64,000 nucleotides of DNA from an uncultured Solirubrobacteraceae bacterium (lineage in GTDB: Bacteria; Actinomycetota; Thermoleophilia; Solirubrobacterales; Solirubrobacteraceae), in contig CAVWBJ010000001.1 of assembly GCA_963753235.1 (NCBI GenBank), forward strand, positions 499,917 to 563,916, read 5' to 3'. The translations under genes and the position numbers were made by a program. The notes beneath the pieces were generated by a model. That model did no database searches, had not been told where the DNA came from, and worked only from the letters and a program-made list of their open reading frames with translations. Below are positions 1 to 64,000 of this stretch, piece by piece; positions within the stretch are counted from its first letter, which is position 1; each line of letters begins with the position of its first letter.

Positions 1-136
1 CTCGGGCTCGACGCCACGGCCTGACCGCCCCCGCCGTCGCCGACCGCACCCACCGCTGCTCGTCACCTCCACCGCCGGGTGGGCGGGGCGTTGCCGTGAC
101 GGTGGCGCGACGCGGCAGCCACTACGCTCGCCCACG

Positions 137-1621
137 GTGACCAATCCGATGACCGTGCGCGCAACCTGGTGGTGGTCGTCGCTGGGCCTGCTCGGCTCGC
201 TGCTCACGGCCTATGCCGCGCCCCGGGCCGTTCCGGATCCGGTTGTCCACTGGTGGTATGTCCCAGCCGGGCCCGCAGGCCGCGCGGCCAGCCTGGCGCT
301 TGTGTACGCCGGGATGGCCCTGCTGGCCGGGGCCTGGCTCGGCCTGGGCCGCGCCCTCCCCGGCCGCGGCCCCCTGCTGGCGATCGGGGCCGCCTGGACG
401 ATCCCGCTGCTGCTGGCGCCGCCGTTGTTCAGCCGCGACGTCTACAGCTACCTGGCCCAGGGGACGATCCTCCACCTCGGCCACAGCCCGTACCGCACCG
501 CCCCCCAGGCGCTGGCCGGCCTCGGGCACCCCCACGTGCTGGCCGCCGTCTCTCCGTTCTGGCGCGGGACGACCGCCCCGTACGGACCGCTGTTCCTGGG
601 GCTGGTCAGCGTGATCGTGGGGTTGGTGGGCTCCCATCTGGTGGCGGGCGTCATCCTCATCCGGCTGGTGGAGTGCAGCGGCCTGGTGCTGCTGGCGGTA
701 TTCGTTCCCCGGCTGGCCCATCAGCTCGGGACCGACACGCCGCGGGCGCTGTGGCTGGCTCTGCTCAGCCCCGTGGTCCTGCTGGAGCTGATGGCGGCCG
801 GCCACAACGACGTGATGATGGCCGGCCTGCTGGTGGCCGGGGCGGCCTGCGCCCTTACCGGGCGGCCGGTTCTGGGCGTGGCCGTGTGCGCGCTGGCGGC
901 GACGATCAAGGTGCCGGCGCTGGCCGGTGTCCTGTTCATCGCTGTCGCCTGGGCCCGGGGCGAGCCGGACGGGGGCGCCCGGTTGAGGCTGCTGGCCCAG
1001 TGCGGGCTGGTGACGGTGGCCGTCCTGGCGCTGGTCACCGCGCTCACCGGAGCCGGTCTGGGCTGGCTGTCCACATCGCTGTTCTCGACCCCGGCCAAGG
1101 TCCGCCTGGCCATCACCCCGGCCACCGCCGTCGGGTACACGGTGGCATCGCTGCTCCGCGACCTGGGGGTGGCCACCACCGGCCGCGGGCTGGAGGGAGC
1201 GCTGGGGCTGGTCGCCTCGGTCCTGACCGCCGCCGCCGGGCTCATCCTGCTGGCCCGCGTCCGGGTGCGCACGGTCGTCCCGTTCCTGGGCGTGTTTCTC
1301 CTGATCGCCGCCGCCGGCGGTCCGGCCGCGTGGCCCTGGTACTTCATCTGGGGTCTGGGCCTGCTGGCGGCGGTGGCGGCAGCCCAGCGCTCCCGCGCGC
1401 TGGCGGTGGCCATCGTGGTGTCGGTGTTCCTGGTCAAGCCCGACGGGATCCTGCTGCTGCCGCGCTCCACCGCGCCGGCGGTCCTGGTGGCGTACCTGGC
1501 GCTGGCGGCGGGGGCCTGGCTGCACCACCGCCGCTCGCGCCCCCGGGGCGACCGGATCCCGCCGTCGTCATCGGCCCGGACCCGCGGGCGCACGCGGCCG
1601 GGGGCCCTGGCGGGCGGCTAG
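137..1621 (+). CDS. Polytopic GT-C membrane glycosyltransferase (GT87/DUF2029-like, polyprenol-phosphate-mannose-dependent mannosyltransferase family)
   Basis: 494-aa ORF with many hydrophobic segments by eye. An early loop reads FSRDVYSYLAQG, resembling the acidic loop motif of mycobacterial MptA/MptB/PimE-type enzymes. The antisense ORF 122..1528 is Arg/Gly/Pro-rich junk. Confidence 0.65.
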   Translation: MTNPMTVRATWWWSSLGLLGSLLTAYAAPRAVPDPVVHWWYVPAGPAGRAASLALVYAGMALLAGAWLGLGRALPGRGPLLAIGAAWTIPLLLAPPLFSRDVYSYLAQGTILHLGHSPYRTAPQALAGLGHPHVLAAVSPFWRGTTAPYGPLFLGLVSVIVGLVGSHLVAGVILIRLVECSGLVLLAVFVPRLAHQLGTDTPRALWLALLSPVVLLELMAAGHNDVMMAGLLVAGAACALTGRPVLGVAVCALAATIKVPALAGVLFIAVAWARGEPDGGARLRLLAQCGLVTVAVLALVTALTGAGLGWLSTSLFSTPAKVRLAITPATAVGYTVASLLRDLGVATTGRGLEGALGLVASVLTAAAGLILLARVRVRTVVPFLGVFLLIAAAGGPAAWPWYFIWGLGLLAAVAAAQRSRALAVAIVVSVFLVKPDGILLLPRSTAPAVLVAYLALAAGAWLHHRRSRPRGDRIPPSSSARTRGRTRPGALAGG

Positions 1622-1630
1622 CGGACGGCC

Positions 1631-3208
1631 ATGGCCACCCCCGTCCAGGAGCGTCGCGGACCGACGGCGGCGGCCGTCGCTCGCCCGTCCCCGCGCACCT
1701 GGCCGGTGATCGCCGGGCCGGCGGCGCTGGCGACCCTCCTCACCTTTGCCGGGATCGGCAGCCGCAGCCTCGGTTTTGACGAGGGTGCGACGGTGGCGAT
1801 CGCCTCGCAGCACGGCTCGGCGCTGTGGGCCGGCATCGCGCACGACGGCGGCAACATGTCCGGCTACTACCTGCTGCTCCACGGGCTGATCGGCGCGTTC
1901 GGCAACGGCCTGGTGGTGCTCCGCCTCGTCTCCGGGCTGGCCGTGGTGGCCACGGTGGCGCTGGTGGCGCTGATCGCCCGCCGACTGTTCGCTCCAGCGG
2001 TGGCGCTTGCCGGTGGCACTCTGGCCGCGGTCAGCCTGCCGCTGATCTACTGGGGTCAGACGGCACGCGCCTACGGGCCGATGGTGGCCTTTGTGTGCGC
2101 CGGCTTCCTCGCCTTGATCGAGATCGCCGACGCCCCGGGGCAGGAGGGGCGCCGCGGCCCCTGGCTGGCCTACGTGACGGCGATGACGCTGGCCATGTAC
2201 TGCAGCTTTGTGGCCGTGCTGGTCCTACCCGCCCAGCTGCTGGTCCTGGTGCATCGCCGGCGCGCCTGGCGGACGTTCGGATCCGCGCTGGCGGTGGTGG
2301 CCCTGCTGTGCGTGCCCCTGGTGGTGCTGGCGGTGCGCCGCGGGTCCGGCCAGCTGTTCTGGGTGCCGCCCCCCAATCGGATGGTCGAGACCCAGGTCCT
2401 GCAGTCGCTGACCTCAGCCGGCCTGACGCCGAGCTTTCGTCACACGGTGACCACCAACCTGCTCCTGTGGGGAACGGTGGCGGCCCTGCTGGCCCTGGTG
2501 GCCGATGCCGTCCGGCGCTGGCGGGGCGGCGAGGATGTGTGGGGCCGGGTCCTGGTGCTGGCCTGGTCGATCCTGCCGGCGGCGATCACGTTTGTCTATT
2601 CGCTCTTGTCCCAGCCGATCTTTGAGCCGCGCAACGTGCTCGTGTCCACGCCGGCCATCTCGCTGGCGCTGGCCACCGCCATCTCCGGGACGCGCCGGGT
2701 CCGGGTGGCCGCCGCCGTCGGCGTGGCCCTGGTCCTGGCGCTGCGGGCGCTTCAGGTGGCGCCGGCCTACGGCGTGTCCCCGGAGCCGTGGTCGGCGGTC
2801 ACCGCCCGGGTGCTGGCCCAGGCCCGGCCGGGTGACTGCATCGCCTTCTATCCGCTGGACAGCCGGATGGCGTTTCAGTACTACGTGGCCCGGACCCCGG
2901 GCGGTCCCCAACGGGCTCCGCGGTCGATCCTGCCGGAGATCTCCTGGCGGCAGGTGAAGTCATACGTCGAGGACTACCGGACGCTGTCCGCCGCCCAGGT
3001 TGCCCGGCGGGTGGTGGCCTGCCGCCGGCTGTGGCTGGTCTCCAGCCACGAGGGCCAGCCGGACGGGCCCGCCCTGGCCCGGGCTCACCGGAACGAATAC
3101 TTCCGCTTTGACGCCACGCTTCAGGCGATGTTCGGACTCAGCCCGGTGCAGAGCGACGGCTACGCCAGCACCATCCACGTCCAGCGGCTGACGATCCGCC
3201 GCAGCTGA
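1631..3208 (+). CDS. GT-C family membrane glycosyltransferase (ArnT/PMT, GT39/GT83-like) with a C-terminal soluble domain
   Basis: 525-aa ORF starting at ATG 1631, 10 nt after the previous stop. The N-terminal two thirds are multi-TM and the last ~130 aa are hydrophilic. The early region GIGSRSLGFDEGATV...GNMSGYYLLLH is typical of the PMT_2/ArnT-like fold. Confidence 0.6.
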   Translation: MATPVQERRGPTAAAVARPSPRTWPVIAGPAALATLLTFAGIGSRSLGFDEGATVAIASQHGSALWAGIAHDGGNMSGYYLLLHGLIGAFGNGLVVLRLVSGLAVVATVALVALIARRLFAPAVALAGGTLAAVSLPLIYWGQTARAYGPMVAFVCAGFLALIEIADAPGQEGRRGPWLAYVTAMTLAMYCSFVAVLVLPAQLLVLVHRRRAWRTFGSALAVVALLCVPLVVLAVRRGSGQLFWVPPPNRMVETQVLQSLTSAGLTPSFRHTVTTNLLLWGTVAALLALVADAVRRWRGGEDVWGRVLVLAWSILPAAITFVYSLLSQPIFEPRNVLVSTPAISLALATAISGTRRVRVAAAVGVALVLALRALQVAPAYGVSPEPWSAVTARVLAQARPGDCIAFYPLDSRMAFQYYVARTPGGPQRAPRSILPEISWRQVKSYVEDYRTLSAAQVARRVVACRRLWLVSSHEGQPDGPALARAHRNEYFRFDATLQAMFGLSPVQSDGYASTIHVQRLTIRRS

Positions 3209-3209
3209 G

Positions 3210-4508
3210 CTACGGCCGCAGCGTCAGGCCGTAGAAGGTGAGCAGGCTGAGGCCCACATACAGCACCCCGCTGGTCCAGACCAGGACCCGGAACCACCGG
3301 CCGCGGGCGTAGGAGGCGACGACCACCAGGGCGGGGAAGGCCGTGATCAGCATCCGCGGGTTGGGCGGCACCTCGGAGGAGGTGAAGGCCAGGAAGCTGA
3401 TGGCCGCCGTCCACACCAGCGCCTCGATCGAGACGTTGCGCCGCCGGAACCAGACCAGCACCAGCATGATGATGAGCAACACCGCGCCGATCAGGCCGAT
3501 GACGTGGTTGAGGTTGATCGTCGGCTGGTTGAAGTGGCTGAACGACACCTCGTCGGCGAGCTTCTGGGTCAGGTGCCACAGGGCCAGCGGGCTGGTGCGC
3601 TCGCTCCATCCGTGGTGCTGGGCGATGTAGGTGGCAAACGGGGTGCCCGTCCAGCGCCACAGAAACAGCATGAACGTGGCGACGCCGGTCACCGACAGCA
3701 GTGGCGCCGCCAGGCTGCGGCGCGCCGACGGGCTGCGCCAGCCCGCGCGCCGGATCTCGGCCAGGGCGGAGATCAGACACACCGGGGCCAGCACCAGGCC
3801 CACCGGCTGCACGGCCGTGCCCACGCCGGCCAGGAGCCCCGCCAGCAGCCACCGCCGCCGCTCCAGGCAGTAGATGCAGCCCGCCGCCAGCGGCAGCAGC
3901 ACTCCCTCGGAGTACACCATCGAGAAGACCACCGCGCCGGGGAAGAGCACAAACAGGATCACCGCCCGCCGGGCGGTCTCCCGGTCAAACCAGCCCTCGG
4001 CCAGGCGGTGCACGAGCACCGTCGTCACCAGCCCGCCGACACCGGAGATGATCGCCCCGGCCAGGGACGCCGCCAGAATCAGGTGGTTGGGCACCACCAG
4101 CAGGACGACGTGCTCCACCGGCCAGATGATCAGCGGGAACAGGGGGAAGAAGCCGAGCGTCGTCTGCGCATAGGAGACGTGGGACGGGTAGCCCTTGTTG
4201 GCGAGCTCCCGGTACCAGAACCCGTCCCAGTTGGACAGCTCGTTCTGGAACGGGGCGTGCCCGAAGCGGCTCTGGATGTAGGCGGCCACCAGCAGGAGGA
4301 TCCGCGCCGCCAGGTAGACGACGGTGATCCACAGCAGCTCCCGGCGGGCGGCGGCCGACAGCCGGGTCCGCACCCGCGTCCGGGCCGTCACCCGGCGGCG
4401 CTGGTCCAGGGCCACAGCGCCGGACGCGGAAACCTCAAGGTCCTCGAACCCGGGCAGGGCGACGCCGTCGTCGCGCAACGGCTCGGTTGCCTCAGATCTT
4501 GTCTCCAC
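3210..4508 (-). CDS. Membrane mannosyltransferase-like protein (PIG-V/GT76-like GT-C)
   Basis: The track ORF 3210..4781 has a Gly/Pro-rich N-terminus that I trimmed to the in-frame GTG at 4508 (VETRSEATEPL...). The segment FQNELSNWDGFWYRELANKGYP resembles the WD..WY..IA..GY signature of PIG-V-type mannosyltransferases. The body is multi-TM. Confidence 0.6.
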   Translation of the reverse strand: METRSEATEPLRDDGVALPGFEDLEVSASGAVALDQRRRVTARTRVRTRLSAAARRELLWITVVYLAARILLLVAAYIQSRFGHAPFQNELSNWDGFWYRELANKGYPSHVSYAQTTLGFFPLFPLIIWPVEHVVLLVVPNHLILAASLAGAIISGVGGLVTTVLVHRLAEGWFDRETARRAVILFVLFPGAVVFSMVYSEGVLLPLAAGCIYCLERRRWLLAGLLAGVGTAVQPVGLVLAPVCLISALAEIRRAGWRSPSARRSLAAPLLSVTGVATFMLFLWRWTGTPFATYIAQHHGWSERTSPLALWHLTQKLADEVSFSHFNQPTINLNHVIGLIGAVLLIIMLVLVWFRRRNVSIEALVWTAAISFLAFTSSEVPPNPRMLITAFPALVVVASYARGRWFRVLVWTSGVLYVGLSLLTFYGLTLRP

Positions 4509-4546
4509 GGCGGGCGAGTTTAGGTAGCAGCGGGTAAGAACGTCGT

Positions 4547-4801
4547 ATGTCACTAACCATGTACCAACCCCACCGGATTGCAAATCGCCGCCGGCGACCC
4601 TTCCTGGAGGTCCCCCAGCCGTCGGAACCGAGCACTCCGGTGGTCCCTGACGCCCCCATCCCCCCAGCCGACCCCGACCCGGGCACCCCGGCCGCCCCGG
4701 AGGAGCCGGCGACGGTCCCGGATCCGGTGGAACCCGCCACCCCGGCGGTCCCGGAGCCCCAGCCTGACCAGAGCCGGTCACCGGAGCCCAGCATCAGCTG
4801 A
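4547..4801 (+). CDS. Small proline/acidic-rich hypothetical protein (84 aa)
   Basis: ATG 4547 follows a short low-GC patch. Third codon positions are strongly G/C. The protein has a basic head (MYQPHRIANRRRRPFLEV) and a Pro/Glu/Asp-rich tail. It overlaps the stop of the convergent hydrolase by 8 nt. Low-complexity sequence in a high-GC genome could be spurious. Confidence 0.3.
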   Translation: MSLTMYQPHRIANRRRRPFLEVPQPSEPSTPVVPDAPIPPADPDPGTPAAPEEPATVPDPVEPATPAVPEPQPDQSRSPEPSIS

Positions 4802-5615
4802 CGATCAACTCCGAGTCCGAGCGCAGCGTGGAGACGATGGCGTCGGCGAGCAGCTGCGGCTCGCGTTGGGGCAGCAGGTGGCCGGCCTCCGGCACCACGA
4901 TGAGCCGTGCGCCCGGGATCTGCCGGGACAGCTCCTGGGCGCTGCGCAGAGGCACGATCCGGTCGCCGGCCCCGGCCACGATGGTGGTGGGGGCGGTGAT
5001 GGACCCCAGCCGGGGCTCCAGTTGTGGCAGTCCCCGCACCAGGGCCCGCTGCTCATTGGCATAGGTTCGCCATGCGCCCGGCCGAAGCCCCGCCTGGCCC
5101 ACGTCGGCGAGATACGAGGCCGGAATGCCGGTGGCAGCGGCGAGGCGGCGGCGCACCGGGGGCAGGGCCAGCATCAGGCCGGCGCCGGCCATCGCCAGGG
5201 CGCCCGCCACCTCGCCGGCGACCGGAGCGGCCAGCCAGCGATCCACCGTGAACAGGGAGGCCTGGTTGGCGGCCGGTGCCGCCAGCACCAGCGCCACCAC
5301 CCGCTCTGGACGGGTCGCCGCCAGCCAGGCCGCGATCGTCCCGCCCAGGCTGTGGCCAACGACCACCGCCCGCCGGACGCCGCGGGCGTCCAGTACGGCC
5401 AGCGCCGCCCGCGCGTTGCCCTCCACGTCCCGGGCGGCGTGAACCCCGTCCCAGCCGGGACGGTCGACGGCGATGGCGCTGACTCGCGCCCCCAGGCGCT
5501 CCACCACCCCGCTCCAATCGACGGCGCCCCCGGGCTGCCCGTGCAGGAGGAGGACGGAGGGCCGCTCGGCGCCGCCCAGGGCCGCCGGCTCAGGCGCCGG
5601 CGCCCGGGGGGCCAC
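4794..5615 (-). CDS. Alpha/beta-fold hydrolase
   Basis: VLLLHGQPGG (oxyanion-hole region), the nucleophile elbow GHSLGG and a C-terminal ..AGHLLPQE.. His are present. The track ORF extends to 5984 but that part overlaps the cupin gene. I trimmed to the in-frame GTG at 5615 (start uncertain). Confidence 0.75.
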   Translation of the reverse strand: MAPRAPAPEPAALGGAERPSVLLLHGQPGGAVDWSGVVERLGARVSAIAVDRPGWDGVHAARDVEGNARAALAVLDARGVRRAVVVGHSLGGTIAAWLAATRPERVVALVLAAPAANQASLFTVDRWLAAPVAGEVAGALAMAGAGLMLALPPVRRRLAAATGIPASYLADVGQAGLRPGAWRTYANEQRALVRGLPQLEPRLGSITAPTTIVAGAGDRIVPLRSAQELSRQIPGARLIVVPEAGHLLPQREPQLLADAIVSTLRSDSELIVS

Positions 5616-6012
5616 CGCGCGGGTTGTCGCCGACGGCCTGACCGTCGCGACCCACGTAGCCGTCCTTGCCGCCGGCCACCACAACGATCGCCTCGCCGGT
5701 GCCGACGTTGCGCATACCGCGGTGGGTGGCGGCGTCGACGCGGGCCAGGCCGCCGGGGCCGAGCACATGCGTCGAACCGTCGCCGAAGCGGAACTCCACC
5801 TCGCCCTGGTGGACGAAGTAGGTCTCCTCCTGCTCGTCGTGATAGTGGACCCCGGTCGCGTAGCCGGGCGGAAGCACGATCGCGTTGATGCCGAACGCGG
5901 TGACCGCCAGCTCCTGGCGGACCTTGCGAAAACCCGGGCCGTCACCCAGCGCCTCCAGGCTCGCCACCGCATACCCGTCTCCATGTGTCACCTCGCCCAT
6001 CAGCGGGTGCAT
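5590..6012 (-). CDS. Cupin domain protein
   Basis: 140 aa with GxHxH.E-type (GVHYHDEQEE) and G..H..N (ATHRGMRNVG) cupin motifs. ATG at 6012. Confidence 0.8.
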   Translation of the reverse strand: MHPLMGEVTHGDGYAVASLEALGDGPGFRKVRQELAVTAFGINAIVLPPGYATGVHYHDEQEETYFVHQGEVEFRFGDGSTHVLGPGGLARVDAATHRGMRNVGTGEAIVVVAGGKDGYVGRDGQAVGDNPRGGPPGAGA

Positions 6013-6073
6013 GGTATCTGTCAGACCCGCTCCCGGCGCGCTGGCAGCGTCAGCGACAGGTCATACTAGGTCT

Positions 6074-6883
6074 GTGACGTCAGCGCTCCTATCCGAGGCG
6101 CTCGCGCCTCTCCGCGCGGATCCGAGCCATGCCGCGGTCATGTTGGACATCGACGGCACGCTGGCGCCGATCGTCGACAACGCGGCCGACGCGCACGTCC
6201 CGGAGTCCACTCGGCAGCTGATGATCGCCGTGGCCCGGGGCTACGGACTGGTCGCCTGCATCAGCGGCCGCCGGGCCTCCGAGGCGCGAGCCATGGTGTC
6301 GATCGGTTCGATCAGCTACGTGGGTTCGCACGGGGTGGAACTGCTGCGCGCCGGCTGGACCGAGGCCGTTCTGGATCCGGATGCCGCCGACTGGGTGCGC
6401 CGCATCCACGAGTTTGGGCGCGAGGCTGATACCGCCGACGCTCGGCGCCGGCGGGTGCGGCTGGAGGACAAGGGCCCGATCGTCGCTTTTCACTGGCGGG
6501 GCGCGCCGGACGAGGAGGCGGCGCGGGCGGCGATCGATGCCATCGCCGAGCGGGCGCAGGCGGCCGGGCTGCGCACGCACTGGGGACGCAAGGTGCTGGA
6601 GGTCCGGCCGCCCATTCGGATCGACAAGGGCGTGGGTATCAACCGCCTGCTCACCGAGGTGGGGCCCGAGATCCGCACCGCGCTCTACATCGGGGATGAC
6701 ACCACCGACCTGGACGCGTTCCGGGTGCTCACCGAGCTGGTCGGGGAGGGACGGCTGGACCGGGCGGTCCGGGTGGGGGTGGAGTCCGACGAGGGCCCGT
6801 CGCAGATCACCGCCGAGGCCGACGTCGTCGTTGACGGGCCGGAGGGCGTCCGGCGGCTGCTGACCCTGCTCGCCGGCGAATGA
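6074..6883 (+). CDS. otsB: Trehalose-6-phosphate phosphatase (HAD-IIB)
   Basis: MLDIDGTLAPIV (DxDGT nucleophile motif), ISGR, and YIGDDTTDLDAF (GDDxTD) are present. Start set at the in-frame GTG 6074, because the track start 5885 overlaps the divergent cupin gene. Confidence 0.8.
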   Translation: MTSALLSEALAPLRADPSHAAVMLDIDGTLAPIVDNAADAHVPESTRQLMIAVARGYGLVACISGRRASEARAMVSIGSISYVGSHGVELLRAGWTEAVLDPDAADWVRRIHEFGREADTADARRRRVRLEDKGPIVAFHWRGAPDEEAARAAIDAIAERAQAAGLRTHWGRKVLEVRPPIRIDKGVGINRLLTEVGPEIRTALYIGDDTTDLDAFRVLTELVGEGRLDRAVRVGVESDEGPSQITAEADVVVDGPEGVRRLLTLLAGE

Positions 6884-6889
6884 CCCCCG

Positions 6890-7441
6890 GTGCGCTTCGC
6901 TGACTTTCTGCGCACCACCGTCCTGATCAGCGCTGCCGCTGCCAGCGCGCTCGCGGCGGTCACGCTGGCCGGGGCAGTGTCCAGTGGGCAGAACCTGGTG
7001 GTGCCGGTGGCCGCTGGGTGGTGGGTGCTGTCCGGTATCGCCGGGCTGTGGCTCGGCCGGCGAGCCGAGACCTCACCGCCGATCGCCGCGCTTCTGGCCA
7101 GCGCCCGCACCCAGTCCTCGCTGCCCGAGGTCAACCCCTCCCTGACCGTGCTCAACCGCCTGTGGCCGCTGCTGCTGTCCACGCTGGGGGCGGGCGCCCT
7201 GGGTGTCATCCTGCCCCAGGTTCCGGCGATCGCCACCGGGTTCGCCGTCATCTGGTCGCTGGCCTGGCGCCGCCAGGCCTCGGCGGTCACCGCCATCGAG
7301 GAGCGGGACGGCGCCCGGTTCTACGTCGAGCGCACGTCGCCGCTGCGGCCGATCCGGCTCGTCCGCACCCCTGGCTTTCGCACCAATCTGCGCGATCTCA
7401 ACGGCGCTTCCGCCAACCGACCGAGCGGTCGCCAGGCCTGA
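6890..7441 (+). CDS. Hypothetical membrane protein
   Basis: 183 aa with about four hydrophobic segments and good GC3. It sits tightly between otsB and the GT4 gene. I recognise no family. Confidence 0.5.
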   Translation: MRFADFLRTTVLISAAAASALAAVTLAGAVSSGQNLVVPVAAGWWVLSGIAGLWLGRRAETSPPIAALLASARTQSSLPEVNPSLTVLNRLWPLLLSTLGAGALGVILPQVPAIATGFAVIWSLAWRRQASAVTAIEERDGARFYVERTSPLRPIRLVRTPGFRTNLRDLNGASANRPSGRQA

Positions 7442-7446
7442 CCGGC

Positions 7447-8433
7447 GTGCCCGCGGCGCCGGTGCTGATCGTGTCCGTGGGGGCGACCGCCGGCTGGCGG
7501 ACGGCTGCCCGTGAGCTCACCGGCGCGTTTGCCCGGGCCGGGACGCCGGTGGTCACCGTCGACACCGGCCCGGTGCCGGAGGTGCGGACGTTCATGCTCA
7601 CCGATTTGGTCCAGGCGCTCGCCGCCCGGCGGGCGGCCGTCCGGGCGATCACGCGGGTGCGGCCCGCCGCCGTCGTGTACTGCTCGCTGACGGCCGCCCT
7701 GCTCTGGCCCCGGCCGGGGGCGATCTGGCTGGACACCGTCGCCGCCGAGAACCGACCTGGGCGCCACGGGATCTGGCAGCGGGCGGTGGAGGGCCGGCGG
7801 CTGGCCGAGGCTCCGCTGCTGCTCACGATGGCACCGGACTCGCTGACCCCCCTCGGCCGGCGCCCGCACGCCGATGCCGTTGAGGTCCCGGTGGCAGTCG
7901 AGCCCTCGGGGCCGCCGGCGCCGGTGCGGGACATCGACGTGCTGGCCTACGCCGCCGATCCGGTCAAGCGCCGGCTGGACCACATCCTGGACGCGTGGCG
8001 CCGGGCCCGGCGGGGCGACGAAACCCTGCTGGTGAGCGGCATCGATCGTCCCGATCCGCCTCCGGGCGTGCGCTACCTCGGCCGGGTGGCGCCCGAGGAG
8101 TACCGGGCGCTGCTCCGGCGCACCCGAGTGTTCCTGGCGGCCCCGGCGCGGGAGGACTTCGGCATCGGCGCGCTGGAGGCGCTGGCCGACGGGGCGATGC
8201 TGGTGACCACCCCCGCGCCGGGGCCATATCCGGCCCTGGCCCTGGCCCGCCGGCTGGACCCGCGCCTGGTGGCCGAGGACCCGGCGCCGGCCCTCCGCGC
8301 GGCACTGGACGCGCCGCTGGCGGACTATGCCGAGCGGGCCGCGGCCCTGGTGGCGCCCTACCGCCGGGAGGCGGTGACGCTAACCATCAGCGAACGCGTG
8401 GTGCCCCGTTTGTTGGCAGGATTGAGCCCGTGA
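7447..8433 (+). CDS. Glycosyltransferase, GT-B fold (GT4-like)
   Basis: The C-terminal half reads RVFLAAPAREDFGIGALEALADGAMLVTT, the E-x7-E-type region of retaining GT4 enzymes. In-frame GTG at 7447 lies just after the previous stop. Confidence 0.65.
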   Translation: MPAAPVLIVSVGATAGWRTAARELTGAFARAGTPVVTVDTGPVPEVRTFMLTDLVQALAARRAAVRAITRVRPAAVVYCSLTAALLWPRPGAIWLDTVAAENRPGRHGIWQRAVEGRRLAEAPLLLTMAPDSLTPLGRRPHADAVEVPVAVEPSGPPAPVRDIDVLAYAADPVKRRLDHILDAWRRARRGDETLLVSGIDRPDPPPGVRYLGRVAPEEYRALLRRTRVFLAAPAREDFGIGALEALADGAMLVTTPAPGPYPALALARRLDPRLVAEDPAPALRAALDAPLADYAERAAALVAPYRREAVTLTISERVVPRLLAGLSP

Positions 8434-9404
8434 GCGCTCTGGCGTACATCCCCAGCCCGGCCACCAACGGGTTCCACATCGGCCCGCTGTTCTTCCACGC
8501 CTACGGGATCGCCTATGTGTTCGCCGTGGCCGCGGCCATCTACGTCTCCCGCTGGGGCTGGCGCCGCGTGGGCGGAGATCCCGACCTCTGCTACGAGATC
8601 GCCATGTGGGCATTTCCGGCCGGCCTGATCGGCGGCCGGATCTACTTCGACATCACCACGCCCAGTCAGATCCCGCCCCACTGGTGGGGGGTGTTCGCCA
8701 TCTGGCAGGGCGGCCTGGGCATCTGGGGCGGGGTGGCGGCCGGGGCCGCGGTCGGGCTGTTCGTGGCCCGCCGGCGGCTGGAGCATGCCGACCTGCTGCG
8801 GCTCATGGACGTGGTGGCGCCCGGCCTGCTGGTGGCCCAGGCCATCGGCCGGATCGGCAACTACTTCAACCAGGAGCTGTTTGGGGCGCCGTCGTCGCTG
8901 CCGTGGGCGCTGAAGATCTCGCTCGCCCATCGGCCGCCTGGCTATCTCCACGTGCCCACCTTTGAGCCCACGTTTCTGTACGAGCTCATCTGGAATCTGG
9001 CGCTGGCCGGCTTTCTCATCTGGCTCGGGCGGCGGCGCCGGATCCGGGCACCGGGACTGTTTGCGCTCTACGTCGCCGGCTACTCCGGCTTCCGGGTGTT
9101 TGAGGAAACCCAGCGCATCGATTACTCCAACTACTTCCTGGGGATGCGCGTGAACTTCTTCATCGCGTCGATCCTGTGCCTGATCGGCCTGCTCTGGTTT
9201 GTCGCCCTCCAGCGCGGCTGGCGCGGCTGGGGGGCGGCGCCGGCCGAGCCGGTGCCTGATGGCGCGCGGGCGGCCGGGCCGACCCGCGGAATCGGGTTTC
9301 CCCGCCCGGCGGCGGCCACGGCCGGGATGACGCCCCGGCCCACCCGCTCCACCGCCGCCAAGCGCCCGCCGCCGCCTCCGCGGCAGCGATCAAAGCGTCG
9401 CTGA
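8430..9404 (+). CDS. lgt: Prolipoprotein diacylglyceryl transferase with a Pro/Ala/Arg-rich C-terminal tail
   Basis: FHAYGIAYVFA, GGRIYF, WQGGLGIWGG, IGRIGNYFNQELFG and PTFLYE are classic Lgt blocks. GTG 8430 overlaps the upstream stop (GTGA). The last ~90 aa are low complexity. Confidence 0.9.
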   Translation: MSALAYIPSPATNGFHIGPLFFHAYGIAYVFAVAAAIYVSRWGWRRVGGDPDLCYEIAMWAFPAGLIGGRIYFDITTPSQIPPHWWGVFAIWQGGLGIWGGVAAGAAVGLFVARRRLEHADLLRLMDVVAPGLLVAQAIGRIGNYFNQELFGAPSSLPWALKISLAHRPPGYLHVPTFEPTFLYELIWNLALAGFLIWLGRRRRIRAPGLFALYVAGYSGFRVFEETQRIDYSNYFLGMRVNFFIASILCLIGLLWFVALQRGWRGWGAAPAEPVPDGARAAGPTRGIGFPRPAAATAGMTPRPTRSTAAKRPPPPPRQRSKRR

Positions 9405-11171
9405 GCGGCGGGTCCGGGGGCGGAGCGCCTCCACCTCAGCCCAGGGGCGCGTGTTGACCACCGCCCCGGGTTCCAGCCAGGCCCGCCGCGCGGTGGCCAC
9501 CCCGTAGCGGGCGACCTCAAAGCCGCCCACCCGGTGGGCGTCGCAATCGATCACCAGCGGGACCCCGGCCCGCGCCGCCGCCCGGGCGTGAACGTCGTCC
9601 AGGTCGCGCCGGTCCGGGCTGGAGTTGATCTCCAGCATCGTGCCGGTGTCCAGCGCCGCCTCCACGATGGCGGTGAAGTCAAACGGGTAGGGCGGCCGGC
9701 GCTCGATCTTGCGCCCTGACGGATGACCGATGACGTCGACCAGCGGGTTCTCGATGGCGCGGACGATCCGCTGGGTCATGGCGGCGGCATCCATCTGAAA
9801 CGACGAGTGCACCGAGGCCACCACCCAGTCCAGGGCGGCCAGGGTCTCGTCGTCGTAGTCCAGCGACCCGTCCGGCAGGATGTTGACCTCCGACCCGGCG
9901 AGCAGCGTGATCCCGCCCACGGCGTCGCTGCCGGAGAGTTCACGGATCCGGGCGATCTGCTGATGAAGGCGATCCGGCGACACCTCGTCGCCGAAGCCAA
10001 ACGAGGCCGAGTGGTCGGTGATCGCCAGGTACTCGTAGCCGGCCTCCCGGGCGGCGAGCGCCATCTCCTCAATGGAGGCGGTGCCGTCCGAGGTGGTGGT
10101 GTGGCAATGCAGATCGCCCCGCAGGTCGGCCTGGGTGATCAGCGAGGGCAGGGTATGGCTGGCCGCCGCCTCCAGCTCGCCGCGGTTCTCGCGCAGCTCC
10201 GGCTCGATGTAGTCCAGCCCCAGCGCGGCGTAGACCTCGGCCTCGGTGGCGCACCGGGTGGTCTCGCCGGTGGCGTCGTCCAGCACGCCGTACTCGGAGA
10301 CGTGGAGCCCGCGCCGCACCGCGGCCTCACGCAGCGCCATGTTGTGCTGCTTGGACCCGGTGAAGTGCTGGAGCAGGTTGCCGAACTGGTCCGGGGCGAC
10401 GATCCGCAGGTCGACCTTGACCCCGGTGTGGGTGCGCAGTCGCACCCCGGACTCGGTGGGGTTCTGCGCTGCCTCCACCAACTCCAGCCCCGCGGCCGCC
10501 CGCGCCAGCGTCAGCGGATCGGAGGCGGTGGCGATGATGTCCAGGTCCTTGACGCTGTCGCTCATGCGCCGGGCCGACCCGGCCAGCTCCACCCGGTCGG
10601 CCGCCGGATGGTCACGCAGGGCGGCGATCAGCTGCTCGCCGACTCCGAGCGCGCGGCTGAGCACGACCCGCTGACCGCCGCCCCCGTTGGCCTGGTGTGA
10701 CTCGGCCTCGGCCCGGGCGACCGCCGCCGCCTTGAGCAGGCCCTCCTCGGCCTTGGGGCCGAACCCCTTCAGCGTCCGGATCCGGTGGGCCGCCGCGGCC
10801 TCCTCCAATGCCTGCAGCGAGTCGATCCCCAGTTCCTCGTAGAGCCGCCGCGCCCGCTTGGGCCCCAGGCCGGGCAGCCGGGTGATCTCCAGCAGCCCCG
10901 TCGGGAACTTGGCCCGCAGCTTGACCGCGGCCGGGATGGCGCCCTCGTCGGCGAGCGCCAGCACCTTCTCCTGGATGATCCCGCCGATCCCGGGCAGCTC
11001 GGTGGCCCGGCCCTCCCGCGCCAGCGCGGTCACCGAGACGGGCGCGTCCCGGACCGCCTTGGCCGCATTGCGGTAGGCGACGATCCGGTGGATGATCGCC
11101 CCGTCCAGCTCGTAGAGATCCCCCAGCTCATCCAGCGCCGCCGCAATCTCGGAGTTGGTGGGATCGGCCAT
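9390..11171 (-). CDS. polX: DNA polymerase/3'-5' exonuclease PolX (Pol beta-like domain plus PHP domain)
   Basis: It starts MADPTNSEIAAALDELGDLYEL, and has helix-hairpin-helix GIGGII/GLGPKRA, a nucleotidyltransferase core, and PHP motifs DLHCHTTTSDG and ITDHS. The track ORF start 11513 overlaps trxA antisense, so I trimmed to ATG 11171. Confidence 0.9.
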   Translation of the reverse strand: MADPTNSEIAAALDELGDLYELDGAIIHRIVAYRNAAKAVRDAPVSVTALAREGRATELPGIGGIIQEKVLALADEGAIPAAVKLRAKFPTGLLEITRLPGLGPKRARRLYEELGIDSLQALEEAAAAHRIRTLKGFGPKAEEGLLKAAAVARAEAESHQANGGGGQRVVLSRALGVGEQLIAALRDHPAADRVELAGSARRMSDSVKDLDIIATASDPLTLARAAAGLELVEAAQNPTESGVRLRTHTGVKVDLRIVAPDQFGNLLQHFTGSKQHNMALREAAVRRGLHVSEYGVLDDATGETTRCATEAEVYAALGLDYIEPELRENRGELEAAASHTLPSLITQADLRGDLHCHTTTSDGTASIEEMALAAREAGYEYLAITDHSASFGFGDEVSPDRLHQQIARIRELSGSDAVGGITLLAGSEVNILPDGSLDYDDETLAALDWVVASVHSSFQMDAAAMTQRIVRAIENPLVDVIGHPSGRKIERRPPYPFDFTAIVEAALDTGTMLEINSSPDRRDLDDVHARAAARAGVPLVIDCDAHRVGGFEVARYGVATARRAWLEPGAVVNTRPWAEVEALRPRTRRSATL

Positions 11172-11247
11172 GATGCTCAGCCTATCCCCTGGGGGCGGCG
11201 CCTCCGTCCCGCTATACTTTCTGAAGTACCAACGACAAGGAGATGCG

Positions 11248-11577
11248 ATGTCAGGCGCGGTGACGGACGTAACCGACAACAACTTCCAGGCCGAGGTGGT
11301 GGAGTCAGACGTGCCCGTGCTCGTGGACTTCTGGGCCCCATGGTGCGGTCCCTGCCGCCGTGTCTCGCCCGTCGTGGAGGAGATCGCCTCCGAGCGCGCC
11401 GAATCGCTCAAGGTGGTCAAGCTGAACATCGACGAGAACCAGCAGACCGCGGTCAAGTTCAACGTGATGTCGATCCCGACGCTGATGCTGTTCAAGCACG
11501 GCGAGGTCGCCAAGACGGTGATCGGCGCCTATCCCAAGCGCAAGATCGAGGAGGAGCTGGAGCCCGCGCTCGCCTAG
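11248..11577 (+). CDS. trxA: Thioredoxin
   Basis: FWAPWCGPCR active site in a ~109-aa protein. ATG 11248 is preceded by AAGGAG. Confidence 0.92.
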   Translation: MSGAVTDVTDNNFQAEVVESDVPVLVDFWAPWCGPCRRVSPVVEEIASERAESLKVVKLNIDENQQTAVKFNVMSIPTLMLFKHGEVAKTVIGAYPKRKIEEELEPALA

Positions 11578-11640
11578 CGCCCCCGCTCGCCTACCCCTGT
11601 CCGCGCCCGTCCTGCCCGCCGGCAGGGCGGGCGCAGTGCG

Positions 11641-14600
11641 TTAACCGGCGACGGCGACCCCGATCCGCAGCGGGCGGTCGTCGATCATCACCGGCTCGGC
11701 GCCGTCCAACGACTCATAGCTGATGCTGGTGGCCAGGGTCTCGCCGGACACGTAGGCCTCGTAGGCGCGGGCGGCGGCGAGGAGCTCGTCGTCGCCGTCC
11801 AGGGTGAGCAGGATCCGATCGGTCACCTCCAGGCCGGCGGCCTGGCGGGCGTTCTGCACCGCCCGGACGATGTCCCGGGCCCAGCCCTCCACCTGCAGCG
11901 CCGCGTCGATCTCCACCTCCAGCGCCACCGCGTGGGAACCCTCGCGCTCCACCCGGTAGCCCTCCAGGGGCTTCATGGTGATGAGCAGGTCGTCGGCCGT
12001 GAGCGGGTGCTCGCTGCCACCGACCACGATTGAGACCGGCTCGCCGGCGCGGAGCGCCGCCGCCGCCTCGGCCGGATTCAGCCCGGCCACGGCTGCCGCC
12101 ACCATCGGCATCTGCTTGCCGAACCGGGGGCCGAGCGTGCGGTAGTTGGGCTTGAGCTCGATCTGTCCCAGCTCATCGGCCTGGGAGACGAACCGCAGCT
12201 CGCGGACATTGAGCTCGTCGCGCACGATCTCGGCCAGCCGCTCAATCGCCGTTCGCTCCCGGCCGGTGGCCACTATCACCGCCGCCCGCAGGGGCTGGCG
12301 CACCTTGATCTTGGCCTGGGCCCGGGCGGCCAGACCGAGGCGCACCGTCTCCCGGGCCACGCCCATCGCGTGCTCCAGGTCGGCATCGCGCTCGCCGGCG
12401 ATGGGGAAGTCGGTGAGGTGGACGCTGGGCTCGCCGCCGTCCAGGTTGTCGTAGATCTCATCGGCCAGAAACGGGCAGAACGGGGCGAGCAGCTGGGCCA
12501 CGGTCACCAGGCACTGGCGCAGAGTGGTAAACGCCGCCGAATCGCCCTCCCAGAAGCGGCGCCGGGACCGGCGCACGTACCAGTTGGACAGCTCGTCGAC
12601 GAAGCTCTGGATGGCCCGGCCCCCGGTGGTGGCGTCGAAGTCATCCAGCCGGTCGCGGACGGTGGCGATGGTGTCCTGCAGCCGGGACAGGATCCACCGG
12701 TCCAGATCGGTCAGCTCCAGGAGGACCGAGCTCGCGCCCTCCCGTCCCACCTCATTGGCGTTGGCGTAGAGCACGTAGAAGCCGTACGTGTTCCACAGCT
12801 GGAGCATGAACTGGCGGACGGCCTCGCCGATCGTCTCCAGCGAGAACCGGTAGCCGTCCCAGGGCAGCTTGGAGGTGAAGAAGTACCAGCGCAGCGCATC
12901 GGCGCCGTAGCGGTTGATGACGTCCCACGGCTCCACCGTGTTGCCCAGCGACTTGGACATCTTGCGGCCGTCCTCGTCCAGGATCAGCCCCAGGCAGACC
13001 ACATTGCGATACGACGACTGGTCGAACAGGAGCGTGGCCACCGCCAGCAGGGAGTAGAACCAGCCCCGCGTCTGGTCCAGCGCCTCGCAGATGAAGTCGG
13101 CCGGAAAGCGCTGCTCAAAGTGCTCCTGGTTCTCCTGCGGTGCGTGGAACTGGGCGAACGGCATCGACCCCGAGTCAAACCAGACGTCGATGACCTCCGG
13201 GACGCGGCGCATGGTGTGCCCGTGCGCCGGGCAGGGGAAGGTGACCTCGTCGACGAAGGGGCGATGGGGATCCTCCAGCAGGACGCCGGACAGCTCCTGC
13301 AGCTCCGCGCGTGAGCCGATCGCCTGCACGCAGCCCTCATCGCAGCGCCAGACCGGCAGCGGCGTGCCCCAGTAGCGCTCGCGGGACAGCGCCCAGTCGA
13401 CATTGCCCTCCAGCCAATGGCCGAAGCGGCCGTGCTTGACGTGCTCCGGGTGCCAGTTGATCGTCTCGTTGGCGGCCAGCAGCCGGTCCTTGATCTGGCT
13501 GGTGGCGATGTACCAGGATGGCTTGGCGTAATAGAGCAGCGGGGTGTTGCACCGCCAGCAGTGCGGATAGGAGTGCTTGTACTCCTCGGCTCGCAGGAGC
13601 CGGCCCCGGCTGCGCAGATCCTCAATCAGGTCGGGGTCGGCGTCCTTGACCCAGCGGCCGGCATACGGACCGATCCGCTCGTCGTAGGTGCCGTTGAGCC
13701 GCACCGGGTTGACGACGTTCAGTCCCTCCTGCTCGCCCAGACGGAAGTCGTCCTCGCCGAAGGCGATGGCGGTGTGCACCAGCCCGGTGCCCTCATCCGC
13801 GGTGACGAAGTCCGCGGGCAGCACCGTGTGTCCCTTGGGACCGTAGGCCTCGGCCGGGATGTACGGAAACGGTGCCTCGTAGGCGGTGCCGGCCAGCTCG
13901 GTGCCGGGAAACGTCTCCAGCACCTCGGCGTCCTCGCCGAGCACGCGCTCCACCAGGCCCTCGGCGACGATCTGGACCGGGGCGCCGCCGTCCGCCCGGG
14001 CGCGGGCATAGCTGAGCTCAGGATTGACCGCCACGGCGGCGTTGGAGACCAGCGTCCAGGGCGTCGTCGTCCACACCAGCAGCTCATCGCCCAGCTGGGC
14101 GCGGCCGGACGGACGGGTGACCGGCAGGCGCACGTACACCGACGGGTCCACGACGTCCTGGTAGGCGCCGGGCTGCCCCAGCTCATGGCTGGACAGGGTC
14201 ACCTCGTCACGCGGGCAGTACGGGACAACCTTGAGCTTCTCGTAGAGCAGCCCCTTGTCATGAATCGTCTTCAGCGCCCACCACACCGACTCCACGTAGT
14301 CGGGGTCCAGCGTCCGATAGGCGTCGTCCAGGTCCACCCAGAACCCGATGCGCTCGGTCAGCCGGTTCCACTCGGCGACGTGGCTGAGCACCTTCTCCCG
14401 GCAGCGGGCGTTGAACTCAGCGATGCCGAACCGCTCGATGTCGGCCTTGGACTCAAAGCCGAGCTCGGCCTCCAGGGCCAGCTCCACGGGCAGGCCATGG
14501 CAGTCCCAGCCGGCCTTGCGCTCCACGTAATGCCCGGTCATGGTCCGGTACCGGGGGAAGATGTCCTTGAACACCCGGCTGAGCACGTGGTGGGTGGCCG

Positions 14601-14769
14601 GGTTGCCGTTGGCGGTCGGGGGCCCCTCGTAGAACCCCCACTGGGGCGCGCCGCTGCGGCGGCGGACCGACTCGGCGAACACGTCGCGGGCCCGCCAGCG
14701 CTCCAGCACCGTCTCCTCCAGCTCGGGGAACGAGGCGCGTGGGTCGACGGGGCGGTGCGGGCTGCTCAT
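11641..14769 (-). CDS. ileS: Isoleucine--tRNA ligase
   Basis: 1042 aa with PPTANGNPATHH (HIGH region), KMSKS, a CP1 editing domain and the class Ia layout. Confidence 0.95.
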   Translation of the reverse strand: MSSPHRPVDPRASFPELEETVLERWRARDVFAESVRRRSGAPQWGFYEGPPTANGNPATHHVLSRVFKDIFPRYRTMTGHYVERKAGWDCHGLPVELALEAELGFESKADIERFGIAEFNARCREKVLSHVAEWNRLTERIGFWVDLDDAYRTLDPDYVESVWWALKTIHDKGLLYEKLKVVPYCPRDEVTLSSHELGQPGAYQDVVDPSVYVRLPVTRPSGRAQLGDELLVWTTTPWTLVSNAAVAVNPELSYARARADGGAPVQIVAEGLVERVLGEDAEVLETFPGTELAGTAYEAPFPYIPAEAYGPKGHTVLPADFVTADEGTGLVHTAIAFGEDDFRLGEQEGLNVVNPVRLNGTYDERIGPYAGRWVKDADPDLIEDLRSRGRLLRAEEYKHSYPHCWRCNTPLLYYAKPSWYIATSQIKDRLLAANETINWHPEHVKHGRFGHWLEGNVDWALSRERYWGTPLPVWRCDEGCVQAIGSRAELQELSGVLLEDPHRPFVDEVTFPCPAHGHTMRRVPEVIDVWFDSGSMPFAQFHAPQENQEHFEQRFPADFICEALDQTRGWFYSLLAVATLLFDQSSYRNVVCLGLILDEDGRKMSKSLGNTVEPWDVINRYGADALRWYFFTSKLPWDGYRFSLETIGEAVRQFMLQLWNTYGFYVLYANANEVGREGASSVLLELTDLDRWILSRLQDTIATVRDRLDDFDATTGGRAIQSFVDELSNWYVRRSRRRFWEGDSAAFTTLRQCLVTVAQLLAPFCPFLADEIYDNLDGGEPSVHLTDFPIAGERDADLEHAMGVARETVRLGLAARAQAKIKVRQPLRAAVIVATGRERTAIERLAEIVRDELNVRELRFVSQADELGQIELKPNYRTLGPRFGKQMPMVAAAVAGLNPAEAAAALRAGEPVSIVVGGSEHPLTADDLLITMKPLEGYRVEREGSHAVALEVEIDAALQVEGWARDIVRAVQNARQAAGLEVTDRILLTLDGDDELLAAARAYEAYVSGETLATSISYESLDGAEPVMIDDRPLRIGVAVAG

Positions 14770-14797
14770 GGGCGCAGGATTCTAGGCAGCCGCGGGT

Positions 14798-14822
14798 GGC
14801 CCGGCCCGCGCGCGGCCGGGCC
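14798..14822 (-). terminator. GC-rich hairpin between the MerR gene stop and the ileS start (possible tail-less terminator)
   Basis: GGCCCGGCC / GGCCGGGCC form a 9-bp perfect stem around CGCGCGC. No U-tract follows on either strand. Confidence 0.3.
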
Positions 14823-14823
14823 C

Positions 14824-15717
14824 CTACGCCGTTGACGAGCGGGGGACGGCGGGCGCCAGGCGCCGCTCGGCCGACGGCGCCGCGGCCGTCGTCATGCGCT
14901 CCAGACGGGCCAGGAGGCTGTCCTTGGCCGCCACCGGCAGCTCGCCGAGACGGAACACGGTGCTGGCCCCGGTGTCAGGAACAGCGCCACGGAAGTCAAA
15001 CACCACCGCCTCCCGCGCCGTGGAGCGCACGGCGTAGACCAGGCGACCGATGGAGTCCAGCGACACGCGCCGGCCGGTCAGGACGACGGCGGCCGGGTCA
15101 AGCGCCCGCAGGGCGCGGCCCAGACGGGCGGGTGCGATGGCCGGTGTGAGTGTCAGCGTGCGCATGCCCGCCCGGCGCAGCACCACCTCCAGCGCCTGGG
15201 CGTAGACGGCGTCCAGGTCACACGGGGCCGAAGCGTCGAACACCATGATCCCCTCCCGCCGGGAGGCCGGCGGTGCCAGCCGCCGCTGGGCGGCGAGCCA
15301 GCCCACCGCATGCCGCCACGCGAACTCATACTCCGCCGAGGACGGTCCGGGCTCGTCGAGCGTCGCCACCGCCTCCAGGAGCACCTCTTCAATGGTGCGC
15401 TCCACCGAGCGCAGGCCGAGGCTCTCCTCCAGCAGTCGGTTGGCCGCGTCCTCGTCAAAGGCGGCAAACGCGCCGGTGAGCCGGGTCGGCGTGGCCGGAC
15501 CTCCGCCGCGCTCGCGGGCCAGCGAGATGGCCGAGGAGACGTTGTGGGTCTCCGCCAGCGTGAGCCGCAGCGCCTCGATCTCGGTGAGCGAATACTGGCG
15601 ATGGCCGCCCGCCGAGCGGTGCGGCTTGGGGAATCCGTACCGGCGTTCCCAGCTGCGCAATGTGTTGGGGCTGACGCCGAGCATGACCGCTGCGGCATTC
15701 GTCCGGATTCCGTTCAT
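14824..15717 (-). CDS. MerR-family transcriptional regulator with a C-terminal B12-binding-like (Rossmann) domain lacking the His ligand
   Basis: The N-terminal HTH reads AAVMLGVSPNTLRSWERRYGFPKPHRSAGGHRQYS. The C-terminal module IMVFDASAPCDLDAVYAQALEVVLRRAGMRTLTL...AAVVLTG resembles the CarH/LitR-type B12-binding fold but has no DxHxxG His. Confidence 0.8.
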   Translation of the reverse strand: MNGIRTNAAAVMLGVSPNTLRSWERRYGFPKPHRSAGGHRQYSLTEIEALRLTLAETHNVSSAISLARERGGGPATPTRLTGAFAAFDEDAANRLLEESLGLRSVERTIEEVLLEAVATLDEPGPSSAEYEFAWRHAVGWLAAQRRLAPPASRREGIMVFDASAPCDLDAVYAQALEVVLRRAGMRTLTLTPAIAPARLGRALRALDPAAVVLTGRRVSLDSIGRLVYAVRSTAREAVVFDFRGAVPDTGASTVFRLGELPVAAKDSLLARLERMTTAAAPSAERRLAPAVPRSSTA

Positions 15718-15926
15718 TAACCGAGTTATCCCGTAGATCGTGAGCGATAGGCAAGGTTCGCAAGCCTCCCTGCAGTTTGGTCGCCGCGGTGCGGGCCGGA
15801 GGAATGTCGGCGCGGGCGTCGTACGCGCGCGGGGTCGCCCGGGTGGTCAGGGGCGCCGGGTCGCCCGAGGGGTCACGGGCGCTCCGGGCGGGCCGCGCGG
15901 CGCGTTCGTCCGGACCCAGGGTCTTG

Positions 15927-15959
15927 GGGGCTCACTTGTCTATAGGACAAGTCAGCCCC
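15927..15959. repeat. 33-bp imperfect palindrome centred on CTATAG
   Basis: GGGGCT-C-ACTTGTC-TATAG-GACAAGT-C-AGCCCC gives 13 complementary pairs with one mismatch. It lies in the 358-bp gap between the two MerR paralogs. Confidence 0.6.
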
Positions 15960-16075
15960 GAAAACCCCTCCGCCGCCCGGGGTCATGGGGGGAAGGTGAC
16001 CGTATATGTAGCTGTGGCCCAAAGCCTCCGGGCACGCGGCGCCTTCGCCGAGCCCGAACTGGCGGCGGTGGCCGC

Positions 16076-16963
16076 TCAGGCGCTGGCGCGCCGGGGGGCG
16101 GTCCGGGGGTCGCCGCGGCCGAGCAGGTCGACCGGCTCGGCTTCCAGCATGTCCAGGATGCGCCGCTGGGCGGCGGCTGCGCCGTCCGGCAGGTTGCGGG
16201 TGCCCGTGTTGCGCACCCTCACCCGGTCACTGCCGCGCCGGTAGACGGCCACCGGGACCGCGCCGCCGGCCAGCCGGATGGCGTAGGCCCACCGGGCCAC
16301 GGTGTCGTCGTCCAGATGGGAGCCGGCCACCACCACCAGGTTGGGCCGGTGCACGGCGACGGCATCGCCGATGCCGGCGACGCCGCGGGCCGACAGGCTG
16401 AGCACATCCATCCCGGCGCGGACGCAGAACAGCTCCAGCGCGCGGAGGTAGGGCGCGTCCGGGTCCATCTCATCCCGGGTGGCGTCACCGAACACCACCG
16501 AGATCGGCCGAACCGGCGGCGGCGACAGGCGGATGGCGCGGCGCAGCCAATCCGAGGCCCAGTGGGTGGCAAACGCCCAGGCCGCGGACTCCGGGCCGTT
16601 GCGACGCAGGATCTCCTCCAGCGTGGGGATCAGGACCTCCTCCACCGAGCGCTCCACCGAGCGCAGGGCCAGGGCAGCCTCGATGGCGGCATCCGCCCGC
16701 TCGCGCTCGTAGGAGACCAGCGCGCCCACCAGGGAGTTGGCGTCGGCGGCAAGACCTTCCCGCGCGCGGGATACTGCAGACGAGATGGAGAGCCCCTCCT
16801 GGAGGGCGTCGCGCAGAGCGGCGACCTCCCCGTGTGTGAACAGACGGTGTTTTCCCGGCGAACGCTGGGGCTTTGGGAACCCAAAGCGCCGTTCCCACGC
16901 CCGGAGGGTGTTGGGGCTCACGTTGAGTAACGCGGCCGCTTCGCTCGTCTTGAGATAACGCAC
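16076..16963 (-). CDS. MerR-family transcriptional regulator, paralog of 14824..15717
   Basis: The HTH AAALLNVSPNTLRAWERRFGFPKPQRSPGKHRLFT is nearly colinear with the neighbour. The C-terminal ISVVFGDATRDEMDPDAPYLRALELFCVRAGMDVLSL...NLVVVAG has the same His-less B12-binding-like layout. GTG start at 16963. Confidence 0.8.
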   Translation of the reverse strand: MRYLKTSEAAALLNVSPNTLRAWERRFGFPKPQRSPGKHRLFTHGEVAALRDALQEGLSISSAVSRAREGLAADANSLVGALVSYERERADAAIEAALALRSVERSVEEVLIPTLEEILRRNGPESAAWAFATHWASDWLRRAIRLSPPPVRPISVVFGDATRDEMDPDAPYLRALELFCVRAGMDVLSLSARGVAGIGDAVAVHRPNLVVVAGSHLDDDTVARWAYAIRLAGGAVPVAVYRRGSDRVRVRNTGTRNLPDGAAAAQRRILDMLEAEPVDLLGRGDPRTAPRRASA

Positions 16964-17304
16964 GGGGTTTCTGGAAAGGTGAAGTGGTCCGTTGCTAAAC
17001 GGACGAGAGCCCTTTAAAATTGCACGGGTTACTTACTGAAATACTGTGCAAAGCGTGTTTGGCTTTTGCGTGCATTCTCGGCGCAAAACGGGACAGACGC
17101 AAGTGCCGGTAAACAAACGACCGAGGGACGTCCAGGGCCTTGCACGTGTCGTCTGACAACGCGCTGCCGGTGGTTGTAGGGGATCCCCTGCGGCGAATCG
17201 CCTCGGCTTGCCCGCAGAAGGGAGGTAGGGATATGGTCTGGCGCACTGGTCGGTGATCAAGTATCTAACTAGTCGGCGTCGCGAAAGCGCGCTACCTTGC
17301 AGGC

Positions 17305-18660
17305 ATGCTCCGCCCACGTGCGGATGATGGCGCACGCCTCCCGTGGCGCGATGTTGCCGCGTCCGCGGTAACGGCCCTGAGTGTGGTGGTCTGCGGCGTC
17401 GCCATTGCGCTGAGTCCCCCAACCCACCTCGAGACGCTCAGCGTGATTCTCGGAGTCGGTGCGGTGGGGGCCGGCCTCCTGGTTGCTGGAGAGCAGGGTG
17501 GTCTCGCCGTCTCGGCCTCCTTCCTCGTTTTCGTTCTTGCTGCCGCCCTGCTGGGGCCGCTGTCCGCTGTCGCCGCGGCCGTGATCGCTGAAGCGGCGGC
17601 GGCAGCAACGATGAAGACGCACTGGAGAGCCGTCGTCTTCAACAACCTTCCGGTGGCCATCGTGCCGGCGGTCGTCGCCGCCGTCCTGATCCAGAGCATG
17701 ACGTCCAAGCCGGCGGACAGCGTCAGCTTCTACCTGGCCGTCGCATTGGCGGCGGCCGTCGGCTACATCGTCAGCTTTCCGATGTTCGTCCTGTTGCGGC
17801 GGCTCGTCTTCCCGGATGCCGAGCAGTTCGGCGTGGGGACGCTGATGGCGTTCCTGCCCAGCGGGGTGCTCAGCATTCTGCTGGCGATCGCCGGAATCGG
17901 GATCTACTTCAAGGTCGGCACGGCCGGGATCGCGTTCGCCCTGGTGGCCGTGTTTGCCTTCTCGTACATGGCGCACCTCCTGCACGAGTCCCGCCAGCGA
18001 GCCCAGCAGTACGTCTCGCTGTCCTGGGGGGTGCTGGCCGGGCTGATGCGCGCGCTGGACATCCGAGACGAGCGGGTGGCGCGCCATTCGGCGGCGGTGG
18101 CCCGGTTTGCCCGGGACATCGCGGAGGCGGTGGGGATGAGCGAGGTGGAGCGCGAGTTGGCCCATACGGCCGGGCTGCTGCATGACATCGGGCGGTTTGC
18201 GCTGTCAGACCGGGTGGCCGAGCGGGGGCGGACGCTGACCGAGGAGGACTGGATGGCGATCCAGCGCCACCCGGAACTGGGGGCGGACATGTTGCGCGAC
18301 CTCGGTATGTACGGGCCGGTGGCCGAGATTGTGCTGGCCCACCATGAGCGGATCGACGGGCGCGGCTACCCCTCCGGCCTCACCGAGGAGGAAATTCCGG
18401 AGATCGCCAAGATCATCTCAGTCGCCGAGGTGTACGACACGCTGACCGCCAGCGACACCTACCGGACGCGGATGAGCTCGTTCGAGGCCCTGACCGAGCT
18501 GCGGCGGGTCGCCGGCACGCAGGTCGACTCCCGGTACGTGGAGGTGCTGGCCGGTCTGCTCAGCGGCGAGGGCGTCGAGTACCGCCACGCCGACATGGCC
18601 GACTTCGACGAGGAGCTGGACATGGAGCGGCGGATCAACCAGGCGGGCGCGGGCGGGTAG
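17305..18660 (+). CDS. Membrane-anchored HD-GYP domain protein (putative c-di-GMP phosphodiesterase)
   Basis: The N-terminal ~230 aa are multi-TM. The C-terminal part has HSAAVARFA, LLHDIGRFAL, HHERIDGRGYPSGL (the HD...HHExxDGxGYP signature) and AEVYDTLT. Confidence 0.85.
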   Translation: MLRPRADDGARLPWRDVAASAVTALSVVVCGVAIALSPPTHLETLSVILGVGAVGAGLLVAGEQGGLAVSASFLVFVLAAALLGPLSAVAAAVIAEAAAAATMKTHWRAVVFNNLPVAIVPAVVAAVLIQSMTSKPADSVSFYLAVALAAAVGYIVSFPMFVLLRRLVFPDAEQFGVGTLMAFLPSGVLSILLAIAGIGIYFKVGTAGIAFALVAVFAFSYMAHLLHESRQRAQQYVSLSWGVLAGLMRALDIRDERVARHSAAVARFARDIAEAVGMSEVERELAHTAGLLHDIGRFALSDRVAERGRTLTEEDWMAIQRHPELGADMLRDLGMYGPVAEIVLAHHERIDGRGYPSGLTEEEIPEIAKIISVAEVYDTLTASDTYRTRMSSFEALTELRRVAGTQVDSRYVEVLAGLLSGEGVEYRHADMADFDEELDMERRINQAGAGG

Positions 18661-18777
18661 AGGCCCGCGCGGTGGCCGCCCGGGATGCAGTGGCGCCCCG
18701 GACGCGGTGCCCCGGACTCGGCCGAGCGGTGCCGTCCCAGACGCGGACGTCGCCGAGCCCGCGGGGGCCACGGCGGC

Positions 18778-18812
18778 GGGCACGCGCCCACGAAAGCGGG
18801 CACGGGCCCACG
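18778..18812. repeat. Tandem 15-nt direct repeat (GGGCACGCGCCCACG / GGGCACGGGCCCACG)
   Basis: Two copies with one mismatch are separated by AAAGC. They lie in the convergent intergenic region between the HD-GYP gene and the BldC-like gene. Confidence 0.5.
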
Positions 18813-18865
18813 GCGCGCACGCCGACCCGGCCGCGGCCTCAGATCAGCCGCGGACCCCGCCCACC

Positions 18866-18907
18866 GCATGCCGCGAGCATGCAGATCGGCATGCCGGCAG
18901 CATGCAG
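18866..18907. repeat. Tandem 19-nt direct repeat, each unit holding two GCATGC palindromes
   Basis: GCATGCCGCGAGCATGCAG - ATCG - GCATGCCGGCAGCATGCAG has 2 mismatches. Each unit can fold as a GCATGC/GCATGC 6-bp hairpin. It lies 41 nt 3' of the BldC-like gene stop. Confidence 0.55.
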
Positions 18908-18947
18908 CCGCCGGCGGTGAATAGGGATGTGATGGTGGTGGGTTGTC

Positions 18948-19172
18948 TCAGCCGACCTGGCGATCAAGCAGCGAGTCAGAGCTCTGCTGCTCCAGCGAGC
19001 CGACGAACTTGTCGATCTGCTCCTGGCTGAAGCGGCGCTGCCCACCTGGGGTCCGGTAGGACTCCAGATAGCCCATATCCGACCAACGCCGGATGGTGCC
19101 GAGCGATACGCCGAGCGCCTGCGCTGCCTGCGAGGTCGAGAGGCCCAGCGGGCTTCCTTGAATCTGCCTCAT
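18948..19172 (-). CDS. Small MerR/excisionase-type HTH DNA-binding protein (BldC-like)
   Basis: 74 aa. LSTSQAAQALGVSLGTIRRWSDMGYLESYRTPGGQRRFSQEQI is the minimal winged-HTH typical of excisionase/BldC-like proteins, and there is no effector domain. Confidence 0.7.
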   Translation of the reverse strand: MRQIQGSPLGLSTSQAAQALGVSLGTIRRWSDMGYLESYRTPGGQRRFSQEQIDKFVGSLEQQSSDSLLDRQVG

Positions 19173-19191
19173 GGCTCAATTCCAGCGCTTT

Positions 19192-19234
19192 TTGCGCAAC
19201 CTTGGGGAAACAAGTACAGCAATTGCACAACCTT
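19192..19234. promoter_or_regulatory. Direct repeat TTGCRCAACCTT x2 in the divergent promoter region
   Basis: TTGCGCAACCTT (19192..19203) and TTGCACAACCTT (19223..19234) have a start-to-start spacing of 31 bp. They begin 20 bp upstream of the BldC-like start codon, in a lower-GC intergenic stretch. Confidence 0.4.
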
Positions 19235-19380
19235 TTAAGGACAAATCATGATGATCTCATGCCGATGTCCATAAACCCGGTCGGACATCCGGCGCGTGGC
19301 TACACGGTAGCCGGTGTGGACGCGAGATGGTGCACCGGGGCACCCAGATGCGGACGAAAGGATGAGAGGATCCGCTCCCC

Positions 19381-20220
19381 ATGCGGCTGCGGCTCTACCA
19401 CCATCAGGACGGCGCTCGCGTCGCCTACCGGGAAACCGGCACCGGACCGCCGCTCGTCCTGCTCCATTCACTGGGCCTTTCGCACCGGGAGTGGGAACCC
19501 ATCGTCGACCCGCTGTCGGCTCGCTTCCGGGTGGTGCTCCCGGACCTTCCGCTGCACGGCGACTCCGAGGACCGGCCACGCCATTCCTACTCGCCGGATT
19601 GGCTGGCCGACGTCATGTCCGGGTTCTGCCGGGAGGCGGGCGGGCCCCGCTGCCTGGTGGCCGGTCACGACCTGGGCGCCGAGCTGGCGCTGCTGGCGGT
19701 CACCACCGGCCGGCTGAGCGTGGCCCGCCTGGTCCTCATGCCCAACCGCCTGCACCGGCGAGACGCGTTCGGCGCCCAGCGCGCCGCCTGGCGCGCCGCC
19801 TGCCGGCTCGCCGCCCTGCCGGGACTGGATCGGCCGCTCTCCCACGCCGCCAAGCTGGTGTTCCGGCCGACGGTGGCCGAGCGGCTGAGCGTCCAGCACA
19901 ACGCGGCGGCCAAGGACCTCATCCGCCACGCCTTCGCCGATGTGGGGGGCAACGGCAACCGGGCACGCTCCTGGGGGAAGTTCGCCCGCCGCTGGCCGGT
20001 GGAGGCCCAGAGCCAGCTGCTGGACGCCTACCCCCAGATGCACATGCCGGTCCTCCTGCTGTGGGCCGAGGATGACCCCGCCCACCCGCTGGAGGCCGCC
20101 ACCGAAGCGCTGGACCTGCTGCCTGATGCGCAGCTGCGCACGCTGGCCGATGCCGGGTTCCTGATCGCCTACGACGACCCGGTCGGCGTCGCCCGCGAGC
20201 TCATCTCGTTCTGCGGCTGA
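19381..20220 (+). CDS. Alpha/beta-fold hydrolase with an Asp at the nucleophile elbow (epoxide hydrolase/dehalogenase-like)
   Basis: PPLVLLHSLG is present, the nucleophile elbow reads VAGHDLGA (Asp instead of Ser), and the C-terminus has DAGFLIAYDDP. Confidence 0.8.
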   Translation: MRLRLYHHQDGARVAYRETGTGPPLVLLHSLGLSHREWEPIVDPLSARFRVVLPDLPLHGDSEDRPRHSYSPDWLADVMSGFCREAGGPRCLVAGHDLGAELALLAVTTGRLSVARLVLMPNRLHRRDAFGAQRAAWRAACRLAALPGLDRPLSHAAKLVFRPTVAERLSVQHNAAAKDLIRHAFADVGGNGNRARSWGKFARRWPVEAQSQLLDAYPQMHMPVLLLWAEDDPAHPLEAATEALDLLPDAQLRTLADAGFLIAYDDPVGVARELISFCG

Positions 20221-20317
20221 CCGGCCGCGCAGAACCCCGCGGGACCGGCCGTCCGGGAGACCCGCGGAGCGCTAGCGTTCTGACGGTCAGAGCTACGAAT
20301 TTTTGCGAAAGGAAACC

Positions 20318-21658
20318 ATGAGCCTGCAGGAGAGAGAGCAGCTATGGGGCGGCGAGACGACCAAGGCGGTCGCCAACTTCCCCATCTCCGGGGAGACGGT
20401 TCCGGTCTCGGTCATCCGCTGGCTGGCGCAGATCAAGGGCGCGGCGGCGCGGGTCAACGGCGATCTCGGCCTGCTGGACGCCGATCTGGCCGAGCGCATC
20501 GCCGCCGCCGCCGACCGGGTGGCGGCCGGCGAGTTTGACGACCAGTTCCCGATCGACGTGTTCCAGACCGGCTCGGGCACCTCCACCAACATGAACGCCA
20601 ACGAGGTCATCGCCACCCTGGCCAACGAGGGCGAACCGGCGCAGAAGGCCCACCCCAACGATCACGTGAACATGGGGCAGTCGTCCAACGACGTGTTCCC
20701 CTCCGCGGTGCATCTGGCGGCGCTGGACCGGGCCACCAACCAGCTGCTCCCGGCGCTGGACCAGCTGGAGGCCTCCTTCCAGGCCCGGGCCGAGGAGTTC
20801 AAGGACATCGTCAAGGCCGGACGCACCCACCTGATGGACGCCGTGCCCGTGACCCTGGGCCAGGAGTTCTCCGGCTATGCCGCCCAGGTGCGCCTGGCGG
20901 GCCTGCGGGTCCGCAACGCCCTGCCCCAGGTGGGCCAGATCCCGCTGGGCGGGACCGCCACCGGCACCGGGCTGAACACCCATAAGGAGTTCGCCATCCG
21001 GGTGCGGGCCCGGCTGACCGAGACCACCTCGCTGGACATTCGCGGACCTGAGGACCCGTTTGAGGCCCAGGGCAACCGCGACGCCCTGATCGAGCTGTCC
21101 GGGGCGCTGAAGGTGATCGCCGTCTCGTTCACCAAGATCGCCAACGATCTGGCACTGCTCGGCTCCGGCCCCCGGGCCGGCCTCGGCGAGATTCTCCTCC
21201 CGGAGCTGCAGAAGGGCTCCTCCATCATGCCCGGCAAGGTCAACCCGGTCATCCCCGAGGTCGTCCTCCAGGTCTCGGCCCAGGTCATCGGCAACGACGC
21301 CGCGGTCACCATCGGCGGCATGCAGGGCAACTTTGAGCTCAACGTCCGGGTTCCGCTCATCGCTCGCAACCTGCTGGAGTCCATCAACCTGCTCGCGGCC
21401 ACGGCCCGCACGTTCGCCGAGAAGTGCGTCGACGGGATCCAGGCCAACGAGGCGGGCTGCCACCAGTCGGCCGAGGCGACCCTGGCCGCCGCCACCGCGC
21501 TCAACCCGTACATCGGCTACGACAAGGCGACCGAGATCGTCAAGGAGGCGGCCAACTCCGGGCGGATGCTGCGCGAGGTGGCCTACGAGAAGGGCGTCGA
21601 CGAGGACACCTACAACCAGGCGATGGACCTCCGCGCCATGGCGCGGGGCAATACGTAG
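20318..21658 (+). CDS. fumC: Class II fumarate hydratase (fumarase/aspartase superfamily)
   Basis: TGSGTSTNMNANEV, GQSSNDVFP, HLMDAVPVTLGQEF and the GSSIMPGKVNP signature loop are present. ATG 20318 is preceded by AAGGAA. Fumarase versus aspartase cannot be settled by eye. Confidence 0.8.
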   Translation: MSLQEREQLWGGETTKAVANFPISGETVPVSVIRWLAQIKGAAARVNGDLGLLDADLAERIAAAADRVAAGEFDDQFPIDVFQTGSGTSTNMNANEVIATLANEGEPAQKAHPNDHVNMGQSSNDVFPSAVHLAALDRATNQLLPALDQLEASFQARAEEFKDIVKAGRTHLMDAVPVTLGQEFSGYAAQVRLAGLRVRNALPQVGQIPLGGTATGTGLNTHKEFAIRVRARLTETTSLDIRGPEDPFEAQGNRDALIELSGALKVIAVSFTKIANDLALLGSGPRAGLGEILLPELQKGSSIMPGKVNPVIPEVVLQVSAQVIGNDAAVTIGGMQGNFELNVRVPLIARNLLESINLLAATARTFAEKCVDGIQANEAGCHQSAEATLAAATALNPYIGYDKATEIVKEAANSGRMLREVAYEKGVDEDTYNQAMDLRAMARGNT

Positions 21659-21788
21659 CCGCGCAGCAAATCGGGGGCGGGCAGCGCCTGCGCATCGATT
21701 TATTGCAAATCAGGAGGACCTGGCGCGCGGTCACCGGGCTGAGTGATTGAATGCGCGCGCACATCAACTCCTGGCAGGGGGTATTGCC

Positions 21789-23177
21789 TTGAAGCATGCC
21801 GTGATACGGGCGCTTTCGTGCGCCCTGTTCCTCTCGGTCTGTGGCGCCGCGACGGCGTCTGCGGATCCGTTTCACACCCAGTTCCCGGGCCGGTTTGCGC
21901 AGCCGCCGACCACGCAGCAGTGCGAGGCCGCGATCAAGATCGCCTGCTACGGCCCCACGCAGTACCAGCAGGCCTACGACATGAACCCGCTGTACAGCAA
22001 CGGCCTGACCGGCAAGGGCAAGACGATTGTGATCGTCGACTCGTTCGGCTCGCCGACCATCCAGAACGACCTGGCCACGTTCGATCAGGCCTATGGCCTG
22101 CCCGCGCCGCCGTCGCTCAAGGTCATCGCCCCGGAGGGAGCGATTCCGCCGTTTGACGGCAGCGCCGGCTCAGTCCAGTCCAACTGGGGCGTTGAGACCT
22201 CATTGGACGTGGAGTACGCCCACGCCATGGCCCCGGGGGCGAACATCCTCCTGGTGGAGACGCCGGTCGCCGAGACCGAGGGCACCGTTGGGCTGCCCCA
22301 GATGATGGACGCCGAGAAGTACGTGATCGATCACCACATGGGCGATGTCATCACCCAGAGCTTCGGCGCCACCGAGGAGACATTCCCCAGCGCCCGCTCC
22401 ATCTATGGCCTGCGGTATGCCTACTACGATGCTCTGGCTCACCGGGTGACGGTGCTGGGCGCCTCGGGTGACGCCGGTCCGACCGACTACACCAACGCTC
22501 CCGACCAGTCCGACCTGTATCCGTTCCGGGTCAACAGCTGGCCGTCGTCAGATCCGCTGGTCACATCGGTGGGCGGCACTCAGCTGCACCTGGACGCTAC
22601 CGGCAACCGGATTGCTCCGGACAACGCCTGGAACGACACCGCGCTGCTCGGCGGTCCGGCCGCCGGCGGTGGCGGGGTGTCGGCGGTGTTCTCCCGGCCC
22701 TGGTACCAGGACGCCGTGCGCGGGACGGTTGACGGTCGGCGGGGGACGCCGGACGTCAGCATGAGCGCGGCGGTGAACGGTGGCGCCAACGTCTACTGGA
22801 GCTTCACCGGACAGGGGACGCCGGGCTGGCACATCGTGGGAGGGACCAGCGAGGCCTCCCCGCTGTTCTCCGGAGTCGTGGCCGTGGCCGATCAGGCGGC
22901 CGGCCGGGATCTGGGTCTGATCAACCCGGCGCTCTACGGCATGGGGAACCGCCCCGGCGGGGGATTGGTCGACGTGACGGCCGGTGACACCACCGTCTCG
23001 TTCACCAACCCGTCCACCGACCCGTATCCGGGACCGCACACGGTCCCCGGCTACACCGGCGTGCCGGGCTATGACATGGCCACCGGCCTGGGCACGGCGG
23101 ACGGCGCCAAGCTGGTCGGCGCGCTGGCCGAGCAGGGCGGTCACGAGCGCGGCCACCGCGAGCCGCACCACCGCTGA
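21789..23177 (+). CDS. Secreted S53 (sedolisin/kumamolisin-like) serine peptidase
   Basis: The track ORF begins at TTG 21747. TTG 21789 gives a clean signal peptide (LKHAVIRALSCALFLSVCGAATASA). SLDVEYAHAMAP, GASGDAG and GGTSEASPLFSG match the Glu/Asp/Ser sedolisin catalytic blocks. Confidence 0.8.
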   Translation: MKHAVIRALSCALFLSVCGAATASADPFHTQFPGRFAQPPTTQQCEAAIKIACYGPTQYQQAYDMNPLYSNGLTGKGKTIVIVDSFGSPTIQNDLATFDQAYGLPAPPSLKVIAPEGAIPPFDGSAGSVQSNWGVETSLDVEYAHAMAPGANILLVETPVAETEGTVGLPQMMDAEKYVIDHHMGDVITQSFGATEETFPSARSIYGLRYAYYDALAHRVTVLGASGDAGPTDYTNAPDQSDLYPFRVNSWPSSDPLVTSVGGTQLHLDATGNRIAPDNAWNDTALLGGPAAGGGGVSAVFSRPWYQDAVRGTVDGRRGTPDVSMSAAVNGGANVYWSFTGQGTPGWHIVGGTSEASPLFSGVVAVADQAAGRDLGLINPALYGMGNRPGGGLVDVTAGDTTVSFTNPSTDPYPGPHTVPGYTGVPGYDMATGLGTADGAKLVGALAEQGGHERGHREPHHR

Positions 23178-23243
23178 CCGACTGAAGCACGGGGCATCAC
23201 GGCGCTCGCTCGGCTCCGGCCGGGCGGGCGCCGCCGCCTCGTC

Positions 23244-24890
23244 TCAGGTGGCGACGGTCTCGGCGCCGAGCTCCCGGGAGATCGCCACGTCGACCGAGTA
23301 GTCGATCGGCACCACGATCACCGACGGGACATCAAGCGCCAGCGCCTGGGTCAGCCGCTGGGAGAACTCGTCGGCGCTGGCGCAGCGCCAGGCGGGCGCT
23401 CCGAAGGCCTCGGCGAGCTTGACGAAGTCCGGGTTGCCGAAGTCGACGCCGAAATGGCGACCGAACTTGTTGTCCTGCTTCCAGACGATCGAGCCGAACT
23501 GGCCGTTCTCCCAGATGACGTTGACCACCGGCGTCTTGAGCCGGACGGCGGTCTCCAGCTCCTGGCAGTTCATGAGAAAGCCGCCGTCGCCGCTGACCGT
23601 GACCACATGGCGGTGCGGGTCGACGAGCTTGGCGGCGATGGCGGTCGGCAGGGCAAACCCCATCCCGGCCAGGCCGTTGGCGATGAGCACCGTGCCCGGC
23701 TCATGGGCGGGGAACATCCGTCCGATCCACAGCTTGTGCAGCCCCACGTCGGAGACCAGCAGGTCGTTGCGGCCGAGCCCGGAGCGGAGATCGCACAGGA
23801 CCCGGGGCGGACGCATCGGAAAGTGATCGTCGTCGGAGGCGTCGGCGAGGGCGCCCACCACCAGTTCACGCAGGCGGTCGGGTGCGGCCCGCTGTGACTG
23901 CTTGCGGCTGCAGCCGGCGGCCAGGCGGGCCAGGACGTGGGCGATGTCGCCGATCAGCTCCACCTCCGGCATGAAGAACTCGTCGATCTCCGCCGCCACC
24001 GTGTCGATCACCACAATCTTCTTGTTGGCCTGCGGGTTCCAGTGCTGGGGGGCGTGCTCGACCAGGTCGTAGCCGACGGCGATCACCACGTCGGCGTCGT
24101 CGAAGCCGGCCAGTTCGTAGTCCCGGGCCTGGAGCCCGACCGTGCCCAGCGCGTGGGCATCCTCGTAGTCGAGCAGGCCCTTGGCCATGAACGTCTCGGC
24201 CACCGGGATCCCGGTGGTGTGGACGAACGCCCGCAGAGCCCGGCTGGCATGGGTGCGGATGGCGCCGTTGCCCGCCAGGATGATCGGGTTCTCCGCGGCC
24301 ATGATGACCTCGGTGGCGCGCTGGAGCTCCTTCATCCCCGGCTCCGGCTGCACGGGCGCGTGCGGGGGCAGCGGCCGGGCGTCCAGCGGACGCGCCATCA
24401 CGTCCTCGGGCAGCTCCAGATGTGTCGAGCCCGGCTTCTCGGACTCGGCCACCTTGAACGCCTTGCGAACCACCTCCGGGACGATCTCGGCACTGGAGAC
24501 GCGGGCATTCCATTTAACAACTGGGCGGAGGATGCCGATCAAGTCGATGTACTGGTGTGACTCCTTGTGCATCCGCTCCAGATCCGACTGTCCGGTCAGC
24601 GCCACCAGAGGGGCGCGGTCCAGGAACGCGTCGGCGACGGGGGTCACCAGGTTGGTCGCGCCGGGGCCGAGCGTGCCCAGGCAGACGCCGGCCCGCCCGG
24701 TCAGACGACCCCAGGCGTCGGCCATGTACGCCCCGCCCTGCTCATGACGCACCGGAACGAACTGAACCGAGGAATCCGCCAGAGATTCATTGAGATCCAG
24801 GGTCTCCTCACCCGGGATTCCGAACACGTACTGGACCCCTTCGGCCTCCAAGCACTCCACAAAGACATCTGACGCCTTGCGCTCACGCAC
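23244..24890 (-). CDS. Thiamine-diphosphate enzyme, acetolactate synthase large-subunit family
   Basis: 548 aa with VFGIPGEE, GPGATNLVT and the TPP-binding GDGGFLMN...N motif. GTG start at 24890. Confidence 0.85.
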   Translation of the reverse strand: MRERKASDVFVECLEAEGVQYVFGIPGEETLDLNESLADSSVQFVPVRHEQGGAYMADAWGRLTGRAGVCLGTLGPGATNLVTPVADAFLDRAPLVALTGQSDLERMHKESHQYIDLIGILRPVVKWNARVSSAEIVPEVVRKAFKVAESEKPGSTHLELPEDVMARPLDARPLPPHAPVQPEPGMKELQRATEVIMAAENPIILAGNGAIRTHASRALRAFVHTTGIPVAETFMAKGLLDYEDAHALGTVGLQARDYELAGFDDADVVIAVGYDLVEHAPQHWNPQANKKIVVIDTVAAEIDEFFMPEVELIGDIAHVLARLAAGCSRKQSQRAAPDRLRELVVGALADASDDDHFPMRPPRVLCDLRSGLGRNDLLVSDVGLHKLWIGRMFPAHEPGTVLIANGLAGMGFALPTAIAAKLVDPHRHVVTVSGDGGFLMNCQELETAVRLKTPVVNVIWENGQFGSIVWKQDNKFGRHFGVDFGNPDFVKLAEAFGAPAWRCASADEFSQRLTQALALDVPSVIVVPIDYSVDVAISRELGAETVAT

Positions 24891-24912
24891 ACGCCCACCC
24901 TACCCAATCCCT

Positions 24913-26244
24913 TTGGCAAAGACGCTGACCCTGCGGGCCCTCCGGACGGGCCTCACGGCGGCGGTTCTCCTGCTGGTGGTGACGGCCGCCGCCAACGCCG
25001 CCAGCGTCCTGGTCATCCGCGGCGGCGGCTTCGGTCACGGCATCGGGATGAGTCAGTACGGGGCCGAGGGCTATGCCCTGCACGGTGCCGATTACCGCAC
25101 CATTCTGGGCCACTACTACACCGGGACGGCGCTGGCCACCACCGATCCGGAGCGCACCGTCCGGGTACTGCTCGCCACCGGCCGGGCCTCGTTCAGCGGC
25201 GCCACGGTGGCGCCCGGCCAGCACCTGCAGGGCGGCAGCACGTACACGGTCACCGCCACCGCGGGCGGCCGGCTCCAGCTGCACTCCTCGGCGGGCAAGC
25301 TGGTCGGCACCTTCGCTGCTCCGCTCACCGTCTCCGGATCAGGGCCCCTGACCGTGCCCGGGGCCGGCAGTTACCGCGGGTCGTTGCAGTTCACCCCGGC
25401 CGGCGGTGGCGGGGTGAACACCGTGAACGCGGTGGGGCTTGACGATTATGTCCGCGGCGTGGTGGCCGAGGAGATGCCGGGCTCGTGGGCCCCGGCGGCA
25501 CTCCAGGCCCAGGCGGTGGCGGCCCGCACGTACGCCATCACCACCACCGTGGGGGCGGGTGCCTACGACCTGTACGACGACACCCGGTCCCAGGTCTACG
25601 GCGGGGTGGGCGCCGAGACCGCTGCCACCAATGCCGCCGTGGCCGCCACCAGCGGCCAGGTCGTCACCTACCACGGCGTCCCGGCGGTCACCTACTTCTT
25701 CTCCAGCTCCGGCGGCCATACCGAGAACATCCAGGACGTCTGGCCCGGTGCCACTCCGGAGCCCTGGCTGCGCGGGGTCTCGGACCCCTACGACGCCGCC
25801 GCCGGCAATCCCTACCACCGCTGGAACCTGCCGCTGAGCCTGGGTGCGGCTGCGGCCAGGCTGGCCGGCCTGGTCCGCGGGAAGCTGGTGGGGATCAGCG
25901 TGGTCCGCCAGGGCACGTCCGGGCGGATCATGGCCGCCCGCGTGGTCGGCACCCGCGGTCAGACGACGGTGAGCGGCGGACAGCTGCAGGCCGCATTCGG
26001 CCTGGACTCCACCCTGGCCACCTTCACCACCATCACCACCCAGGACCCGGCCGGGCGTCTGACCGGAACCATCTTCCCGGCGCCGCGGGGGACGGTGGCC
26101 ATCCAGCGCCTGACCGGCCGTCGCTGGCGGACGCTGGCGCGGGTGGCGGTGACGCGTGGGGGGCGGTTTGCGGCCACGGAGCCGGCCGGTCGCTACCGGA
26201 TCGCCGCCGGACCGGCGAACGGTCCCACCGTCACCGTCCCGTAG
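24913..26244 (+). CDS. SpoIID/LytB domain-containing secreted protein
   Basis: There is a signal-like N-terminus (LTAAVLLLVVTAAANA). GHGIGMSQYGA, YVRGVVAEEMP, AQAVAARTYA and FFSSSGGHTEN are SpoIID blocks. TTG 24913 was chosen because upstream frames overlap the divergent gene. Confidence 0.8.
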   Translation: MAKTLTLRALRTGLTAAVLLLVVTAAANAASVLVIRGGGFGHGIGMSQYGAEGYALHGADYRTILGHYYTGTALATTDPERTVRVLLATGRASFSGATVAPGQHLQGGSTYTVTATAGGRLQLHSSAGKLVGTFAAPLTVSGSGPLTVPGAGSYRGSLQFTPAGGGGVNTVNAVGLDDYVRGVVAEEMPGSWAPAALQAQAVAARTYAITTTVGAGAYDLYDDTRSQVYGGVGAETAATNAAVAATSGQVVTYHGVPAVTYFFSSSGGHTENIQDVWPGATPEPWLRGVSDPYDAAAGNPYHRWNLPLSLGAAAARLAGLVRGKLVGISVVRQGTSGRIMAARVVGTRGQTTVSGGQLQAAFGLDSTLATFTTITTQDPAGRLTGTIFPAPRGTVAIQRLTGRRWRTLARVAVTRGGRFAATEPAGRYRIAAGPANGPTVTVP

Positions 26245-26266
26245 CCGTACTACTGTCCGGGCTGCC

Positions 26267-27136
26267 ATGCCCGGGCCCCTGCTGGCGATCGACGGACCCT
26301 TCGTCCTCTACCGCTCCTTCTTCGCGCTGCCGGATTCGATCACGGATGCCGACGGGCACCCGGTCAACGCGCTGCTGGGCGCCGTCAACCTGATCCTGCG
26401 GATCGCCGCCGACGTTGAGCCGCGGGCCATCGTCGTCTGCTTCGGCGCCGAGGCGGCGGCCTACCGGACCGAGCTGTATCCGCCGTATCACGCCCATCGC
26501 CCCGAGGTTCCGGACGCGCTCGACTGGCAGTTTGAGCGGGCGCCGGAGCTGTTCGCCGCCTTCGGCTGGACGGCGGCCTCATCGGACGACCTGGAGGCCG
26601 ACGACCTGCTGGGAGCTCTGGCCCAGGCCGAGGCGGCGGCCGGCGGCCGGGCGCTGATCATGACCGGCGACCGCGACATGTACCAGTGCGCCGGCGAGCG
26701 GGTCAGCGTCGTGTACCTCAAGCAGCGCTCGGCCGGCTTTGAGGAGGTTGACCCCGCCGAGGTGCGCCGGCGCTACGGCGTCGACCCGGAGCAGGTGCCG
26801 GATTTCATCGCCCTGCGGGGCGACCCGTCCGACGGGCTGCCCGGGGCGCCCGGCATCGGTCCCAAGACCGCCACCGAGCTGCTCCAGCGCCACGGCTCCC
26901 TGGAGGCGGCCATCGCCGCCGCCGACGGGGAGCGCCCGCGGGTCGGGGCCGCGCTGCGCGACCACGCCGAGCAGCTCCGCGCCTTCCGGGAGATCGCCAC
27001 TCTGCGCCTGCCCCGGATGGCTCCGCCCGACGACGCCGCCACCAACCTTCAGGGGGGTGCCGAGGCCGCCCGGGCGTTCGGCATGAACCGGCTCGCCGAC
27101 CGGCTGGCCGGCGCCGCCTCGCTCGCCGACCTCTGA
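26267..27136 (+). CDS. 5'-3' exonuclease (FEN/Pol I N-terminal domain family)
   Basis: LLAIDGPFVLYRSFFA, EADDLLGALA, TGDRDMYQ, and the H3TH segment GDPSDGLPGAPGIGPKTATELL are present. Confidence 0.85.
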   Translation: MPGPLLAIDGPFVLYRSFFALPDSITDADGHPVNALLGAVNLILRIAADVEPRAIVVCFGAEAAAYRTELYPPYHAHRPEVPDALDWQFERAPELFAAFGWTAASSDDLEADDLLGALAQAEAAAGGRALIMTGDRDMYQCAGERVSVVYLKQRSAGFEEVDPAEVRRRYGVDPEQVPDFIALRGDPSDGLPGAPGIGPKTATELLQRHGSLEAAIAAADGERPRVGAALRDHAEQLRAFREIATLRLPRMAPPDDAATNLQGGAEAARAFGMNRLADRLAGAASLADL

Positions 27137-27188
27137 CGCCGGCGACAATCCTGCCCGCCCGGGGCGGCTTTGTCGCCGACGTGGCCGG

Positions 27189-28274
27189 TCAGGGCGTGAA
27201 CTTGACCGTGATCACGTCCCCGTCGGTGACGACGTAATCCCGGCCCTCCAGGCGCAGGGTGCCCCGCTCCCGGGCGCCGGCGTACCCGCCGGCGTCGACG
27301 AGCTCGCTCCAGCTCACCACCTCGGCCCGGACGAAGCCACGCTGGATGTCAGAGTGGATCAGCCCGGCGGCATGCCAGACCGACAGGCCCTGGCGCAGGT
27401 GCCAGGACTGCGCCGGCTTGTCCTCCCCGGCGGTGAAGAAGGCGACCAGGTTCAGCAGGGAGAATGCTCCGTGAACGACACGTTGCAGCCCGGACTCGGC
27501 CAGGCCCAGGTCGGCCCGCATGGCGGCCGCGTCCTCGTCGGAGAGCTCGCCCAGCTCCGCCTCCAGGCGGGCCGACACGGCCACCGCCTCGGCGCCCACG
27601 GCAGCGGCATGGCTGGCGATGGCGGCCGGAACCTCGTCGGCGCCCTCCTCCACGTTGGCCACGAACAGGACCGGCTTGGCGGTCAGCGGCGACAGCAGGG
27701 CCATGGCGTCAAGCGCGTCGGCGGGCGGCGGCACCGTGCGTGCCGGCCGGCCCGCCGACAGCGCCTCGATCACCGCTCGCAGCCACTCGGCCTCGGCCAC
27801 CGCATGCCGGTCGCCCCCGCGGGCCTGCCGGACCACCCGCTCCAGCCGGCGCTCGGCCTGCTCCAGGTCGGCGTAGATGAGCTCGGTTTCAATCGTCTCG
27901 ATGTCGCTCACCGGGTCCACCCGGCCCTCCGGATGCACGACGCTCTCGTCGGTGTGGGCGCGGACGACGTGGACGATGGCGTCGGTCTCCCGAATGTTGG
28001 CCAGGAACTGGTTGCCGAGTCCCTCGCCCCGGTGGGCGCCCGCCACCAGCCCGGCGATGTCATGAAAGGCGATCGTGTCCGGCACCACCTTGGAGGCCCG
28101 CAGGGTGGCCGCCAGGGCGTCCAGGCGCTCGTCGGCCACCGGCACGATCGCCACGTTGGGCTCAATCGTGGTGAACGGATAGTTGGCCGCCTCGGCGGCG
28201 ACTCCGGTGAGCGCGGTGAACAGCGACGACTTGCCCGCGTTGGGCATCCCCACAATGCCGACCTTCATCGGCAT
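27189..28274 (-). CDS. ychF: Redox-regulated ATPase YchF
   Basis: [19 protein letters not shown] (P-loop), FTTIEPN, DIAGLV, a coiled-coil insert and a TGS-like C-terminus are present. The 1043-aa track ORF is an artefactual N-terminal extension, trimmed to ATG 28274. Confidence 0.92.
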
Positions 28275-28302
28275 CAGCGATCGCTCCCAGCCCCGGTCGG
28301 CA

Positions 28303-28803
28303 TCAGGCCGGTCCGCCGGCGAGGGTGGCCACCGCGATGCCGAGCACCGCCCCGGCCACCACGTCGCTGGGGTAGTGAACCCCCAGGTACGGGCGGCTGA
28401 CCGCAAACGCTCCCGCGGCCGGGTACAGCGCCGCCGCCGGAGCCAGGCGGCTGTAGGCCCGAGCGGCGGCAAACGAGGTGGTGGCGTGAGCGCTGGGGAA
28501 CGACAGCCGGGAAACGACCGGCGACAGCGCCGGCAGGCCGTCCAGCTCAGGACGCCGGCGGCGGACCGCCACCTTGACCGCGTAGTTGGCCAGGTAGGCG
28601 CCGGCCACCACACCGGCGCCGCGCAGCCAGCGCGGCCGCCGCTCCGGCTCCAGCACCGCCCCCAGGGCGCCCAGCGCCAGCCAGCAGGCGGCATGCTCGC
28701 CGAGGCGCGAGTAGCCGGCGACCAGACGCTCGCGGCCGGGGCCGTGCCCGCGCGTGCGGGCGAGCCTGAGCAGCTGCCGATCAAGCGAGAGGGGGCTGGG
28801 CAC
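28303..28803 (-). CDS. PAP2-family membrane phosphatase
   Basis: The three PAP2 motifs are present: KVAVRRRRP, PSAH and SRPYLGVHYPSDV. Confidence 0.8.
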   Translation of the reverse strand: MPSPLSLDRQLLRLARTRGHGPGRERLVAGYSRLGEHAACWLALGALGAVLEPERRPRWLRGAGVVAGAYLANYAVKVAVRRRRPELDGLPALSPVVSRLSFPSAHATTSFAAARAYSRLAPAAALYPAAGAFAVSRPYLGVHYPSDVVAGAVLGIAVATLAGGPA

Positions 28804-28847
28804 GGCTGGTGGACTCTAGCCACCGGTAACCCTCTACCCTGCGCGGG

Positions 28848-30266
28848 ATGCTCCGGTCGCTCGGTCTGGGCACACGGATCGCGCTGGTGGTGGGAACCGG
28901 GGCGCTGCTCGTCGCCCTCGGGGTGACCCTGCTGCTGGTCAACACCGTCGGACTGCGCGGTAGCGCGCGGGCGACGAGCCGTGCCGATGCCTACCTGCTG
29001 GCGGTGATCAACGACGAGCGTCTGGTGGTTGACGCCGAGACCGGGCTGCGCGGGTATGTCATCACCGGCCGTCCGCCGTTCCTCCAGCCGACCCGGCGGG
29101 CCCAGGCGGCGTTCCCCCAGGCGCAGGCCGACCTCCGCCGTGCGGCCCGGGCCGACGGCGAATTCGCGTCCCAGGCGCAGGCGCTGGAGCAGGCCGCCAG
29201 GGCCTACATGACCGGCTATGTCCCCGGCGTGGCTGATCTGCACGGCAGCGCGTTGGCCGCCGCCCGGGCCTTCCCCACCACCCTGCAGGGCAAGCAACTG
29301 GTCGACGAGGTGCGCGCCCGGACCCAGCGCCTGGAGCGCCTTGTCTCCGCCCGTCAGCACGCCCGCCAACAGTCGGCGAGCCGGTCCGCCGGCTTCTCCA
29401 TCACCGAGGCGATCGTGGTGCTGGTCCTGGTGACGCTCCTGACGGTCGTGCTGGGCACGCTGCTGGGGCGGCTGGTGGTGGCCCGGGAGCGGGCCCGGGT
29501 CCAGAGCGAGCAGACGGCGAGCGCGCTGCGGCTCAGCCTCCTGCCGGGGGCGCTGCCGGCGGTGCCGCGGTGTGACGTGGCGGCGCGGTTTCTGCCCGCC
29601 ACCGCCGGCGAGGTGGTGGGCGGCGACTTCTACGACGTGTTCGCTGTCGGCGACGGCCACTGGGCGGTGGTGGTCGGCGACGTCTGCGGCAAAGGGCCCC
29701 GGGCGGCCGCCCTCACCGCCATGGCGCGCTGGACCCTGCGCAGCCTGGCCGGGACGCCCATCTCGCCGGCGGAGGCGCTGCGCTTCCTCAACCGGTCGAT
29801 GCTCAACCTGGAGCTCGATGGCCGCTTCATCACCGTCGCCTACCTGCTCATCACACTCACCGAGCACGGGGCCCGCGCCCAGCTGGCCTGCGCTGGGCAC
29901 CCCCCGGGCATCCTGGTGCCGGCCACCGGCGAGCCGGTGCCGCTGCCCGCCCACGGCGCGCTCCTCGGCGTGTGGCCGGACATTGCGGTGCATGCCCATC
30001 AGGTCGACCTGGCGCCGGGCGACAGCATCGTCCTCTACACCGACGGGGTGAGCGACCCCGGGCCGGGACCGCAGCAGCTGCCCCTGCAGGCGCTGCGCGG
30101 ACAACCGCCGGGGGCCGACGCCGATGCGCTGGCCGGGGCGCTGGAGCGCTACGCGCGCCGGGGCGCGGCGGACCAGCGTGATGACATCGCCATCATCGCC
30201 TTCCGTCTGTGCCCGGCTGCCTCCGGAGATCGGCCGCCGGTCACGGCCGCGCCCGCCATTGTCTGA
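28848..30266 (+). CDS. CHASE3 sensor domain - PP2C/SpoIIE-type serine phosphatase
   Basis: It has an N-terminal TM helix, a CHASE3-like region (AETGLRGYVITGRPPFLQP), a second TM helix, then GGDFYDV, VVVGDVCGKG, ACAGHPP and LYTDGV. Confidence 0.8.
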   Translation: MLRSLGLGTRIALVVGTGALLVALGVTLLLVNTVGLRGSARATSRADAYLLAVINDERLVVDAETGLRGYVITGRPPFLQPTRRAQAAFPQAQADLRRAARADGEFASQAQALEQAARAYMTGYVPGVADLHGSALAAARAFPTTLQGKQLVDEVRARTQRLERLVSARQHARQQSASRSAGFSITEAIVVLVLVTLLTVVLGTLLGRLVVARERARVQSEQTASALRLSLLPGALPAVPRCDVAARFLPATAGEVVGGDFYDVFAVGDGHWAVVVGDVCGKGPRAAALTAMARWTLRSLAGTPISPAEALRFLNRSMLNLELDGRFITVAYLLITLTEHGARAQLACAGHPPGILVPATGEPVPLPAHGALLGVWPDIAVHAHQVDLAPGDSIVLYTDGVSDPGPGPQQLPLQALRGQPPGADADALAGALERYARRGAADQRDDIAIIAFRLCPAASGDRPPVTAAPAIV

Positions 30267-30358
30267 TCGCCGGGGCGGCGCGGCGTATGCAATGATCCGC
30301 GCGCCCAAGGGGCACCGCAAGCCCCGTGCGTTGCGTCGACCGCCCCGGATACCCGCCC

Positions 30359-30787
30359 ATGGATGAGGTAGACAGGAAGATCATTGCGCTGTTGCGCGAG
30401 GATGCCCGCCGGTCCTTTCAGGACATCGGGCTTCACGTTCACCTGTCCGCACCCGCGGTCAAGCGCCGGCTGGACCGTCTGGAGCGGGAGGGGATCGTGC
30501 TCGGCTACACGGCGATCGTCGACCCGCAGGCGTTCGGCTGGCGAGCCGAGGCGTTCGTCGATCTCTACTGCGACGGCAACATGCCCGGCTCAGCCATCAA
30601 GCAGGCCGTGGAGCGCGAGCCGGGTGTGGTCTCGGCCCACACGGTGGCCGGGGAGGCCAGTGCGCTGCTCCACGTGCGGGCCGAGGACACCAAGGACCTG
30701 GAGTTGGCGCTGGAACGAATCCGGGCCACCGAAGGGGTGACCCGGACCGTGACCGAGGTGGTCCTCTCCACGCTGTTCCAGCGCTAG
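30359..30787 (+). CDS. Lrp/AsnC-family transcriptional regulator
   Basis: MDEVDRKIIALLREDARRSFQDIGLHVHLSAPAVKRRLDRLEREGIV is followed by a RAM-domain C-terminus. Confidence 0.88.
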   Translation: MDEVDRKIIALLREDARRSFQDIGLHVHLSAPAVKRRLDRLEREGIVLGYTAIVDPQAFGWRAEAFVDLYCDGNMPGSAIKQAVEREPGVVSAHTVAGEASALLHVRAEDTKDLELALERIRATEGVTRTVTEVVLSTLFQR

Positions 30788-30804
30788 CTGACGAGCCCCC
30801 GGGC

Positions 30805-31815
30805 TTAGACCGGGGCCGCGGGTGCCGCGGGTGGGAAGTGCTCCTCGGCCTGAGGGGAGGGTGCCGCCAGCGAGCGGTAGTGCTCCCGCCAGATCAGCCG
30901 GTACAGCGGGATCCACTTGGGGATCCGGTTGATGACCGGCAGGAACGGAATGAGAACGAACAGCAGGCTCATGACGGTCATCACCGACATGACCAGGACG
31001 TCGGCGTTGGCCGAGGTGGAGAACGGCTTGATCTGGTACCAGAAGGTGTACAGCCACAGCCACACCTGGCCCGGATAGCTGCCGGTCTCGTTCATCATCC
31101 CCCACTGCTCGCCGAGCAGATGCTCGCTCTGGGCCCGGTTGTCCAGAACACTCCCGTCGGCCATGAGCATGAGCGGCTTGGTGAAATCGGTCTGGTAGAA
31201 CTGCTTGTTGGTGAGCAGGGTCCCATCCAGCCCGCCTCCCTGGGCGAAGCTGACCAGTCCGTTCATCATCACCGGGACCGGGCCGTAGTTGCCGGGGGGC
31301 ACCACCACCGACCCGCCCGGGCCCACCTTGGCCTTGGCCAACGCGTTGGTGTAGTTGGTCGTCCAGGCGGTCTGCACCTTGGCCGGCGCTGCGGTGTAGA
31401 GGGCCAGGGCGGCCTTGACCGCGGGCTGGCCGGTGATCGACCCCAGCGGCGCCAGCACAAAGTCCTGGGGCGCGTTGATGGGGTGGCTGACGCCCAGCCA
31501 CTTCTGCAGGCGGATGAACGCCATGTGCTGGCCGTCGGAGTTGTGGTTGTAGGGCGGGCCGTAGGTGGCCGTCCCGCTGCTGCCGTTCAGCTCGCCCACG
31601 GCAGTGGTCACAAAGTCGATCGGATCGGTCCGGGACCACTGCTTGACGGTGCTGGAGCGCTCGTCCGGGGACGAGAACAGGATGGCCAGCACCACCGACA
31701 GCAGCAGCACGACGCCGAGGGCGATCGAGGCCTCCTTGACCAGATCGTAGGGCCGGTAGCCGCCCTTCCACACCCGGGCGGCCTCGTTCTCACGTTGGCG
31801 CTCGGCGCGGCTCAT
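30805..31815 (-). CDS. Membrane protein of unknown function, overlap-coupled to the cytochrome b6-like gene
   Basis: 336 aa: an N-terminal TM helix, a ~200-aa hydrophilic (probably extracytoplasmic) domain, then 2-3 C-terminal TM helices (VWLWLYTFWYQI..., VLVMSVMTVMSLLFVLIPFLPVI). It has no Cys, so no CxxCH. Its ATG overlaps the cytochrome b stop (ATGA). Confidence 0.5.
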   Translation of the reverse strand: MSRAERQRENEAARVWKGGYRPYDLVKEASIALGVVLLLSVVLAILFSSPDERSSTVKQWSRTDPIDFVTTAVGELNGSSGTATYGPPYNHNSDGQHMAFIRLQKWLGVSHPINAPQDFVLAPLGSITGQPAVKAALALYTAAPAKVQTAWTTNYTNALAKAKVGPGGSVVVPPGNYGPVPVMMNGLVSFAQGGGLDGTLLTNKQFYQTDFTKPLMLMADGSVLDNRAQSEHLLGEQWGMMNETGSYPGQVWLWLYTFWYQIKPFSTSANADVLVMSVMTVMSLLFVLIPFLPVINRIPKWIPLYRLIWREHYRSLAAPSPQAEEHFPPAAPAAPV

Positions 31816-32471
31816 GACGTCACCTCGCGGTCCAGCTCGCCGTTGCGGGCCGCCTTGAGCCGGTCCTCCAGCTCATAGGGCGGCACCACCCCGTGCTTGC
31901 GCACCAGCAGCACGTGGGCGATAACCAGGCCCACCACGGCGGCCGGCAGCAGGAAGATGTGGTACGAGTACATCTGGCCGAAGTTCAGGAGGTTGAAGAA
32001 CGCGCCGATGCCGATGGAGTTCATGGCGTCCTTGGCCTGGGTGGAGATCCACTGCGCGTCGAAGTTCTGCTGCGAAACGTAGCCGGTCAGCGCGCACGGC
32101 ACGGCCACCAGGAAGGTGATCGCCCCGGTGATCCACACCCGGGCGCGGCCGCCGCGCCAGGCGGCCATCCAGTACTTGCCCCACAGATGGACGACCATGA
32201 AGAAGAAGAACAGCTCCACGCTCCACAGGTGCATGCTGTTGAAGAAGTGGCCGATGCCGCTCACGTGCCACCAGGTGGGGCCCTTGAGCGTCAGGATGGT
32301 GCCGGTGAGGATGATCGTCGCCAGTGAGGCGATCGACAGCACGCCGAACACGTAGATCCAGGACGCGACGTAGGTGGGCTGCCCGTCGGGCAGCAGCTTC
32401 TCCGGCGGCAGGGCGGCCACGGCGCGCCGCCGCAGCCGGACAGTCCAGGAGCGCTCCGCCGAGGTGCTCAT
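31812..32471 (-). CDS. Cytochrome b6-like protein (cytochrome b N-terminal four-helix domain only)
   Basis: 219 aa. Helix B reads H-x13-H (SMHLWSVELFFFFMVVH) and helix D reads H-x14-H (SYHIFLLPAAVVGLVIAH), the b6/Firmicute-type bis-haem ligand spacing. The N-terminus PPEKLLPDGQPTYVASWIYVFG is typical of cytochrome b. Confidence 0.85.
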   Translation of the reverse strand: MSTSAERSWTVRLRRRAVAALPPEKLLPDGQPTYVASWIYVFGVLSIASLATIILTGTILTLKGPTWWHVSGIGHFFNSMHLWSVELFFFFMVVHLWGKYWMAAWRGGRARVWITGAITFLVAVPCALTGYVSQQNFDAQWISTQAKDAMNSIGIGAFFNLLNFGQMYSYHIFLLPAAVVGLVIAHVLLVRKHGVVPPYELEDRLKAARNGELDREVTS

Positions 32472-32632
32472 GAGCGGTCACTCCCCTGGTGGTGGCCGGG
32501 GAATGGAATCAGGATGGCCGCCGCAAACACCAGCACCATCACCAGGATCACCAACAGGTTGGAGACCGACAGCTGGATGAAATGCCAGTGGATGTAGCTG
32601 GCGTGATTATTGAGATTGAGGATCGCAGCCAT
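32468..32632 (-). CDS. Unlisted 54-codon single-TM ORF overlapping the cytochrome b start (ATGA)
   Basis: Hand translation gives MAAILNLNNHASYIHWHFIQLSVSNLLVILVMVLVFAAAILIPFPGHHQGSDRS. By my count about 43 of 53 codons end in G/C despite AT-rich amino acids. It is below the 60-aa cut-off of the track and has only a weak SD. Confidence 0.4.
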   Translation of the reverse strand: MAAILNLNNHASYIHWHFIQLSVSNLLVILVMVLVFAAAILIPFPGHHQGSDRS

Positions 32633-32715
32633 GACTCGGCAGGCTACGTTTGCCCCGCCGCCCGGCCATCCGGGGCGGATGCTCAGCCCGGCTGCGTAGA
32701 ACTACTGAACCCGCG

Positions 32716-32937
32716 TCAGCCGCCGAAGCCCACGCGGTGGGCCTCGGTGTCCACCAGGACATAGACGATGGTGTCCAGCTGGAGGGCGACCGCGCCGTCC
32801 TCGGCGGTGAGGTCATGCCAGCCGCCCCCTGGGAGGGCGTCACGCAGACGCTTGAGCTCGGAGGGCGCCACCCGGGCGCTGAGCACCGGGCCCCCCTGGA
32901 AGCCGATGCTGACCTTCTGAGGTTTGTCGTTGTCCAT
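32716..32937 (-). CDS. Small conserved-looking hypothetical protein (73 aa)
   Basis: Its ATG lies 2 nt after the epimerase stop. It is hydrophilic with good GC3. I cannot assign a family. Confidence 0.5.
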   Translation of the reverse strand: MDNDKPQKVSIGFQGGPVLSARVAPSELKRLRDALPGGGWHDLTAEDGAVALQLDTIVYVLVDTEAHRVGFGG

Positions 32938-32939
32938 CG

Positions 32940-33350
32940 TCAGTGTTCCTCCGCTGGCTGCACGATCTCGGTTAGCACTCCGCCGGTGGTGGCGGGGTGA
33001 AGGAAGGCCACGCGTGAGCCGCGGATCCCGGTGCGCGGCCGCTCGTCGATGAGCCGCATCCCGGCGGCGGCGCAGGCGTCCAGCGTCTCCTGGACCGAGG
33101 TCACGCGGTAGGCGACGTGGTGCAGGCCCGGACCCCGGCGGCTGAGGAACTTGCCCACCGCCGTCTCCGAACCGAGCGGCTGCAGGAGCTCGATATGCCC
33201 GTCGCCGATGTCGAGCAGGGCGGCGTCGACCCCCTGTTCCGTGACCGTCTCGCGGTGGACGAGCGGCATACCGAGCTGGTCTCGGTACAGCTCCAGGGCC
33301 GCGTCGATGCTCTCGACGGCAACGCCGACGTGGTCGATCGCGGACAGCAT
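32940..33350 (-). CDS. mce: Methylmalonyl-CoA epimerase (VOC/glyoxalase fold)
   Basis: IDHVGVAV, GHIELLQPLG, GPGLHHVAY and VAFLHP...GVLTEIV form the typical epimerase pattern. Confidence 0.88.
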   Translation of the reverse strand: MLSAIDHVGVAVESIDAALELYRDQLGMPLVHRETVTEQGVDAALLDIGDGHIELLQPLGSETAVGKFLSRRGPGLHHVAYRVTSVQETLDACAAAGMRLIDERPRTGIRGSRVAFLHPATTGGVLTEIVQPAEEH

Positions 33351-33371
33351 GGCGCCGCCGAGGATATCGAG

Positions 33372-34919
33372 CTACTGCCCGGGGGCCGTTCCCGGGCGGG
33401 CGGGGGTGACCGCGGTGGCGGCGGCGACGCCCAGGTGGCGGGTGCCACGGCGCTCAGGGGCGGCATGGGGGATGCCGCTCATGATGGTCTCGATGTCCTT
33501 GCGCTCCAGGACCTCGTGGGAGAGCAGGGTGGTGGCCAGCTCGTCCAGCTGGGGCCGATGATCGGACAGGATGGCCCGGGCGGCCCGGGCGGCCTGGTCG
33601 GCGAGTTCCCGGACCTCCTCGTCGCGGACGCGCCGGGTCGTCTCCGACATCGCCTCGGGCACGACCCGCAGCGACGTGATCCCGTTGCCCATGGCGAACT
33701 CGTGGACCATGGCGTAGGCGATGTCACCGACCCGCTTGAGGTCATCGCTGGCGCCGGTGGTGATGGAACCGAACACCAGCTCCTCGGCGCAGCGGCCGCC
33801 CAGCAGCATGGTCATGAGGTCGATGAGCTCCTCACGCGTCTTGAGATGGCGATCCTCGTCTGGCAGGTTGAGGGTGTAGCCGAGGGCGACGCCGCGGGGG
33901 ACGATGGAGATCCGATGCACGGGGTCCACCGAGGGCAGCAGCTCGCCGCACAGGGCGTGGCCGGCCTCGTGGTAGGCGACCACCCGTCGTTCATGATCCG
34001 ACAGGGTCCGGCGGGTGGGCACGCCGGCCATGACCCGTTCCAGGGCCGCGTCGAAATCCGACATCTCGATCGTCTGCGATTCCCGGCGGCCGGCGAAGAT
34101 CGCGGCCTCGTTGCACAGGTTGGCCAGCTCCGCGCCGGTCAGCCCCGAGGTCTGGCGCGCGAGCAGCTCAAAGTCGATCTCCTCCGACAGCGGCTTGTTA
34201 CGCGAGTGGACCTGGAGGATCCGCTGGCGGCCGACCACGTCCGGCGGCGAGACGAACACGTGCCGGTCAAACCGCCCCGGGCGCAGCAGGGCGGTGTCCA
34301 GCTTCTCCAGCAGGTTGGTGGAGCCGAGCACCACCACGTCGCCCTGGGCGCTGAACCCGTCCATCTCCACCAGGAGCTGGTTGAGGGTCTGGTCGTACTC
34401 CCGGTTGGCCGCGCCCCCCTGGCGGGCGGTGCCGATGGCATCGAGCTCGTCGATGAAGATGATCGCCGGGGCGTGCTTGCGGGCCTCCTTGAACAGCCGC
34501 CGGATCCGGGCCGAGCCCAGGCCGGCGAACATCTCCACAAACGAGGAGGCCGACTGGGAGAAGAAGGTGGCGCCTGACTCATGGGCGACGGCCTTGGCCA
34601 GCAGGGTCTTACCGGTCCCGGGGGGGCCGTGGAGGAGGATGCCGCTGGGCAGGTGGGCCCCCAGCTGGCGAAACTGCCGGGAGTTGCGCAGGTACTCGAC
34701 GATCTCGCGCAGCTCGGCCTTGGCCTCGTCGACGCCGGCGATGTCGTCCCAGGCGATCGGCGGGGTCTGCTGGGGGCGGATCTCAGCTGGGCGGGTGCGC
34801 GGGATGAGGCGCATCGTCATGCCGATGAGCACGACGATGGCCGCCATGAAGATCAGCGGCAGCCAATCGTGAAGCCAGGTGACGAAGTCCGGGTCGCCGA
34901 GGAACGCAGAGGGCAGCAT
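33372..34919 (-). CDS. FtsH-family AAA+ zinc metalloprotease, short form with a single N-terminal TM helix
   Basis: Walker A GPPGTGKT, Walker B IIFIDELD, the SRH region and the HEAGHAL zinc site are present. Only one hydrophobic helix (LPLIFMAAIVVLIGMTM) lies about 50 aa ahead of the Walker A motif, leaving no room for a periplasmic domain. Confidence 0.85.
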   Translation of the reverse strand: MLPSAFLGDPDFVTWLHDWLPLIFMAAIVVLIGMTMRLIPRTRPAEIRPQQTPPIAWDDIAGVDEAKAELREIVEYLRNSRQFRQLGAHLPSGILLHGPPGTGKTLLAKAVAHESGATFFSQSASSFVEMFAGLGSARIRRLFKEARKHAPAIIFIDELDAIGTARQGGAANREYDQTLNQLLVEMDGFSAQGDVVVLGSTNLLEKLDTALLRPGRFDRHVFVSPPDVVGRQRILQVHSRNKPLSEEIDFELLARQTSGLTGAELANLCNEAAIFAGRRESQTIEMSDFDAALERVMAGVPTRRTLSDHERRVVAYHEAGHALCGELLPSVDPVHRISIVPRGVALGYTLNLPDEDRHLKTREELIDLMTMLLGGRCAEELVFGSITTGASDDLKRVGDIAYAMVHEFAMGNGITSLRVVPEAMSETTRRVRDEEVRELADQAARAARAILSDHRPQLDELATTLLSHEVLERKDIETIMSGIPHAAPERRGTRHLGVAAATAVTPARPGTAPGQ

Positions 34920-34968
34920 CAACTCACTGCGTGTATCGGCCGCCGGCGGCGATTGCTGAAGGGGGCGT

Positions 34969-36036
34969 CTAGACCACGCGCTCCAGGCGCGGATTGGGCA
35001 TGTAATGGCGGCCCACCTTGGCGCAGGGGCGGCCGTTGAGGAGCACCACGTCAGCGGTGTAGTCGTTCTGCCCGCGGATCAGCGACGAGCCGACCCCGTA
35101 GGCGTCGACGGGCACGCCCTGGGCCTCAAACTCGCGGATCCGGGAGGCGGTGAAACCCCCGCTGGCGACGATCTTCACTCCGGGGAACCCGGCCCGGTCG
35201 AGCGCGGCCCGGACCTTGGCCACCAGCCGGGGGTTGACCCCGGTCGGCTTGAACGACCCCATCTCCTCAAACAGCGACCGGTCGACCAGCGCCTCCGAGG
35301 TGTCCAGCCGGACCCCCCACAGGCGGTCGCCCAGGGCCCCGGCCACGTCCAGCGCGGTCCGGACCGAGTCGTTGTCGAAGTCGACCAGGACGGTGATGTT
35401 CATGTCCTGCTCGAAGTGGTCGGCGAATTTCAGCGCCGCCTTCACGGTGTCTCCGCCGTAGGCGGCGATCAGGCCGTGGGGGACGGTCCCCATGCCCCGC
35501 CCGCCCCACCAGCTCGCCTGGGCATCGGTGGAGACGCCGATGGCGCCGGCGACATGGGCGCTCCAGCCGTCCCCGGTCTGCACCAGCCAGTGGTCGTGCC
35601 GGGCGGGGAAATAGAAGATCTGCTTGCCCCGGGCGGCCTCCACCACCTCGGCCACGTTGCGCATGATCAGCGACCGCCGGGCCAGCGAGCCCAGATACAC
35701 CGTCTCCAGGTGGGCGAACAGCGAGTAGTCCCCCTCGATCGTCATCACCGTCTCCCAGGGCGCGATACGGTCGCCCTCGTGCAGGGCATGGACGACGAGC
35801 TGATCCCATCCCGGGACCCAGTCTCCGTTGCGGGCAGAGCCGGTGCAGGTCCTGAGGACGGCCAGGGCCTCGTCGATCCCGCCCAGGATGGACTCGTTCT
35901 TCTGGAACACCTGCATGGTCACCTGCGGATGCTCGCCCTCGGACTCCAGCAGCTGCTTGGTGAGCAGAAAGTAGGCATCCGAGTAGTAGCCGGTGCGGAT
36001 CCGGTCGACCGGGAGCCGGAAGATGGCGGGGTCCAG
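34969..36036 (-). CDS. Nicotinate phosphoribosyltransferase-family protein (archaeal/short type); start codon unresolved
   Basis: The body has the PRTase barrel (GTVPHGLIAAYGG, VLVDFDND, RLDTS, IVASGG). The conserved N-terminal segment LDPAIFRLPVDRIRTGYYSDAYFLLTKQLL is encoded upstream of the first canonical start (GTG 35922). The 5' end given here is a CTG and is a guess. Confidence 0.75.
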   Translation of the reverse strand: MDPAIFRLPVDRIRTGYYSDAYFLLTKQLLESEGEHPQVTMQVFQKNESILGGIDEALAVLRTCTGSARNGDWVPGWDQLVVHALHEGDRIAPWETVMTIEGDYSLFAHLETVYLGSLARRSLIMRNVAEVVEAARGKQIFYFPARHDHWLVQTGDGWSAHVAGAIGVSTDAQASWWGGRGMGTVPHGLIAAYGGDTVKAALKFADHFEQDMNITVLVDFDNDSVRTALDVAGALGDRLWGVRLDTSEALVDRSLFEEMGSFKPTGVNPRLVAKVRAALDRAGFPGVKIVASGGFTASRIREFEAQGVPVDAYGVGSSLIRGQNDYTADVVLLNGRPCAKVGRHYMPNPRLERVV

Positions 36037-36089
36037 GCGGTTGGAGACCGGCGTCGGAATGCGCCGCAGTCTATTGCGCGGTCTCCGGT

Positions 36090-37325
36090 ATGAGCCGGTA
36101 TCCGGGGGCGCTGCGGGAGCGCAACTTCCGGTGGCTGTTTGCCGGACAGGCGACGAGCTCGGTGGGCGATCAGGCGGTGTTTGTGGCCCTGGCCCTCTAC
36201 GTCACCCGGCAGACGGGATCGGCCACCGACCTGGGGCTGATCCTGGCGGCGGGGTCGCTGCCGATGATCGTCCTGCTGTTGATCGGCGGGGTGTGGGCCG
36301 ACCGCCTGCAGCGCCACCGGATCATGATCGTGGCCGACGTGGCCCGGGCCGCGCTCCACGGCATCCTGGCCGCGTCGATCTTCCTCGGCGGCGCCGGCGT
36401 GGCCGAGCTGATCATGATTGAGGCCCTGTTCGGAGTGGCCCGCGCCTTCTTCCAGCCCGCGTACTCCGGCCTGCTGCCTCAGACGGTCAGCGACGATCTG
36501 CTCCAGAACGCCCAGGCGCTGACGGCGACGGTGACCAGCCTGGCCGTCCTGGTGGGGCCGGCGCTGGGGACGGTGCTGGTCCTCACCGCCGGGGCCGGCA
36601 TCGCCTTCGCCCTGGATGCGGCCACGTTTGTGGTGAGCGCCGCCTGTCTGGTTCCGGTCCACCCCCGTGCCCGCGGGGAGGCGGTGGCGCGCCAAGCGCT
36701 GGTGTCGGAGTTGCGGGCGGGCTGGTGGGAGGTCCGGACCCGCCCCTGGGTGTGGGTGACGATCGCCGTGGTCGCCGGGTCGATCGTCACCGCCTACGCG
36801 CCGTGGGGAACGCTGGCCCCGGGCATCGCCCGCCACCTCTACGGCGGCGTTGGCGTGTTTGGGCTGGTGGAGACGGTGGTGGGGGGTGGGGCGGTGCTGG
36901 GGGCGCTCGTCGGGTTGCGCTGGCGGCCTCGCCATCCACTGGCGCTGGCGTTTGTGGTGGCGCTGCCCTGGCCGCTGCAGAACGTGGTGTTCGCCCTGGG
37001 GGCGCCGCTGGCCGTGGTCCTGGTGGTGGCCCTGCTCAACGGGATCGGCTTCTCGCTGTTCATGGTCTGGTGGGACACGGCGCTGGCCCACCACATCCCC
37101 CCGGCAGCGCTCTCCCGGGTCAGCTCCTATGACTGGATGGGGTCGCTGGCGCTGATGCCGCTCGGCTACGCCATCGCCGGCCCTCTGGCGACGGCGCTCG
37201 GTCCGCGGGTGGTGCTGGGGGCCGGGGGAGCCGTCGCCCTCGGTCTGCTCTGCCTGGGGTTGGCGCCGCAGTCGACCCGGACGCTGGGCGAGCGGCCAGC
37301 GGTGCCGGCTACAGCAGCCGGCTGA
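36090..37325 (+). CDS. MFS transporter
   Basis: 411 aa with about 12 hydrophobic segments. The N-terminal NFRWLFAGQATSSVGD and the loop WADRLQRHR are typical of MFS_3/enterobactin-exporter-like carriers. Confidence 0.85.
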   Translation: MSRYPGALRERNFRWLFAGQATSSVGDQAVFVALALYVTRQTGSATDLGLILAAGSLPMIVLLLIGGVWADRLQRHRIMIVADVARAALHGILAASIFLGGAGVAELIMIEALFGVARAFFQPAYSGLLPQTVSDDLLQNAQALTATVTSLAVLVGPALGTVLVLTAGAGIAFALDAATFVVSAACLVPVHPRARGEAVARQALVSELRAGWWEVRTRPWVWVTIAVVAGSIVTAYAPWGTLAPGIARHLYGGVGVFGLVETVVGGGAVLGALVGLRWRPRHPLALAFVVALPWPLQNVVFALGAPLAVVLVVALLNGIGFSLFMVWWDTALAHHIPPAALSRVSSYDWMGSLALMPLGYAIAGPLATALGPRVVLGAGGAVALGLLCLGLAPQSTRTLGERPAVPATAAG

Positions 37326-38616
37326 TGATGTCCCGGTAAAAGCCGGTGGCGAACTCCAGGTCCCGCACATCGATCCGTTCATCGGCGTTGTGCATGAGCG
37401 GCTCGGCCTCCAGCATCGGCTGGTGGCGCTGAGGGAAGAAGCCATAGGCGACGCACTCGGGGAACGCATCGCGGAACCAGCGGGAATCCGAGAACCCGGG
37501 GAGGATCACTGGCACCGTGCGGGCGCCCGGGTCCTGCTCGGAGATCCAGTCGCCGATGGCGGTCATGAGTTCGCCCTTTACCGGGGAGCTGTTGCCGATC
37601 ACCTGCTCGGTGAAGTCGACGGTCATCTCGCCGGTGACCGGGCCGAGGACCTGGTCGACCCGGCGGCGCACCGCGTCCTCGCCCAGCCCGGGGGGGACGC
37701 GGCAGTCGATCCGGACCTGGGCGCGGGACGGGATCACGTTGATCTTGGTGGAGGCGTTGGTCATGGTGGGGGTAAGGGTGACCCCAAACATCGGCTCCAG
37801 CAGCGTGCGCAGCGCCGGGTTCTCGGCTTCAATCCGGGCCAGCGCCTCCGACGGTTGGCCCGGATCTGCCCCCAGGCTGTGCAGCAGGGCGGTCGGGGCC
37901 TCGGTCAGCTCAAACGACTCCGGCTGGTCGGCCAGCGCGGCCAGCACCGGGGCCAGCTTGAGCAGGGCGTTGTCCCCGGTCCGCGGCAGCGAGGCGTGCC
38001 CGGCCACCCCGTGGGCGGTGAGGTTGAAGCGGAAGATGCCCTTCTCGGCGCAGCAGACGCCGTAGTGGCGGACCCCGTCATACTCAAACACCTCGCCCGC
38101 GCCCTCGTTGAGCAGCAGATCGCAGCGCACCTTGTCCGGGTGGGTGTCGGTCAGCCAGTGGGCGCCGACGTCGCCGCCGGTCTCCTCATCGGAGACGAAC
38201 ACCAGCTTGAGCGCGCCCCGGCCGGGCCGCCATCCGGACCGGGCCAGCGTGGCGGCCGCCACCGCCTCGCAGGCCACCTGGTTCTTCATGTCAAGCGCGC
38301 CCCGGCCCCACAGGTAGCCCTCGGCTACGTCGCCTGACCAGGGGTCGTGGCGCCACTCGGACGGATCGGCCAGGACGGTGTCGACATGACCGAGCAGGCA
38401 CAGGACCGGGCCGTCCGCGGCGCCCTCCAGGGTGGCGACCAGGTTGGGCCGCTCCGGCTCGGCGGCCAGCACTTCGGTGGCGAAACCGGCCGCAGCCAGG
38501 TAGCGCTCCAGATGCTCGATGGCCGGGCGTTCGTTGCCGGGCGGGTTGACTGTGTTGAAGCGGATCAGCTGCTGGAGCAGCTCGACGGTCTCGGTATGGA
38601 GGTCGGTGGCGGCCAT
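37309..38616 (-). CDS. M20-family metallopeptidase (ArgE/DapE/ACY1/CPG2-like)
   Basis: LLGHVDTV, GRGALDMK and SDEETGG metal-ligand blocks are present. ATG 38616 was chosen (MAATDLHTETVELLQQLIRF), since the track N-terminus is low-complexity. Confidence 0.85.
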   Translation of the reverse strand: MAATDLHTETVELLQQLIRFNTVNPPGNERPAIEHLERYLAAAGFATEVLAAEPERPNLVATLEGAADGPVLCLLGHVDTVLADPSEWRHDPWSGDVAEGYLWGRGALDMKNQVACEAVAAATLARSGWRPGRGALKLVFVSDEETGGDVGAHWLTDTHPDKVRCDLLLNEGAGEVFEYDGVRHYGVCCAEKGIFRFNLTAHGVAGHASLPRTGDNALLKLAPVLAALADQPESFELTEAPTALLHSLGADPGQPSEALARIEAENPALRTLLEPMFGVTLTPTMTNASTKINVIPSRAQVRIDCRVPPGLGEDAVRRRVDQVLGPVTGEMTVDFTEQVIGNSSPVKGELMTAIGDWISEQDPGARTVPVILPGFSDSRWFRDAFPECVAYGFFPQRHQPMLEAEPLMHNADERIDVRDLEFATGFYRDIISRLL

Positions 38617-38647
38617 GGAAGTGGAGCCTAGATAGTGTGCGCCCCGC

Positions 38648-39442
38648 GTGTCCCTCGCCTCCGCGGATCTGGAGCTGGCCCTGCGCCTGGCCGACGTCGC
38701 CGACGCCATCACCCTGGCGCGGTTTGGCGCGGCCGACCTGGTGGTGGAGACCAAGCCGGACCTGACCCCGGTGAGCGAGGCCGACCGGGCGGTGGAGCAG
38801 GCCCTGCGGGAGCGCCTGGCCGACCTGCGGCCCCAGGATCAGGTGTTCGGCGAGGAGTTTGGGGGCGAGCGCACCGTCGCCCCCGGGGCACGGCGGTGGA
38901 TCGTCGATCCGATCGACGGGACCAAGAGCTACGTGCGCGGCATCCCGGCCTGGGCGACGCTGCTGGCCCTGGAGCAGGACGGTGAGGTGGTGGTGGGGGT
39001 GGTATCGGCGCCCGCGCTGCAGCGGCGCTGGTGGGCGGTCCGGGGCAGCGGCGCCTTCGTCTCGGAGCCGCTCGGCCAGGAGTCGCGCCGGCTGCGGGTC
39101 TCCGGGATCCGGGAGCTGAGGGATGCGCAGGTCTGTTACGGCGGTCTGGAGGAGTGGCGGGAGGCGGGGCGTCTGGAGGCGCTGGAGCACCTGGCCGGCC
39201 GATGCTGGCGCAGCCGCGGGTACGGCGACTTCTGGAGCTACATGCTGGTGGCCGAGGGGGCACTGGAGATCGGCCTGGATCCCCAGGTGTCGCTCTGGGA
39301 CCTGGCCGCGCCCAAGCTCATCGTGGAGGAGGCCGGCGGCCGGTTCACCGACTTCGGTGGAGCGGTGACCGCCGACGGGGGCAGCGCGGTGGCCACCAAC
39401 GGGCTCCTCCACGGGGCTGTGCGGGCGATCCTCACCGGCTGA
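38648..39442 (+). CDS. Inositol monophosphatase-family protein (HisN-type histidinol-phosphatase-like)
   Basis: PVSEADRAVE, WIVDPIDGTKSY and WDLAA motifs are present. GTG 38648 lies 31 bp from the divergent M20 gene. Confidence 0.8.
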   Translation: MSLASADLELALRLADVADAITLARFGAADLVVETKPDLTPVSEADRAVEQALRERLADLRPQDQVFGEEFGGERTVAPGARRWIVDPIDGTKSYVRGIPAWATLLALEQDGEVVVGVVSAPALQRRWWAVRGSGAFVSEPLGQESRRLRVSGIRELRDAQVCYGGLEEWREAGRLEALEHLAGRCWRSRGYGDFWSYMLVAEGALEIGLDPQVSLWDLAAPKLIVEEAGGRFTDFGGAVTADGGSAVATNGLLHGAVRAILTG

Positions 39443-39478
39443 GAGGCGCGGCCGGCCACACGGCGCCGCGCTCGTCTC

Positions 39479-40417
39479 TCAGAGCATGGCGGAGGCGGCG
39501 ATCGCGAGGCCGGCCAGGAACGCGACCCGTCGTTCGCGCCGGGTGATGCGCTCAGGCCTGCGCCACCTGAGATGACGGAGTTCATAGCCGTGCAGATACT
39601 GGTAGCGCTGCACCGCTGGCCTGAAGCCAAGCGCACCGAACGGCCCGTCGCCCTCCGCAACCAGATAGTGGGCGCCGCGCTCGATCACGATCTGGACGAT
39701 GTGGTCGTGAAGGGCCCATCGGGCCTCATGAGAATTCGCCACGGCGAACTCAATCAGGCCGAAGTTGTCGTCGATCACCACGCTGCCGACGGCGACTGGT
39801 CGCCTATCGGCGTCACGGGCCAGGACGAGCGTCGTCTCCGGACGGGCGACGGCCAGCCGCCACCGCTCCACGTTCGCAGCGGTCACCGGGAGTCGCCGCC
39901 CGTCGGCCAGCTCCAGAAGATCCTCAACCGCCCGGGAGCGATCGCCGATTGTCTCGCAGGTGATTCCCGCCGCGCCTGCCCGGCGGAGATTCCTCCGCAC
40001 GGCCTCGCGTCGGCGGCCCCGGAGATAGTCGGCGCGCTGCTGAGGGAGAATCAGCACGCCGCGGCAGAGCCGATTGAGTGGAAGGAGACCCAGGTAACGC
40101 TGCTTGAAGTAGCTACGGAGGGCCCACCCGGCCGCTGAATCTGACAGGCGGAGGTCCACGGACGAGGTGCGGAGCAGCATCACGGTCAGCGCGAGCATCC
40201 GCCAGGGCCGGCGCAGGGCAGCTCCAGCGAGGAGGACGAGCGCCGAGATCCCGGAGCGCGTGGTGTCTCTGGTAAGCGGAAGCGCGCTCGCCGCTGTGAA
40301 CCAGGTCCCGCCGTACCGCAGCCGGCGATTGCCGAGACTCGGCCGGCTCTCTCGTACCTTCCGCCGACGCAGCGATTCGAAACGCAGCCCCAGGCCGCGT
40401 GTCATCGAGGGGTTCAC
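39479..40417 (-). CDS. Hypothetical protein, possibly GNAT/FemAB-like acyltransferase fold; atypical codon usage
   Basis: 312 aa with visibly more A/T-ending codons (GTA, CGA, AGT, AAT, ACA, CTT, AGA) than its neighbours. The C-terminal half (LVLARDADRRPVAVGSVVIDDNFGLIEFAV...HYLVAEGDG) looks like an acetyltransferase beta-strand core. This assignment is weak. Confidence 0.45.
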   Translation of the reverse strand: MNPSMTRGLGLRFESLRRRKVRESRPSLGNRRLRYGGTWFTAASALPLTRDTTRSGISALVLLAGAALRRPWRMLALTVMLLRTSSVDLRLSDSAAGWALRSYFKQRYLGLLPLNRLCRGVLILPQQRADYLRGRRREAVRRNLRRAGAAGITCETIGDRSRAVEDLLELADGRRLPVTAANVERWRLAVARPETTLVLARDADRRPVAVGSVVIDDNFGLIEFAVANSHEARWALHDHIVQIVIERGAHYLVAEGDGPFGALGFRPAVQRYQYLHGYELRHLRWRRPERITRRERRVAFLAGLAIAASAML

Positions 40418-40600
40418 CGGGTGACCAACGAGGTCAGCGCGTCGCTTCTTATGACTCCTTCATTCGGTGGTCAGCTCCCTTACCGCCTGACCGGGCGGCT
40501 GGCGATTTGCGGCGCAGATCAGCTCGCCGGCAAGAGCAGCGTCTGGCGCGCCGGGGGAGGGCATCCGGCCTTTGTAGGGCGATCCAGGCAGCGCTGGAGA

Positions 40601-41887
40601 TCATCGGCCGCTGACCGCCGCCGCCGGGCAGACGTTGCGGACGGCGGCGATCTGGGCGTTCACGGCGGCCAGGGTCGGTGAGTGGCTGGGCAGGAACTGA
40701 TCGGGCTGGTCGGCGGGCAGCGACCGGCCGGCGGCCAGGGCCACCAGCGGCGCACCGCCATACGGTTCCCCGGGCGGGCAGGCCCGCGCGGCGGCCACCA
40801 CGTGCTCGAATTGGGGGCCGGTCATGGAGATCTCCCAGGCCGGCGCGGAGAACGCCCGCAGAAACGGGACCGGGTTGTGGGGGGCGGCGATGAGCGAGGC
40901 GCTCTGGGCCAGCGTGAACGCCAACCCGGCCAGGCAGACCGCCGGCAGCCAGCGCGGAGCCGCCCGGACGGCGAACACCGTGCCGGCCACCGCCAGGGGC
41001 ACTAGCGAGGCCTCCACGGGCACGGTGATGTTCAGCCCGGTCCCCTCCTTGAAGTTGCTGAGGAAGGTGATGATGTTGGCCGCGGCCAGCGCCACCGCCA
41101 CCACCAGCAGCCGCCGGTCCCGGGCCTGGCGATGCAGCCCGACGGCGACGGCCGCGCCCGCCAGCAGGCCGAGGACGTTCCAGCCGGCCTGGGCCCAGAA
41201 GCCCTTGAGCTGGCCGAGCGAGCGGGAGCCGCTGTGCATCTGGGCGACCACCACATCACGCCAGAAGTGCTCGCCGCCGAGCGCCCAGCTCCCGGCCAGA
41301 CCCACCACCAGAGTGGCCGCCGCCACCGGCGCAGCTCGCCGGCGGTCGGCGCCCGCCAGCACCAGCGCGACCGCGGGGATGGCCAGCGGCAGCTTGATCA
41401 GGACGAGCAGCCCGCAGAGCAGCCCGGCCGCCCCGCCCCGCCGCCGGTCGGCGCTGAGCAGCGCCGCGCCCATCATCACCGGCACCGCCACCAGCTCCGG
41501 AGTCAACGCGCCGTGCTCGTGGACCGCCCACGGGGTGAGCAGCACCAGCGCGGGGGTGAGCACGGTGGCCGGCCAGTTCTCGGTGAGCCGGTACACCATC
41601 CGAGCTCCCACCAGCCCGGCCACCAGCTGCAGGCAGCCGACGCCGAAGCGCAGCCACTCCACGCTGCTGTGAATGGCGAGCAGCCCGGCCCCGGCCAGGA
41701 ACACCCCGGGCGGCTGGGCTCCCACTATCTGCCCGTACAGGTCGCCGCCCTGGAGCAGCTGGTGGGCGGTCAGGGCATACACGCCCTCGCTGTAGTCCCA
41801 ATAGGTGTGCAGGAGCAGGAAGTGGACGGCCACCAGGGCGGCGCCGCCGGTGGCGACCGCGGCGATGCTCCAGATCCGGTTCTGCAC
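40601..41887 (-). CDS. Polytopic membrane protein, GT-C glycosyltransferase-like (DUF2029/ArnT-like)
   Basis: 428 aa, almost entirely hydrophobic helices. The early loop YWDYSEGVYALTAHQLLQGGDLY resembles the acidic first-loop motif of GT-C enzymes. GTG start at 41887. Confidence 0.55.
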   Translation of the reverse strand: MQNRIWSIAAVATGGAALVAVHFLLLHTYWDYSEGVYALTAHQLLQGGDLYGQIVGAQPPGVFLAGAGLLAIHSSVEWLRFGVGCLQLVAGLVGARMVYRLTENWPATVLTPALVLLTPWAVHEHGALTPELVAVPVMMGAALLSADRRRGGAAGLLCGLLVLIKLPLAIPAVALVLAGADRRRAAPVAAATLVVGLAGSWALGGEHFWRDVVVAQMHSGSRSLGQLKGFWAQAGWNVLGLLAGAAVAVGLHRQARDRRLLVVAVALAAANIITFLSNFKEGTGLNITVPVEASLVPLAVAGTVFAVRAAPRWLPAVCLAGLAFTLAQSASLIAAPHNPVPFLRAFSAPAWEISMTGPQFEHVVAAARACPPGEPYGGAPLVALAAGRSLPADQPDQFLPSHSPTLAAVNAQIAAVRNVCPAAAVSGR

Positions 41888-41925
41888 GCGGCGGAAGGGT
41901 AGCCCCGGGCCGCCATACTCACGCC

Positions 41926-43275
41926 ATGGACCGTCTGTTCGGAGAAGACGAGGCCGCGGCGGCTGCGCCTCAGGCCGGCCCGGCCGGCGATGACGGGCCG
42001 CCGCCGGCGGACATGCCGCTGGCCACCCGGCTGCGGCCGACGACGCTGGATGACATCGTCGGCCAGGAGCAGGTGCTGGGCGAGCGCGGGTCGGCCTCCG
42101 CGCTGCGGAGGGCGATTGAGGAGGGCCACCCCCACTCGATGATCCTGCACGGGCCTCCGGGCAGCGGCAAGACGACGCTGGCCCGCCTGGTGGCCCGGGC
42201 GGCGGACGCGGCGCTGGAGGAGGAGAGCGCGGTCGCCGCCGGACGGGCCGAGGTGCGGGCCGTGATTGAGCGGGCCCGTCAGCGCCTCCAGGCGGGCGGC
42301 CGGCGCACGGTGTTCTTCCTGGACGAGATCCACCGGTTCAACAAGGCCCAGCAGGACGCGCTCCTACCCGCGGTGGAGGACGGGCTGATCACGCTGATCG
42401 GCGCCACCACCGAGAACCCGTACTTTGAGGTCAACTCGGCGCTCATCTCCCGGACTCAGCTCTACGAGCTCCAGGCGCTGGGCCCGGAGCAGGTGCGCAT
42501 GCTGCTGGACCGGGCCGTGGAGCGGGGCTACTGCGGGCCTCCGGAGCAGGTCGACGCGGCGGCGTTGGAATTCCTGGCCCAGCGGTCCGGCGGCGACGCT
42601 CGGTCGGCGCTCAACGCGCTCCAGCTGGCCTGCACCGCGGCCGGCGTGGAATCTGACCCGGAGGCGCGGGTGACGCTGGCCCACGCCGAGGACGCGCTCC
42701 AGCGGCGGGCACTGCTCTACGACCGCCAGGCCGACCGCCATTACGACACCATCTCGGCCTGGATCAAGGCCACGCGGGGCAGCGACCCCGACGCCTCGCT
42801 CTACTACCTGGCGGTGATGCTGGAGGGCGGGGAGGATCCGCGATTCATCGTGCGCCGCATGGTCATCCTGGCCTCCGAGGACATCGGCAACGCCGATCCT
42901 CAGGCCCTGTCGGTGGCCACCGCGGCCGCGGCCGCGGTGGAGCATGTCGGTCTGCCCGAGGCCCAGTTCGCCCTCGCCCAGGCCGCCATCTACCTGTCGT
43001 TGGCGCCCAAGTCCGATGCCGCCAAGCGGGCTGTCTTCGCCGCCCGGGACTACGTTCGTGAGGAGGGGGCGGCGCCCCCGCCGGCCCACCTGCGCTCCTC
43101 CACCCGCAGCGACGGGGGGTATGACAACCCCCACCGCCGGGAGGGCCATTTCTCCCCCCAGGAGCTCATGCCCGACCGGGCCGTGGGTGCCCGGTTCTAC
43201 GAGCCTGACGCCGCCGAGGCGCCGCTGCGCGAGCGGCTGGCCGACATCCGCCGCCGGCGCGGGCGCGCTGTGTGA
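41926..43275 (+). CDS. rarA: Replication-associated recombination protein A (AAA+ ATPase)
   Basis: [36 protein letters not shown] and the MgsA C-terminal block [19 protein letters not shown] are present. Confidence 0.92.
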
Positions 43276-43347
43276 CGAACGCCCGGTTACCGGTGCCGGG
43301 AGCGGGCATCCGGCCGGTGGGGGCCGAAAGCTACTGCTCTGTAGGAA

Positions 43348-43731
43348 ATGTCTCCACCCCTTGATCCCGGCGCTCTGCTCGCCCGCTATCACGCCCTGCC
43401 GGATGGCACCCGCGTCTGTCTGCGGCTCCTGCGCCCGCGGGACCAGGACGGGGTGCGGGACCTGTTCGCCCACCACGGCCGTGATCTGGACGAGCTGGAC
43501 CTGGCCCGTCTGGTCGGATTCGATCCCACCCGGCAGCTCGTCCTGGTGGCCACCGCGCTCGTCGGGACTGCCGAGCGGGTGGTCGGCCTGGGGCGGCTGG
43601 ACCTGGCCCGTGATCGCCGGGAGCCGGCGCTCCTGCTGGCCGATCCGGGACTGGCCGCGGGGGCAGGGCCGCTCCTGCACCAGGCGCTCGTCGGCCACGC
43701 CCGGACGCTCGCCCGCGCCCGGGCGGCCTGA
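43348..43731 (+). CDS. Hypothetical protein (127 aa)
   Basis: The frame has good GC3 and fills the rarA to M14 gap. It has a faint GNAT-like N-terminal pattern (VCLRLLRPRD...) but I can defend no motif. Confidence 0.4.
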   Translation: MSPPLDPGALLARYHALPDGTRVCLRLLRPRDQDGVRDLFAHHGRDLDELDLARLVGFDPTRQLVLVATALVGTAERVVGLGRLDLARDRREPALLLADPGLAAGAGPLLHQALVGHARTLARARAA

Positions 43732-43770
43732 CCGGCCTCCGGAGCGGCCGTCCCGGGTTACGCTGCCCGG

Positions 43771-44523
43771 ATGCGCGCGGCCCGGATGCAGATGGCGGTG
43801 CTCGCGGTGGCCGTGACCGTGCTGGTGGGCGCCGCTCCGGCCCCGGCCCGCCGGGTGCTCATCGGCCGCTCCGTCGACGGCCGGCCGATCGTCGCCTGGT
43901 CGTTTGGCTCTGACCACGCCCGGCGACGGATCCTGGTCATCGGCGTGATCCACGGCAACGAGACCGCCGGTCTGGCCATCAGCTCCGCGCTGCGGCACCT
44001 GGCGCCCCCCGCCGGCGTGCAGCTGTGGGTGGTGCCCGAGCTCAACCCGGACGGGGTCGCCGCCGGTACCCGGCAGAACGCTCATGGGGTCGACCTCAAC
44101 CGCAACTTCCCCTACCTGTGGAAATTCACGTCCGAGCCTGTCTATTACTCGGGTCCGCGCCCCGTGTCCGAGCCGGAGACCCGGGCGGCGATCGCCCTGG
44201 TGCGCCGCATCCGCCCGGCGGTCACCATCACCTACCACCAGCACATGGACCTCGTCGATGAGTCCGGCGGCGACCGGGGGGTGGCCCGGCGCTATGCCGA
44301 GCTCGCCGGGTTGCGGGCCACCTGCCTGACGTTTCTGCCCGGCGAGGAGACCGAGTGGTCGAACCACACGTTCCCCGGCACCACCTCCTTTGTGGTGGAG
44401 CTGCCCGCCGGACCGGTGGCGCCGGCGGCGCTGGCCCGCCATCTGCGGGCGGTGCGGGCGATTGAGCGCGGCCAGCGAACCGGCTCGGCCCGGCGCTGTG
44501 ATTCGGTGACCACGGCGGCCTGA
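43771..44523 (+). CDS. Secreted M14-family zinc carboxypeptidase (MpaA/gamma-D-Glu-DAP peptidase-like)
   Basis: It has a signal peptide, then [11 protein letters not shown] (HxxE), VPELNPDG and GVDLNRNF. Confidence 0.8.
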
Positions 44524-44549
44524 CCGGCCCGACGGGCTACCCTTGCACC

Positions 44550-45293
44550 ATGCCCGCTCAGGCCTACGCCGGCAAGGAATGCGTGTGCCAGCTCCGGAAG
44601 GGGATCTGCGACCAGTCCTGCGTGCGCGGCATGCTGGAGACGCCGTTTTACATCGCCTGCCTGCGTCTGAAGGGACGTCGCTGCCTGGTGGTCGGCGGCG
44701 GTGACGTGGGCCTGGAGAAGGTGGAGGGGCTGCTGGCCTGCGACGCCGACGTCACCCTGGTGGCCCCCGAGGCCCATCCGGCGCTGGCCGAGCTGGCCGA
44801 CGAGGGGTCGATCCGCTGGGAGCGCCGCCGGTTCGCTCCCGGCGATCTGGAGGGCTGCCTGATCGCCATCGCCGCCACCAACGACACCGACGTCAACATC
44901 TCGGTGTTTGATGCGGCCGAGCAGCGGGCGATGCTGGTCAACGTCGTCGATGTCCCGCCGCTGTGCAATTTCATCCTGCCGGCGATCGTCCGCACCGGAC
45001 CGCTGGCGGTGGCCATCTCCACCGCGGGCGCCTCGCCGGCGCTGGCCAAGCGGATGAAGCGGGAGATCGCCGACCTGTTCGGCGAGCCCTACGCCACCCT
45101 GGCCGTCCTGCTCAACGATGCCCGGGGCTGGGCCAAGGCGACGCTGCCCACCTATCAGGACCGCAAGGAGTTCTTTGAGTCGATCGTCAACGGCGATCCG
45201 GACCCCATCGCGCTGCTCCGGGCCGGCCAGGCCGACCGCGTCCGGGCGCTGATCGCCGAGGCCCAGCGCGTCCACGCTCCGGCCGCGGCGTGA
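44550..45293 (+). CDS. Precorrin-2 dehydrogenase / sirohydrochlorin ferrochelatase (SirC/Met8, CysG N-terminal-like)
   Basis: [19 protein letters not shown] (NAD fold) and [18 protein letters not shown] are present. The start is either ATG 44550 (adds a Cys-rich 27-aa extension; 24 of 26 codons end in G/C) or ATG 44631. Confidence 0.8.
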
Positions 45294-45763
45294 GCGAGCT
45301 CACCCATCTGGACGCCGCCGGGCAGGCCCGGATGGTCGACGTCGCCGACAAGCCGGCCACCGAGCGCCGGGCGGTGGCGCGGGCGGTGGTGCGGGTCTCG
45401 CCGGAGACCGCGGCCAGGGTCAAGGCCGGCGACACCCCGAAGGGCGATGTCCTGGGGGTGGCCCGGATCGCCGGGATCCAGGGCGCCAAACGGACATCGG
45501 AGCTGATCCCGCTCTGTCACCCGCTGGCCCTGTCCTACGTCGGCGTCGACGGGGCGATCGACGTGGAGGCCGGCGAGATCAGGCTCACCGCCGAGGCCCG
45601 GACCACCGGCCCCACCGGGGTGGAGATGGAGGCGCTGACCGCCGCCTCGGTGGCCGCACTCACCATCTACGACATGGTCAAGGGCGTGGAGCGGGGCGCC
45701 GAGATCGCCTCGGTGGCACTGCTGGAGAAGTCCGGCGGGCGCTCCGGCCACTGGCGCCGCTGA
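45290..45763 (+). CDS. moaC: Cyclic pyranopterin monophosphate synthase
   Basis: [35 protein letters not shown] and [18 protein letters not shown] are present. The GTG start overlaps the upstream stop (GTGA). Confidence 0.92.
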
Positions 45764-45779
45764 GTAGATTCCGCCGCTG

Positions 45780-46268
45780 ATGCGAGCCGCCATCCTCACC
45801 GTGTCGACCTCGGTGGCCGCCGGCGAGACCGAGGACCGGTCCGGGGCGGCGCTGGCCGAGCACGCCGAGGCGGCCGGGGCCGAGGTGGTCGCCCGCGACG
45901 TGGTGGCCGACGACCGGGCCGCCATCGAGGAGTGGCTGCGCCGACAGGCCGCCGCCGGTGCCGCGCTCATCTTCACCACCGGCGGGACCGGGCTGACCGA
46001 CGACGATGTGACCCCGGAGGCGACCGAGGCGGTGATCGATCGACGCGCCCCCGGGTTTGCCGAGGCGATGCGGGCCGAGGCCGTCCGGCACACGCCGATG
46101 GGGATCCTGACCCGCGGAGTGTCCGGGATCGCCGGCCGCTCGCTGATCATCAACTTCCCGGGTAACCCGAAGGCGATCGGCGAGCTGTTCGGAGTCATCG
46201 CGCCGACGCTTGAGCACGTCGTCGCGACGCTGCAGCGCGAGCGTGGCCAGCGAACCCCCGGCCATTGA
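45780..46268 (+). CDS. mog: Molybdopterin adenylyltransferase / MoaB-MogA family
   Basis: AILTVSTS, IFTTGGTGLTDDDVTPEAT and INFPGNPKA are present. Confidence 0.88.
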   Translation: MRAAILTVSTSVAAGETEDRSGAALAEHAEAAGAEVVARDVVADDRAAIEEWLRRQAAAGAALIFTTGGTGLTDDDVTPEATEAVIDRRAPGFAEAMRAEAVRHTPMGILTRGVSGIAGRSLIINFPGNPKAIGELFGVIAPTLEHVVATLQRERGQRTPGH

Positions 46269-46932
46269 GCTGCGCGGCCTCGCGCGGTACTTCGGCGAGC
46301 GGATCGCGCTGCGCGACGTCAGCCTCGGCCTGCCGGCCGGGGCCACCCTGGCCGTGCTGGGGCGCAACGGCGCCGGGAAATCGACGCTGCTGCGGATCCT
46401 GGCCGCCCTCCTGCGGCCCCATGCCGGGGAGGTGCGCGTGTTCGACGAGCCCCTGCCCCGGCGGGCGTTTGCGGTCCGGGCACGGCTGGGGCTGCTCGGC
46501 CACGAGCCGCTGCTCTACCGCGAGCTGACCGGACGGGAGAACCTCCAGTACCACGCCCGCCTGCACGGGGTCGGCGCCGAGCGCGTGGAGGAGGTCCTGG
46601 GCGCGGTGCAGATGGATCGCCGAGCCGACGAGCCCGTCCGATCGTTGTCCCGGGGCATGGTCCAGCGCCTGGCCGTCGGCCGCGCGGTGCTCCACGGCCC
46701 CGCCCTGCTCCTGCTCGACGAGCCGCGGGCCAACCTGGATCCGGCCGCGTCAGAGCTGGTGGAGCCGCTCATCGGCCGGGCCAGTGGCTGCACCCGCGTC
46801 CTCACCAGCCATGACCCGCGGGCGGCGCTGGCCGAGGCTGACCTGGTGCTGGCGCTCCGGGACGGCCGCCCGGCGTTTCTCGGCGAGCCGGCGGCACTCG
46901 GCGACGTCGAGCTGCGGGAGCTGTACGCATGA
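46243..46932 (+). CDS. ccmA: Haem exporter ABC ATPase CcmA
   Basis: Walker A GRNGAGKSTLL, signature LSRGMVQR and Walker B LLLLDEP are present, and the gene lies directly upstream of ccmB/ccmC. GTG 46243 was chosen and overlaps the mog 3' end. Confidence 0.85.
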   Translation: MASEPPAIELRGLARYFGERIALRDVSLGLPAGATLAVLGRNGAGKSTLLRILAALLRPHAGEVRVFDEPLPRRAFAVRARLGLLGHEPLLYRELTGRENLQYHARLHGVGAERVEEVLGAVQMDRRADEPVRSLSRGMVQRLAVGRAVLHGPALLLLDEPRANLDPAASELVEPLIGRASGCTRVLTSHDPRAALAEADLVLALRDGRPAFLGEPAALGDVELRELYA

Positions 46933-47603
46933 GGACGGCGCTGGTCGTGCTGCGCAAGGACCTCCGGCTGGAGCTGCGCACGCTGGAGACGGTGCCGGCC
47001 ATGGTCCTGTTCGCCCTGGTGACGTTCGTCATCTTTCACTTCGGCCTGAACCGGCCGTCAATCGACGGTCAGCTGGCCGCCGGGGTGCTCACGGTCACGC
47101 TGCTGTTTGCCGCCATGCTCGGGATCAACCGGCTGTTTGTGGCCGAGCGCGAGCAGGGCGGATTTGATGGCTTCCTGCTCGCCCCCGTGGACCGCACGGC
47201 GATGCTGCTGGCCAAGGCGGCCGCGCTGTTCATGTTCCTGGCGGTGGTGGAGGTGATCGCCGTCCCGGCGTTCCAGCTGTTCCTGCTGGGGCCGTCGCTG
47301 GCCGGGTCGCTGCCGGGGCTCATTCTGGTGCTGGCGCTCGCCAACCTCGGACTGGCGGTGATCGGCACGCTCGTCTCGGCGGTCGCCGTCCACACCCGCG
47401 CCCGGGATCTGATCGGTCCGGTCGTCGGTCTGCCGCTGCTGCTCCCGGCGCTGATCGCCACCGCGCGGGCAGCGGGCCCCCTGCTGGCCGCCGGTCATGC
47501 CGCCACCTCGCCCCCGGAGCGATGGCTGCTCATCCTGGCTCTTTATGATGTGGTATTCGCGCTGCTCGCTTACGCAGTGTTCGATTTCCTCCTGGAGGAC
47601 TAA
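46929..47603 (+). CDS. ccmB: Haem exporter permease CcmB
   Basis: 224 aa with 6 TM helices. It starts MRTALVVLRKDLRLELR and contains FAEREQGGFD-type CcmB blocks. ATGA overlap with ccmA. Confidence 0.85.
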   Translation: MRTALVVLRKDLRLELRTLETVPAMVLFALVTFVIFHFGLNRPSIDGQLAAGVLTVTLLFAAMLGINRLFVAEREQGGFDGFLLAPVDRTAMLLAKAAALFMFLAVVEVIAVPAFQLFLLGPSLAGSLPGLILVLALANLGLAVIGTLVSAVAVHTRARDLIGPVVGLPLLLPALIATARAAGPLLAAGHAATSPPERWLLILALYDVVFALLAYAVFDFLLED

Positions 47604-47608
47604 AGGCA

Positions 47609-48346
47609 GTGCCCGCTTCGACCACCTACGGAAAGGGTCTCCGCGCCCTTTCGCTCGCCACCGTTCTCACCATGGCCGCCGCCCTGGGGCTGGTGTTCTT
47701 CTATGCCCCCCTGGACGCCAGCCAGGGCTTCATCCAGAAGATCTTCTACATCCACGTCCCGCTGGCGATCATCTCGCTGGGCGGGTTCATGTTCGGCGGA
47801 GCGCTGGCCATCGGCTACCTGCGGACCGGTGACCGCAAGTGGGACCTGCGCGCCTATGTGGCCATCCACATGGCCCTCATCTTCGGCGTGGCCGGGCTGA
47901 TCAGCGGCTCCATCTGGGCCAAGGCCTCCTGGGGCCACTGGTGGGTGTGGAGCGAGCCGACCCTGGTCTCGTTCCTGATCGTGCTGCTCCTGTTCGCCAC
48001 CTATCAGCCGCTGCGCTTCTCAATCGAGGATCCGGAACGCCAATCGCGCTACGCCAGCGTGTTCGCCGTCGTCGGCGCGGCGTTCGTCCCCCTCAACTAC
48101 ATCGCGGTGCAGGCGGCCACGGCCTATGTGCACCCGCGGGTGCTGACGCTGGGCGGCGCCCACCTGCCGCCCTCAATGGGTCTGACGTTTGTGGTCGCAC
48201 TGGTGGCATTCGCCCTCCTGTACCTGACCCTGTGGAAGTACGAGATGGCGGCCAAGAACGCGCGCGCCCAGGTGCGGCGCCTGCGGCGCACCCTGCTCGG
48301 CGATGATGCCGTCCGCCCGGTGGGCCGGAGCGCGGCCCCGTCATGA
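47609..48346 (+). CDS. ccmC: Haem lyase-associated haem exporter CcmC (WWD-domain protein)
   Basis: It has FYIHVP (His ligand), a Trp-rich WWD-like loop WGHWWVWSEPTL, and a second His in AYVHPRV. At ~245 aa the size fits CcmC rather than CcsA or CcmF. Confidence 0.8.
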   Translation: MPASTTYGKGLRALSLATVLTMAAALGLVFFYAPLDASQGFIQKIFYIHVPLAIISLGGFMFGGALAIGYLRTGDRKWDLRAYVAIHMALIFGVAGLISGSIWAKASWGHWWVWSEPTLVSFLIVLLLFATYQPLRFSIEDPERQSRYASVFAVVGAAFVPLNYIAVQAATAYVHPRVLTLGGAHLPPSMGLTFVVALVAFALLYLTLWKYEMAAKNARAQVRRLRRTLLGDDAVRPVGRSAAPS

Positions 48347-48573
48347 GCGCCCTGATCGCCGCCGCCCCCGCGGTCCCGCTCAACTCCACGGCCGGCCGGT
48401 ACGTGGCCGCCGCCTACATCGTCGTCCTGCTGGTCATCCTCATCTACGTGGCGATCATGGCCGTCCGGGCCCAGCGCCTGGAACGTGATCTGGCAGAGCT
48501 CCGTCGCGACGTGGAGGCGGCGCGGACCGCCGCCGGCGACAGCGAGCCGATGCGGGAGCGCGAGCGGGTGTGA
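48343..48573 (+). CDS. CcmD-like small single-TM protein
   Basis: 76 aa with one TM helix (YVAAAYIVVLLVILIYVAIMAV) followed by a charged tail. It has ATGA overlap with ccmC and GTGA overlap with hemA. The assignment rests on position and topology only. Confidence 0.5.
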   Translation: MSALIAAAPAVPLNSTAGRYVAAAYIVVLLVILIYVAIMAVRAQRLERDLAELRRDVEAARTAAGDSEPMRERERV

Positions 48574-49931
48574 GCGAGCTCCTGGTCATCGGCACGTCGT
48601 ACCAGACCTCGCCGGTCGCTGTGCGCGAGCGCCTGGCCCTGCCGGAGCCCCGCGCCTCCGAGTTCATCCGGGAACTGCGCGGGGTGGCCGACGTGCATGA
48701 GACCGTGGCCGTCTCCACCTGCAACCGGACCGAGCTCTACCTGGTGGTGGGCGATCCGGTGGAGGCCGAGTCGACCGTGCTGACCATGCTCTCCCGCCAG
48801 GCGGGGATGCGCCCCACCGAGCTGACCGGCGCCATCTACGCCCACCGCAACTGCGAGGCGGCCCGCCACCTGTACCGCGTCGTCTCCGGCCTGGACTCCA
48901 TGATCATCGGCGAGGCCGAGATCCAGGGGCAGATCAAGCGGGCCTATGAGACCGCCCAGGCGCAGGAGACCGTCGGTCCATTGACCAACCGCCTGTTCCG
49001 GGCGGCGCTGGAGACCGGCAAGCGGGTGCGGACCGAGACAGCGATCGGCGAGGGCCAGCTCAGCCTCCCGGGCGCCGCGGTGGCGCTGGCCCGCGAGCAG
49101 CTGGGCGAGATCGCCGGCCGCCGCGTGGTCATCATCGGCACCGGCGAGACGAGCGAGCTGACCGCCCGCGCCCTGGCCGACAACGGGGTCCACCCGGTGT
49201 TCGTGGCCAACCGGCGGCGGGACCGCGCCCTCAGCCTGGCCCGCCGGTACGAGGGCACCACGGTCCCGCTGGACGAGCTGCCCGAGGAGCTGCTCGGAGC
49301 CGACATCGTCGTCGCCGCCACCGCCTCGCCGCACCTGCTGCTGGAGGTCCGGGAGGTGGCCGACGTCATGGACGCCCGCGACGCCCGGCCGATGCTGCTC
49401 ATCGACCTGGCCGTGCCCAGGGACATCGACGGCGCCTGCGCCCAGCTGCCCGGCATCTCGCTGTATGACATCGACGATCTTCAGGCGGTGGCCCACCGCA
49501 ACCGCCGGGGGCGCCAGGCCGAGGCCCGGCGGGCCGACGGGATTGTGGAGGAGGAGATCCAGCGCTTCGCCACCTGGCTGGGCTCGCTGGAGGTCCTGCC
49601 CACCCTGGCCGCTCTGCGCAGCCACGCCACCGCCATCGCCGCCCAGGTGGTGGCCGAGAACGAGGGCAAGTGGGAGTCGGCCTCGCCGAGGGACCGTGCC
49701 CGGGTCGACGCCATCGCCCGCACCGTGGTCAATCGCCTGCTCCACGTGCCCACCCTGCAGATGAAGGACATGCACGACGACCGCGTTCACGCCCGGATGG
49801 CGCTGGTGCGCGAGCTGTTCGGGCTGTCGGTCCAGGAGGGCGTCTCCGGCGTGGTGGAGGAGCCGATCGCCGAGCTCGCCGACCGGCTGGCCGAGGTGCG
49901 CCAGCTCCCCCGCCGCGCGCGGGGCCGGTAA
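48570..49931 (+). CDS. hemA: Glutamyl-tRNA reductase
   Basis: VSTCNRTELY (catalytic Cys), SGLDSMIIGE and the NADPH fold IIGTGETSEL are present. Confidence 0.93.
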   Translation: MSELLVIGTSYQTSPVAVRERLALPEPRASEFIRELRGVADVHETVAVSTCNRTELYLVVGDPVEAESTVLTMLSRQAGMRPTELTGAIYAHRNCEAARHLYRVVSGLDSMIIGEAEIQGQIKRAYETAQAQETVGPLTNRLFRAALETGKRVRTETAIGEGQLSLPGAAVALAREQLGEIAGRRVVIIGTGETSELTARALADNGVHPVFVANRRRDRALSLARRYEGTTVPLDELPEELLGADIVVAATASPHLLLEVREVADVMDARDARPMLLIDLAVPRDIDGACAQLPGISLYDIDDLQAVAHRNRRGRQAEARRADGIVEEEIQRFATWLGSLEVLPTLAALRSHATAIAAQVVAENEGKWESASPRDRARVDAIARTVVNRLLHVPTLQMKDMHDDRVHARMALVRELFGLSVQEGVSGVVEEPIAELADRLAEVRQLPRRARGR

Positions 49932-49940
49932 GCGGCGGCC

Positions 49941-50813
49941 ATGCGGGTGGGGACGCGGGGCAGCGCGCTGGCGCTGGCGCAGGCGCGGTGGGTGGCCGAG
50001 CGCCTCGGCGACGAGGCCGAGCTTGTGACCATCACCACCCTCGGTGACCGCGGGGCGGCGCTGGCCGACAAGTCCCGGTGGACCTCCGAACTGGAGCAGG
50101 CGCTGCTGGACGGCCGGATCGACATCGCGGTGCACTCGGCCAAGGACGTGCCCACCGAGCTCGCCGACGGGCTGGAGCTGGTGGCGGTGCCGGAGCGCGC
50201 CGATGCCCGGGACGCCATCTGCGGGGCACCGAGCCTGGCCGCCCTGGTCCCCGGTGCCCGCGTGGGCACGAGCAGCCTGCGCCGGGCGGCGCAGCTGCGG
50301 GCCGTGCGCGACGATCTGGAGGTGGTGGAGCTGCGCGGCAACGTCGACACGCGGCTGCGCAAGCTGGGCGAGGGACAGGCCGACGCGCTCGTCCTGGCCC
50401 TGGCCGGGCTTCAGCGGCTGGCTCGCACCGATGCCGCCGGCGGCGTCATTGACGAGTTTGTGCCCGCCGCCGGGCAGGGGGCGCTGGCCCTGGAGGCGCG
50501 GGTGGGCGAGCTGGACCGGGCGGCGCTGGCCGGGGTGATCGACCCGGTGGCCATGGCCTGTGTGGGGGCCGAGCGGACGCTGGTGGGCGCCCTGGGAGCG
50601 TCGTGCCACACGCCGGTCGGTGCCCACGCCCGCTGGGTGGACGACGGTCAGGTGGCGCTGGCCGCCTGGGTGGGCCTCCCGGATGGGTCGGCCTGGCTGC
50701 GCGACGAGGTGGTGGGCGAGCCGGAGGCGGTGGGCAGCGACTGCGCCCGGCGGATGCTGGCCGCCGGGGCCGCCGAGCTGCTTCGCCAGGCGGAGACGGC
50801 GGTGGCCGGATGA
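49941..50813 (+). CDS. hemC: Hydroxymethylbilane synthase (porphobilinogen deaminase)
   Basis: VGTRGSALALAQA, AVHSAKDVP and RGNVDTRL are present, along with the cofactor Cys in ALGASCHTPVGA. Confidence 0.93.
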   Translation: MRVGTRGSALALAQARWVAERLGDEAELVTITTLGDRGAALADKSRWTSELEQALLDGRIDIAVHSAKDVPTELADGLELVAVPERADARDAICGAPSLAALVPGARVGTSSLRRAAQLRAVRDDLEVVELRGNVDTRLRKLGEGQADALVLALAGLQRLARTDAAGGVIDEFVPAAGQGALALEARVGELDRAALAGVIDPVAMACVGAERTLVGALGASCHTPVGAHARWVDDGQVALAAWVGLPDGSAWLRDEVVGEPEAVGSDCARRMLAAGAAELLRQAETAVAG

Positions 50814-52282
50814 CCGTGTTCTTGGTGGGCGCCGGCCCCGGGGATCCGGGCCTGATGACCGCGCGGGCGCTGGAGCTGATCGCCGCCGCCGACGTCATCG
50901 TCTATGACCGCCTGATCCCCGACCGCGCCCTGGACGGCGCCCGCGCCGATGCCGAGCTGGTCTATGTGGGCAAGGAGGGCGGCGGCCCGTCGGTGTCCCA
51001 GGAGGAGATCGGCGCCGTGCTGGTGGCGCACGGGCGGGAGGGGCGCGACGTGGTCCGGCTCAAGGGCGGCGACCCATTTGTGTTTGGGCGCGGCGGTGAG
51101 GAGGCCGAGCTGCTCCGGGAGGCCGGGGTGGCGTTTGAGGTGGTGCCGGGCGTGACCGCGGGGGTGGCCGCGTCGGCCTACGCCGGAATTCCGGTCACCC
51201 ACCGGGACGCGGCCAGCGCGGTGGCGTTCGTCACCGGCCATGAGGATCCGGCCAAGCCCGAGTCGGCCCTGGACTGGGCGGCGCTGGCCCGGTTTCCGGG
51301 AACGCTCGTCTTCTACATGGGCGTGCGCCAGCTGGCCACCATCGCCGAGCGGCTGATGGCGGGCGGCCGGGAGGCGGCCGAGCCGGCTGCGGTGGTGGAG
51401 CGCGGAACGCTCCCCGGGCAGCGGGTGGTGACCGGCACCACGGCCACGATCGCCGAGGTGGCGGCCGCCGCTGGCGTGCGCGCGCCGGCAATCTCGCTGT
51501 TCGGCGAGGTGGCCGCCCTGCGGGAGCGGCTGGCCTGGTTTGAGGCGCGGCCGCTGGCCGGCCGAACGGTGGCCGTGACCCGGGCGCGGGCCCAGGCGAG
51601 CGGGCTGGCGGCGCGGCTGCGCGCCCTGGGCGCCGAGGCGGTGGAGGCGCCGGCGATCCGAATTGTGGCGCTGGAGGGACCGGCGCCGGAGATCGACCGC
51701 TACGACCTGGTCTGCCTGACCAGCCCCAACGGGGTGCAGTGGCTGTTTGAACGGCTGGCCGCGGACGGGCGGGACGCGCGGTCGTTTGCCGGCGTGCGGA
51801 TCGCCGCCATCGGCCCCGGGACCGCCGCCGCCCTGCGCGCCCACGGCCTGATTGCCGACATCGTGCCGGAGCGGTTCGTGGCCGAGGGGCTGGTGGAGGC
51901 GCTCGCCGACGTGCCCGTGTCCCGCGTGCTGATCGCCCGGGCCGCCGAGGCCCGCGACGTACTCCCGGATGCCCTGCGGGAGCGCGGTGCGGAGGTCGAC
52001 GTGGTGGCCCTGTATGAGACGGTGGCCGAGCCCCTGTCCGACGCCCAGCGGGCCGCGGTGGCCGGCGCCGACTACATCACCTTCACCTCCTCGTCGACGG
52101 TGCGGTTCTTCTTTGACGCGGTCGGCGACGGGGTGTCGCCGGAGACCCGGCTGGTCAGCATCGGCCCGGTGACCAGTGACGCTCTGCGTCAGGCGGGGCG
52201 CCCGCCGGACGTGGAGGCCCGCCGGCATGACATCGACGGGCTGGTGGACGCGCTCGTCGCCGACGCGGCCACCCCTCGCTAA
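50810..52282 (+). CDS. cobA: Fused uroporphyrinogen-III C-methyltransferase / uroporphyrinogen-III synthase
   Basis: The N-terminal half has [30 protein letters not shown] and VPGVTA (SUMT). The C-terminal ~240 aa are HemD-like ([17 protein letters not shown]...ITFTSSSTV). The ATG overlaps the hemC stop (ATGA). Confidence 0.9.
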
Positions 52283-52340
52283 CACGACCCTCACCCCGGC
52301 CCGGACCGGCGCCGGTACGCTGGCCGCGCGGGTGTGGAAG

Positions 52341-53273
52341 ATGCCGGAACCCATCGCTCAGCGGGGGGCGCAGCAGCGGGCGAGACAGAGGCGGCGCCGG
52401 CGGGTACGCCGGGTGCTGCTCGGTGCGCTGGCGCTGGCGGCGGTGGCCGTGGCGGTGGTGCTGGTGACCCGGCCGGGCGCCCAGGCTCCGCGCCACCCGT
52501 CCGCGCCATCGCTCACGCTCAGCCAGGTCAAGCCGGGTCCGGCACCGCGGCTGCACGGTCTGACCGCGGCGCAGCTGGCCACCCTGCGGCGGCTGATCGC
52601 CCTGGGGCGGCCCATCTACTGCGGGGGGCGACACGGCAACGCCGTGGCCTTCACCTTCGACGACGGTCCCGGCGTGTACACCCATTACGCGTTGCGCAAG
52701 CTCCGCCAGACCCATGAGCGGGCCACCTTCTTCGTGGTGGGCAAGAGCATCCGGGCCTGGCCGCACTGGCTGCGCCGGGAGACGCGGGTGGCCGCCCTGG
52801 GAGACCACACCATGACCCACCAGGACCTGCTGGGCCTGTCCAGCTACGCGGCCTACGGGGAGATCGCCGGCGCCCAGCAGATGATCCAGCGGGACTCCGG
52901 TCAGCGGGTGGAGCTGTTCCGGCCTCCCTACGGCGCCCAGGATCGCACAATTGAGGAGATCGTCCGCCGGCTGGGGATGCTCGACATCATGTGGTCGGTG
53001 GACTCGGCCGACTCGCTCGGGGCCAACTACGCCGGCATCATCCGCAACGTCGAGCACGGGCTCCATCCGGGGGCGATCATCGAGATGCATGAGAATCGCG
53101 GCCAGACCATCCGCGCCCTGACCACGCTGCTGCCGGTGCTGCACCGGCGCCACCTGCGGTCGGTGAGCGTGCTTGAGCTGCTGGCCACCGATCCGCCCTC
53201 GCCGGCGCAGGTGCGCCGGGGCGAGACGGCCTGCGGGGCCCCGACCAGGGTGCCGGGGCGCGGCACCGAGTAG
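52341..53273 (+). CDS. Polysaccharide deacetylase (NodB homology domain), membrane-anchored
   Basis: It has a basic N-terminus plus a TM helix, then FTFDDGP, GDHTMTH and RPPYG motifs. Confidence 0.85.
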   Translation: MPEPIAQRGAQQRARQRRRRRVRRVLLGALALAAVAVAVVLVTRPGAQAPRHPSAPSLTLSQVKPGPAPRLHGLTAAQLATLRRLIALGRPIYCGGRHGNAVAFTFDDGPGVYTHYALRKLRQTHERATFFVVGKSIRAWPHWLRRETRVAALGDHTMTHQDLLGLSSYAAYGEIAGAQQMIQRDSGQRVELFRPPYGAQDRTIEEIVRRLGMLDIMWSVDSADSLGANYAGIIRNVEHGLHPGAIIEMHENRGQTIRALTTLLPVLHRRHLRSVSVLELLATDPPSPAQVRRGETACGAPTRVPGRGTE

Positions 53274-53322
53274 GCGACGGCGGGCTTCCCGGTTCTGGGG
53301 AGACCGACTAGGGTGCCCGGCG

Positions 53323-54138
53323 ATGGGGGATCCGCCGGTCATCACCTTTCTCTCGGACTACGGTCTGGCCGACGACTTTGTGGGGATCTGTCATGGCGTC
53401 ATCACCCGGATCTGCCCGGCGGCGCGTATCATCGATCTGACCCACGGCATTCCGCGCCATGATGTCCGGGCGGGAGCGATCGTGCTCGGCGAGGCGCTGG
53501 CCTACCTCCCGGCCGGGGTGCACTTGGCGGTCGTCGATCCCGACGTCGGCGCGCAGCGCCGGGCCATCGGCCTGCGGTTGGCCAACGACCGGCTGCTGGT
53601 GGGGCCCGACAACGGCCTGCTGTGGCCGGCGGCGAGCGCCGGCGGTGGGATCGCCGAGGCCGTCGACATTGCCCGGTCCCCGCACCGGCTCCAGCCCGTA
53701 TCGGCCACGTTTCACGGCCGGGACATCTTCGCCCCGGTGGCTGGGGCGCTGGCCGCCGGCGCCCCGCTGGCCGATGCCGGCGAGCCGCTGGACCCGGAGG
53801 AGATCATCCGCCTGGACCTCCCGGCGCCCGACCGGGAGGGGGAGACGCTGGTGGCGCATGTCCGGTACATCGACCGGTTCGGCAACCTCCAGCTCAACGC
53901 CGGCCACGACGACCTTGATGGCACCGGCCTCAAGCTCGGCCGGGCCGCACGCCTCAAGCTGCCCGGGGGAACCTCCCAGGAGGTCCAGTTCGTCGGCACG
54001 TTCGCCGACGCCGGACCGGATGAGCTGCTCCTCTACGAGGACGCGCAGCGTCGCCTGGCCATCGCGGTTCGCCACGGCGACGCCGCCGCCCGGCTGGGGC
54101 TGGCCGTCGACGCGCCGGTGCGGATCCGCCGGGCATGA
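53323..54138 (+). CDS. SAM hydroxide adenosyltransferase-family protein (DUF62, chlorinase/fluorinase-like)
   Basis: ITFLSDYGLADDFVG, HLAVVDPDVG, VGPDNGLL, FHGRDIFAP and IDRFGN are diagnostic blocks. Confidence 0.85.
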   Translation: MGDPPVITFLSDYGLADDFVGICHGVITRICPAARIIDLTHGIPRHDVRAGAIVLGEALAYLPAGVHLAVVDPDVGAQRRAIGLRLANDRLLVGPDNGLLWPAASAGGGIAEAVDIARSPHRLQPVSATFHGRDIFAPVAGALAAGAPLADAGEPLDPEEIIRLDLPAPDREGETLVAHVRYIDRFGNLQLNAGHDDLDGTGLKLGRAARLKLPGGTSQEVQFVGTFADAGPDELLLYEDAQRRLAIAVRHGDAAARLGLAVDAPVRIRRA

Positions 54139-54824
54139 GCAGCGACCGCCTGGGCCGCCCCCGCCTGCACCTGAGGGTCACCGACTCCACCAACGCCCGG
54201 GCCCGGGAGCTGGCCGCCGCAGGGGCGCCGCACGGGACCCTGGTCACCGCCGGCCTGCAGACGGCCGGACGGGGCCGCCAGGGCCGGAGCTGGTCGGCTC
54301 CGCCGGGACGCGCGCTCCTGGGCTCCATCGTCATCCGGCGGCCGCGGGCGCTGCTGCCGCTGGCCGCGGGCGTGGCCGTGGCCGAGGTGGTGGGCGGCGC
54401 CGCCCAGGTCAAATGGCCCAACGACGTGCTGGTGGGCGGACGCAAGGTGGCCGGGATCCTGGTGGAGGGCCGGCCCCAGGAGGACTGGGCGGTGCTCGGC
54501 ATCGGGGTCAACGTGGCCCTCTCGCCGGAGGACTTCCCCCCGGCGCTGCGCGACCGGGCCGGGACGCTGGGGTTGCCGGCGAGCGAGATCGAGCCGGTGC
54601 TGGGGCGCTTGGTCAGGGCGCTGGAGCGCTGGTTGCGCCAGACCGATGCCGACGTGCTGGCGGCGTTCGGGCCGCGGGATGCGCTCCAGGGCCAGACCGT
54701 CGATTGGGGGCAGGGGCGGGGCCGGGCGCAGGGCGTCGATGCGCGCGGACGTCTTCTGGTCGCCGCCGACGACGGCCGGAAGCAGGCGTTGTCGGCCGGC
54801 GAGGTCCATCTGGTCACCGAGTGA
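54135..54824 (+). CDS. birA: Biotin--[acetyl-CoA-carboxylase] ligase (group I, no HTH)
   Basis: TAGRGRQGRSWSAPPG (GRGRxGR) and KWPNDVLVGGRKVAGILVE are present. ATGA overlap with the upstream gene. Confidence 0.88.
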   Translation: MSSDRLGRPRLHLRVTDSTNARARELAAAGAPHGTLVTAGLQTAGRGRQGRSWSAPPGRALLGSIVIRRPRALLPLAAGVAVAEVVGGAAQVKWPNDVLVGGRKVAGILVEGRPQEDWAVLGIGVNVALSPEDFPPALRDRAGTLGLPASEIEPVLGRLVRALERWLRQTDADVLAAFGPRDALQGQTVDWGQGRGRAQGVDARGRLLVAADDGRKQALSAGEVHLVTE

Positions 54825-54908
54825 GGGGGCCGGCACCGCCCGTCCAGGGAACGGTGCCGACCCTGCCTCGGCTCGACGTGTTGTACGTGCGATCCGCGGA
54901 GGATGCGT

Positions 54909-55532
54909 CTAATGCATCCGCGGGTCGACGAACACATCGTCGATCTCTGACCTGCCGGTCAGCGCGGTGAAGCGCAGCGCCACCTGCGTGGTCCCCTTCG
55001 ACAGAGCCCCGGTGACCACGGATGCGGTGAGCATCGGCAGCGACGGCGCCCAGTTCCCGCTCAGCGCGACCGCGCCCACGGGCACGGCCACCTGGCCCAG
55101 CAGCGGGAGCCGGTAGACGACCGACACCAGCATCGTCGACAGCAGACCCTGATTCCGCCCAAAGAAGCGGAAGGTGGGGTAGGCGGCGTCAACACAGGTG
55201 AACGGCGACTGGGCGGATCCCCCGGCCGGGATCTGGACCGACGCCGCCCCGACCGAGCCGGCGGCGCCGAACGGCTCGCTGCCGCCGACGATCCGGGCTC
55301 CGCCGGCCAATGTCCAGCCCGCGGATCCGGTCTCAAAGGACCCACCGGGGACCAGCTTGTACTGGGAGGTGTCTCCCCACGGCGCAAACGGTTGTGTCAG
55401 CGCCGCGTTATCGCACGCGTCGGTCGAGATGATCGCCGCGTGCGCGCTCGTCCCGGACAGGACGAAGACCCCCAGGGCTGCCGCGGCGGCGGCGAGGATC
55501 CGGGTGTGACGGCTGAAAAGGCCCAGCAACAT
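54909..55532 (-). CDS. Secreted protein of unknown function (possible jelly-roll/CBM-like fold) under riboswitch control
   Basis: 207 aa with signal peptide MLLGLFSRHTRILAAAAAALGVFVLSGTSAHA. GGSFETGSAGWTLAGG resembles the first strand of galactose-binding/CBM4_9-type sandwiches. ATG 55532 is preceded by GGAAGG. Confidence 0.65.
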   Translation of the reverse strand: MLLGLFSRHTRILAAAAAALGVFVLSGTSAHAAIISTDACDNAALTQPFAPWGDTSQYKLVPGGSFETGSAGWTLAGGARIVGGSEPFGAAGSVGAASVQIPAGGSAQSPFTCVDAAYPTFRFFGRNQGLLSTMLVSVVYRLPLLGQVAVPVGAVALSGNWAPSLPMLTASVVTGALSKGTTQVALRFTALTGRSEIDDVFVDPRMH

Positions 55533-55554
55533 ACGTACGCACCTTCCGTGGTGT

Positions 55555-55650
55555 GTAATGGCAGCCGAGCTATCTCGCGGGTTTCAGCCCTGAGACCTCT
55601 AGCTTTGCGTCCCTGGCTCACGCCAGGTTTGCCCTTTTCAGGTTGATCGA
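55555..55650 (-). promoter_or_regulatory. c-di-GMP-I (GEMM-I) riboswitch aptamer in the 5' leader of 54909..55532
   Basis: The minus-strand RNA is CAACCUGAAAAGGGCAAACCUGGCGUGAGCCAGGGACGCAAAGCUAGAGGUCUCAGGGCUGAAACCCGCGAGAUAGCUCGGCUGCCAUUAC. It contains GGGCAAACC, a 6-bp hairpin with GNRA loop GUGA, GGGACGCAAAGC, a P3-like stem, and AGCUCGGCUGCC, colinear with the Vc2-type aptamer core as I recall it. Confidence 0.8.
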
Positions 55651-55789
55651 TGACCCTGTGATCGGTCTGTTAGAGCCGTCAATCCAGAGTGACCCGCTGG
55701 GGCTCGACGCATGTTCGACGCCCTCACCCGTCCGAATCCCCTGGGCGCCCCTATAGATCCAGGGGATCGGCGCCGATAGTGCGCGCAGG

Positions 55790-57178
55790 ATGACGATGGA
55801 GCCAAGCTTCGAGGAGCAGGAGATCCTCGCCGATAAGCGTCGCCGCGTGCGCCGCCGCCTCACCGTGCGCGAGGTGGTGGCGGAGCTGCTGGTGGGACCT
55901 GGCTTCTTCGTCTGCATCGCTCTGCTGTGGTGGATCCAGCCGCCCCAGCACGTCGATCTCACCGCCGCCATCTACTGCGTGGCGGTCATGGTCCTGGCCA
56001 CGCGCGTCCTGTTTGAGACCCCGCTCGGATTCACGGTTGCCACCCAGCTGGCGTTCGTGCCGATGCTGTTCGCGTTGCCGCTGGCGGTGGTGCCGCTGGC
56101 GTTCGCCGGCGCCCTGGGGCTGTCGGCACTCAAGGACGTGGTGGCGGGGCACCAGCGGCCGATCACGCTGCTGCGCGTTCCCGGCAACTCTTGGTCGGCG
56201 ATCTTCCCCTGTCTGGTGTTTGCGATCGCCGGCCTGGCCCCCTCCCATGCCGGCGCGGCGCTGGTGGTGGCGGCGCTGGCCGCTCAGTTCGTCGGCGACT
56301 TCGTGGTATCCGCGCTGTACTTTGGGATCGCGCAGCGGGCCGGGTTGCGGGCCCAGCTGCGTGACAGCTGGGTGTACCTGATCGACGCCGGCCTCTCCGG
56401 GGTGGCCCTGGCCGTCGCCGAGGAGATGCACGGGGCCCCCTACGCCGTCCTGGCCATGGTGCCGCTGCTGGGGCTGCTGGCCATGTTCGCCCGGGAGCGC
56501 CGAGGCCGGCTGGGCAACCTGCTGGAGCTCAACGAGACCTACCGGGGCACCGCGCTCCTGCTCGGTGACGTCATCTCCCATGACGACGGCTACACCGGCG
56601 AGCACTCCCAGGACGTGGTCGGCCTGGCCCTGGCGGTGGGCGAGCAGCTGGGGCTGGATGCCGAGCGCCGGCGTGACCTGGAGTTCGGCGCGCTCCTGCA
56701 CGATGTGGGCAAGATCGCCATCCCGAAGGCGATCGTCAACAAGCCGGGCAAGCTTGACCCGGACGAGTGGGAGCTGATGAAGACCCACAGCACCGAGGGC
56801 GAGCGCATGCTCAACCAGGTCGGCGGCTTCATGCGCGAGGTGGGCCAGATCGTCCGTTCCCACCATGAGCGCTGGGACGGCGGCGGCTATCCCGACGGCC
56901 TGGCCGGCGTCGCCATCACCCTGGAGGCGCGCATCATCACCTGCTGTGACAGCTGGAACGCGATGCGCACCGACCGGCCGTACCGGCCCGCCATGTCATA
57001 TCAGGCGGCCATGGCCGAGCTGCTCGGCAACGCCGGGACCCAGTTCGACCCTGACGTGGTGCGGGCGGTGGTGGCGGTGGTCTCGGCGACCGAGCGCCGG
57101 ACCGCCGAGCCGTCACCGGCCGAGGTCGACAGCCAGCCGGTGGCTGGCTACGCCACCGCCGTTCCGGTCGGGAGCTAG
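55790..57178 (+). CDS. Membrane-anchored HD-GYP domain protein (putative c-di-GMP phosphodiesterase), second copy
   Basis: The N-terminus is multi-TM. It then has HSQDVVGLA, LLHDVGKIAIP, HHERWDGGGYPDGL and CDSWNAMRTDRPYR. Confidence 0.85.
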   Translation: MTMEPSFEEQEILADKRRRVRRRLTVREVVAELLVGPGFFVCIALLWWIQPPQHVDLTAAIYCVAVMVLATRVLFETPLGFTVATQLAFVPMLFALPLAVVPLAFAGALGLSALKDVVAGHQRPITLLRVPGNSWSAIFPCLVFAIAGLAPSHAGAALVVAALAAQFVGDFVVSALYFGIAQRAGLRAQLRDSWVYLIDAGLSGVALAVAEEMHGAPYAVLAMVPLLGLLAMFARERRGRLGNLLELNETYRGTALLLGDVISHDDGYTGEHSQDVVGLALAVGEQLGLDAERRRDLEFGALLHDVGKIAIPKAIVNKPGKLDPDEWELMKTHSTEGERMLNQVGGFMREVGQIVRSHHERWDGGGYPDGLAGVAITLEARIITCCDSWNAMRTDRPYRPAMSYQAAMAELLGNAGTQFDPDVVRAVVAVVSATERRTAEPSPAEVDSQPVAGYATAVPVGS

Positions 57179-60100
57179 GCCGCTTCCTCGGCGTCGGCAG
57201 CCGCGCGGGTGCGGCTCCGGGTCCGCCGGGGGCGCTTGATCTCAGCGGGCTGCTCGGCCGGCGCCGACTCGGCGTCCGTTACCGGCTTGGTGGCGGTCAG
57301 CTCAGGCGACGGGGCGGTGTCGGCCGGTTTGGAGGGGGTGCGCCGGCGGGGGCTGGGCTTGGGCTTGGCCGGGGCCTTGGTCCGCGGCTGGGCGGCCGGC
57401 TTGGTCCGCGGGCGGCGGGTCGGCTTCTTGACCGGTTCGTCGGCGGCTGGTTTGCCGGTGGCGGCTGCGTCGGTGGGCTGCTCGGCGGCGCCGGGGACCT
57501 GGCCCGTCGACCCCTCCTGGGCGGCGTTCTCCGGGGCGGTTCCGTTCGTCGCCGGCGCCTTCCCGGTGTTGCCACCGTCGGGCTCCTCGGCCTCGTCGAC
57601 CTCGTCGGCTCCGTCGATCCCGTCGGCCTCCTCGGCCCCGGTCTCGGCCACCTCCAAGGTCGTCTGCTCGGTCTCCGGGGCGCCGTTGGCGTCGCCTCCG
57701 GCCGCCGCTCCCGTCTTGCGCCGCCGGCGCTTGGAGCCCCGGCGGCCCTTGGGGAAGTTGCGCAGCAGTTCCCGGGCCAGCGCGGCCGGCTTGCGGGCCA
57801 TGCGGGTCCGGGCGCCGCGCAGCGCCTCCTCGGCCTCCGGCGTGTGGGCGAGCGCCGCCGCCAGCAGCGCCGCCGACAGCCGCCGGTCCTCCTTGCGCGA
57901 GGCGTGCACCAGCCGCCGGGCGTTGCGAGCGTGGGCTGAGCCGGACGAGTTGACGAGCAGCCCGAGCAACCGCTTGGTCTCCGGCCAGCGCTGCACCGCG
58001 TACTCCTCGTGGACCTCGCGGGTGTACTCGGCCATCCGCCAGATCCAGGCGTTGGCCTGATCCCGGCGTCCGATCCGGCGCTCGGCCAGGGCCTGCAGCA
58101 TGATCTTCACGCCCTCGCGGCGTTCGTCGCGGGGCCAGCCGCCCATGATGTCGATGGCGGTGTCAAACGCCTCGGCATCGCGGCTGGCGGAGATCTCCTG
58201 GAGGGCCCGAAGGCGCAGCTGGGCGTTGCGGTTGCGCTGGACCGCGGTGAGCAGGAAGCGGCGCTTGAGCTCGCCGCCACGGTCGAAGTGGAGCATCGCC
58301 TTGGCCCGGCGCCAGCCGTTGGGGGCCACCCGGGCTCCCGCCAGCGCCGCCCACACGTGCTGCTCGCCGTAGTCGAGGTGCTCGACGGCGATCCGCCACA
58401 GCTCACGCTCAAACACCTCGGCCCGCCGGTCCGGATCCGGCGTGACCGGCAGCACCCGGCGTTCCACCCGGACCCGGCGGCCCCGGCCGCGGCGCACCGG
58501 TCCGACCACAATCGCGCCGCCGCGGTAGACGTCGCGGTCCAGCAGCGAATGGAGGGTGACGACCGGATCGTCGTGCTTGGTCGCCGGGTGGACGAAGTCG
58601 ATGACGATCCCGGCCTCCTTGCCCGGATGGCGGCGGGTGACGCGGCCGACGCGCTGCTGGTAGATGCGCTTGGACGCGGTGGGCGCCAGGTGCATGCAGA
58701 TGGTGGCCCGGGGGCTGTTCCAGCCCTCGGCCAGCAGCTGGGCGTTGACGAGCACGTCGACCTTGCCGGACTCATAGTCGGCCAGGACCCGGGCCAGCTC
58801 GCGCTTCGGCGTCTCCCCGGAGACCGCCTTGGCCTTGATGCCGAGATCCCGGAAGGCCTGGGCGACGTTGTAGGCGTGCTTGACGCCGGCGGCGTAGACA
58901 ACGCCGGGCACACCGTTGAAGCGGGTCTTGTACAGGTCGGCGATGGCCAGGTTGAACGGCGTCTGGTCCAGCAGCTCGGCCAGCATCTCCTGGTCGAACT
59001 CGGTGTCGACCTCGCCGCGGCGCAGCGGAACCTTGGCGATGGTGCGCACGCCCGGGCCGGGCGGGATGCGGATGCAGCGCAGCGGTGAGATCACCCCGCG
59101 GCGGGCGGCCTGGGCGAGGTCGAACCGGCTCGTCTGGGTGGGGAAGAGATCGGTGACGTGGCGGGCGATCAGCGCGCCGGTGGCGGTCATGCCGACGAAG
59201 ATGGGTCCGGCCCAGCCCCGGATCGCCGCCGAGGTCTTCTCCCCCAGCGCGGTGTGGGCCTCGTCACAGATGACGATGGTGTAGGCGTCGGAGATCCGGC
59301 CGGCGTTGCGGACAAACCACTGGTAGGTCTCCACCGTCACCGGGCCGTTGGCGGAGTCATGGTCGTCCAGCAGCGGCCCGCTGATCCGATCCCGGTAGCC
59401 GCGGTCGCGCAGCTCGCCGTGGAACTGGTCGACCAGGTTGCGCCGGTGGGTGAGGATCAGGACACCGCCCGTCCGCGAGGCTTCGACAAAACCGAGCGCC
59501 GCCACCGTCTTGCCGGCTCCGGTGGCGTGCTCAAACCAGAAGCGCTTGGCGGCGTTGGGATCCTCCGGCTGCTCTTCCAGCTGGCCCTCGTCCTCGTCGG
59601 CGTCATGCCAATCCTGAGGTTCCTCGTCGGGATCCTCGTCCTCGTCGACCTCGGCCTCATCCTCCAGGTCCTCGTCCTCGCCCCCCAGGCCGTCGTCGTC
59701 CTCGTCCTCGTCCTCGTCGGCGGCGCTGTCGTTCCCGGCGGCGCTGTCGTCGGCGTCGGCGGATGTGCCGTTGCGACCGACCGGCGGGCTCGCCTTGGGG
59801 GTGGCCGCCCGGATCGCCGCCGTCGCGGCCTCGCCGCCGCCGTTGGCGCCGGCGACGCCGTTGCTCCCGTTCGCGCGCTGAGTCTCGGCCAGCAGCGCGG
59901 TCAGGGTGCCGGACAGGGCGTCGACCTGGTGGGCGGAGAGCACGGTTCCGTCGACCAGGTGGGGCTCCTCCTCCGACAGCAGGCGCTCCAGCCCGAGCAG
60001 GAGGGAGTACTGGCGGCGCCACTCAATGGAGGGCGTCTTGCGGTCGGCCTCCACCTCGGCGACGGCAGCATCAAGCGCCCGGCGGCGGGGTGAGCCGGGA

Positions 60101-60207
60101 GCGAGTGCCTCCTCGAGCGTTTCGCCGTCGTAGACGAACCGCTCACGCGTCAGCAACTCAGCACGCGCAATCGCGTCAGGGCTGGGAAAGGGGGTGGTCA
60201 CACCCAT
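57175..60207 (-). CDS. Large SF2 helicase (DEAH, type III restriction Res-subunit-like core) with a poly-acidic insert and a Lys/Pro/Ala-rich basic tail
   Basis: 1010 aa with motif I HATGAGKT, motif II VICDEAH, motif III GMTATG and motif VI QQRVGRVTRR. An acidic tract covers roughly aa 151-217, and the C-terminal ~190 aa are low complexity, ending in KKPTRRPRTKPAAQPRTKAPAKPKPSPRRR. Confidence 0.85.
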   Translation of the reverse strand: MGVTTPFPSPDAIARAELLTRERFVYDGETLEEALAPGSPRRRALDAAVAEVEADRKTPSIEWRRQYSLLLGLERLLSEEEPHLVDGTVLSAHQVDALSGTLTALLAETQRANGSNGVAGANGGGEAATAAIRAATPKASPPVGRNGTSADADDSAAGNDSAADEDEDEDDDGLGGEDEDLEDEAEVDEDEDPDEEPQDWHDADEDEGQLEEQPEDPNAAKRFWFEHATGAGKTVAALGFVEASRTGGVLILTHRRNLVDQFHGELRDRGYRDRISGPLLDDHDSANGPVTVETYQWFVRNAGRISDAYTIVICDEAHTALGEKTSAAIRGWAGPIFVGMTATGALIARHVTDLFPTQTSRFDLAQAARRGVISPLRCIRIPPGPGVRTIAKVPLRRGEVDTEFDQEMLAELLDQTPFNLAIADLYKTRFNGVPGVVYAAGVKHAYNVAQAFRDLGIKAKAVSGETPKRELARVLADYESGKVDVLVNAQLLAEGWNSPRATICMHLAPTASKRIYQQRVGRVTRRHPGKEAGIVIDFVHPATKHDDPVVTLHSLLDRDVYRGGAIVVGPVRRGRGRRVRVERRVLPVTPDPDRRAEVFERELWRIAVEHLDYGEQHVWAALAGARVAPNGWRRAKAMLHFDRGGELKRRFLLTAVQRNRNAQLRLRALQEISASRDAEAFDTAIDIMGGWPRDERREGVKIMLQALAERRIGRRDQANAWIWRMAEYTREVHEEYAVQRWPETKRLLGLLVNSSGSAHARNARRLVHASRKEDRRLSAALLAAALAHTPEAEEALRGARTRMARKPAALARELLRNFPKGRRGSKRRRRKTGAAAGGDANGAPETEQTTLEVAETGAEEADGIDGADEVDEAEEPDGGNTGKAPATNGTAPENAAQEGSTGQVPGAAEQPTDAAATGKPAADEPVKKPTRRPRTKPAAQPRTKAPAKPKPSPRRRTPSKPADTAPSPELTATKPVTDAESAPAEQPAEIKRPRRTRSRTRAAADAEEAA

Positions 60208-60400
60208 CGGTGGTTAGAACGTTGCGTCAGGATGAGAGAGCCGCAGCGTTACGACGTAGCGGCGCAGGCAGTCTCGGCATGATGAGGCCGAGCACAGCGA
60301 GAAGTCCTCAGAAGCGTCCCCCCGGCCTCGTGCCAAAAAGGATAGCGACTATTTAAGCAGATGCGATGGATGGGCTGTATGGCAAGCTGTCGGCTGTGAG

Positions 60401-60856
60401 GTGCCCGTCGCTATGACTGACGTTCTCGCCTACGAGGTTCGCCGGGTCAGCGGTGAGGAGGAGATGGCCGCCGCCCTGGAGCTTCGCCATGAGGTGTTCT
60501 GCGTGGAGCAGGGCGTCCCGATGCGTGAGGAGCTGGACGGCCGCGACGGCGAGGCGCTGCATCTGGTGGCCGTCGCCGACGGTGAGCTGCTCGCCACCTG
60601 CCGGCTGTTGTTCGTCGGTCCCACCGTCCAGTTCAGCCGGCTGGCCGTCCGCCAGGACGCGCGCCGGCAGGGCATCGCCACCGCCCTGTTGGAGCTCGCC
60701 GATGACGAGACCCGGGCCGGGGGCGCCCGGCGGCTGGTGCTCCACGCCCAGACGTATGCCCGCTCCCTGTACGACGCCGCCGGCTACCAGCCACGGGGCC
60801 GGATCTTCATGGAGGCGGGGATCGAGCACATCGCCATGGAGAAGCACCTCTCCTGA
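60401..60856 (+). CDS. GNAT-family N-acetyltransferase
   Basis: RHEVFCVEQGVP, SRLAVRQDARRQGIATALL (the Q/RxxGxG/A acetyl-CoA site) and YARSLYDAAGY are present. The start is either 60401 (GTG) or 60413 (ATG). Confidence 0.85.
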   Translation: MPVAMTDVLAYEVRRVSGEEEMAAALELRHEVFCVEQGVPMREELDGRDGEALHLVAVADGELLATCRLLFVGPTVQFSRLAVRQDARRQGIATALLELADDETRAGGARRLVLHAQTYARSLYDAAGYQPRGRIFMEAGIEHIAMEKHLS

Positions 60857-60888
60857 TCGCCTCCCCGCGTTCCGGGTAGGACACCGCG

Positions 60889-61869
60889 GTGCCGGAGATC
60901 CGCATCGACCCGTTGACCGGCCTGCGGGCCATCATCGCTGACGGACGGGCCGAGCGCCCGGGCGCTCTCCCGGAGTGGCCGCCGATCCCGCCCCCGGACC
61001 CCGGTTCGGATCCGTTTGCCGAGGGGAACGAGGCGCAGACCCCGCCGGAGCTGTTCGCCGTGCGGGCGGAGGGGGGCGCGCCGGATGGCCCGGGCTGGCG
61101 GGTCCGGGTGGTGCCCAACCGGTACCCGGCGCTCGATCCCCAGGCCCCGGAGCCGGAGCCGAGTGGCTCCCCGGACCTGTTCTGGGCCGGGCCGGCGCGG
61201 GGGGCCCATGAGGTCATCATCAACGCCCCGGACCCGGTCGCCACCCTCGGGGAGCTGGCGGTGGAGCAGGTGACCGCGGCCGTGGACGTCTGGCGGCTGC
61301 GGATGCAGGCGCATGCCGATGCCGCCTGCCGGCATCTGATCGTCAACGAGGGGGCGGCGGCGGGCTCATCGATCGCCCACACCCACGCCCAGCTGTTTGC
61401 CCTGGACTTCGTGCCCGCCGCGATCGCCCGGGAACGGGAGCGCTTCGGCGCCTACACCACCCGGACGATGGGCGGCAACCTCCTCGGCGACCTGCTCCAG
61501 CAGGAGGTCCGCCGCCGGGAGCGGCTGATCGCCGTCGATGCCGAGGCGGTGCTGCTGTCGCCCTACGGCAGCCGGGTGCCCTACCAGCTGATGATCGTGC
61601 CCCGGACCCCCCGGGTGCGGTTTGAGGACGACGGCCCCACCGCGGCCGCCCTGCTCCACGACGCCCTGGGTCGCCTCCGGCGCCGGTTCGGCACCAGCCC
61701 ACCGTTGAACCTGTGGGTGCGAACCGCCCCCCAGGGGGCCGAGCATTTCTGCTGGCGGATCGACATCCTGCCCCACGTGACCCATCTGGCCGGCTTTGAG
61801 CTGGGCACCGGCGTCGGGATCAACGTGGTGGCGCCGGAGCGGGCGGCCGCCGAGCTCCGGGACGCCTGA
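60889..61869 (+). CDS. GalT-family (HIT superfamily) hexose-1-phosphate nucleotidyltransferase/phosphorylase-like protein
   Basis: [25 protein letters not shown] and GAHEVII are present, with active-site HTHAQ (HxHxQ). The usual CxxC zinc site is replaced by DPFAEGNE. Confidence 0.8.
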
Positions 61870-62288
61870 TGCGCGCGCTGGTGCAGCGGGTCAGCCGGGC
61901 CTCGGTAGAGGTGGCCGGGGAGCGGGTGGCGGCCATCGGCCCCGGGCTGCTGGTGCTGCTGGGGGTGACCCACGGTGACGGCGAGGCCGAGGCGGTCTGG
62001 CTGGCCGACAAGGTCCGGGCGCTGCGCGTCTTCCCCGACGCCGAGGGCAAGATGAACGTGGCCCTGGGTGACCGCCCGGTGCTCTGCGTCAGCCAGTTCA
62101 CCCTGTACGGCGACACCCGGCGGGGCAACCGCCCCAGCTATGTGGCCGCGGCGCCGCCGGAGGTGGCCGAGCCGCTGTATGAGCGCTTCTGCGCGCTGCT
62201 GGATGCCCAGCGAGGCGTGTTTGGGGCCATGATGGCGGTGGAGCTCGTCAACGACGGGCCGGTGACGCTGCTGCTGGAGACGCGCTGA
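61869..62288 (+). CDS. dtd: D-aminoacyl-tRNA deacylase
   Basis: [22 protein letters not shown] and NDGPVT are present. The ATG overlaps the upstream TGA (TGATG). Confidence 0.92.
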
Positions 62289-62325
62289 GCGTCAGCGGAT
62301 TTCGAGGCGGCGGCCGGGCGCCGGG

Positions 62326-63063
62326 TCAGGCCGGGGCCGGCTGGCATCCGGCCCGGTGAAACAGCTCCCGGTCGTTGGTGATCACCCCGGTCACCCCGAG
62401 CTGCTCCAGCGCCACCAGCCGGGCGGGGTCGTCGACGGTCCACACGTACAGCTCGGCGTTCTGGGCCCGGACGGCGTCGACGAGGCGCTGGCTGACCACT
62501 CCCCAGTGGGCCATGATCGCGTCCGCCTCGCCGTTGCCGAGCACCCGCCTGACCTGGCCGGGGAGGGTCCGGCGCAGGTAGCTGAGCACGGCGTAGGCCG
62601 CCGGCCGGGTGAGGGGGTGGGCCAGGTAGTTGCGCCGGACCTTGGGCACCGACAGGCCGAGGCGCAGCTCAGGCGCGGCCTGGCGGAGCAGCGTGAGGCT
62701 GGAGGGCTCCATGGTGGAGACGAGCGTGCGCGGGATGAGGTCCAGCTCGCGCAGGGTGTCGAGGACCTCCCGCTCGTATCCGGTCGCCTTGATGTCGACG
62801 TCCAGTTCCACCGTGGCCGGCAGCAGCTCCCGGAGGTGGCGGAGGGCTTCGGCGAATGGGATCTGCTCCGGATGGGCGAGGTCGGTGGGGTCATGGGCGA
62901 CGACCAGCTCCCCGCGGTGGCGCAGGACATCAAGCTCCACCATGTCCCAGCTGGCGCCGGAGAGCTGGTGCTCCAGATCGGCCAGGCGGCCGCCGGCGGC
63001 CACGATGCTGTGGCCCACGCGGCGGACGCGCCCGGGCCCCGGCTGGGTGGTGGAGTGGGTCAT
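62326..63063 (-). CDS. Glycerophosphodiester phosphodiesterase-family protein
   Basis: VELDVL..GELVVAHD and YVWTVDD...GVTGVITND match the GDPD TIM-barrel blocks. The N-terminal HRG motif is degenerate (VGHS). ATG 63063 was chosen, as the track N-terminus lies in low-GC intergenic sequence. Confidence 0.7.
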   Translation of the reverse strand: MTHSTTQPGPGRVRRVGHSIVAAGGRLADLEHQLSGASWDMVELDVLRHRGELVVAHDPTDLAHPEQIPFAEALRHLRELLPATVELDVDIKATGYEREVLDTLRELDLIPRTLVSTMEPSSLTLLRQAAPELRLGLSVPKVRRNYLAHPLTRPAAYAVLSYLRRTLPGQVRRVLGNGEADAIMAHWGVVSQRLVDAVRAQNAELYVWTVDDPARLVALEQLGVTGVITNDRELFHRAGCQPAPA

Positions 63064-63206
63064 CGCCGTACATGATGGCGGGTGCGAACGTGGCGAATCC
63101 GTTCCGTGGCGACGCTGTCGCACAAACACGTGACCTTGTGCGAAGTTGACACGTGTGACGGGCGGGTCGACCACGCAAGCGGGCGGCCCGGACGAGAACT
63201 TCGCCA

Positions 63207-63251
63207 CTCTGAGGCAAAACCGGCCGAAACACGGCCGCTTTTGCCTCAGAG
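63207..63251. repeat. 45-nt near-perfect hairpin (20-bp arms, 1 mismatch, loop AAACA)
   Basis: CTCTGAGGCAAAACCGGCCG-AAACA-CGGCCGCTTTTGCCTCAGAG lies in the middle of a divergent, lower-GC 358-bp intergenic region. Confidence 0.7.
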
Positions 63252-63336
63252 TCGTCCCGTCTGCGCTGCGGACGTCGTGGGCACGCCTGGGCGAGCTCTC
63301 CCATTTGTCACTTCGCGATAACGAGGAGGTTGCCTG

Positions 63337-63399
63337 GTGCGTTTGCGCGACAACCTCCGACCTGAGGGGGACTCCCGGGTGGAGGTGGTGCCCGGATGA
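63337..63399 (+). CDS. Candidate 20-codon upstream ORF with a consensus Shine-Dalgarno
   Basis: AGGAGG (63324..63329) lies 7 nt before GTG 63337. The ORF encodes VRLRDNLRPEGDSRVEVVPG and its stop is 22 nt before the methyltransferase GTG. The SD GGAGGTTG can pair with CAACCTCC inside the ORF (63351..63358). Confidence 0.25.
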   Translation: MRLRDNLRPEGDSRVEVVPG

Positions 63400-63421
63400 T
63401 GCCTGCCGCTAGGTTGCGCTG

Positions 63422-64000
63422 GTGCGCGACTACTACGAGGAGCTGTGGGAGCGCCTGCCGGACGACCTGGACCCGCCTGACCTGGCCCTGCGGACCGGGT
63501 TTGCCCGGTCTTCGATCTCCCCGGCCGACCGCGTGCTGGACCTGGGCTGCGGTGCGGGCGATCTCACCGCGGAGCTGGCCCGGGTGGCTGGTTCGGTGGT
63601 GGGGGTCGATGTGGCCGAGGCGGCCCTGGGCCGGGCGCGCCGGCGCCACCCGGAGATCACGTTCCTGCGGGCCGAGATCGACGGCGAGCTTCCGGTTCAG
63701 GACAACGGGTTCGACGTCGTGTGGTCCAGCGAGGTCATTGAGCACGTGGCCGACACCGCCCGCTGGCTGTCTGAGATCCGCCGGGTGCTGCGCCCGGGGG
63801 GGCGGCTGCTGCTGACCACGCCCAGCCATGGCCGGCTCAAGCTGCTGGTCGGCGGGCTGGAGCGGTACTCAGAGCCACTCGGCGATCACCTGCACCTGTA
63901 CACGGCGCGGTCGCTGCGGGCGGTGCTGATGGAGTTTGACTTCGCTCAGGTGGAGGTGCGCGCCGCCGGCGGATGGCCTCTGTGGCGGCGTCTGCTCCTG
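63422..64000 (+). CDS. Class I SAM-dependent methyltransferase (3' end outside the window)
   Basis: This frame is open to the window edge and is not in the ORF track. By hand translation it reads VRDYYEELWERL...RVLDLGCGAGDLTAELA...VVGVDVAEAAL...FDVVWSSEVIEHV...LRPGGRLLLTTP (motifs I, II and post-I of Methyltransf_11-like enzymes). Confidence 0.8.
   Translation, partial: MRDYYEELWERLPDDLDPPDLALRTGFARSSISPADRVLDLGCGAGDLTAELARVAGSVVGVDVAEAALGRARRRHPEITFLRAEIDGELPVQDNGFDVVWSSEVIEHVADTARWLSEIRRVLRPGGRLLLTTPSHGRLKLLVGGLERYSEPLGDHLHLYTARSLRAVLMEFDFAQVEVRAAGGWPLWRRLLL

Follow-up and report, generated by a model that had tools for sequence, protein, structure and literature searches.

The minus strand of the 64-kb stretch of Solirubrobacteraceae DNA analysed here (the window) carries an element that is, by every sequence-level criterion tested, a canonical c-di-GMP-I (GEMM-I) riboswitch. 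It lies in the leader of a gene encoding a secreted protein with a predicted beta-sandwich fold, and the preferred reading, which leans on the folding models and is held with slightly better than even confidence, is that the riboswitch most likely controls translation initiation and most likely acts as an ON switch. No new RNA class is involved: the c-di-GMP-I class has been known since 2007-2008, the element is a further copy of it, and standard Rfam-based annotation would detect it. A literature search for c-di-GMP riboswitches in Solirubrobacterales found nothing relevant. The coordinates of the features are collected in Table 1.

Table 1. Features of the riboswitch locus, in positions of the window.
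Feature	Position	Strand	Basis or remark
Regulated gene, 207-aa secreted protein with signal peptide and two conserved Cys	54909..55532	-	MAM/carbohydrate-binding-module-type beta-sandwich predicted
CCUUUUCAG in codons 4-7 (GGC CUU UUC AGC), complementary to the aptamer 5' strand	55513..55521	-	Perfect 9-nt complement
SD hairpin: core CACC/GGUG, 6-nt loop ACGGAA, 1x1 mismatch, three outer pairs	55536..55557	-	Covariation between clades
c-di-GMP-I aptamer, full length (P1, P2 and P3 around a three-way junction)	55556..55642	-	RF03167, 69.8 bits; upstream of the orthologue in 78/80 species
C, equivalent of Vc2 C92, predicted ligand contact	55561	-	Invariant in 79/79 leaders (column C87)
P3 stem with variable distal hairpin (GGG-CUGAAA-CCC in the window)	55563..55604	-	RNAalifold and covariance model, same register
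A, equivalent of Vc2 A47, predicted ligand contact	55606	-	RF03167 consensus has G here
P2 hairpin CCUGGC-GUGA-GCCAGG; GNRA tetraloop at 55618..55621	55612..55627	-	Covariation
G, equivalent of Vc2 G20, predicted ligand contact	55633	-	Directly 5' of the invariant G-C/C-G clamp
Aptamer 5' strand CUGAAAAGG (P1 5' half, A-rich joining strand, G20 equivalent), proposed alternative-helix arm	55633..55641	-	Reverse-complement search
ACCGATCA box, candidate promoter element ~20 nt upstream of P1	55659..55666	-	Weak evidence
Membrane HD-GYP protein, predicted c-di-GMP phosphodiesterase	55790..57178	+	Pfam HD_5, 5.7e-37; motifs HDVGK and HHERWDGGGYP

Identification and clan assignment

Comparison of the whole window with Rfam 15 (cmscan, gathering cut-offs) returned a single match in 64 kb, at the aptamer (E 1.9e-14), for which the top model was RF03167 (c-di-GMP-I-GGC) of clan CL00126, scoring against a cut-off of 59 bits and aligned over model positions 1-80 of 80. 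Under clan competition one further, lower-scoring CL00126 family, presumably RF01051 to judge by the orthologous leaders, also lay above its own cut-off on the window, and all three members of the clan match it at E <= 10. The earlier note had read a c-di-GMP-I riboswitch from the minus strand and proposed a search with RF01051, with a score above the gathering threshold as support; this match bears out the identification and exceeds the threshold within the c-di-GMP-I clan, and RF01051 belongs to that same clan, but the best-scoring model is RF03167. The minus strand of 55555..55645 corresponds letter for letter to the RNA quoted in that note, which had also correctly placed GGGCAAACC, the CCUGGC/GCCAGG hairpin with its GUGA loop, GGGACGCAAAGC, GGAAGG (55547..55542) and the ATG at 55532. 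Its estimate that the aptamer ends about 25 nt before GGAAGG and the ATG fits the start codon, which lies 23 nt away, but not GGAAGG, which is separated from the aptamer by 8 nt.

The order of the conserved blocks, namely GGCAAACC, a GNRA-capped P2, GGGACGCAAAGC, P3 and GCUGCC, is that of the c-di-GMP-I (GEMM-I, RF01051) aptamer as represented by Vc2 of Vibrio cholerae. When folded alone, the 87-nt stretch forms the G-C clamp, P2 and P3, with a z-score of -2.3 relative to dinucleotide shuffles.

Aptamer helices and covariation

Pairs were counted for each aptamer helix in a MAFFT alignment of 79 leaders, which are phylogenetically related, so that the counts below are not independent. P2 showed changes on both sides in five of its six pairs, with 99.8% of cells paired across the 79 leaders; its loop, a GNRA tetraloop of the kind that docks into P3 in this class, is G[CU]GA in all except two of them (L039 and L072, with GCGAAG), and the loop G, G and A are invariant. 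P3 is mostly invariant, with a variable pair at columns 50/80 (AU:67, GC:5, GU:5) and an additional pair at 57/71, recognised by RNAalifold, in which both sides have changed in 33 sequences. The compensatory changes in orthologous leaders on which the earlier note had made its P2 and P3 helices depend are thus present, in the five pairs of P2 and in these two pairs of P3. For P1, 78% of cells are paired and two pairs have changed on both sides. Over the whole aptamer the paired fraction is 92.1%; it drops to 30-42% if the 3' partners are displaced by 1-3 columns, and none of 500 shuffles reached the observed covariation score.

RNAalifold run without a supplied structure recovered the clamp, P2 and P3, the latter in the same register, in which the partner of AGCU is GGCU at the 3' end and that of GAG is CUC. 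The register AGCUA/UAGCU that had been proposed earlier for P3 finds no support in the covariance model, RNAalifold or covariation. C55609 and, within P3, G55570, the expected partners of the interhelical pair between P2 and P3 (C44-G83 in Vc2), are invariant in 79/79 leaders, and hence no covariation signal is possible for them.

Ligand-contact nucleotides, sub-family assignment and integrity of the aptamer

The residues of Vc2 that contact c-di-GMP are G20, A47 and C92 (PMC4744006). As judged from the aligned letters, G55633, A55606 and C55561 are the canonical G20/A47/C92 binding site: the G20 equivalent is G in 77 of the 78 orthologous leaders (A in L021), the A47 equivalent is A in 79/79 leaders, that is, in the window and all 78 orthologous ones (column A42 of the alignment), and the C92 equivalent varies nowhere. 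In the conserved core, the sole mismatch to RF03167 falls on the second of these positions, where the consensus GGGACGCGAAgC (GCGAAgC) faces GGGACGCAAAGC (GCAAAGC) in the window.

Among 20 orthologous leaders scanned, all of them with the A47 letter, RF03167 was the top model in 16 (59.7-69.3 bits) and RF01051 in four (41.1-58.5 bits, cut-off 35); the 16 RF03167-topped leaders also gave a second clan match above its own cut-off, presumably RF01051. Since the top model switches among leaders with identical binding-site letters, the sub-model label reflects overall similarity and not the binding site. The 'GGC' of the family name is said to denote the letters at positions 20, 47 and 92, a usage reportedly going back to Weinberg et al. 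in PNAS in 2017; taken in this sense, the window RNA is a 'GAC' and falls into the parent class.

That the element is a true c-di-GMP-I-GGC or some other specificity variant, with a ligand other than c-di-GMP, therefore appears extremely improbable on these letters, even with RF03167 as the top-scoring model (69.8 bits against 59) and with a sequence very close to that family, including a GCGA-type loop and AGAGGUCUC...GAGAUAGCUCGGCUGCC. The G that the model places at the A47 position is missing from the window and from every orthologous leader, for which reason the GGC assignment was rejected; G20 and C92 are canonical, and the orthologous leaders alternate between the two models. The 3',3'-cGAMP riboswitch (GEMM-Ib) shares the fold and the clan, but has A at position 20, and this type of variant is ruled out by G55633. 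A different doubt concerns P1, which in the window and in four relatives (L002, L003, L004 and L010) is formed by only two Watson-Crick pairs (G-C and U-A; CCUG against CAUU, CACU or CGUU), with C.U mismatches at two positions. Together with the complete loss of the aptamer from one orthologous locus (L027), such a P1 might indicate that the riboswitch of the source genome is decaying or weakened. This is quite improbable: all five sub-clade species retain intact the nucleotides for ligand and tertiary contacts, P2, P3, the SD hairpin and the complement in the coding sequence, and the Rfam score of the window is the highest measured, above the maximum of 69.3 among the 20 orthologous loci. The preferred assignment remains a canonical c-di-GMP-I aptamer.

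The single leader with A at the G20-equivalent position (L021:1871-1985; AAAAGAGCAAACC) carries the change that defines the cGAMP-type GEMM-Ib. The same leader has CUC in place of CUU in the coding-region complement and an A-to-G change in the SD hairpin; it could represent altered specificity, decay or an assembly error.

Occurrence in Solirubrobacterales and in metagenomes

A scan of one genome per GTDB species yielded 80 loci with an orthologue of the 207-aa protein (60-86% identity), and in 78 of these Solirubrobacterales species the aptamer lies ~100 nt upstream of the same gene. The locus without aptamer mentioned above (L027) has kept the SD hairpin, as CACACC-ACGGAA-GGUGAG, before the orthologue (~330 nt upstream of position 3001), and another one (L031) has neither aptamer nor SD hairpin, with an HD-GYP homologue downstream instead.

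A metagenome scan with the core GGACGCAAAGCNAGNGGTCTC matched at least 120 contigs. Among the matches listed, the downstream genes and platforms are many and different, and include tandem aptamers and low-GC leaders with intrinsic terminators. The number of contigs and the variety of downstream genes indicate that this type of aptamer sequence is common. Some contigs carry two aptamers: those of L165 and L170 are in tandem, ~95-125 nt apart, and those of L124 and L138 are separated by ~525-585 nt. In the low-GC leaders L088 and L098, the same core is followed by an intrinsic terminator (GGGGUGG and a U run).

The regulated gene and its HD-GYP neighbour

A Pfam search of the 207-aa protein found no domain. 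The protein has 1392 homologues, and all of those with a named organism come from metagenome-assembled genomes of Solirubrobacteraceae. Its AlphaFold2 model is a beta-sandwich (mean pLDDT 66.8; 70-90 in the core), for which Foldseek retrieved MAM domains and carbohydrate-binding modules (CBM22/4/6/16/61) from the PDB with E-values of 1e-6 to 1e-4 and TM ~0.5. On these structural matches, a secreted protein with a glycan- or matrix-binding role is plausible.

The gene for the HD-GYP protein, which is no part of the RNA, is the divergent adjacent neighbour in 75 of the 80 orthologous loci. A c-di-GMP-sensing leader and the gene for a predicted c-di-GMP-degrading enzyme thus share one intergenic region.

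Shine-Dalgarno hairpin, terminator and promoter

The SD hairpin begins 0-2 nt after P1; its loop carries most of GGAAGG, and three to four outer pairs lie beyond the mismatch. The occlusion of the ribosome-binding site by CACC-ACGGAA-GGUG, as suggested in the earlier note, is supported by covariation, in that another clade has the same architecture in other letters (AGCC-AUGGAG-GGCU, with outer pairs U-A/A-U), and RNAalifold recovers part of the hairpin (pair 129/138, CG:50, GC:22). Most leaders of the two clades form their two outermost hairpin pairs with G and U from CAGU, the 3' strand of P1, and therefore P1 and the full hairpin compete; this overlap is absent from the window and its four nearest relatives because P1 there consists of just two Watson-Crick pairs. 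In a third clade the local hairpin is weak, and the aptamer 3' end, AGCCGCC, is complementary to GGAGGCU, as read from the sequences and the fold. ACCU of the 5' strand could also form four pairs with AGGU at the SD, but this match was set aside, being confined to the sub-clade of the window and too short to weigh. The core of the SD hairpin is present in both modelled states, and the mean unpaired probability of the SD is uninformative: with four of its six bases in the hairpin loop, the value saturates at 0.67.

No terminator-like site was found between the aptamer and the ATG. This and the covarying SD hairpin speak for the translational control that had been proposed earlier, and we infer that the platform is translational.

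A scan for sigma-70 consensus promoters found none. Upstream of the aptamer, a (G/C)CCGAT(G/A/C) box lies ~31-35 nt before the GCAAAC core, and CGAT occurs at -50 to -25 from this core in 120 of 195 leaders, including 64 of the 116 metagenome leaders among the matches listed; the downstream genes of the CGAT-bearing metagenome leaders are often different. The box resembles the -10 element GCCGATAA of sigma-28/FliA/WhiG promoters. A TAAA -35 at fitting spacing from the box was not evident in the position matrix, and a sigma-28/WhiG-like promoter is only a lead.

A complement of the aptamer 5' strand in the coding region

The aptamer 5' strand CUGAAAAGG finds a perfect complement, CCUUUUCAG, within codons 4-7 of the regulated gene. 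The 9-mer and its reverse complement occur at these two places only in 64 kb (0.08 expected by chance), and their duplex is worth -10.6 kcal/mol. A fold in which this helix is enforced reaches -63.8 kcal/mol, compared with -65.7 for the minimum free energy structure and -52.2 with the aptamer enforced; the gap of ~12-14 kcal/mol is comparable in magnitude to the binding energy of picomolar-to-nanomolar c-di-GMP aptamers. In the same helix-enforced fold, the P3 3' strand CUCGGCUGC (55561..55569, minus strand) is also paired, its partners being the start-codon G and codons 2-4 (GUUGCUGGG, 55524..55530), a helix that has a mismatch in relatives with CAG at codon 3.

Nearly all leaders of the clade of the window have the complement, at a constant spacing of 21-23 nt downstream of the SD, and it recurs in additional metagenomic leaders that encode different protein sequence on either side. 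Where the SD hairpin is the same but the N-terminus is unrelated, the complement is missing. Of 35 distinct related leaders, 32 use CUU as its Leu codon, a codon that makes up 2.8% of those for Leu in six window genes, and the Arg and His codons that follow vary synonymously. The three exceptions to CUU (L021, L023 and L046) have altered 5' strands as well, and in L056, L064 and L078 five A of the 5' strand are accompanied by five U on the coding side; a further leader (L090), with five A and only four U, counts against pairing. Both arms of the helix are nearly invariant, and classical covariation is consequently almost absent. A preference for AU-rich codons close to the start also has other causes.

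Tentatively, and with rather less than even confidence, the complement may be given a wider meaning: nine base pairs joining codons 4-7 to the 5' strand, with its G20 ligand contact, would lock the ligand-free state and be kept by selection at synonymous sites, with the coding sequence serving as the anti-aptamer of a c-di-GMP ON switch, and the RNA, the glycan-binding-like protein and the HD-GYP protein would form a module conserved in the sampled Solirubrobacterales.

Direction of switching

The free energy needed to open the region from the SD to +13 was compared between the unconstrained and the aptamer-enforced ensembles of the 79 leaders. Opening was costlier in the unconstrained ensemble in 61 leaders, and in 14 it was cheaper there by a margin above 0.5 kcal/mol; the difference averaged 3.6 kcal/mol. 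An enforced aptamer takes pairing partners out of play, which biases the comparison, and a control with dinucleotide-shuffled platforms was therefore run; in it the mean difference over all leaders was 1.4 kcal/mol. For the clade of the window the real and shuffled values were 4.5 and 0.8 +/- 2.4 kcal/mol, respectively, and the window itself, with 5.2, lay above all eight of its shuffles; in the clade with the AGCC hairpin the difference was about zero or reversed.

An ON switch is favoured by these opening energies, by the competition between P1 and the SD hairpin, and by the complement of the 5' strand in codons 4-7. In the mechanism proposed, the P1 5' half and the G20 equivalent contained in CUGAAAAGG would pair with codons 4-7 as long as c-di-GMP is lacking, the freed P1 3' strand would in most relatives lengthen the SD hairpin, and the landing site of the ribosome would be closed. 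With c-di-GMP, P1 and the binding pocket would hold the 5' strand, the early part of the coding region would become free, and the SD hairpin would be weakened and translation raised. The secreted protein would then be made at high c-di-GMP, beside the conserved HD-GYP phosphodiesterase gene.

The same riboswitch could also work in the opposite direction, with c-di-GMP closing P1, which would stack on and stabilise the adjacent SD hairpin and so reduce translation. This OFF reading is doubtful, yet it can draw on the position of the SD hairpin immediately after P1 and on its persistence in aptamer-enforced folds, on the 14 leaders, mostly of the AGCC-hairpin clade, in which the ribosome-binding site is harder to open in the aptamer-enforced state, and on Vc2 of V. 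cholerae, which a passage of a preprint describes as an off-switch (bioRxiv 10.1101/617340). Against it, P1 removes two nucleotides from the base of the hairpin in most leaders of clades A and B, and owing to the complement in codons 4-7 the more closed of the two states is the ligand-free one, in folds computed without coaxial stacking. Control exerted mainly on transcript elongation or stability, through Rho-dependent termination or RNase access, is improbable. High-GC Actinobacteria often do without intrinsic terminators, and the lack of one here would leave Rho or RNA decay, while pairing of the 5' end with the coding region could protect that end; the conserved and covarying elements nevertheless coincide precisely with the SD, the AUG and codons 2-7, which is the signature of initiation control, and a layer of elongation or stability control would probably be secondary to translation. 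An ON switch of translation initiation thus remains the preferred reading.

Comparison with known systems and implications

Besides the order of its blocks, the element has in common with Vc2 and the c-di-GMP-I class the ligand-contact letters and the setting, a 5' leader that precedes a gene for a secreted or surface protein and has a gene for a c-di-GMP enzyme close by; the C and G expected to form the interhelical pair are conserved. It differs from the class in the very short P1, in a probably translational platform that seemingly reaches into codons 4-7, and in its host, a high-GC actinobacterium of the Thermoleophilia and neither a proteobacterium nor a firmicute. Translational ON riboswitches in which an aptamer strand is shared with the sequestering helix are known, for example the add adenine riboswitch of Vibrio vulnificus. 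As in that type, a P1 strand of the window is predicted to pair either in the aptamer or with the translation initiation region, and there is no terminator; unlike in that type, the 5' strand has its predicted competing partner in the coding sequence itself, and the SD sits in a local hairpin of its own.

For annotation, the finding that RF03167 outscores the parent model on RNAs with A at position 47, as in 16 of the 20 orthologous leaders, means that automatic annotation will over-call GGC variants in this group of Solirubrobacteraceae. The leader also offers a compact, testable case of a translational platform in which the first codons would act as competitor of the aptamer. Neither the mislabelling by RF03167 nor such a first-codon platform alters what is known of the riboswitch class. 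For the Solirubrobacteraceae, a poorly studied and uncultured soil lineage, the analysis adds a cleanly supported c-di-GMP-I riboswitch and names a likely output under c-di-GMP control, a secreted MAM/CBM-like beta-sandwich protein accompanied by the HD-GYP gene in 75 of 80 species.
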